Part shown: positions 1-8,464 of the stretch, piece by piece
Layout: each line of letters starts with the position of its first letter
How positions within the stretch are numbered: the first letter of the stretch is position 1
Virus record (IMG/VR): IMGVR_UViG_2667527591_000013
Direction: 5' to 3' (one strand)
From: a virus
Lineage: Duplodnaviria; Heunggongvirae; Uroviricota; Caudoviricetes
Length of the DNA: 8,464 bases
Notes under the pieces: generated by a model
The model's input: only the letters and a program-made list of their open reading frames with translations
What the model was told of the DNA's origin: nothing
The model's database searches: none
Position numbers and translations under genes: made by a program

Positions 1-99
1 CCTGACGGCGAAATGATGATGTAACCATGCGCAGGGGCTGTCGGTGTGAGCTGATGCCCCTCTTGTTGTTGTGAGCTTCCGGATTGCGGGAGACGGGGT

Positions 100-315
100 A
101 TGTACCAGATGGAAAAAATCACAACAGGTGTGTCATACACCACGTCAGCGGTGGGGACGGGCTACTGGTTCCTGCAGCTGCTGGACAGGGTTTCCCCGTC
201 TCAGTGGGCGGCAATAGGCGTACTGGGAAGTCTGCTGTTTGGGCTGCTGACATATCTGACTAACCTGTATTTCAAAATCAGAGAGGACCGTCGTAAGGCG
301 GCGCGGGGAGAGTAA
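100..315 (+). CDS. Class II holin (pinholin), phage 21 S / EssD-like
   Basis: 71-aa ORF starting ATG at 100 with a G-rich SD-like stretch (GGAGACGGGG) upstream. Translation [71 protein letters not shown] has two short hydrophobic segments and a charged C-terminus, closely resembling phage 21 S and E. coli prophage Ess holins as I recall them. Met1 and Met4 form a dual-start motif. The stop lies 4 nt before the next ORF. Confidence 0.85.
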
Positions 316-319
316 AGCG

Positions 320-664
320 ATGAAGAAAAAATACGAACTGGTTGTTAAAGGGATAAATAATTACCCGAATAAGATTACTGTTACTGTGGCACTGGAAATT
401 GGTGGGTATCCGTCACTGTTGTTGCCAGATGTGGCGATTAGTCTTGACCGTACTGAAGATGCCACGCTGGAGTTTTACGAAGCTGAGGCGAAAAAGCAGG
501 CGAAGCAGTTTTTCATGGATGTTGCTGCCGGGTTATGTGAAGGGGATGGTCCGTTGCCGGAAAAGCGCCCCGTAATTTTAGAGGCGCAGGATGTGTTGAT
601 AACCTACAGAGGAAAACTACCGGGAATAATTACTGGTTCTCTGAAGACTCCACCGCTGGCCTGA
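320..664 (+). CDS. Hypothetical protein in lysis cassette, between holin and endolysin (possibly YdfR/DUF1327-like)
   Basis: 114-aa ORF with GGGGAGAG SD-like sequence 8-9 nt upstream of the ATG at 320, tightly coupled to the holin stop. Its position between holin and lysozyme matches the essQ-ydfR-rrrQ arrangement in E. coli lambdoid prophages. The family name is from positional memory only, not a verified match. Confidence 0.6.
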   Translation: MKKKYELVVKGINNYPNKITVTVALEIGGYPSLLLPDVAISLDRTEDATLEFYEAEAKKQAKQFFMDVAAGLCEGDGPLPEKRPVILEAQDVLITYRGKLPGIITGSLKTPPLA

Positions 665-714
665 AGACTTAACATATCCAGGGATTTGAAATCGATAAAC
701 CCTGATAAATATCC

Positions 715-1752
715 ATGAACACCAAAATCAAATACGGCCTGTCGGCTGCCGTTCTGGCGCTGATTGCCGCAGGTGCGCCTGCGCCTGAAATCCTCGACCA
801 GTTTCTGGATGAAAAGGAAGGTAACCACACCACGGCATACCGTGATGGCGCGGGTATCTGGACCATCTGCCGCGGTGCCATCCTGGTGGATAGTAAACCT
901 GTCGTTCCGGGCATGAAGTTGTCGAAGGAAAAATGCGACCAGGTTAACGCCATTGAGCGTGATAAAGCGCTGGCGTGGGTGGAGAAAAACATCAGAGTGC
1001 CGCTGACCGAACCCCAGAAAGCGGGGATCGCGTCATTCTGTCCGTACAACATTGGTCCCGGTAAGTGTTTCCCGTCGACGTTTTACAGACGAATTAATGC
1101 TGGTGATCGCAGGGGAGCATGCGAGGCGATTCGCTGGTGGATTAAGGACGGTGAGCGGTATTTTTTCTGTAATGAGCTGAATGAAAAAGGGGAGCCGGTC
1201 ACCTGGCAGGGGCGGCAATATCAGGCGTACCCGATTGAGGGGAGTGGCTTTGAGATGAACGGAAAGGGCAGCAGTGCCCGCCCGTCGCTGACGGTGTCCA
1301 ATCTTTTCGGCCTTGTCACCGGAATGGCGGAGGATTTGCAGAGCCTGGTGGGGGCCACGGTGGTCCGCCGCCGGGTGTATGCCCGTTTTCTGGATGCGGT
1401 GAATTTCGTTGCGGGCAATCCGGAAGCGGACCCGGAGCAGGAGCTGAGTGACCGCTGGGTGGTGGAGCAGATGTCGCAGCTGACAGCCATGACGGCCTCG
1501 TTTGTGCTGGCCACACCGACCGAGACGGACGGGGCGCTGTTTCCCGGTCGTATCATGCTGGCGAACACCTGTATGTGGACCTACCGCTCTGATGAGTGTG
1601 GTTACACGGGCGGGGCTGTGGCGGATGAGTTCGATAAACCCACCACGGATATCCGTAAGGACAGATGCAGCAAGTGCATGCGCGGGTGTGAACTGCGCAG
1701 GAATGTCGGCAATTTTGGCGGTTTCCTTTCCATTAATAAACTTTCGCAGTAA
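715..1752 (+). CDS. Chimeric ORF: N-terminal SAR-type GH24 phage lysozyme domain (about nt 715-1152) fused in frame to tail-tip protein L (about nt 1153-1752)
   Basis: Residues 1-146 (MNTKIKYGLSAAVLALIAAGAPAP...GACEAIRWWIKDG) have a Gly/Ala-rich SAR-like N-terminal segment and a T4-lysozyme-type E-x8-D-x5-T catalytic spacing (E35, D44, T50), resembling RrrD/RrrQ/R21 endolysins. Residues 147-345 (ERYFFCNELNEKGEPVTWQGRQYQ...NVGNFGGFLSINKLSQ) align nearly colinearly with lambda L from about its residue 33 to its C-terminus, including the C-terminal cysteines. The lysozyme part lacks the last 20 or so residues of typical endolysins. Confidence 0.8.
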   Translation: MNTKIKYGLSAAVLALIAAGAPAPEILDQFLDEKEGNHTTAYRDGAGIWTICRGAILVDSKPVVPGMKLSKEKCDQVNAIERDKALAWVEKNIRVPLTEPQKAGIASFCPYNIGPGKCFPSTFYRRINAGDRRGACEAIRWWIKDGERYFFCNELNEKGEPVTWQGRQYQAYPIEGSGFEMNGKGSSARPSLTVSNLFGLVTGMAEDLQSLVGATVVRRRVYARFLDAVNFVAGNPEADPEQELSDRWVVEQMSQLTAMTASFVLATPTETDGALFPGRIMLANTCMWTYRSDECGYTGGAVADEFDKPTTDIRKDRCSKCMRGCELRRNVGNFGGFLSINKLSQ

Positions 1753-1757
1753 ATCCC

Positions 1758-2501
1758 ATGACAGAGACAGAATCAGCGATTCTGGCGCATGCCCGGCGGT
1801 GTGCGCCTGCGGAGTCGTGCGGCTTCGTGATAAGCACGCCGGAGGGGGAGCGGTATATCCCTTGTGTGAATATTTCCGCAGAGCCGGAGGCGTATTTTCG
1901 TATCGCACCGGAAGACTGGCTGCGGGCAGAGATGCAGGGGGAGATTGTGGCACTGGTCCACAGTCATCCCGGTGGACTGCCCTGGCTGAGCGAGGCCGAC
2001 CGGCGGCTGCAGATAAAAAGCGCACTGCCCTGGTGGCTGGTCAGCCGGGGTGACATTCACAAATTCCGCTGCGTTCCGCACCTGACGGGACGGCGCTTTG
2101 CGCACGGGGTGACGGACTGTTACACGCTGTTCCGGGATGCATACCATCTGGCAGGCATTGATATGCCGGATTTTCATCGCGGGGATGACTGGTGGTGCAA
2201 CGGTCAGAACCTTTACCTGGACAATATGGAGGCAACGGGCTTTTACCGGGTGCCCCTGTCCTCTGCACTGCCGGGCGATATCCTGCTGTGCTGCTTCGGC
2301 GCATCGGTGGCTAATCATGCCGCCATTTACTGCGGCAACGGTGAGCTGCTTCACCATCTGCCTGAACAGCTGAGTAAACGGGAGAGGTATTCCGAAAAAT
2401 GGCAACGACGAACGCATTCTGTCTGGCGTCACCGCCACTGGCACGCATCTGCCTTCACGGGGATTTACAACGATTTGGCCGCCGCCTCAGCCTGTATGTG
2501 A
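1758..2501 (+). CDS. K: Tail tip assembly protein K (JAMM/MPN plus NlpC/P60 domains)
   Basis: 247-aa ORF starting 5 nt after the L stop. It contains the JAMM motif HSHPGGLPWLSEAD (H-x-H-x7-S-x2-D) and an NlpC/P60-like Cys (GVTDCYTLF) with a downstream His (NHAAIY). It matches lambda K from memory (EIVALVHSHPGGLPWLSEADRRLQ, HKFRCVPHLTGRRF). The true start may be internal. It overlaps I by 103 nt in another frame, as lambda K and I overlap. Confidence 0.9.
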   Translation: MTETESAILAHARRCAPAESCGFVISTPEGERYIPCVNISAEPEAYFRIAPEDWLRAEMQGEIVALVHSHPGGLPWLSEADRRLQIKSALPWWLVSRGDIHKFRCVPHLTGRRFAHGVTDCYTLFRDAYHLAGIDMPDFHRGDDWWCNGQNLYLDNMEATGFYRVPLSSALPGDILLCCFGASVANHAAIYCGNGELLHHLPEQLSKRERYSEKWQRRTHSVWRHRHWHASAFTGIYNDLAAASACM

Positions 2502-3079
2502 ACACGGCAGCGGAAGCCATCCGCGCACTGTCGATGCAGGTGCCGGGCTTTCGCCGTCAGATGAACGAAGGCTGGTACCAGATACGCATTGCCGGTGAGG
2601 ATACGGCACCGGAGGCGGTGTATGCCCGCCTTCACGAACCACTGAGTGAGGGAACGGTTATCCATATTGTGCCGCGACTGGCCGGGGCCGGAAAGGGAGG
2701 ACTGCAGATTGTGCTGGGGGCGGCAGCCATCGTGGGCTCTTTCCTCACTGCCGGTGCCTCGATGGCGTTATGGGGTACAGCCCTGAGTGCCGGCGGTTTT
2801 TCTGCCACCACGATGCTGTTTTCACTGGGGGCCAGCATGATTCTGGGTGGTGTGGCCCAGATGCTGGCCCCGAAGGCAAAAACACCGGATTACCGCGCAA
2901 CGGATAACGGCAGACAGAACACGTATTTTTCGTCACTGGACAACATGATTGCCCAGGGTAACCCGATGCCGGTGCCTTACGGGGAAATGCTGGTTGGCTC
3001 CCGCCGTATATCCCAGGACATCAGTACCCGTGATGAAGGCGGGTGCGGAAAGGTCGTGGTTATCGGGCGGCAGGGGTAA
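2399..3079 (+). CDS. I: Tail tip assembly protein I
   Basis: 226-aa ORF. Motifs ARICLHGDLQRFGRR, GWYQIRIAG, VIHIVPRLAGAGKGG, FSLGASMILGGVAQMLAPKAKTP and NTYFSSLDNMIAQGN parallel lambda I as recalled. The hydrophobic Gly/Ala-rich central segment is typical of this protein. Confidence 0.9.
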   Translation: MATTNAFCLASPPLARICLHGDLQRFGRRLSLYVNTAAEAIRALSMQVPGFRRQMNEGWYQIRIAGEDTAPEAVYARLHEPLSEGTVIHIVPRLAGAGKGGLQIVLGAAAIVGSFLTAGASMALWGTALSAGGFSATTMLFSLGASMILGGVAQMLAPKAKTPDYRATDNGRQNTYFSSLDNMIAQGNPMPVPYGEMLVGSRRISQDISTRDEGGCGKVVVIGRQG

Positions 3080-3085
3080 AAAGAA

Positions 3086-3180
3086 TAAAAAAATCCCGCA
3101 GTGATCGCGGAGCTGCGGGGACAGACAAAGATTAGAGTTAAGGAGTTGTTTTTGTTACTCGGGCAAAAAAACACTAACGC
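3086..3180 (-). ncRNA. Candidate small RNA (about 95 nt), antisense, in the I-J intergenic insert
   Basis: It lies between the candidate promoter and the minus-strand terminator. There is no start codon with an SD on the minus strand in this interval. The predicted RNA contains a second internal hairpin (GTTTTT...AAAAAC) and a CUCCUU stretch. Ends are approximate. Confidence 0.3.
3095..3119 (-). terminator. Intrinsic terminator, minus-strand oriented, immediately after the I stop codon
   Basis: Perfect 7-bp stem CCCGCAG(3095-3101)/CTGCGGG(3113-3119) with an 11-nt loop. On the minus strand the stem is followed by ATTTTTTTATTCTTT (complement of + 3080-3094). On the + strand the downstream sequence is not T-rich. 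Confidence 0.6.
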
Positions 3181-3186
3181 AGCGAA

Positions 3187-3214
3187 ATTATACGCGCCAC
3201 AGTCAGTTTGTGAA
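3187..3214 (-). promoter_or_regulatory. Candidate sigma70 promoter on minus strand (-35 TTCACA, 16-bp spacer, -10 TATAAT)
   Basis: The minus strand reads TTCACA (complement of + 3209-3214), a 16-nt spacer, then consensus TATAAT (complement of + 3187-3192). It points leftward toward the terminator at 3095-3119. Confidence 0.4.
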
Positions 3215-3286
3215 AATGTGAAGATATTCAGAATTTTTATGCCATTACCGGTTTTTACCAACAGGATTATCGGTGGACATGAAAGA

Positions 3287-3322
3287 AAACCCCGGTATCT
3301 GCTGATACCGGGGTTTCTCTTT
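3287..3322. terminator. Bidirectional hairpin terminator in the I-J intergenic insert
   Basis: Perfect 12-bp inverted repeat AAACCCCGGTAT(3287-3298)/ATACCGGGGTTT(3305-3316) with a 6-nt loop CTGCTG. The + strand continues TTTCTCTTT; the minus strand continues TTTTCTTTC. Confidence 0.6.
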
Positions 3323-3419
3323 AGCATGGCAGAAATGTGTTTCATGCTTTTCGGGCGAAGGATATCCGACTTCTGTACGGAATGGCAAGTGGCGGTTAAT
3401 TTATTCAGGGGAAGGCTGT

Positions 3420-6400
3420 ATGGGAAAAGGTGGCGGTAAGGCACACACGCCTCGTGAGGCGAAGGATAATCTCAAATCCACGCAGATGATGAGCGTGATT
3501 GATGCGGTTGGTGAGGGACCGATAGAAGGCCCGGTGAAGGGACTGCAGAGTATCCTGGTGAACAAAACCCCGCTGACGGACACGGACGGTAATCCCGTGA
3601 TACACGGTGTGACGGCGGTCTGGCGCGCCGGGGAGCAGGAGCAGACACCACCGGAAGGCTTTGAGTCCTCCGGAGCTGAAACTGTACTGGGCGTGGAAGT
3701 GACGAAGGCAAAACCGGTGACGCGCACCATTACGTCCGCGAACATTGACCGCCTGCGGGTTACCTTCGGGGTGCAGTCACTGGTGCAGACCACGTCAAAG
3801 GGTGACCGAAACCCGACATCCGTCCGCCTGCTGATTCAGTTACAGCGTAACGGTAACTGGGTGACAGAAAAGGATGTCACCATTAACGGCAAGACCACCT
3901 CGCAGTTTCTGGCGTCGGTGATTCTGGATAATCTGCCTCCCCGTCCTTTTAACATCCGGATGGTCCGGGAGACGGCGGACAGCACCACGGACCAGTTGCA
4001 GAACAGAACACTCTGGTCATCGTACACCGAAATCATCGATGTGAAACAGTGCTACCCGAACACGGCGATTGTGGGGCTGCAGGTGGATGCGGAGCAGTTC
4101 GGTGGTCAGCAGATGACGGTGAACTACCATATCCGCGGTCGCATCATCCAGGTGCCGTCAAACTATGACCCGGAAAAACGCACCTACAGCGGTATCTGGG
4201 ACGGCAGTCTGAAACCGGCATACAGCAACAACCCGGCCTGGTGCCTGTGGGACATGCTGACTCACCCGCGCTACGGGATGGGAAAACGCCTGGGGGCGGC
4301 GGATGTGGACAAGTGGGCGCTGTATGCCATCGGGCAGTACTGCGACCAGACGGTCCCGGATGGTTTCGGGGGCACAGAGCCGCGGATGACCTTTAATGCG
4401 TACCTGGCACAACAGCGTAAGGCGTGGGACGTTCTCAGTGATTTCTGCTCGGCGATGCGCTGTATGCCGGTATGGAACGGCCAGACGCTGACGTTCGTTC
4501 AGGACCGCCAGTCGGATGTGGTGTGGCCGTACACGAACAGCGATGTGGTGGTGGATGATAACGGCGTGGGGTTCCGCTACAGCTTCAGTGCCCTGAAGGA
4601 CCGGCACACGGCGGTGGAGGTGAATTACACCGACCCGCAGAACGGCTGGCAGACCTCCACGGAACTGGTGGAAGACCCGGAAGCCATACTGCGCTACGGA
4701 CGCAACCTGCTGAAGATGGATGCGTTCGGCTGCACCAGTCGCGGTCAGGCCCACCGTGCCGGGCTGTGGGTGATAAAGACAGAACTGCTGGAAACGCAGA
4801 CGGTGGATTTCACACTCGGGTCACAGGGGCTGCGGCACACACCGGGTGACATTATTGAAATCTGTGATAACGACTATGCCGGGACTATGACCGGCGGACG
4901 TATCCTGTCCATTGATGCTGCCACCCGCACCCTGACGCTGGACCGTGAGGTTACCCTGCCGGAGACAGGTACATCGGCGGTGAACCTGATTAACGGCAGC
5001 GGTAAGCCGGTGAGTGTGGACATCACCGCACACCCCGCGCCGGACCGGATACAGGTCAGTACCCTGCCTGATGGTGTGGAGACATACGGTGTGTGGGGAC
5101 TCTCCCTGCCGTCACTGCGCCGTCGCCTGTTCCGCTGTGTCTCCATCCGGGAAAACACGGACGGCACCTTTGCCATCACGGCGGTGCAGCACGTACCGGA
5201 AAAAGAAGCCATTGTGGATAACGGAGCCCGCTTTGAGCCGCAGTCAGGCACCCTGAACAGCGTTATCCCACCGGCAGTACAGCACCTCACGGTGGAGGTG
5301 AGCGCAGCTGACAGCCAGTATCTGGCGCTGGCGAAATGGGACACGCCGAGGGTGGTGAAGGGCGTGCGCTTCAGTCTGCGCCTGACCAGTGGAAGCGATG
5401 AGAACAGCCGCCTGCTGACCACCGCCATCACTGCCGATACGGAGCACCGTTTCAGTGGCCTGCCTCTCGGGGAATACACCCTGACGGTCAGGGCGATAAA
5501 CAGCTACGGCCAGCAGGGCGAACCCGCCACCACCACGTTCCGGATTAACGCACCGGCAGCGCCTGCCGGTGTTGAACTGACGCCGGGGTATTTTCAGATA
5601 ACGGCAGTCCCGAAACTGACCATTTATGACCCGACGGTGCAGTTTGAGTTCTGGTTTTCGGAGGCAAAAATTGCAGACGCCGCACAGGTGGAAACCTCTG
5701 CCCGTTATCTGGGGACCGGCAGTCAGTGGAGTGTCTCCGGTCCGCACATTAAGCCCGGAAAGGATTTCTGGTTTTATGTGCGCAGCGTCAACCTGGTGGG
5801 TAAATCTGCTTTTGTGGAAGCCAGTGGACGGGCGAGCAATGATGCTGCGGGCTATCTGGAACTTTTCCGGGAAAAGATAGGAAAAACGCATCTGGCAGAG
5901 GCGCTGTGGGCAGAGATTGACAACAGTCAGCTGAAGGACGAGATGGCGGAAATGCAGACCACCATCACAGAAACCCGCAATGAAATCACACAGACGGTCA
6001 GTAAAACGCTGGAGGACCAGAGCGCCACCATACAGCAGATACAGCGCGTGCAGAAGGACACAAATGATGACCTTGCTGCACTTTACATGCTGAAGGTACA
6101 GAAAACAAAAAATGGCATACCCTATGTTGCCGGTATTGGAGCGGGGATTGAGGATACTGATGGCCAGCCCCTGAGCAACATACTGCTGCTGGCTGACCGT
6201 ATTGCGATGATTAACCCGGAGGACGGCAACACCACGCCGTTATTTGTGGCGCAGGGGAATCAGTTGTTCATGAACGATGTGTTCCTGAAGCGGCTGTTTG
6301 CGGTGAGTATCACCTCGTCCGGCAATCCCCCTACGTTCTCCCTGACGCCGGAAGGCAGGCTGACGGCCCGTAATGCGGATATCAGCGGACATATCAGTGC

Positions 6401-6950
6401 GAACTCGGGCACGCTGAATAATGTCGTGATAGCGGAGAACTGTACCATCAAAGGTACTCTGAGAGCGGAAAATATCATTGGCGATGTGGTGAAAACGCAC
6501 AATGTCAGTCTTCCTGATCTCAGGGCTGCAGGGGAGCACAGACACGCGACAGAACGAACGGTTACTGTCATTGATGATCAGTCGTTTGACCGGAATATTG
6601 TTATCCCGCCGGTTTTTTATTCCGGTATTATCTACAAAGGAAGTGATGGTGACGGTGCGACCTCAATCTGTACGCTGACGGTGAGTGTGAATGATCGGGT
6701 GGTGTTCAGCAAAACCTCATCCATCGGTACCAGGCGTACGTCAGGGGGATACCCCGTTCAGGAAGACACCATATATCCCGGGTCATCCACTCCGTTCAGC
6801 TATTTCATGAGGATGGCGTCAGGGGGAGGTGATGTCAGGATCAAGTTCCGGATTGAGGTCATCTATTATGGAACTGCACCGGGTTTTATGACCACAGGGA
6901 TACAGATCACAACGATGAAGGCGTCAGCTTCAGGATTTGTGGAAAGTTAA
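3420..6950 (+). CDS. J: Central tail fiber / host specificity protein J (tail tip attachment protein)
   Basis: 1176-aa ORF with GGAAGG SD 6-7 nt upstream of the ATG. It is colinear with lambda J (1132 aa) through the N-terminal and central regions ([22 protein letters not shown]..., [76 protein letters not shown]...NADISG...[14 protein letters not shown]). The last 150 or so residues (from about nt 6496) diverge from lambda's LamB-binding C-terminus. Confidence 0.95.
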
Positions 6951-7271
6951 TCCCGGACGATCGTGATTGCCGGAAGGAGACAAAAACCGCACAGTATGCG
7001 CGGGTGCCTTTGGCTGATGGCCGGAGGGAACACCTGAAAGCCTGATGTGAAAAGGCCCCGAGTCAACTTCAATGTTAACCCGAGGCCCTGATCCGTCTAT
7101 CTTAAGCAAGTGGCAGGTTAGCGCCTCTCCGTAATAAGGAGCAAGTGCTGTGTCGCAAAAACCACCGTGATTTGTATCACTGTAGTGCTCATTATCTGGA
7201 TCACCCACCGTTCACTGTGTGAATTCCGGTTCCGGATAGCACCTTTTTAATCCTGTAAACCACGATTTTTA

Positions 7272-7306
7272 CCGCAGACCGGGAAACCGGCACTGCGGTT
7301 TTTTTT
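7272..7306 (+). terminator. Rho-independent terminator ending 14 nt upstream of the stf-like start codon
   Basis: Stem CCGCAG(7272-7277)/CTGCGG(7293-7298) enclosing an inner CCGG-GAAA-CCGG hairpin, followed by eight T's (7299-7306). Confidence 0.7.
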
Positions 7307-7319
7307 ATGGGGAAAATCT

Positions 7320-8464
7320 ATGACAGTCAGAATATCGGGCGTGCTGAAGGACGGCACCGGGAAGCCGGTACCGGGATGCACCATTGAACTGAAAGCCCTG
7401 CGCACCACGGAGACAGTGATTGTCACCACGGTGGCGCAGGGGCAGCCGGGGGAAACCGGCAGTTACAGTTTTGATGTGGAGCCGGGGTGGTACCGGGTGA
7501 CGCTGAACACGGAAGGGTACGCCCCGTCGTATGTGGGTGACATTCTGGTGAAGGCGGATTCTGAGCCGGGAACGCTGAATAAATTTCTGATGGAACAGGA
7601 TGAGGCGCAGTATTACCCGAAAGCGCTTGCAGAGCTGGAAGCGGTGGCAGCGGAAATCCTGAAGCGTGCTGAAGCGTCGGCGGCGAGTGCAGAGGAAGCG
7701 AAGAAACGGGCAGAGAATGCCCGGGGACCGGCGGGCGAGAAGGGGGACACAGGTCCACAGGGTGCCACAGGGGCAAAGGGACCAGCCGGGGCAACGGGGG
7801 CGGTCGGACCAAAAGGTGAGCCGGGGCCAAAGGGAGAACGGGGAGAAACAGGTCCACAGGGACCGAAGGGCGATAAAGGTGACCCGGGCGGACCGCCGGG
7901 GCCGAAAGGTGACACCGGCCCACGTGGAGAGGCCGGACCACCCGGACCACAGGGTCCGGCAGGGCAAACCGGCCCGAAAGGGGATAAAGGTGAACCCGGC
8001 GCAACAGGTCCGGCAGGTCCCGCAGGCCCTCGGGGAGAAACCGGCCCCGCAGGTCCTGCGGGTCCCGCAGGCAGTGTCGCCAGTGTTCCGGATGCCAGCA
8101 CATCACAGAAAGGTGTTGTACAGCTGAGCAGCGATACCAACAGCGATGATGAAACAAAAGCGGCAACCCCAAAGGCTGTGAAAGCGGTAATGGCAGAAGT
8201 GCAGGCAGCAAAAACGAAGGCAGAAGAGGCAGCAACCCGGGCAGCAGTCCCCGGACCGAAGGGGGACAGGGGGGAACCTGGCGCACCTGGTGCAGTGGGG
8301 CCAGCAGGCCCACGGGGACCGGCTGGTGCAGCTGGTCCCAAAGGTGATGCAGGCCCGGCAGGCCCCGCAGGAAAGGATGGTACCGCCGGAGCGGAAGGTA
8401 AGGCAGGTCCGGCAGGGCCACGAGGTGAAAGGGGACCAGCGGGGGCACAGGGTGTTCCGGGGCC
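7320..8464 (+). CDS. Side tail fiber protein (Stf-like) with collagen-like Gly-X-Y repeats; 5' partial, runs off the window end
   Basis: ATG at 7320 with GGGGA SD 6 nt upstream. The open frame reaches the window end without a stop, so it is absent from the supplied ORF track. The N-terminus [26 protein letters not shown] parallels lambda Stf ([17 protein letters not shown]...). The conserved motif [30 protein letters not shown] is present, flanked by two Gly-X-Y blocks. Confidence 0.85.
7725..8072 (+). repeat. Collagen-like Gly-X-Y triplet repeat block 1 within the stf-like gene
   Basis: About 37 consecutive G-X-Y triplets ([19 protein letters not shown]...[10 protein letters not shown]) with a single one-residue interruption at [10 protein letters not shown]. 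The DNA shows a 9-bp periodicity of GGN-CCN-NNN. Confidence 0.85.
8253..8464 (+). repeat. Collagen-like Gly-X-Y triplet repeat block 2 within the stf-like gene (continues past window end)
   Basis: [70 protein letters not shown], uninterrupted to the window end. Confidence 0.85.

Follow-up and report, generated by a model that had tools for sequence, protein, structure and literature searches.

Two lambdoid remnants of E. coli K-12, DLP12 and Qin, have lost their head and tail-shaft block through internal deletion. They keep Q, the holin gene, (ydfR), the lysozyme gene and Rz, and their late-region genes abut tail-fibre genes, with nohD/aaaD leading into tfaD in DLP12 and nohA into stfQ in Qin. 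Prophages of the same family as the locus described here occur in E. coli CEA601S and JNEC-KY204, where holin, YdfR and lysozyme genes lie upstream and L-K-I-(PasB gap)-J downstream, with none of the intervening morphogenesis genes left. As these four are independent analogues, deletion remnants of this sort are a well-known kind.

The DNA analysed here (the window) is the entire 8,464-bp contig CCCK01002554.1 (GCA_000944435.1). Q, pR', int and att, if present, would fall beyond the contig ends, and two sister contigs that share its junction extend upstream by just 1.2 kb, of phage DNA. As in cryptic lambdoid prophages, the late genes follow the canonical lambdoid order and orientation (holin, YdfR, R', 'L, K, I, J, stf; plus strand throughout), in a region that is 93-97% identical to, and collinear with, lambdoid prophages and phages, while essential morphogenesis genes are absent and the genes at the junction are truncated. 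We are highly confident that the element is an ordinary lambda-like prophage of E. coli/Shigella made defective by a deletion of ~15 kb, which joined the lysozyme gene in frame to L. Its features are as follows.

100..315, plus strand: class II (S21-type) holin, 71 aa, intact (PF04971, P21 holin S, 112.5 bits, profile 1-63 of 64)
320..664, plus strand: YdfR/DUF1327 family gene, 114 aa (PF07041, 153 bits)
715..1752, plus strand: in-frame fusion ORF, 345 aa, joining SAR-type lysozyme residues 1-146 (of 177) to gpL residues 34-232 (Pfam, alignments)
1145..1153, plus strand: deletion junction with microhomology of 5-9 bp, AGGACGGTG (alignment to both parent genes; BLAST ends)
1758..2501, plus strand: tail tip assembly protein K (JAB/MPN, Prok-JAB + NlpC/P60), 247 aa, intact (Pfam; length as in relatives)
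2498..3079, plus strand: tail assembly protein I, 193 aa, GTG start, 4-bp overlap with the K stop (PF06805)
3087..3165, minus strand: homologue of the PasB sRNA gene, running convergently to the tail genes (identity of 90.4% with E2348/69 PasB over its full 83 nt)
3420..6950, plus strand: tip attachment/host specificity protein J, 1176 aa, intact (six gpJ Pfam domains)
7002..7250, plus strand: degenerate hok/sok-like module in place of lom (RF01794, HOK_GEF)
7320..8464, plus strand: side tail fibre gene stf, running off the contig end (PF08400, PF01391, PF03406: N-terminal domain, collagen-like repeats and fibre repeat)

The sequence-only reading had described the genes from holin to I as contiguous, co-oriented and tightly packed, with lysis genes directly upstream of tail-tip genes. 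The spacers bear this out (4 bp between holin and YdfR, 50 bp before the fusion ORF and 5 bp before K, with K and I overlapping by 4 bp), as do the ORFs and Pfam matches, which revealed no head, tube or tape-measure gene between the lysis and tail-tip genes in the window. The close spacing extends through position 3079 but not beyond: a 340-bp gap of 43% GC (3080-3419) separates I from J and houses the opposite-strand PasB homologue, and a further 369 bp separate J from stf.

The 345-aa ORF marks the junction, and both of its parents are truncated. On the lysozyme side, PF00959 (Phage_lysozyme) covers fusion residues 33-147 but only positions 2-112 of 125 in the profile, so the domain is incomplete; the C-terminal 31 residues are gone and gpL sequence stands in their place, as the earlier description of a truncated lysozyme had it. 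The Glu-8aa-Asp-5aa-Thr triad is retained (E35, D44, T50), the N-terminus carries a Gly/Ala-rich, SAR-like segment (YGLSAAVLALIAAGAPAP), and this part aligns with the R21/RrrD structures 3HDE and 4ZPU. On the tail side, PF05100 (Phage_tail_L) spans fusion residues 146-343, and residues 32-232 of lambda gpL (8IYK_L) align to fusion residues 145-345; codons 1-33 of gpL are deleted, leaving it short of full length. The C-terminal cysteine cluster is preserved, with cysteines 173, 182, 205, 208 and 212 matching identical residues in 8IYK_L; the corresponding cysteines of gpL bind an Fe-S cluster, a putative role here.

In alignment, the window tracks the intact lysozyme gene to ...ATTAAGGACGGTG and then intact L from ...GGCGGTGAGCGG. 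The nine bases at the join are exact in the lysozyme parent and match at 8 of 9 positions (AGGGCGGTG) in the L allele compared, with CGGTG exact in both. In BLAST, lysozyme-side matches stop at 1153, and those on the L side start at 1145 or 1150 across thousands of genomes. The GC content rises across the junction: it is 51% to the left and 59% to the right.

The best DNA matches, an intact prophage of NCTC9112 and phages PhiR5_1 and PhiR12, are 93-97% identical over the stretch that starts at the L breakpoint and includes K, I, J and stf, and J of the NCTC9112 prophage is equal in length to that of the window. Unlike the window, these relatives have full-length R and L and a complete Rz-to-M block. 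In the stretch of NCTC9112 compared (lysozyme at 4438-4971, L at 19910-20608) the equivalent breakpoints lie 15.1 kb apart and enclose a full lambda-type set that includes Rz, terminase, portal, capsid, tube, tape measure and M. This argues for a microhomology-mediated internal deletion rather than an unusual gene order, and the proposal of a defective prophage is thereby upheld. Because L lacks its first 33 residues and R its last 31, the converse case, a normal and complete phage with its genes in an odd order, fails.

We infer that a single illegitimate recombination event, using the microhomology of 5-9 bp, fused codon ~146 of R, a SAR-type endolysin gene, to codon ~34 of L. It would have removed ~15 kb from the late region of a lambdoid prophage, or more if the parental head genes were longer: the 3' end of R, Rz/Rz1, cos, terminase, portal, protease, capsid and head-tail connectors, together with the tube, G/T chaperones, tape measure, M and the 5' end of L. 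Both parts of the fusion keep the same orientation, which points to deletion or unequal crossover and excludes an inversion. After such an event the element would make neither particles nor a complete lysis apparatus, with holin and YdfR the only survivors of the lysis cassette, and K, I, J and stf, now directly downstream of the holin, would share one Q-dependent late transcript. The fusion itself is best read as a pseudogene product, since both parents are truncated even though the reading frame is kept; an intact start and catalytic triad in frame leave room for a translated product. The ORF should accordingly be annotated as a lysozyme/L fusion pseudogene, neither lysozyme nor tail protein, and the element marked as a deletion derivative. 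Outside annotation its importance is slight.

Among the surviving lysis genes, the holin, whose relatives are annotated 'class II holin family protein', had been called a pinholin. Its sequence features support a putative S21-type pinholin: the PF04971 match is full-length, the dual-start motif has both M1 and M4, and the partner lysozyme is SAR-like. The first transmembrane domain is weakly hydrophobic (residues ~8-28, Gly/Ser/Thr-rich) and SAR-like, and the second is strongly hydrophobic, with a Kyte-Doolittle mean above 1.0 at residues ~31-60 only, on inspection of the sequence. The YdfR gene sits between holin and lysozyme, the position of ydfR in Qin.

The exact fusion protein occurs on three contigs from three draft assemblies (GCA_000944435.1, GCA_001373195.1 and GCA_000936715.1), all of them fragmented and short-read. 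It was not found in 5,426 complete E. coli genomes, in GTDB representative genomes or in metagenome contigs; an IMG/VR search for further carriers returned only a copy of one sister contig. The protein cluster of the fusion yielded only names of partial lysozymes, from E. coli and Shigella flexneri. One apparent carrier, E. coli SRCC 1675, was rejected as non-collinear, since there a 5' fragment of L precedes a complete lysozyme that lies at the end of the record. The three carrier contigs are 100% identical across window positions 236-1756, 1.5 kb around the junction. We consider the deletion recent because there is not one base difference in this 1.5 kb and no disruptive mutation in the ~5 kb of tail genes.

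Differences among the three contigs are clustered at 54-235, 1757-2369, 4844-4977, 5183-5507, 5525-5624 and 5969-6055, in holin, K and J, and one of the patches in a sister contig matches the J allele of NCTC9112 at 100% identity. This pattern fits a single recent deletion, after which patches were exchanged with other prophages. Some of the K/J clusters could instead be consensus chimeras of paralogous prophage copies within a genome rather than real recombination. The K/J patches are the sole local hint at a possible reservoir role for host-range determinants. An identical junction with mosaic flanks in three strains offers a dated before-and-after picture, and a clean case of prophage decay through a single microhomology-mediated deletion.

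Two features of the locus lack annotation: the PasB gene between I and J, and a decayed hok/sok module at the lom position. PasB is an expressed, Hfq-dependent transcript in E2348/69, the one strain for which this has been demonstrated (PMC8550237). There its gene lies between a tail assembly protein gene and gpJ, the same place as in the window, antisense to the tail operon. A predicted promoter (TTCACA-16-TATAAT, 3214->3187) and a predicted terminator hairpin (3111->3095, followed by U7) are both conserved, and the published Northern probe matches exactly at 3092-3114. The window therefore carries a PasB sRNA gene homologue, whose expression is predicted from the conserved promoter and terminator. 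The gene is present in ~30% of complete E. coli genomes and was annotated in none of 15 sampled records. An AgvB-like anti-sRNA had been considered for this gap because of a CA-rich stretch (AACAAAAACAAC), but the site of AgvB is the pR' moron (PMC4104026) and the gap holds PasB instead; in the window, Rfam gave no match to AgvB, AsxR or Esr41 at E <= 1. Holin/lysozyme operons are reported to have Pas genes at their flanks. A BLAST search for PasA beside the holin found none in either the window or its sister contigs.

The module after J consists of a segment resembling the leader of hok mRNA (7002-7161) and a truncated Hok frame (7137-7250), and is 100% identical to the NCTC9112 prophage, whose whole J-stf gap is the same as that of the window. 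Its match to Rfam RF01794 (sok) scores 32.5 bits, below the gathering score of 59. The Pfam HOK_GEF match, at 25.7 bits against a cut-off of 22, covers only positions 8-30 of 42 in the profile, so no complete Hok frame is present; the frame has no ATG and runs for 27 aa from a GTG to its end at 7250.

A reservoir role for host-range determinants is established for defective remnants generally, lambda acquiring stf/tfa DNA from Rac and Qin at ~2x10^-6 (PMC3945230), and by analogy may extend to this one. A fuller version would have the remnant kept for PasB and possibly the hok-like module, with K-I-J-stf, behind a holin driven by the late promoter, swapping patches with lambdoid phages, co-resident or infecting, and serving as a host-range cassette donor; as a whole we think this unlikely. 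A related proposal is that the remnant persists through host-useful or addictive cargo (PasB, the hok/sok-like module), while gene conversion with co-resident prophages keeps its tail-tip genes intact and hands them on to those prophages. The conserved promoter and terminator of the PasB homologue, the patchy K/J allele differences and the uptake by lambda of DNA from defective prophages (PMC3945230) speak for it. So does a report that PasB lies outside recognisable prophages more often than other Pas sRNAs, which the authors interpret as a sign that neighbouring phage genes have decayed (bioRxiv 10.64898/2026.05.13.724894). The Hok frame, however, is truncated and without an ATG, and the sok match is under the Rfam threshold. 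The same PasB and hok segments are also found in prophages that appear complete, so nothing special is required to explain them here, and zero divergence at the junction leaves too little time for selection to show. We therefore regard retention through cargo as improbable.

The junction might also be an assembly artefact, the lysis region of one prophage mis-joined to the tail region of another in a repeat-rich draft genome, with no real R::L. The strong fragmentation of the source assemblies (contig numbers go above 2,300) and the recurrence of lambdoid K/I/J sequences, at a median of 3 places in each E. coli genome, point that way, as does the fact that the junction is in no complete genome. 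Nevertheless, the sequence shared at the join is just 5-9 bp, well under any assembler k-mer, and an overlap of 9 bp is too short for a k-mer assembler to be likely to mis-join. Three separate assemblies have an identical 1.5-kb junction region with differing flanking alleles, and real junctions of the same type exist in the complete long-read genomes of CEA601S and JNEC-KY204, making an artefact very unlikely. A domesticated tail machine, that is, an F-type tailocin-like cluster whose lysis cassette drives the tail genes directly without head genes, is hardly credible: the layout is that of pyocin clusters, the L part matches the F2-pyocin baseplate-hub chain 25vf_7 (E = 1.4e-36) and K, I, J and stf (to the contig end) are intact, but the tail set is incomplete, with genes for tube, tape measure, G/T, M, U and Z all missing between the lysis part and L, while L is without residues 1-33, the lysozyme is cut short, the spanins are gone, the junction is restricted to three assemblies, and zero divergence around it indicates a recent accident rather than a maintained system.

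An ordinary lambdoid prophage reduced by internal deletion thus remains our reading, and the locus can be set against its known counterparts in those terms. It resembles the lysis system of phage 21 (S21 pinholin and R21 SAR endolysin) in its full-length PF04971 holin, the SAR-like N-terminus of its lysozyme and residues E35/D44/T50; it differs in that the endolysin is fused to gpL and lacks 31 C-terminal residues, the spanin genes are deleted, and a DUF1327 gene lies between holin and lysozyme. CEA601S and JNEC-KY204 arose through independent events, neither with an R::L fusion: CEA601S joins the first 186 nt of Rz to the last 147 nt of L, whereas JNEC-KY204 has Rz and a full L with gene fragments and IS1 between them. 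The essQ-ydfR-rrrQ order of Qin is the holin-YdfR-lysozyme order of the window, but the breakpoints differ. In DLP12 and Qin the left breakpoint is in nu1/A, so that the lysis cassette is complete, and the right one is in stf/tfa, so that L, K, I and J are gone. In the window the breakpoints lie inside R and inside L; the lysis cassette is therefore broken, and the K-I-J-stf set survives whole.

The window is represented in full by CCCK01002554.1 (assembly GCA_000944435.1), a complete contig of 8,464 bp on which every gene from the holin to the side tail fibre gene lies on the + strand. ORF coordinates and Pfam matches bore out the sequence-only description of 100-3079, in which lysis genes directly precede tail-tip genes, including its spacer lengths.

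Genes of the window
100-315, + strand, holin, 71 aa; full-length Pfam 'P21 holin S' match (112.5 bits)
320-664, + strand, DUF1327/YdfR protein, 114 aa; 4-bp spacer before
715-1752, + strand, lysozyme::L fusion ORF, 345 aa; 50-bp spacer before
1758-2501, + strand, K (JAB + NlpC/P60); 5-bp spacer before
2498-3079, + strand, I; GTG start, overlaps the K stop
3420-6950, + strand, J, 1176 aa, six gpJ domains; 340-bp gap before
7320 to contig end, + strand, side tail fibre gene (stf), collagen-like repeats; 369-bp gap before

Upstream of the holin, window 1-99 holds the 3' end of a DUF826 gene and a GC-rich hairpin (GCAGGGGC...GCCCCTC), followed by TTGTTGTTGT. The sRNA genes PasA, PasC and PasD1 have been reported beside holin/lysozyme operons; PasA gave no BLAST match in window 1-99. 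Two sister contigs from other assemblies, L005 and L006, add only 1.2 kb of upstream DNA, in which DUF6645 and DUF826 genes are normal late-region context.

The fusion ORF marks a deletion junction. Pfam Phage_lysozyme matches residues 33-147, reaching only profile positions 2-112 of 125, and Phage_tail_L matches residues 146-343. Against solved structures, the R21/RrrD lysozymes 3HDE and 4ZPU align to residues 30-148, and lambda gpL residues 32-232 (8IYK_L) to residues 145-345 (E = 7e-112). We mapped the crossover by aligning the window's DNA to the 3' end of an intact lysozyme gene and the 5' end of an intact L: the window tracks the lysozyme parent up to ...TGGATTAAGGACGGTG and the L parent from ...GGCGGTGAGCGGTATTTT, and the stretch common to both is AGGACGGTG (1145-1153), which matches at 8 of 9 positions in the L allele used for comparison, the last five bases being shared exactly. 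BLAST placed the same limits, with lysozyme-side matches stopping at 1153 and L-side matches, from thousands of genomes, beginning at 1145 or 1150; GC content rises at the join, from 51% to 59%. The reading frame is preserved, lysozyme residues 1-146 of 177 being followed by L residues 34-232. On the lysozyme side, a Gly/Ala-rich N-terminal SAR-like segment and E35/D44/T50 are kept and the last 31 residues are missing; on the L side, the first 33 are missing and the C-terminal cysteines are kept. These data support and sharpen the earlier interpretation, a defective prophage keeping its tail-tip genes beside a truncated lysozyme, in that the fusion ORF is itself the junction and both of its parent genes are truncated.

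Illegitimate recombination is the probable deletion step, as suggested by the short microhomology. Because both halves of the fusion share one orientation, the event was a deletion or unequal crossover; inversion was ruled out on the same ground. That assembly itself created the junction is unlikely, given an overlap of just 5-9 bp and the agreement of three assemblies whose flanks differ.

Among complete relatives, the closest is a prophage of E. coli NCTC9112, 96.8% identical from L onward, which allowed the synteny comparison with an intact lambdoid prophage. In its locus (L007) the lysozyme gene lies at 4438-4971 and L at 19910-20608, and a full morphogenesis set intervenes: Rz; the small and large terminase subunits; portal, protease, decoration, capsid and head-tail joining proteins; and U, the tube protein, G, T, tape measure and M. 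Measured between the corresponding breakpoints, the interval spans 15.1 kb.

Three contigs, each from a different assembly (GCA_000944435.1, GCA_001373195.1 and GCA_000936715.1), carry the identical 345-aa sequence, one contig being filed in IMG/VR too. The junction was found in none of 5,426 complete E. coli genomes, nor among GTDB representative genomes or metagenome contigs. The three contigs show zero differences across window 236-1756. Elsewhere their differences are tightly clustered, in patches at 54-235 (holin 5' end), 1757-2369 (K, in L006 only) and, within J, 4844-4977, 5183-5507, 5525-5624 and 5969-6055. L006 also differs from the window by a 5-bp indel in the L-K spacer, and one of its J patches is 100% the NCTC9112 allele, from which the window departs at 21 of 121 positions. 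Most simply, the three strains would have inherited a single recent deletion, and short tracts would then have been swapped with other lambdoid prophages. The patches could represent such prophage gene conversion or short-read consensus chimerism, as merging paralogous prophage copies into one consensus could yield similar patterns. Recency would also explain why some 5 kb of K, I and J carries no disruptive mutation.

A roughly reciprocal-looking arrangement was observed in an O157-type prophage of E. coli SRCC 1675 (NZ_CP015023.1; L002, 11910-12903), where the 5' part of L, missing its C-terminus, runs directly into a complete lysozyme gene, right where the circular record ends. Its breakpoints are unlike those of the window, and it could reflect inter-prophage recombination or an assembly/closure artefact.

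With this gene content the element would be unable to build a virion or tail. The lysis cassette is also probably broken, its endolysin truncated and its spanin genes absent, which would leave the holin and YdfR as the only intact survivors. K, I, J and stf are placed directly behind the holin; should Q and pR' survive upstream, beyond the contig, these genes would form one late message. A selected function of the fusion protein found no support, and the element fails as a tailocin, since tube, tape-measure and chaperone genes are missing and both L and lysozyme are truncated.

The I-J gap (3080-3419) carries a putative sRNA gene, convergent with the tail genes and on the opposite strand.

Features of the I-J gap
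3214->3187, - strand, strong sigma70-like promoter TTCACA-16-TATAAT, conserved
3087-3165, - strand, PasB homologue, 90.4% identity over all 83 nt of EPEC E2348/69 PasB
3111->3095, - strand, terminator + U7

PasB, an Hfq-dependent sRNA, was validated by Northern blotting in EPEC E2348/69 (PMC8550237 Table S6), whose prophage PP6 has it between I and J; the published probe matches the window exactly at 3092-3114. Of 5,426 complete E. coli genomes, 1,649 contain the segment, which lacked annotation in all 15 records sampled across the ranking. Among relatives, the variable part is the RNA body between promoter and terminator. Upstream of J, a perfect 14-bp-stem hairpin readable on both strands (3286-3317; AAAACCCCGGTATC TGCT GATACCGGGGTTTC) is shared by four of five aligned relatives and missing from NCTC9112, whose gap is shorter; it may be a bidirectional terminator insulating PasB from J.

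The J-stf gap (6951-7319) contains a decayed hok/sok-like module at the lom position of relatives. An Rfam sok/hok-leader match at 7002-7161 scores 32.5 bits where the gathering score is 59, and a Hok frame that is truncated and has no ATG (7137-7250) matches HOK_GEF positions 8-30 of 42 at 25.7 bits. A hairpin followed by T8 (~7277-7308) lies immediately 5' of stf. The gap is 100% identical to its counterpart in the NCTC9112 prophage, which is apparently complete and has a 21-aa 'hypothetical protein' annotated there.

A reservoir role is established for defective prophages in general and by analogy may extend to this one: lambda takes up stf/tfa DNA from Rac and Qin at ~2x10^-6, and DLP12 DNA about a hundred-fold more frequently (PMC3945230), and new phages arise by recombination of defective O157 prophages (PMC2669165). 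The element adds one more example to a well-known class, formed by a familiar decay route of lambdoid prophages. In K-12, DLP12 keeps quuD-essD-rrrD-rzpD and then jumps from nohD/aaaD to tfaD, and Qin keeps essQ-ydfR-rrrQ-rzpQ and then jumps from nohA to stfQ; within the window's own prophage family, CEA601S has an Rz::L junction and JNEC-KY204 an Rz-L gap linked to IS1. Only the breakpoints differ, and those of the window element are such that the lysis cassette is broken whereas the whole tail-tip set is preserved.

Follow-up and report, generated by a model that had tools for sequence, protein, structure and literature searches.

A lysozyme–tail-tip protein L fusion in a lambda-like Escherichia prophage, probably the scar of a 15.5-kb deletion, with its junction beside a Chi site

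The protein described here combines parts of two phage proteins, each of which has described relatives. The lysis cassette of the phage 21 type contains the pinholin S21 and the SAR endolysin R21 (PDB 3HDE/3HDF; E. coli RrrD, 4ZPU, is of this type), followed by Rz/Rz1. The lambda tail-tip protein gpL (PDB 8IYK, 8K35, 8XCG) has four cysteines that hold a [4Fe-4S] cluster, and its HDI domain, the limits of which have been described, forms a ring that stacks on the gpM ring (PMC10721106). In lambda-like tips the sole cell-wall hydrolase-like domain, of the NlpC/P60 type, sits in K. Tail-associated lysins exist in other phages: such virion-associated peptidoglycan hydrolases (tape-measure or tail-tip lysins) combine a muralytic domain with a tail-tip protein on one chain, are conserved in functional phages and are found in complete tail modules.

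Cryptic lambdoid prophages of E. coli can owe their state to internal deletion of lysis, packaging and structural genes, and short-homology illegitimate recombination is familiar from the lambda Spi- assay. RecBCD stops degrading the 3'-ended strand at Chi, and the wild-type enzyme together with Chi normally loads RecA, feeding homologous repair. Illegitimate recombination in E. coli that starts from resected double-strand breaks uses homologies of about nine bases, and efficient RecBCD processing has been described as steering away from it (PMC3375238).

The locus studied here resembles each of these systems and departs from each. As in the phage 21-type cassette, a 71-residue class II holin lies upstream of a lysozyme with a Gly/Ala-rich, weakly hydrophobic N-terminus and the R21 positions E35/D44/T50; R21 residues 30–144 (3hde_A) align in register with fusion residues 30–148. 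Unlike the R21-type enzyme, however, the last 31 of 177 residues are exchanged for 200 residues of L, and the Rz/Rz1 genes that should follow are deleted. The four cysteines, and the genes K, I and J downstream, are shared with lambda gpL; unlike gpL, the L part lacks its first 31 HDI residues, has no M and H upstream, and follows a predicted export signal and a lysozyme fragment. The single chain is reminiscent of the virion-associated hydrolases, but it is neither conserved in functional phages nor part of a complete tail module. Its junction, like those of the Spi- assay, shows imperfect homology over about nine bases. The presence of an oriented Chi site with junctions just 3' of it agrees with Chi control of RecBCD, whereas a non-homologous join differs from canonical RecA-mediated repair.

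The fused reading frame and its neighbours

The stretch of DNA that was analysed (the window) is an entire 8,464-bp contig from a draft assembly of more than 2,500 contigs, and the ends of the prophage lie outside it. Its features are listed in Table 1.

Table 1. Features of the window bearing on the fusion
Feature	Position	Strand	Evidence or remarks
Class II (phage 21 S-type) holin, 71 aa	100..315	+	Pfam PF04971, E 9e-33; reference-genome annotation
YdfR/DUF1327 gene	320..664	+	Pfam PF07041, E 2.4e-45
Chimeric ORF, ATG start, 345 aa, uninterrupted	715..1752	+	Lysozyme codons 1–146 in frame with L codons 32–232
Lysozyme-derived part	715..1153	+	SAR-like N-terminus and E35/D44/T50 kept; C-terminal 31 residues gone
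Chi, GCTGGTGG	1133..1140	+	R-W-W codons of lysozyme; sole Chi in window
Crossover zone	1145..1153	+	Three-way alignment; BLAST match ends overlap here
L-derived part	1154..1752	+	Equals lambda gpL residues 32–232
Tail-tip assembly gene K, intact ORF	1758..2501	+	JAB/MPN plus NlpC/P60 domains
Tail assembly gene I, 193 aa	2498..3079	+	
Tip attachment/host-specificity gene J, 1176 aa, complete domain series	3420..6950	+	Pfam
Side tail-fibre gene, collagen-like Gly-X-Y repeats, runs past contig end	7320..8464	+	

An earlier, sequence-only reading of this DNA had described one uninterrupted ORF of 345 residues, and this was confirmed. That reading had expected a lysozyme domain at about residues 25–146 and L at 147–345, and Pfam placed them nearly so: Phage_lysozyme (PF00959) was found on residues 33–147 with 76.2 bits (cut-off 22.3), and Phage_tail_L (PF05100) on residues 146–343 with 305.9 bits (cut-off 25). 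The lysozyme profile is covered at positions 2–112 of 125, with positions 113–125 absent from the fusion, and the L profile at positions 5–206 of 206.

The catalytic arrangement Glu–8 residues–Asp–5 residues–Thr (E35, D44, T50) can be read from the translation, and the C-terminal tail is missing, both as had been claimed. The intact parental lysozyme has 177 residues, of which 146 are left, and homologues across the Enterobacteriaceae have 173–182. The catalytic domain is therefore incomplete, since alignments to PDB entries end 18–31 residues short of the C-termini of the solved homologues. Residues 7–24 of the fusion, YGLSAAVLALIAAGAPAP, include 10 Ala, Gly or Ser among 18 and have a mean hydropathy of 1.3–1.8, making the segment weakly hydrophobic; the composition of the N-terminus is consistent with a predicted SAR segment.

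Fusion residues 145–345 align with gpL residues 32–232 (8iyk_L, E 7e-112). The L part had been taken to be nearly complete but without about 32 N-terminal residues; the first point stands, and the alignment puts the exact loss at 31, residues 1–31 being the start of the HDI β-sandwich domain. All four [4Fe-4S] cysteines are kept (C286, C295, C318 and C325, that is, lambda C173, C182, C205 and C212 plus 113), and at the DNA level the L-derived part is 98.8% identical to L of phage PhiR12_2. The two domains are annotated as one protein because the junction happens to be in frame. This carries no statistical weight, since about one third of deletions between co-oriented genes keep the frame.

The holin opens the retained lysis cassette, and the YdfR gene lies between holin and lysozyme, as it does in intact relatives (reference loci L002 and L008). 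Downstream, reference genomes label K a C40 family peptidase. The tail-module context is incomplete: K, I and J follow the L part, while upstream of it stand the holin and YdfR genes and not H and M. On the evidence of the ORFs and of comparison with intact relatives, the window contains no M, H, V, U, Z, G/T, head or terminase genes, and because these are missing no tail or particle can come from the locus. The spanin genes Rz/Rz1, which intact relatives carry, are also absent from the window. The earlier expectation that Rz/Rz1, terminase, head and tail shaft genes should separate a lysozyme gene from L, and the remark that none are here, were thus both borne out by the comparison with intact relatives. 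An Rfam search of the window returned nothing relevant to the junction.

The junction and the interval missing from it

In megablast comparisons, homology to an intact lysozyme and lysis cassette spans window positions 1–1153 (99.3% identity; reference locus H46), with the same 99.3% identity up to base 1153 found against the intact lysis cassette of the prophage in NZ_AP045820. Homology to intact L-K-I-J modules begins at 1145 (96.7%; reference locus H2). The switch is abrupt and falls at an overlap of 5–9 bases between the parental genes, in good agreement with the position of about 1147–1155 first suggested. Joining at microhomology had also been suggested, on the basis of a Gly-Gly supposed to be common to both parents. 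Microhomology is indeed present; the shared sequence needs correction, as CGGTG (1149–1153) is exact in both parents and AGGxCGGTG (1145–1153) is common to them at eight of nine positions. This 8/9 match fits the homologies of about nine bases described previously (PMC3375238). Short-homology illegitimate recombination placed L codon 32 directly after lysozyme codon 146, with loss of all that had separated them.

In the intact prophage of NZ_AP045820 both flanks are colinear with the window and the two breakpoints are 15,458 bp apart. There are 19 annotated genes between them, comprising spanin, terminase, head and tail shaft genes, and phage PhiR12_2 agrees with this prophage in its full gene order. 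The NZ_AP045820 prophage is 99.3% identical to the window left of the junction and only 93.6% right of it. Lambdoid prophages are mosaic and differing identity on two sides is expected, so that this inequality is uninformative. Thousands of genomes carry the parental lysozyme and L as separate genes; the BLASTN comparison proposed for the junction has both found the intact genes apart and located the switch between them.

The fusion itself is rare. The exact 345-residue protein occurs on three contigs of three draft assemblies (GCA_000944435.1, GCA_001373195.1 and GCA_000936715.1), which have identical DNA over window positions 236–1756 and flanks that diverge by 1.1–1.4%. Of the 5,426 complete E. 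coli genomes searched, none contains the junction or the ORF, and none of 50,697 phage records covers at least 80% of the ORF. An exact search with a 38-mer across the junction gave no match in species-representative genomes or in JGI metagenome contigs, and PF00959 and PF05100 occur together in no other cluster among the protein matches listed. As far as our searches show, the lysozyme–L junction has not been described before. Protein matches scoring above a normal L or lysozyme were considered as further fusions and rejected, as they turned out to carry tandem duplications of internal sequence.

A Chi site beside the junction and breakpoints in other prophages

The only Chi in the window ends eight bases before the crossover, and its orientation is the one to which RecBCD responds when it travels leftward from the deleted side, where cos lay. 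Neither this site nor the recurrence of breakpoints elsewhere was part of the sequence-only reading. The octamer in the R-W-W codons is present in all four of the parental lysozyme genes that were checked. The intact reference has only three Chi sites in 32 kb, all within the lysis cassette and all in the same orientation; two of them are at the start of Rz, and all three face cos. Within the window itself 0.59 Chi sites are expected by chance, and at least one was present in 91 of 200 shuffled sequences.

Other prophages carry comparable junctions. Their positions come from direct inspection of the protein sequences and from blastn searches with the contigs, as tblastn on lambda over-extended across the joins. 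Measured from the last base of Chi, the junction under study is at +13, and five other independent lysozyme::X junctions are at -1, +3, +5, +12 and about +18. The partners in these differ (T, Rz, Rz1 and unknown), and their lysozyme alleles share only 84–97% identity with that of the reference; the lysozyme::T junction is within one base of the lysozyme–L junction. Since the microhomologies differ between events, one shared repeat cannot explain the clustering at Chi. Three remaining junctions are off the cluster, at -22, -22 and +54. Six of nine lysozyme junctions are thus inside a 20-base window, for which the binomial probability is about 1e-4 to 3e-4, in a test that was post hoc and on a ranked protein list that detects junctions only in about the last 50 lysozyme codons. 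Two of the supporting contigs (L017 and L018) are shorter than 800 bp.

Deletion scars of this type are common in prophages. Reference locus H1 bears an independent Rz::L deletion, the left end of which is about 120 bases from the nearest Chi. There are also many singleton X::L chimeras, in which X is terminase, portal, capsid, G, T, V, H, M or Nu1; for two of these, which lie on contigs of 200 kb and 4.85 Mb, it was confirmed that the deletion is internal to a prophage, and analogous deletions were found on contigs from 13 kb to 4.85 Mb. The lambda-type loci that have X::L chimeras contain no Chi, and Chi is therefore not required for such deletions.

Origin of the fusion

We consider it very probable that a lambda-like Escherichia prophage lost about 15.5 kb in a single deletion and that ORF 715..1752 is the scar of it, in frame by chance. 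The sequence-only reading had left the choice undecided between a scar of roughly this size (about 15 kb, in a cryptic prophage) and a genuine tail-tip protein with a hydrolase domain; the 15,458 bp missing here, and the separate parents in thousands of genomes, support the scar. For a bifunctional protein, in which L would carry a peptidoglycan hydrolase for crossing the cell wall, one can cite two Pfam domains far over threshold, intact E/D/T residues and Fe-S cysteines, and intact ORFs for K, I and J downstream. However, this architecture is in none of the phage records or complete E. coli genomes searched, M and H are not upstream, and the remaining tail genes, the head genes and terminase are missing from the locus as well. 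Each domain is also short by 31 residues, in the L part at the cost of HDI ring-forming sequence, and each flank is 96–99% identical to ordinary separate genes, with the switch at the 5–9 base overlap. A predicted N-terminal signal-anchor would moreover be expected to export the L part, whereas tails assemble in the cytoplasm. A functional tail-tip lysin is accordingly extremely improbable. A chimera of assembly or library preparation, the junction being present in no cell, might be suspected from so short a contig in so fragmented an assembly, made up of multi-copy prophage DNA; the differences in the flanks of the three contigs could reflect mixing of paralogous prophages, and the protein databases do contain obvious assembly artefacts of these genes, namely internal tandem duplications. 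Such an error is nevertheless highly unlikely, because the parents share only 5–9 bases at the join: five exact bases (8/9) are far below any assembler k-mer. The same junction with 1.5 kb of identical DNA is present in three separate assemblies, the window has no Ns, and analogous deletions lie on contigs of up to 4.85 Mb. We also regard as unlikely a recombination between two lambdoid prophages in one chromosome, giving a larger deletion or rearrangement. E. coli often has several prophages (with a median of three matching places per genome), the left side is 99.3% identical to one prophage in which the right side reaches only 93.6%, against 96–99% in others, and in strain SRCC 1675 a fragment of L is followed by a lysozyme gene, in what looks like an inter-prophage rearrangement. 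Yet the gene order and orientation here are exactly those predicted by a simple internal deletion, several comparable scars carried by long contigs are clearly deletions within one prophage, and in mosaic prophages unequal identity is expected anyway.

How the left end of the deletion was set is a separate matter, and here we lean towards resection by RecBCD limited at Chi. The scar could also be real and have arisen by random microhomology joining or replication slippage, with Chi a coincidence and the clustering a product of sampling; we hold this to be doubtful, but a serious contender. It is favoured by the near-chance frequency of one Chi per 8.4 kb, by the H1 deletion, which is not beside Chi, by the three of nine junctions outside the zone of 0–20 bases 3' of Chi, by the other X::L chimeras of lambda-type prophages that have no Chi in their loci, and by the general view that RecBCD limits illegitimate recombination. 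On the other hand, the same octamer has six junctions, with differing partners and alleles, at -1 to +18 bases from it, of which two are no more than one base apart; the microhomologies differ between events, and the orientation of Chi suits an enzyme arriving from the deleted side. Entry of a Chi-ended tail into a microhomology join would be an exception to the usual outcome of RecBCD action.

Under Chi-limited resection, the events may be pictured as follows. The ancestral late region would have run holin, YdfR, SAR-type lysozyme, Rz/Rz1, cos, terminase, head, tail shaft, M, L, K, I, J. A double-strand end would have formed within it, candidates being terminase cutting cos in situ or a collapsed replication fork, and RecBCD would then have degraded leftward through Rz. 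On meeting Chi within the lysozyme gene it would have spared the 3'-ended strand, the end of which, about 9–13 bases beyond Chi, could have annealed to AGGgCGGTG near the beginning of L, the join then being sealed.

As a whole, the chimeric product is presumably without function. What the cell makes is probably a truncated lysozyme, membrane-tethered or periplasmic, that bears a misplaced L fragment. As the spanin is gone and the endolysin is damaged, the prophage remnant should be unable to lyse the cell efficiently, and it should likewise be unable to build particles; a deletion of such a kind would have been survived, and kept, by the lysogen. Domain searches would label the fusion a lysozyme-bearing tail-tip protein, and we suggest that it be treated as a pseudogene. 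It serves as a caution for such searches, showing that an ORF may have two clean domains and intact catalytic residues and still be an accidental scar.

The pattern of breakpoints is a more useful result than the chimera itself. We tentatively propose that the decay of E. coli prophages is channelled rather than random, with the Chi sites of the endolysin and Rz genes and hot spots at the 5' end of L acting as bounds for deletions. In this family of lambdoid prophages, which is widespread, the three Chi sites facing cos would stop RecBCD coming from a break in the late region, and so create a deletion hot spot tens of bases wide. Deletions there would remove lysis, packaging and structural genes, and the lysozyme–L chimera would be one such event. 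If true, this would explain recurrent E. coli remnants, for example those in which a holin is left with a truncated lysozyme, or L-K-I-J with tail fibres. If a census confirms the pattern, it would provide a testable mechanism by which lysogens disarm lambdoid prophages, through resection from cos or a broken fork, a halt at Chi and a microhomology join.

On the L side, no Chi-like sequence was seen by eye beside the junctions. A likeness of L bases 68–80 to the cosN overhang (…CGACCT) was set aside as too weak. CRISPR self-targeting, in which type I-E Cas3 would degrade in one direction from a protospacer just behind the L start codon, was considered as a cause of the fixed L-side breakpoint and rejected; a repeat-spacer-repeat query, made for a single spacer register and a single CRISPR type, was negative in the 5,426 complete genomes. 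The junctions of the X::L chimeras cluster at L codons 2–4, at the palindrome GGATATCC, and at codons 25–26, on lambda at positions 13433–13442 and 13502, and these two hot spots may form the other edge of many such deletions.

Origin of the lysozyme–L reading frame

The ORF at 715–1752 on the + strand encodes 345 residues without interruption. Pfam places Phage_lysozyme (PF00959, profile positions 2–112 of 125) on residues 33–147 and Phage_tail_L (PF05100, profile positions 5–206 of 206) on residues 146–343, both far over the curated thresholds. E35, D44 and T50 of the lysozyme part can be read directly in the sequence, and residues 7–24 form an Ala/Gly-rich segment of weak hydrophobicity. 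Together with the neighbouring genes (see the table), these results bear out the sequence-only reading, which had described one 345-residue ORF made up of lysozyme and L and had anticipated both Pfam domains.

When the window was compared with 5,426 complete E. coli genomes using megablast, positions 1–1153 matched ordinary lysis cassettes (best identity 99.3%, in NZ_AP045820), a part spanned by more than 1,800 records, and positions from 1145 on matched ordinary L-K-I-J modules (best identity 96.7%). A three-way alignment puts the switch of homology within CGGTG (1149–1153), which is exact in both parents; over AGGxCGGTG (1145–1153), 8 of 9 positions are common to both. The intact prophage of NZ_AP045820 carries both segments in colinear order, separated by 15,458 bp with 19 annotated genes: Rz, two small genes, both terminase subunits, W, portal, protease, D, E, FI, FII, Z, U, V, G, T, H and M. 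Phage PhiR12_2 shows this gene order in full, and the L part of the window matches its L gene at 98.8% identity. The question whether lysozyme and L exist separately in intact relatives is thereby answered: they do, with the switch falling in the short overlap.

We conclude that the ORF very probably arose when 15.5 kb was lost from a decaying lambdoid prophage, leaving an in-frame scar that a few related strains carry. A deletion of about 15 kb, in frame by chance, was one of two readings originally offered, and both the length of the interval and the overlap of 5–9 bases uphold it. There is no reason for the fusion protein to function as such. Scars of this kind are well known, and the present junction is a new instance.

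The fusion is rare. The lysozyme::L junction occurs in none of the 5,426 complete E. coli genomes, none of 50,697 phage records covers at least 80% of the ORF, and a 38-mer across the junction has no match in species-representative genomes or JGI metagenome contigs; among the matches listed, no further cluster has both domains in one protein. The identical protein is encoded in three NCBI draft assemblies, on one contig each; the window is the whole of one of these contigs, and the DNA of the three is identical over 236–1756. We read this as one event passed down in related strains. The three contigs differ in clustered blocks, namely 54–235 (holin), 1757–2369 (K) and the 3′ part of J (about 4750 onward); the K block differs in one contig, starts precisely where L gives way to K and contains a 5-base indel. 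These differences reflect either later exchange with other prophages or repeat or paralogous copies mixed in assembly.

That the junction is itself an artefact of assembly is very improbable, because the 5–9 bases common to the parents are too short for any assembler to bridge, the identical junction was recovered in three assemblies, and the window has no Ns. The other reading originally offered, a genuine tail-tip protein with a peptidoglycan hydrolase domain, fails on the missing genes and on the truncation of both domains, and we give it less credence still. The window lacks M, H, G/T, V, U and Z as well as all head and packaging genes. The lysozyme part lacks its final 31 residues; solved homologues run 18–31 residues past the aligned region, and homologues in Enterobacteriaceae are 173–182 residues long. 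The N-terminal signal-anchor would be expected to send the polypeptide into the membrane or periplasm, whereas assembly of lambda tails, Fe-S cluster included, takes place in the cytoplasm. Missing from the L part are gpL residues 1–31, which belong to the N-terminal HDI β-sandwich domain (PMC10721106).

Related deletions and chimeras

A protein search found many singleton clusters in which L stands behind an N-terminal piece of terminase, portal, capsid E, G, T, V, H, M or Nu1. These X::L chimeras (P0062–P0088) are independent events, and for two of the clusters, contigs of 200 kb and 4.85 Mb confirmed that the deletion is internal to a prophage. A LacI-family repressor, which we take to be chromosomal, is fused to L on a 2-kb metagenome contig. 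Among co-oriented genes about one-third of deletions are in frame, and the nine lysozyme::X junctions described below include both in-frame and out-of-frame joins; the in-frame state of the window's ORF therefore needs no explanation.

Further rearrangements were seen in the same module. The complete genome of strain CEA601S (NZ_CP166713, 13566–13873) has a prophage of the same gene order with an independent deletion, which joins a fragment of Rz to the last ~48 codons of L, both annotated as pseudogenes. The converse order is found near the record end in SRCC 1675 (NZ_CP015023, 2910–3903), where H, M and the first 135 codons of L are followed after 55 bp by a complete lysozyme gene; this arrangement may stem from a rearrangement between prophages or from an assembly join. 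In P0024, K has been deleted and L is fused to I, while P0051 and P0084 combine L and K (JAB and NlpC/P60) domains in one protein and are presumably L-K fusions. Decay of the tail-tip module evidently takes many routes. Proteins P0016–P0022, P0085 and P0090 were rejected as fusions, since within them parts of L or lysozyme are tandemly duplicated; they lie on short contigs, outscore genuine full-length proteins, and are probably assembly artefacts of collapsed prophage repeats. A decayed prophage of the same family (L019, 8060–9688, − strand) has a lysozyme::head-tail-protein chimera, and directly 3′ of its tail-fibre genes is a 542-residue gene that encodes reverse-transcriptase and TIR domains and has the look of a defence-type moron.

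Breakpoints in lysozyme and in L

The sole Chi of the window, GCTGGTGG, is at 1133–1140 (+ strand). Its final base is 8 bases 5′ of the crossover, and its orientation is that read by RecBCD moving leftward from the deleted cos-containing segment. The intact region of NZ_AP045820 (535000–567400) has only three Chi in 32 kb, all on the − strand (30749, 30796 and 31198 of this region) and all facing RecBCD entry from the cos side. They occupy a ~450-bp stretch of the lysis cassette, with one inside the lysozyme gene and two at the start of Rz, and one is equivalent to that of the window. Lambda 1–19000 has no Chi.

Using the lysozyme part alone as query, we inspected each match of unusual length and excluded simple frameshifts, which left eight further lysozyme::X junctions; contigs were retrieved for seven of these, two of them (L017 and L018) very short. 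The events differ in partner and in microhomology. The lysozyme allele of the lysozyme::T event shares only 86% identity with the reference lysozyme, and the junction there is at most 1 base from that of the window. Six of the nine junctions fall inside a 20-base interval, with a binomial probability of 1e-4 to 3e-4 according to the range taken as detectable, for an interval chosen post hoc.

Coordinates of features and breakpoints, with junction offsets in bases counted from the last base of Chi
Feature	Record	Coordinates	Offset
Phage 21-type holin, 71 aa	window	100–315
YdfR/DUF1327	window	320–664
K	window	1758–2501
I	window	2498–3079
J	window	3420–6950
Tail-fibre gene with collagen repeats	window	3′ of J, incomplete at contig end
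X::L breakpoint	L010	6182–6191
X::L breakpoint	L011	6505–6506
X::L breakpoints	lambda	13433–13442 and 13502
lysozyme::Rz1			−1
lysozyme::Rz			+3
lysozyme::X, partner unassigned	L017		+5
lysozyme::T			+12
lysozyme::L	window		+9 to +13
lysozyme::X, partner unassigned	L018		about +18
Two events	L019, L020		−22
One event, known from protein only	P0139		about +54

RecBCD ceases to degrade the 3′-ended strand at Chi or a few bases 3′ of it. Since the junction pattern agrees with this behaviour, we lean towards a left end set by Chi-halted resection: RecBCD entering at a late-region break would have stopped resecting at the lysozyme Chi. Short-homology illegitimate recombination in E. coli starts from double-strand breaks that have been resected and joins ends at homologies of ~9 bases (PMC3375238); the 8/9 microhomology fits this. 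It is nevertheless quite possible, if somewhat doubtful, that the neighbouring Chi is coincidental and that the deletion arose by ordinary random microhomology joining; in the CEA601S deletion the left junction is ~120 bases from the nearest Chi. A Chi-ended tail is usually channelled into homologous repair by RecA. Efficient processing by RecBCD is reported to disfavour illegitimate recombination (PMC3375238). It is the position of the left end in a recurrent Chi-adjacent cluster of breakpoints that raises the finding above routine, and the cluster merits a systematic census.

On the L side, two precise breakpoints are common to the X::L chimeras despite their differing left partners. Among 14 in-frame chimeras, L starts at codons 2–4 in eight, at the palindrome GGATATCC, and at codons 25–26 in four, where it begins at AAATCGACC; the remaining starts are codon 18 and, in the window, codon 32 (one each). 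The E::L junction has TATCCG (9/10 matches) inside the palindrome GGATATCC, and the Nu1::L junction at most 1 base in common. The lambda-type X::L loci contain no Chi. CRISPR self-targeting was rejected as the cause of the L-side breakpoint, no matching spacer array having been found: the 5,426 complete genomes, in one spacer register for type I-E, have no spacer against the first hot spot (codons 2–4).

Further features of the window

The 340-bp gap between I and J (3080–3419) has a lower GC content of 45%; it is ~345 bp in the reference prophages too and only ~60 bp in lambda. Its − strand has two small-RNA-like units, neither with a match in Rfam. One has a near-consensus promoter (TTCACA-16-TATAAT, 3214 to 3187) and a hairpin with T-run (3111 to 3095); in the other, a weaker promoter (3388 to 3359) precedes a hairpin with a 14-bp stem (3317 to 3286).

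Between J and the tail-fibre gene, which is the lom position in the reference prophages, 7002–7161 (+ strand) gives a weak full-length match to sok/CssrC (RF01794; 32.5 bits against a gathering threshold of 59, E 2e-4). A short ORF comes next, at 7167–7250 (+ strand), with a Hok toxin-like product (…VICITVVLIIWITHRSLCEFRFRIAPF), and the two together may be a degenerate hok/sok-type element.

Follow-up and report, generated by a model that had tools for sequence, protein, structure and literature searches.

An allele of the Hfq-dependent small RNA gene pasB between tail genes I and J of a lambda-like Escherichia coli prophage

Results

The I–J spacer and its neighbours

The window, by which we mean the whole stretch of 8,464 nucleotides that was analysed (IMGVR_UViG_2667527591_000013), covers the tail region of a lambda-like E. 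coli prophage, as seen from Pfam matches to its ORFs. Our subject is the 340-bp spacer between the tail genes I and J (window 3080–3419), which has the following neighbours:

1758–2501, plus strand: tail gene K (Pfam JAB and NlpC/P60 domains)
2399–3079, plus strand: tail assembly gene I, the upstream neighbour, with its stop codon at 3077–3079 (ORF list; Pfam PF06805 Lambda_tail_I, E = 2.8e-16)
3420–6950, plus strand: tail tip/host-specificity gene J, the downstream neighbour (ORF list; several GpJ domains in Pfam, namely Ig_J, FNIII-A_GpJ, Phage-tail_3 and Phage_Tail_Tip)

In phage lambda, 60 bp separate the end of I (15444) from the start of J (15505), which confirms the contrast with near-adjacent lambda genes that had drawn attention to this spacer in the original prediction, a reading made from the sequence alone. 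The spacer is also AT-richer than the flanking tail genes, as had been claimed: its GC content is 43.2%, against 60.1% in I and 56.9% in J. It is, in other words, extra DNA of deviating composition between conserved late genes, as a moron would be. A consensus scan of positions 2900–3600 found three promoter-like and three terminator-like sites, where shuffled sequence leads one to expect about 0.8 of each, and the density is thus about four times that of shuffled sequence for both kinds of site alike.

Two further observations concern the outer parts of the window. On the plus strand, 715–1752 holds an ORF of 345 aa in which a phage lysozyme domain (aa 33–147) is fused in frame to tail protein L (aa 146–343). 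Both parts are nearly complete, the junction lies near 1145–1150, a DUF1327 gene of the lysis region stands upstream of the fusion, and the best genome matches to the window all start at about 1145. The fusion looks like the product of a deletion that joined lysis gene R to tail gene L; having lost terminase, head and most tail genes in this way, the prophage would be defective, though the RNA gene described below is intact, and retention of that gene could therefore be passive. Towards the other end, positions ~7135–8464 (plus strand) have a GC content of 0.66–0.70 and a strong AT skew. Genome matches annotate a gene for a prophage tail-fibre N-terminal domain there, and no plus-strand ORF is listed in this part because that gene would overrun the end of the window. 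In the closest genomic context there is apparently no lom between J and the tail-fibre gene, unlike in E. coli E2348/69.

A minus-strand transcription unit in the left half of the spacer

The half of the spacer next to I carries a compact transcription unit that reads against the tail genes:

3087–3180, minus strand: pasB transcription unit (PasB probe match and alignment to the E2348/69 pasB locus)
3215–3240, minus strand: conserved AT-rich block upstream of the −35 element (AAAAATTCTGAATATC...), near-invariant in all three body types
3187–3214, minus strand: pasB sigma-70 promoter, with −35 TTCACA (3214–3209), a 16-nt spacer and −10 TATAAT (3192–3187) (consensus scan, 11/12)
3145–3156, minus strand: candidate Hfq distal-face site AACAAAAACAAC, four consecutive A-R-N triplets (read from the sequence)
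3121–3144, minus strand: putative seed region UCCUUAACUCUAAUCUUUGUCUGU, predicted to be single-stranded and differing between alleles
3087–3119, minus strand: pasB intrinsic terminator, with stem 3119–3113/3101–3095, an 11-nt loop, an A and U7 (3093–3087) (scan, folding, alignment)

The near-consensus minus-strand promoter that had been predicted is indeed present, as TTCACA-16-TATAAT with 11 of 12 consensus matches. This promoter block is kept in 15 diverged variants of body types 1 and 2 (see below), where the −10 element reads TATAAT, AATAAT or GATAAT. In type 3, the type of strain Sakai, the −35 element and the spacer differ, and the consensus scan calls no promoter in that spacer. The AT-rich block upstream is possibly an UP element or a regulator site, a suggestion that comes from its sequence conservation.

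The terminator was foreseen exactly. Its consensus in the alignment is a 7-bp stem joining 3119–3113 to 3101–3095, within the predicted 3095–3119, and all seven pairs are invariant in 12 variants, so that these 12 show no covariation in the stem; the scan alone places the terminator at 3111–3095, followed by ATTTTTTTAT. [quoted passage not shown] The 5′ end can be placed in two ways. The promoter predicts a start near G3180, while the published PasB 5′ end, taken from RNA-seq coverage, aligns to window 3165, 15 nt further downstream, and this gap would reflect either processing or imprecise mapping. A minus-strand transcript of about 95 nt had been predicted; strand and unit hold, and the length becomes about 94 nt with the start at 3180 or 79 nt for the window allele with the 5′ end placed at 3165 by homology.

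Upstream of the 3′ stem, folding leaves the RNA essentially unpaired, and the fold of the whole RNA is not unusually stable (z of −1.1 to −1.5). The unpaired part includes AACAAAAACAAC, whose A-R-N triplets, in the definition of Tree et al. (2014, PMC4104026), make it a candidate for Hfq binding; types 2 and 3 keep three such triplets at the same place.

In some phage records, short hypothetical proteins are annotated in the spacer. A protein-coding reading of it was excluded: the 15 spacer variants share no ORF, indels of 1–5 nt occur in the body, and the spacer ORFs have no Pfam match. The lack of plausible coding capacity noted in the original prediction is thereby borne out.

Identity with PasB

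The I–J insert is an allele of pasB, an already known prophage gene for an Hfq-dependent sRNA. The name PasB stands for pathogenicity-associated sRNA B. Using RIL-seq, Pearl Mizrahi et al. (2021, PMC8550237) described five prophage sRNAs in the EPEC O127:H6 strain E2348/69, and their Table S6 places PasB on the minus strand of NC_011601.1 at 1466343–1466261 (83 nt), in prophage PP6 between E2348C_1436 and E2348C_1437, with the Northern probe AATCCCGCAGTGATCGCGGAGCT. This probe matches the window once, at 3092–3114 of the plus strand and with no mismatch (200 shuffles gave no match); since the match is on the plus strand, the RNA it detects is the minus-strand transcript.

The surroundings agree as well. 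In E2348/69 the tail assembly gene ends at 1466255 and gpJ starts at 1466496, and the two loci can be aligned from the upstream AT-rich block through the RNA to the stop codon of I. The 154-nt module of the window is 93% identical to NC_011601.1 1466261–1466418; over the RNA, the window allele is identical to E2348/69 PasB at 90 of 98 positions (92%) and to the common allele at 91 of 98 (93%). The same arrangement, between I and J on the opposite strand, is found in E2348/69 and 13 other loci; phages with a PasB gene include PhiR12_2 and PPompW. The window locus shares with the PasB family homology that includes the probe site, the I–J position on the opposite strand, a promoter of its own, an intrinsic terminator with a U tract, and a non-coding body. 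A search of Rfam, suggested as a check when the locus was first described, yielded nothing above threshold, whether for the window, for E2348/69 pasB or for the Sakai Sp15 locus, PasB being without an Rfam model.

Expression and Hfq dependence of homologues

In E2348/69, PasB was seen by Northern blot, RNA-seq and RIL-seq as an RNA of 83 nt from the strand opposite to I and J; its stability is Hfq-dependent, and its level is higher under the non-activating condition (PMC8550237). Mean counts in the lysogen are 482 and 1082 for pasB and about 5 and about 15 for the flanking I and J, so that pasB is read at a level 30- to 200-fold above its flanking genes, and its log2 changes are −6.8 and −2.4 when the table is read as hfq mutant versus wild type (PMC8550237). 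Such low counts for I and J indicate that E2348/69 PasB is made independently of late transcription, which bears out, for this homologue, the expectation that the RNA would be insulated from late transcription in a lysogen.

PasB ranks 15th by number of RIL-seq interactions (37), with partners that comprise bfpB, bfpI, ler, perB, ftsZ, galE, rplX, fabR, yhhX, tolC, raiA and espC (PMC8550237). It is the second RNA in ~99–100% of its chimeric fragments (PMC8550237), and in every pair considered here, a position typical of sRNAs. Expression, size and Hfq dependence were demonstrated for homologues and would, by homology, hold for the window allele too. The general reading with which we began, a non-coding minus-strand RNA with its own promoter and terminator, is in this way supported by published experiments on the homologous locus.

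A putative seed and its allelic variation

Four strong partners of E2348/69 PasB were compared with the RNA, the partner regions being set by the chimeric reads. In three of the four, a run of 9 nt or more is perfectly complementary to unpaired PasB sequence, and three were reached in none of 3000 shuffles. Two partners, ler and fabR-yijD, match one and the same stretch, PasB nt 22–32 (UCCUUCACAUU), with perfect complements of 9 and 11 nt, and the segment matched by both is UCCUUCACA(UU). The ler complement, UGUGAAGGA, lies inside the 3′ part of ler; that of fabR-yijD, AAUGUGAAGGA, spans the Shine-Dalgarno sequence of yijD and stops 6 nt short of the ATG. For yhhX there is a 9-nt match of AAAACAACU.

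A seed containing CUCCUU had been foreseen, and it gains support from the two strong RIL-seq partners that are complementary to UCCUUCACAUU. In the sections covered here, a 2026 survey (10.64898/2026.05.13.724894) proposes the single-stranded region before the terminator as the seed, and the computed matches of ler and fabR-yijD support this proposal.

The yhhX match is kept in the common and window alleles. C27, on the other hand, sits in the middle of the stretch that would pair with ler and yijD and is peculiar to the allele of E2348/69; neither match survives in the common allele (A27) or in that of the window. Natural alleles, that of the window included, are therefore likely to differ in their targets, as far as computed complementarity can tell.

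Body types, alleles and distribution

We aligned fifteen I–J spacers, some from E. coli genomes and some from phages. The three body types all have the upstream AT-rich block, and types 1 and 2 also share the −35/−10 promoter and an invariant run of the first six transcribed bases. Across the aligned spacers a U run, the A-R-N-rich stretch, the terminator and the U tail are kept and the bases between them differ, apart from the islands UCC(U/A)UA and AAUCUUC, which most variants retain, the first being altered in two type-2-like alleles. The picture is that of a cassette in which at least three body/seed types, with a mutual identity of 72–76%, stand behind one common terminator.

Of 5,426 complete E. 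coli genomes, 962 carry type 1 (PasB proper), 800 type 2 and 542 type 3 (EcOnc22-like), the last often in several copies. Zhu, Shabalina and Storz (2026, bioRxiv 10.64898/2026.05.13.724894) give, in the sections covered here, ~1,158 PasB hits with differences of a few nucleotides. Both the number and the narrow variation fit type 1 alone, which suggests that their blastn search fell short of types 2 and 3. The three body/seed types across 5,426 genomes thus extend the published survey, whose count is near that of type 1 by itself.

The window allele belongs to type 1 and carries three substitutions and a 4-nt deletion in the putative seed, just 5′ of the terminator. It is rare, with at least 99% identity in only 46 of 1,654 matching records, and it is found in several unrelated strains; its carriers include G1/2 (NZ_CP060083.1) and UPEC-245U (NZ_CP049845.1).

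A scan of species-representative genomes with the promoter block returned 42 matches, nearly all due to chance; the only true copies found beyond E. coli were those in E. albertii and in two short contigs. These contigs, NZ_JBHTEB010000006.1 (3408 bp, assigned to Streptomyces flavalbus) and NZ_FWPT01000051.1 (460 bp, assigned to Parendozoicomonas haliclonae), each hold an E. coli-type I–J spacer with a PasB-like gene, and contamination of those assemblies is almost certain in both cases.

EcOnc22, EcOnc23 and EcOnc24 of O157:H7 Sakai

Tree et al. (2014, PMC4104026, Table S2) listed EcOnc22, EcOnc23 and EcOnc24 as homologous orphan Hfq-binding sites in the Sakai prophages Sp15, Sp14 and Sp11. 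EcOnc22 gave a Northern band of ~85 nt that was destabilised in an hfq mutant, and the Northern probe for the three was GGGAGAGAACGATGAAGATTAACTGATGAGTTA (PMC4104026). Each of the three is placed in the gap that separates the tail assembly gene from the host-specificity gene, and reads from the strand opposite to them. The Sp15 copy was located with the probe:

NC_002695.2 2902691–2902930: Sp15 I–J spacer (EcOnc22 probe mapping)

Within this spacer GGGAGAGAACGATGAAGATTAACTGATGAGTTA maps to 2902862–2902896, inside an RNA that has the PasB terminator and the conserved seed islands, and EcOnc22–24 therefore belong to the PasB family. Judged by sequence and position, PasB and EcOnc22–24 are one family housed in the same I–J cassette.

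We found no paper that links EcOnc22/23/24 to PasB. In Table S6 of PMC8550237, EHEC homologues are noted for PasA and PasD and the note field of PasB is empty, and the sections of the 2026 survey covered here make no mention of EcOnc22/23/24. Seeing PasB (EPEC, 2021) and EcOnc22/23/24 (EHEC, 2014) as one cassette extends the published picture.

The coordinates in Table S2 of PMC4104026 are offset from NC_002695.2 by about +135 to +142, as measured between the AsxR peak and the Rfam match of AsxR, and for this reason do not transfer as they stand to NC_002695.2; PasA (EcOnc51) and STnc100 (EcOnc04), tried as further calibration points, gave an ambiguous answer. Read directly, the EcOnc22–24 peaks would point to a second sRNA at the J-side hairpin, a candidate that we rejected because of the offset and because the Northern probe lies inside the PasB-like RNA. 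A separate observation concerns the PasA homologue of Sakai Sp12 (NC_002695.2 2237451–2237535, 2237662–2237683), whose second terminator-like repeat coincides exactly with the esterase stop, in agreement with the 236-nt minor PasA isoform of E2348/69; EcOnc51 would mark one or the other of the two sites according to the coordinate offset.

The hairpin before J and the right half of the spacer

Two features lie between the pasB promoter and J:

3287–3316, no strand assigned: hairpin with a 13-bp stem, a 4-nt loop and T-rich tracts on both sides (scan, 3317–3286; folding)
3318–3419, plus strand: leader of J as found in the long spacer type; it contains a second, small hairpin (AGCATG...CATGCT) and the ribosome-binding site of J (sequence, folding)

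A bidirectional hairpin with a 12-bp stem had been described at 3287–3316 as the second terminator of the insert. The hairpin and its T-rich tracts are there, with a stem of 13 bp; it is probably a terminator of the late strand and not a boundary of the sRNA unit. Its position upstream of the pasB promoter means that it is no part of the sRNA.

The late-strand assignment draws on the short spacers of about 240 bp, of which we compared L001, L003, L006, L007, L009–L014 and L017, the last being that of Sakai Sp15. These have a different hairpin at the same place, followed by UUGUUUUU on the late strand only. One of its pairs runs C-G/U·G/U-A on the late strand, and the middle state would be a C·A mismatch on the PasB strand. 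This series of pairs, together with the U tract confined to the late strand, argues for a terminator acting in late-strand RNA, inside the late operon just before J. The hairpin at 3287–3316 is most likely an intrinsic terminator of the same kind, for the late (plus) strand just upstream of J. Such a terminator would block stray, non-antiterminated transcription in a lysogen, and Q-modified polymerase would override it. Given the U-rich tracts on both of its sides, 3287–3316 could also stop minus-strand transcription coming out of J.

The 179-bp right half of the spacer (3241–3419) is 95–99% identical in 1,446 genomes and always accompanies pasB; in phage records it has no distant relatives beyond 13 near-identical copies. 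On the minus strand of the long spacer, the segment 3278–3354 forms two hairpins (z = −6.8 versus shuffles) and ends in GGGGUUUUCUUUC, and a weak promoter-like site, TTGCCA-18-TATCCT (3388–3359), lies upstream of it. By its sequence, this 77-nt segment may represent a further small transcript, arranged in tandem with pasB, or else just the reverse face of the late-strand terminator.

Discussion

A real small-RNA gene was correctly foreseen here from promoter, terminator and base composition alone. In our reading, window 3087–3240 (minus strand) is very probably a pasB allele that works as an independently transcribed moron gene between I and J, with a product that is stabilised by Hfq and pairs in trans with mRNAs. 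Host RNA polymerase would start at the strong sigma-70 promoter and stop at the 7-bp hairpin followed by U7, releasing an RNA of ~80–95 nt. A long unpaired 5′ part followed by a 3′ hairpin-plus-U tail is the expected layout of an Hfq-binding sRNA, and Hfq would stabilise the RNA. The unpaired region (window 3144–3121, UCCUU...) would then pair with host and virulence mRNAs, often at or near their ribosome-binding sites, and would alter their translation or stability. By RIL-seq, PasB interacts with mRNAs of virulence regulators (ler, perB, bfp). As the seed varies and the terminator (in types 1 and 2 also the promoter) is fixed, the versions of this RNA that different prophages supply probably have different targets.

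The locus had been put forward as a candidate antisense sRNA. The sRNA part of this proposal stands and the classical antisense part does not: an RNA running from 3180 or 3165 to 3087 overlaps no gene, since I ends at 3079 and J starts at 3420, and covers neither a gene nor a translation start on the opposite strand, which points to action in trans.

It is conceivable, though unlikely, that PasB from a resident prophage, even a defective one, and the co-conserved late-strand terminator form a two-part device that limits expression of the host-range protein J of an induced or superinfecting lambdoid phage with the same body type, PasB being perfectly complementary to the I–J junction in the late mRNA of such a phage; if this were true, the three body types would behave like specificity groups, besides retargeting host mRNAs. 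That a role in cis is what PasB is mainly for seems to us quite unlikely. PasB is perfectly complementary to the intercistronic I–J part of the late mRNA and its promoter is head-on to late transcription, and through RNA duplex formation or transcriptional interference it might cut or attenuate late transcripts before J, in the resident or in a superinfecting related phage, with the trans partners being secondary. In each of the three body types the gene occupies one fixed place in the late operon and runs against it, as such a role would lead one to expect. The same can be said of the late-strand terminator just before J, which always accompanies pasB, and of the terminator (the promoter too, in types 1 and 2) being more conserved than the body, as expected if transcription or self-complementarity is what matters. 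However, the RNA is plentiful in lysogens that hardly express I and J, it depends on Hfq, and it forms reproducible chimeras with many unlinked mRNAs that bear seed complements; moreover, the body keeps the islands UCCUUA and AAUCUUC across types, and pasB is retained in a defective prophage unable to make tails. A cis role could be an added function; as the main function it fits poorly with the Hfq-dependent level in the lysogen and with the trans partners.

We also considered a sponge or anti-sRNA like AgvB or AsxR, in which the A/C-rich AACAAAAACAAC would pose as an mRNA target and thereby tie up a core sRNA, for example GcvB. It is true that AACAAAAACAAC resembles CACAACA, the CA-rich GcvB target consensus quoted for AgvB, that its A-R-N repeat is of a type bound by the distal face of Hfq, and that one RIL-seq partner region adjoins the sRNA gene pasA. 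Nevertheless, the conserved ~42-nt 3′ region of RF02702/RF02703 gives no match in the window at the gathering score or at E up to 10, although the same library detects AsxR in the Sakai control locus. AgvB and AsxR sit 3′ of PR′ in a moron site, convergent with an STnc100-like sRNA, and the window locus lies between I and J without STnc100; the window RNA measures 79–98 nt against 51–60 nt. The listed PasB partners are nearly all mRNAs, and the sRNA–sRNA block of the activating-condition RIL-seq sheet, the part considered here, has no gcvB–pasB pair. An AgvB-like anti-GcvB RNA was rejected on the absence of an Rfam match, the different position and the missing pair in that block, and we hold the sponge reading to be very improbable.

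Hardly credible, finally, is the view that the window allele is a decaying, non-functional copy whose deletion and substitutions are damage in a defective prophage: the allele is rare, the lysozyme–L fusion implies loss of the head and most tail genes, and the changes abolish complementarity to two E2348/69 partners, but no damage is seen in the promoter (11/12), A-R-N stretch, terminator or U7 tail, the allele occurs in several unrelated strains, and seed variation is normal for the PasB family.

Our preferred reading, a trans-acting pasB allele, can be set beside the systems already described. The closest is PasB of EPEC E2348/69, with which the window shares the I–J position, the opposite strand, the promoter, the terminator, the U7 tail and an exact probe match. 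The window allele differs in having A for C at position 27, two more substitutions and the 4-nt deletion 5′ of the terminator, and the spacer to the right of the promoter is a different and longer module, for a total of 340 bp against 240 bp. EcOnc22/23/24 likewise resemble the window locus in I–J position, orientation, terminator and the UCC(U/A)UA and AAUCUUC islands; they are ~73% identical over the RNA and differ in the 5′ part, in details of the seed and in the −35 region.

AgvB and AsxR are, like PasB, short, prophage-borne and Hfq-binding, with an A-R-N motif and a fixed 3′ part joined to a variable targeting part. They differ in being placed next to STnc100 and not in the tail operon, in their shorter length, and in giving no match by sequence or covariance model.

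Classical lambdoid morons have their own promoter and terminator, lie between conserved late genes and are expressed in the lysogen. The promoter–cargo–terminator layout with an RNA as cargo, which was part of the original prediction, is supported here, the homologue being expressed in the E2348/69 lysogen. With these morons the pasB unit shares its status as an insert relative to lambda, its lower GC content, its own promoter and terminator and, for the homologue, lysogen expression; it differs from them in that their cargo is protein and its own is an RNA, and in that the pasB unit points against the late operon.

Follow-up and report, generated by a model that had tools for sequence, protein, structure and literature searches.

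Gene J and its surroundings

The window analysed here, a stretch of 8,464 nucleotides (nt), is the entire contig CCCK01002554.1 of assembly GCA_000944435.1. It encodes a holin, a DUF1327 protein, a fusion open reading frame (ORF) of lysozyme and tail protein L, the proteins K, I and J, and the start of a side tail fibre protein. The order L, K (JAB/NlpC-P60; C40 peptidase), I, J and side tail fibre is the same in E. coli NCTC9112. The features of J on which this study centres are the following.

3420–6950, + strand: gene J, tip attachment (central tail fibre) protein, 1176 residues (ORF, phmmer and Pfam)
6402–6497, + strand: last beta-prism stalk layers, ending at the 5′ recombination junction (conserved in relatives)
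6498–6950, + strand: receptor-binding domain (RBD) cassette, residues 1027–1176 plus the stop codon, a divergent Ig_GpJ_C domain
6951–6961, no strand: 3′ edge of the exchanged cassette (similarity to phage 1720a-02 is back at 6962)

J aligns with lambda J (PDB 8iyk) over residues 1–1099 (phmmer E = 0) and contains the full domain series of the lambda-type tip attachment protein J (TipJ/gpJ), with FNIII-A_GpJ, Phage-tail_3, Ig_J, Ig_J_second, Phage_Tail_Tip and Ig_GpJ_C all above the Pfam cut-off.

The fusion ORF (715–1752) encodes 345 residues, in which a lysozyme N-terminus is joined near nt 1145 to the C-terminus of L (Phage_lysozyme and Phage_tail_L). All related loci begin to match only at nt 1145, which lies 91 nt inside L of NCTC9112. 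The join is either the trace of a ~20 kb deletion from Rz to M, the prophage being defective, or a chimera created in a highly fragmented draft assembly, and the window's own prophage may be defective. A defective prophage of E. coli JNEC-KY204 (NZ_AP045180.1, 3089630–3103995) has its lysis genes ~2.5 kb from L-K-I-J, parted from them by IS1 and by fragments of TonB-family and porin genes. Deletions between the lysis and tail genes have evidently arisen more than once in this prophage group, with differing junctions.

At 340 nt, the intergenic gap between I and J (3080–3419) is unusually long; two terminator-like sequences lie within it, each a hairpin with a T-run (~3085–3120 and ~3287–3320). 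Part of this region (nt 3244–3420) is without counterpart in NCTC9112, and the gap may represent a small moron or an RNA element; Rfam models at gathering thresholds gave no match in the window. On the other side of J, a hok/gef-like region (6962–7300) takes the place of lom, ahead of the gene for the side tail fibre. A Hok/Gef family protein is annotated there in related genomes; the window retains only a short Hok-like ORF (7167–7250; ...CITVVLIIWITHRSLCEFRFR...). The side tail fibre gene (7320–8462) is cut short by the end of the contig; its annotation in NCTC9112 reads 'prophage tail fiber N-terminal domain-containing protein'. Two long ORFs on the opposite strand (7423–8448 and 7613–8341) are Pro/Gly-rich and look like shadows of this gene.

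The RBD as a discrete recombination cassette

A global alignment of J with lambda J gave 69% identity for residues 1–1026 and 23% for residues 1027–1176. By segment, the identities are as follows.

Residues 1–830: 73% identity to lambda J
Residues 831–870: 10% identity, 28 extra residues
Residues 871–1026: 62% identity
Residues 1027–1176: 23% identity

A preliminary description of this DNA had J colinear with lambda J up to the motif GDVVKT and divergent from there to its end. The motif occupies residues 1021–1026 (nt 6480–6497), H1027 begins at nt 6498, and the final residues quoted there are the true C-terminal end of J. Colinearity holds at the level of 69% identity over residues 1–1026, except for residues ~831–870, where the identity is 10% and the protein is 28 residues longer. 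The latter stretch (nt 5910–6029) belongs to the alpha-helical shaft of J, which is four heptads longer than that of lambda. Since this stretch maintains 89–95% DNA identity in other E. coli prophage J alleles, those alleles appear to share the long shaft. The helical shaft of lambda flips upon receptor binding (PMC11101478).

The edges of the divergent segment were located by comparing the nucleotide sequence of the window with five other J alleles.

Lambda: similarity ends at nt 6484; resumption not found
E. coli G8: ends at nt 6493, resumes at 7273
Phage 1720a-02: ends at nt 6494, resumes at 6962 (12 nt past the J stop)
Fels-1: ends at nt 6497; resumption not found
E. coli SCU-104: ends earlier, at nt 6443, and resumes at 7293

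Similarity stops at nt 6484–6497 in four of the five alleles (at 6443 in SCU-104), which agrees with the start of divergence given in the preliminary description, and thus the boundary drawn there is a real mosaic junction. Together with the drop in protein identity, these breaks establish that the divergence is real and sharply bounded. In phage 1720a-02, similarity is zero over 6495–6961 and the identity is 86.6% from 6962, and an exchange can be confined to the segment that encodes the RBD. The 5′ junction lies inside a conserved stalk-coding stretch ending in GD(V/I)VK, and the 3′ junction directly follows the stop codon. The stalk-coding stretch (6402–6497) is conserved in lambda, A8, 1720a-02, Fels-1 and SSU5-like J. 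The RBD is therefore a discrete recombination cassette set into a lambdoid J backbone of otherwise ordinary E. coli type. Residues 960–1132 of J have been reported to recombine independently, as a specificity module (Maddamsetti et al. 2018, PMC6646904).

Fold and variable loops of the RBD

The C-terminal segment had first been described as not resembling the C-terminus of lambda J. The identity is indeed low, and no high-identity alignment of the tail to lambda J was obtained (23–24%). Absence of resemblance, however, was overstated. BLASTP with the RBD only matched lambda residues 1000–1132 with 24% identity (E = 3e-9), and PF12421 (Ig_GpJ_C), which Pfam describes as the C-terminal receptor binding domain of tip attachment protein J, matched with 46.5 bits (cut-off 26.2). 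This match spans only profile positions 15–77 of 135 because the alignment breaks at an insertion; positions 13–131 are matched by a sister sequence from Salmonella (see below). In alignments the RBD is colinear with those of lambda, 434, Fels-1 and 1720a-02 and with database fragments, with which it has the framework motifs RTVTV-DD-FDR-I, C-L-V-N, M-x-G-G-G and a C-terminal K...G in common.

Structure prediction of the domain, as suggested in the preliminary description, gave an Ig-like beta-sandwich similar to the solved receptor-binding domains of J. The model is an AlphaFold2 (AF2) monomer built from a 94-sequence alignment that includes the sister fragment, with a pLDDT of 79.9 and strand blocks mostly at block-mean pLDDT values of 85–97. 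A single-sequence AlphaFold model was unusable (pLDDT 42) and was dropped. The top four Foldseek matches in the PDB are 8xcj (lambda gpJ713-LamB) and 8xck (the closed lambda fibre), with E-values of ~1e-12 (best 1.1e-12), and 9wca and 9wcb (A8 gpJ713, closed and OmpC-bound), with E-values of ~2e-11 to 4e-11. Their query-normalised TM-scores are ~0.6, and the next match has an E-value of 3e-5. The segment is thus a remote homologue of the lambda receptor-binding domain and not something unrelated: the first observation was right in substance and exact in position. It was also right to see here the receptor-determining module of J; the sharp DNA breaks mark a unit exchanged as a cassette, and the Foldseek matches and Pfam family are those of receptor-binding domains.

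Compared with the lambda domain (~1000–1132; 8xcj and 8xck), the window RBD has the same Ig_GpJ_C assignment, predicted Ig-like fold, framework motifs and position at the end of a colinear J. It differs by its 23–24% identity, a gain of 19 residues at 1077/78 and the loss of D1107–I1108. L1–L4, the four loops at the bottom of the Ig-like lambda RBD, penetrate the LamB trimer (PMC11101478). Among natural homologues of J, indels concentrate at four hotspots, namely lambda residues 1012, 1048–1049, 1077–1078 and 1107, and residues 1012 and 1107 were required for the laboratory shift of lambda to OmpF (PMC6646904). The corresponding loops are predicted in the window as follows.

6507–6539, + strand: predicted distal loop L1, residues 1030–1040, in the region of the lambda 1012 hotspot (model and alignment)
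6627–6659, + strand: predicted distal loop L2, residues 1070–1080, near the lambda 1048–1049 hotspot (model and alignment)
6729–6794, + strand: predicted distal loop L3, residues 1104–1125 (alignment and anchors)
6870–6899, + strand: predicted distal loop L4, residues 1151–1160, at the lambda 1107 hotspot (model and alignment)

L1, between model strands E30-35 and E47-56, is one residue longer than in lambda. L2 follows model strand E73-75 and has gained one residue behind J 1069, a few positions to the N-terminal side of lambda 1048. L4, between model strands E145-156 and E167-173, is shorter by two residues, which removes lambda D1107–I1108. The largest change is in L3, where 19 residues (nt 6735–6791) are inserted between lambda V1077 and Q1078. 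Between fixed anchors, this segment measures 27 residues in the window, 22 in the Salmonella sister and 8–9 in 86 of the 89 family members that cover the L3 site. The insertion itself is modelled with low confidence (pLDDT 52–57).

The framework of the domain is thus conserved and its four variable loops are rebuilt, the third being about three times the usual length. In the model, the variable positions lie between strands and alternate with the conserved loops DDQSFDR, an N-D hairpin and ASGGGD. From this strand topology and the alignment to the hotspots, we infer that the variable loops probably form the distal, receptor-facing set. The window agrees with the published specificity module in having a C-terminal recombining module with indels at or near all four hotspots, and its 19-residue insertion at 1077–1078 is extreme among the 89 relatives measured (cf. 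PMC6646904).

Relatives and probable receptor of the RBD

The RBD allele was found in three of 5426 complete E. coli genomes, the sole detectable matches even in the 'distant' mode of blastn. Its DNA is 100% identical in strains NCTC9112 and LZSFT34 and 94.9% identical in FHI_NMBU_10. In NCTC9112, it belongs to a prophage whose annotated head and tail genes are all intact and whose tail module looks complete. An RBD of 100% amino-acid identity is also encoded, on the same J backbone (96–99% nucleotide identity), by three IMG/VR contigs and one metagenome contig. An assembly artefact as the source of the divergent tail was ruled out by the 100% identity in two complete genomes and four other contigs.

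The RBDs of the window and FHI_NMBU_10 differ by 12 synonymous and 11 non-synonymous substitutions (dN/dS 0.27), compared with a dN/dS of 0.11 for the rest of J. The 11 replacements fall in L1 (three), L2 (two), L3 (three), the end of the strand before L3 (one) and the C-terminal tail (two). Small as these numbers are, the pattern appears to be that of a working domain with its loops evolving fastest.

None of 50,697 phage records reaches 60% identity to the RBD. The best phage matches, Fels-1 and 1720a-02, are ~42% identical with the stalk included and 28–30% for the RBD only. The closest relative found, with 56–57% identity over all 150 residues, is the J protein of an SSU5-like phage-plasmid of Salmonella enterica (NZ_CP014707.1, equivalent to IMGVR_UViG_2880329822_000001, with J at 1807–6438 of the latter). 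There, the sister domain ends a J of 1543 residues encoded on Salmonella enterica plasmids of 101–108 kb. This J has ~75% DNA identity to phage-plasmid SSU5 over the first 86% of the gene and is divergent at the tip. Common to the SSU5-like and window domains are an enlarged L3 (22 residues in the former) and the conserved pattern SGY..V..D...PG.S.PFSYF; the 1543-residue length, the unrelated siphovirus backbone and the host genus of the SSU5-like J are unlike those of the window. The occurrence of this sister on Salmonella phage-plasmids indicates that the long-L3 RBD lineage has moved between E. coli lambdoid prophages and SSU5-like phage-plasmids.

A scan of one genome per GTDB species gave no relative of the RBD, and a word-indexed protein search with the RBD alone returned only its own fragment cluster. 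An exhaustive search of 1.84 billion representatives gave nine matches, two of them below E = 1e-10; full-length J proteins are probably represented there by cluster heads with other C-termini, and this count was therefore not used as a measure of rarity, which rests on the DNA and tblastn searches. We conclude that the allele is rare but real and conserved.

The RBD was compared with J domains whose receptor is known.

Lambda RBD: receptor LamB; 23–27% identity to the window
434 RBD: receptor OmpC; 29% identity
A8 RBD: receptor OmpC; ~30% identity over stalk plus RBD
1A2 RBD: receptor OmpC of EDL933; weak tblastn match to machine-read 1A2 DNA with frameshifts

Identity to every compared RBD of known receptor is 23–34%, so nothing can be transferred by homology; this bears out the preliminary description, in which the receptor could not be named from the sequence, and the comparison suggested there with J proteins of known receptor (lambda, 434, A8 and 1A2) gave no close match. 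Close similarity to the LamB-specific lambda/Phi21 type (lambda residues 1000–1132, with the loop residues around 1012 and 1107) is absent, the window RBD being 23% identical with indels in all four loops and D1107–I1108 deleted. Close similarity to the OmpC-specific domains of 434, A8 and 1A2 is likewise absent.

The C-termini of A8 and 1A2 gpJ share their fold with that of the window, and they too come from J proteins of natural E. coli prophages. 1A2 ends with a common-type C-terminus (...ISDLLVVVMKKATAGITIS), without a counterpart of the long insertion. Both use OmpC (PMC11338833), and both work once fused to lambda J at residue 964 (Brodel et al., Nature 2024, PMC11338833), which is the type of swap experiment proposed in the preliminary description. 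Identity of the window RBD with either OmpC-binding domain was considered and rejected: A8 is ~30% identical, 1A2 gives a weak match only, and the DNA motifs of the window RBD are absent from the machine-read, frameshifted 1A2 DNA.

Similarly diverged J C-termini have been shown to use OmpC, namely those of Gifsy-1 (PMC12312913) and of A8 and 1A2 (PMC11338833). The C-terminus of Gifsy-1 J is reportedly 18% identical to that of lambda, and the protein is reported to use OmpC in DNA ejection and BtuB and OmpX in adsorption (PMC12312913). The C-terminus of J in the Gifsy-1 (LT2) record is only 15% identical to the window, which gives no usable comparison.

Considering these data together, we think it likely that residues 1027–1176 are an intact and functional Ig_GpJ_C receptor-binding domain, borne on a cassette, with rebuilt loops, a specificity unlike that of lambda and a porin as the likeliest receptor. 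By analogy to the lambda and A8 complexes, three copies of the RBD would form the tip of the central tail fibre, and the four distal loops L1–L4 would dock onto an outer-membrane protein. Docking would splay the RBDs, and a signal passing through the beta-prism stalk and helical shaft would open the tail tip (cf. PMC11101478). The loop divergence and the precedents among other J alleles suggest that the specificity very probably differs from the LamB specificity of lambda. The view taken in the preliminary description, of a J that probably targets a receptor other than LamB, is a reasonable one with ample published precedent. The likeliest class of receptor would be a trimeric porin (OmpC, OmpF, a LamB variant or a related porin), since the solved RBD-receptor complexes and the laboratory-evolved use of OmpF by lambda involve trimeric porins. 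By the same analogy, a trimeric porin other than K-12 LamB is most likely, and is our best guess. Porin binding alone is not a rule, as Gifsy-1 J is also reported to bind BtuB and OmpX (PMC12312913).

The Gifsy-1 case lends some weight to a non-porin receptor, such as a TonB-dependent transporter (BtuB or FhuA), a small beta-barrel (OmpX or OmpA) or the LPS core, for which L3 would provide a new surface. An L3 of about three times the usual length is unique to the long-L3 clade, and this clade is common to E. coli and Salmonella elements, which would fit any conserved envelope component. We consider such a receptor unlikely, since every solved complex between an RBD of this fold and its receptor pairs an RBD trimer with a porin trimer (PMC11101478). 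The comparison with the FhuA-type tip (HK022/N15-like), in which J ends after the tail-tip fibre domain and cor lies downstream, also argues against it. HK022 uses FhuA. Its J has a lambda-like backbone up to Phage_Tail_Tip, as in the window, but is without the Ig_GpJ_C domain and is followed by cor, and it has no significant similarity to the window tail (E = 0.034). The window J has the domain, and neither cor nor an extra receptor-binding-protein gene was found after J in the window, where 6951–7319 holds only the hok-like remnant.

It is quite unlikely that the RBD still uses LamB, perhaps a divergent host allele, with the divergence reflecting an arms race on the same receptor and not a switch. 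The fold is the same as that of the LamB-binding lambda domain, and divergence alone is no bar to LamB use, because the LamB-specific GpJ tips of Drexlerviridae have little or no homology to that of lambda (bioRxiv 10.64898/2026.04.02.716166); in such cases sequence does not dictate the receptor. Single mutations are moreover able to shift Phi21 J between LamB, OmpC and OmpF (PMC11336670). Lambda and Phi21, the LamB users with a lambda-type J in the literature considered here, are in contrast 94% nucleotide-identical in their J genes (PMC11336670), compared to the 23% amino-acid identity, indels in all four loops, lost D1107 and 19 added residues at 1077/78 of the window RBD.

That the segment is decaying along with a defective prophage and no longer provides a working RBD might be read from the lysozyme–L fusion ORF, the loss of everything between lysis and L, and the hok-like remnant downstream of J, but is extremely improbable given a reading frame intact to a normal C-terminus, complete identity of the RBD in NCTC9112 with its intact annotated head and tail genes, a dN/dS of 0.27, a confidently folded domain core in the model and a sister lineage maintained on Salmonella phage-plasmids.

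Beyond the preferred reading of a functional RBD directed at a porin, the long-L3 clade might recognise a receptor so far unrecorded for lambda-type J tips, either a non-porin or a porin with no known J user, with L3 as the determinant. We regard this proposal as tentative and somewhat unlikely. If it is true, the 19–22-residue L3 would be the specificity determinant, and the long-L3 cassette would offer a module usable as it stands to retarget delivery particles based on lambda. J C-terminal cassettes have already been swapped deliberately to retarget lambda-derived DNA-delivery particles (PMC11338833). The rarity of the allele, its identity of at most 42% (with the stalk) to phage records and its outlier loop at a hotspot make it a reasonable candidate for new receptor specificities.

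Swapping of the receptor domain of J is already well known, and this allele, which leaves the understanding of J function unchanged, is a rare further case of a modular RBD family; what sets it apart is chiefly the oversized L3 loop and the presence of a sister on Salmonella phage-plasmids. The host range of lambdoid phages is determined by the C-terminal cassettes of J, and the present lineage is a clear example of one RBD occurring across two unrelated siphovirus backbones and two host genera.

Follow-up and report, generated by a model that had tools for sequence, protein, structure and literature searches.

The open reading frame at positions 7320 to 8464 (plus strand) very probably belongs to a lambdoid side tail fibre gene (stf) of the EPclC type, with a collagen-like shaft, and makes up its 5' three-quarters. 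It lies at the end of the window, by which we mean the whole stretch of DNA analysed (8,464 nucleotides), and the window itself makes up all 8464 bp of contig CCCK01002554.1 in the draft assembly GCA_000944435.1. The frame holds 381 codons with no in-frame stop (translation of 7320-8462), and the other two plus-strand frames of the region contain 13 and 18 stops. The product was assigned to PHROG 366, tail fiber protein, with an E value of 2.6e-105; Pfam matches and an allele in E. coli NCTC9112 agree with this assignment. The initial annotation described the second collagen run as continuing past the window. That run does reach the last codon, but position 8464 is the end of the contig, indicating that the cut in the repeat region is an assembly break and not a biological lesion. 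The C-terminal tip and the remainder of the second run are absent from the contig, and the reading of this copy covers the 381 codons present.

The protein begins with a PfN domain (aa 1-134; 7320..7721, plus strand, as are all features of the gene). This domain matches the full profile, 1-134, of PF08400 (phage_tail_N) at an E value of 4.4e-42 and is 52% identical over aa 1-131 to lambda orf-401, the N-terminal part of Stf (BLASTP; E value, 4e-39). Residues 1-91 also match the Ur-lambda tail fiber chain gpStfN (PDB 9e7m; E value, 2.7e-28). Within PfN, a beta-sandwich "collar" domain (aa 1 to about 94) is followed by a helix (aa 98-133), which likely serves as a short trimeric coiled-coil neck. 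The first collagen run comes next and consists of 18 Gly-X-Y triplets (run 1a, aa 136-189; 7725..7886; PF01391), a length that is constant in nine of nine close alleles, and 20 more triplets of polymorphic length (run 1b, aa 191-250; 7890..8069), after which stands GSV. Between the two parts lies the motif G-D-P-G-G-P-P-G (aa 187-194; 7878..7901), in which an extra Gly codon (G190, 7887-7889) displaces the triplet register by one residue. The Phage_fiber_2 (Pf2) repeat, KGVVQLSS...TPKAVKAV (aa 260-301; 8097..8222; PF03406; E value, 2.4e-16), is a non-collagen node separating both collagen runs; it shares 56% identity with the Pf2 motif of lambda Stf (BLASTP; E value, 3e-12), and its region weakly matches phage Mu tail fiber protein S (PDB 5yvq). 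A predicted alpha-helix rich in Ala, Lys, and Glu (aa 283-307; 8166..8240) links Pf2 to the second run, of which the contig holds, by repeat count, the first 23 triplets (aa 312-380) plus G381 (8253..8462); the closest full-length alleles have 31-39.

Much of this layout had been recognised from the initial reading of the sequence. The Stf-like N-terminal domain and the KGVVQLSS...TPKAVKAV motif were both confirmed, as PF08400, PF03406, and PF01391 each score far over the cut-off and the matches to PDB 9e7m and lambda Stf point the same way. Alignment with lambda Stf likewise placed the collagen-like shaft where lambda has its Ala/Ser-rich segment, and the single one-residue interruption of the triplet register proved to be G190. 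The triplet counts given there, about 37 and then at least 23, were exact for the second run but slightly low for the first, which has 38 triplets in total (39 counting GSV). The collagen match itself has an E value of 3.7e-28 (PF01391), with Gly at every third residue through runs of 18, 20, and 23 triplets. The X position is occupied by Pro in 46.8% of triplets and by Asp/Glu in 25.8%, and the Y position by Ala (30.6%), Lys/Arg (29%), Thr (12.9%), and Pro (12.9%). An AF2 monomer model of the 381 aa, built on a 17-sequence alignment, had a pLDDT of 43 and served for secondary-structure hints only; at this low confidence it gave six strands and the helices at aa 98-133 and 283-307, and it says nothing on the trimer.

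The periodicity was compared with that of 2,000 composition-preserving shuffles, in which the longest Gly-every-third run reached a maximum of 8 (mean, 3.2) against 23 in the protein. The collagen-coding DNA is not a simple tandem repeat: 60 of its 61 nine-base units are distinct, and TRF returned merely 2- to 2.7-copy scraps of 9 bp and no long array. The initial annotation had named a low-complexity assembly artefact as what would overturn its reading. Although the contig ends within the repeat region and belongs to a draft of thousands of contigs, we give such an artefact next to no probability. The same structure is present at 99-99.6% identity in closed genomes and in one phage genome, the frame is open only in the Gly-X-Y register, and nearly all of the nine-base units are distinct. 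A low-complexity origin is refuted by the closed genomes, 43 of the complete E. coli genomes having sequence at least 95% identical. On the minus strand, three long ORFs (220, 341, and 242 aa; 7305-8448) overlap the collagen-coding region in antisense, and the minus frames there have 1-2 stops each. They are a by-product of stop-poor, GC-rich Gly-Pro-Ala periodic coding and not genes.

The prophage collagen-like proteins of enterohemorrhagic strains (EHEC) were defined as EPclA to EPclD by Ghosh et al. (2012, PLoS One e37872; PMC3368898). The EPclC type has the order PfN-Col-Pf2-Col, no PCoil, and a non-PfC C terminus, and its examples are ECED1_2081 (520 aa; Col domains of 118 and 117 aa) and ORF-401 of prophage P-EibA (479 aa; Col domains of 117 and 75 aa) (PMC3368898). 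Across these proteins (EPclP), Col lengths vary by multiples of three residues, the X position is rich in Pro, and the Y position is rich in Lys/Arg, Ala, Thr, and Gln with little Pro (PMC3368898). The protein studied here has a PfN domain and then two (Gly-X-Y)n domains with Pf2 between them. Its collagen begins at aa 136 and the PF08400 match ends at aa 134, leaving no long Ala/Ser-rich PCoil. The first run carries the conserved one-residue interruption at aa 187-194, and the X/Y composition fits the published EPclP table. The class was thus correctly described at the outset as known from prophages of pathogenic E. coli (PMC3368898), and the protein class, the domain order, the interruption, and length variation in triplet steps were all already published in 2012.

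The gene is real but ordinary and carries little weight as a discovery, and dozens of complete E. coli genomes have an annotated gene nearly identical to it. The 1145-nt query matched 150 of 5426 such genomes, in 38 of which at least 80% of the query was covered, and E. coli genomes with a match had a median of three matching places. Among 5.8 billion proteins searched, 422 matched at an E value of 1e-40 or below; PF08400 and PF01391 were found in 120 of the 120 matches listed and PF03406 in all but one of those. Full-length close alleles in complete genomes encode 517-521 aa at 99-99.6% nucleotide identity. The best complete-genome match, in E. coli NCTC9112 (99.6% nucleotide identity), is an intact 517-aa ORF (L001 14090-15643) with no stop or frameshift, in which a second collagen run of about 38 triplets precedes a C-terminal domain of about 95 aa. 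This tip had no Pfam or PDB sequence match, and the PHROGs search gave nothing useful. PF06820 (PfC) was absent from the NCTC9112 protein by Pfam, and tips are swapped just beyond the position at which our contig ends. The NCTC9112 allele also has a Gly-to-Cys change at a Gly position of run 1a (GDK-CDP-G), which would locally break the triple helix and reflects a sequencing error or else a defect that is tolerated. The gene was further found at 99% identity (520 aa) in the sequenced phage PhiR12_2, whose record gives E. coli K-12 MG1655 as the host; a literature search on this phage found nothing relevant.

The gene that would follow stf lies off our contig. Of eight complete-genome alleles examined, seven have a DUF4376 gene (PHROG "tail fiber") that starts 17-20 nt past the stop codon; in the KY179 allele it begins 350 nt beyond the stop. 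A YadA-anchor gene (Eib-like immunoglobulin-binding autotransporter) lies further downstream in three complete genomes, NCTC9112 (region after stf, L001 15660-17855), STEC17-183, and JE86-ST05. The prophages of these three strains are P-Eib type, which fits the P-EibA ORF-401 example of EPclC. The SCU-104 allele (L005 1501-2685) is annotated as two pseudogene fragments, and its translation has an internal stop, i.e., it is a disrupted copy.

Nine close alleles, 99% identical outside indels, were compared over the span present on the contig. All eight indels among them were multiples of 9 nt (9, 9, 27, 36, 45, 54, 54, and 63), and each was bounded by direct-repeat microhomology of 4-9 nt. Seven of the eight fell in run 1b (where other alleles have deletions of 27, 45, and 63 nt) or in run 2 (where the deletions measure 9, 36, and 54 nt), and the eighth, a deletion of 9 nt, fell in the linker past run 1b. 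Run 1a and the interruption were invariant in all nine. The copy-number comparison across strains therefore bears out the repeat-number variation proposed earlier: close alleles differ by 1-7 whole triplets, and across the 120 homologues listed the second run has anywhere from 18 to 60 triplets. The motif G.PGGP.G recurs in those listed homologues whose first collagen run is in two parts, and the one-residue interruption is not peculiar to this gene. The kink suggested in the initial annotation may form there.

At least five unrelated C termini occur on the same N-terminal scaffold among the 120 homologues listed. Two alleles with different tips were 100% identical to about nucleotide 1140 of the gene, identity then decayed within run 2, and it returned about 65 codons into the DUF4376 gene. 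This pattern indicates that the tip and the start of the partner gene were exchanged as a cassette, with the crossover in the collagen repeats. The breakpoint lies inside run 2, just past the end of our contig. It is possible, though rather unlikely, that the collagen-coding array is an evolvability device, in which 9-nt slippage tunes fibre length and in-register crossovers allow tip cassettes to be exchanged. If so, slippage at the 4- to 9-nt direct repeats would change the fibre in steps of about 0.86 nm, and the distal collagen, the receptor-binding tip, and the first 65 or so DUF4376 codons would move as one cassette. The invariant GxPGGPxG motif and the length-invariant first 18 triplets would then be a fixed functional hinge or docking element, and fibre length might match the depth of the host O antigen or capsule.

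The contig as a whole is a lambdoid prophage fragment. A P21-type holin gene (100-315) is followed by a DUF1327 gene (320-664, plus strand; PHROG 406, unknown function), which lies between the holin and endolysin of the lysis cassette. The next ORF (715-1752, plus strand; 345 aa) is an endolysin::gpL fusion with Phage_lysozyme at aa 33-147 and Phage_tail_L at aa 146-343; its junction is near nucleotide 1150, and its endolysin part is of the Qin/933W type. Such a fusion implies that about 20 kb has been deleted, from Rz through M, comprising Rz, the terminase, the head genes, and most tail genes. Beyond it stand K (1758-2501), I (about 2498-3079), and J (3420..6950, plus strand), which encodes a tail tip/central fibre protein of 1176 aa (Pfam FNIII-A_GpJ, Phage-tail_3, Ig_J, Phage_Tail_Tip, and Ig_GpJ_C). 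J is directly upstream of stf and fixes the synteny J-(lom)-stf.

The prophage on this contig appears defective by virtue of the endolysin::gpL fusion, and the stf copy may therefore never be assembled onto its own virion. Taken further, the gene could be an unused relic in a decaying, non-inducible prophage, kept only as recombination material for other lambdoid prophages. In the fusion ORF, endolysin aa 1 to about 146 are joined in frame to gpL, and the same exact 345-aa protein occurs on three independent draft assemblies (GCA_000944435.1, GCA_001373195.1, and GCA_000936715.1). Its junction was not found in any complete E. coli genome, which, with disrupted alleles such as the SCU-104 pseudogene and the several matching places per genome noted above, speaks for decay. 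However, no stop interrupts the 381 codons, their identity to intact alleles is 99-99.6%, and the K, I, and J genes that follow the fusion are intact. The fibre could also be used in trans by another lambdoid phage resident in the same cell, and the junction could be a systematic mis-join common to three drafts that are all very fragmented. We consider that the relic reading falls a little short of an even chance.

Between I and J, a 340-nt insert of lower GC content (0.45; 3080-3419) is unannotated and absent from lambda; of 5426 complete E. coli genomes, 1649 have it, as do Stx1a, Stx2c, and Stx2a phages. Its minus strand carries a near-consensus sigma-70 promoter, TTCACA-16-TATAAT (3214->3187), followed by a hairpin with T7 (3111->3095), an arrangement that suggests a candidate sRNA some 90 nt long. 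The same insert contains a perfect 14-bp hairpin (3286-3317) and gave no Rfam match. An identity with AgvB/AsxR was rejected, as these lie 3' of PR'. The candidate could be PasB, described as lying within a phage structural operon, to which it is likened by description only.

The gap between J and stf holds a hok/sok-like type I toxin-antitoxin remnant (7002-7250, plus strand) where lambda has lom. Its sok portion (7002-7161) matched the full-length Rfam model RF01794 below threshold (score, 32.5 bits; gathering score, 59; E value, 2e-4). A 27-codon ORF at 7167-7250 (MICITVVLIIWITHRSLCEFRFRIAPF) scored 25.9 bits with Pfam Hok/Gef (cut-off, 22 bits) over profile positions 9-30 of 42 and is probably a truncated toxin. 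Further on, a hairpin with T8 (7271..7306, plus strand) resembles an intrinsic terminator (-19.1 kcal/mol; z score, -3.7; 0 of 200 shuffles as stable) and is probably the terminator of the hok-like unit. It stands 14 nt upstream of the stf ATG, with a Shine-Dalgarno-like GGGGA at 7309-7313 in between. With a terminator-like hairpin in this position, stf expression would need read-through by Q-type late-operon antitermination.

This placement bears on a different role for the product, as a bacterial-benefit "moron", that is, a surface protein that mimics collagen or serves as an adhesin towards the animal host, and not a phage fibre. Collagen-like surface proteins serve in this way in Gram-positive bacteria, BclA is among the PDB matches, and in related prophages an adhesin gene of the YadA-anchor (Eib-like) kind lies two genes downstream. 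However, the ORF product has no signal peptide or anchor, and its N terminus is the Stf tail-collar domain. The gene occupies the J-stf-tfa position, is carried by the sequenced phage PhiR12_2, and is separated by the terminator from any upstream lysogenic transcription. An adhesin role is accordingly very improbable, and we return to the product as a tail fibre.

As such a fibre, the protein would be built as follows. Residues 1 to about 94 would fold, by homology with the arrangement shown for lambda, as the Stf collar domain that rings the tail at the gpV/gpM junction, and the helix at aa 98-133 would gather three chains as a short neck. The Gly-X-Y runs, with a Pro-rich X position and charged, Ala, or Thr residues at Y, may form a homotrimeric collagen triple helix like the one shown for the related EPclA. 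At 0.288 nm per residue, the helix would be a thin rigid spacer of about 33 nm in run 1 and of similar length in run 2 of the full-length alleles. We infer a shaft of two segments of about 33 nm, joined by the Pf2 node and trimerised via the neck helix and the collagen runs. The GxPGGPxG interruption and the Pf2 node are likely flexible points or hinges. A C-terminal globular tip, coded past the contig end, would bind a cell-surface receptor and so speed adsorption, and the DUF4376 protein coded beside it probably assists the tip. The collagen DNA gains or loses whole 9-nt units at short direct repeats and provides the crossover point for the tip-plus-partner cassette. The gene has some modest practical value. 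Because tips recombine in the collagen run, it matters for efforts to predict or engineer which hosts lambdoid phages, including Stx-converting ones, can infect. Short-read assemblies break within these collagen repeats, and the tip that determines host range is in consequence systematically lost from draft contigs.

Among known systems, there is a likeness to trimeric fibres with a short triple-helical Gly-X-Y spacer that gave weak PDB matches: the upper fibre gp68 of Staphylococcus aureus phage 80alpha (6v8i), a streptococcal prophage hyaluronidase (6x3m), and Bacillus anthracis BclA (1wck). All three differ in having unrelated flanking domains, much shorter collagen runs, and other hosts. 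The likeness to Stf of lambda and Ur-lambda takes in the N-terminal collar domain, the Pf2 motif, and the late-operon position after J. In Ur-lambda, Stf residues 1-94 form a six-strand beta sheet and a helix, twelve copies (four trimers) make the collar at the gpV/gpM junction and are joined to a trimeric bundle, and the side fibres accelerate adsorption through OmpC (PMC12617516). A trimer and four fibres per tail would be expected for our protein by analogy. However, lambda Stf has an Ala/Ser-rich coiled coil of about 210 aa where this protein has its first collagen run, and lambda has lom between J and stf, which is missing from our contig. The distal part of lambda Stf resembles T4 gp37 and binds OmpC, whereas the tip of the nearest alleles is unrelated to it by sequence and is probably different from the gp37-like OmpC-binding tip.

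EPclA and EPclB (e.g., ECs2717 and Z1483 of phage 933W) share with our protein the PfN and collagen domains and, in EPclB, also Pf2. The recombinant form of EPclA is trimeric, folds as a collagen triple helix (Tm, 42 C), and has the outline of a dumbbell, as would suit a side tail fibre; the triple helix was demonstrated by CD, AUC, and EM for EPclA only (PMC3368898). EPclA and EPclB differ from our protein in having an Ala/Ser-rich PCoil of 109-116 aa that separates PfN from Col, and also PfC (PF06820), a trimerisation domain at the C terminus. In contrast, our protein passes from PfN directly into collagen, and its relatives are without PfC. From EPclC, by its published description, nothing substantive differs within the part present on the contig. 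The domain order, the lack of a long PCoil, and the X/Y preferences are those described for ECED1_2081 and P-EibA (compared by description, not aligned), as is a first Col domain of about 116-118 aa with a G-x-P-G-G-P-x-G interruption. The closest full-length alleles extend the likeness to EPclC, with 517-521 aa, a C terminus without a Pfam match, and a YadA/Eib-like gene downstream.
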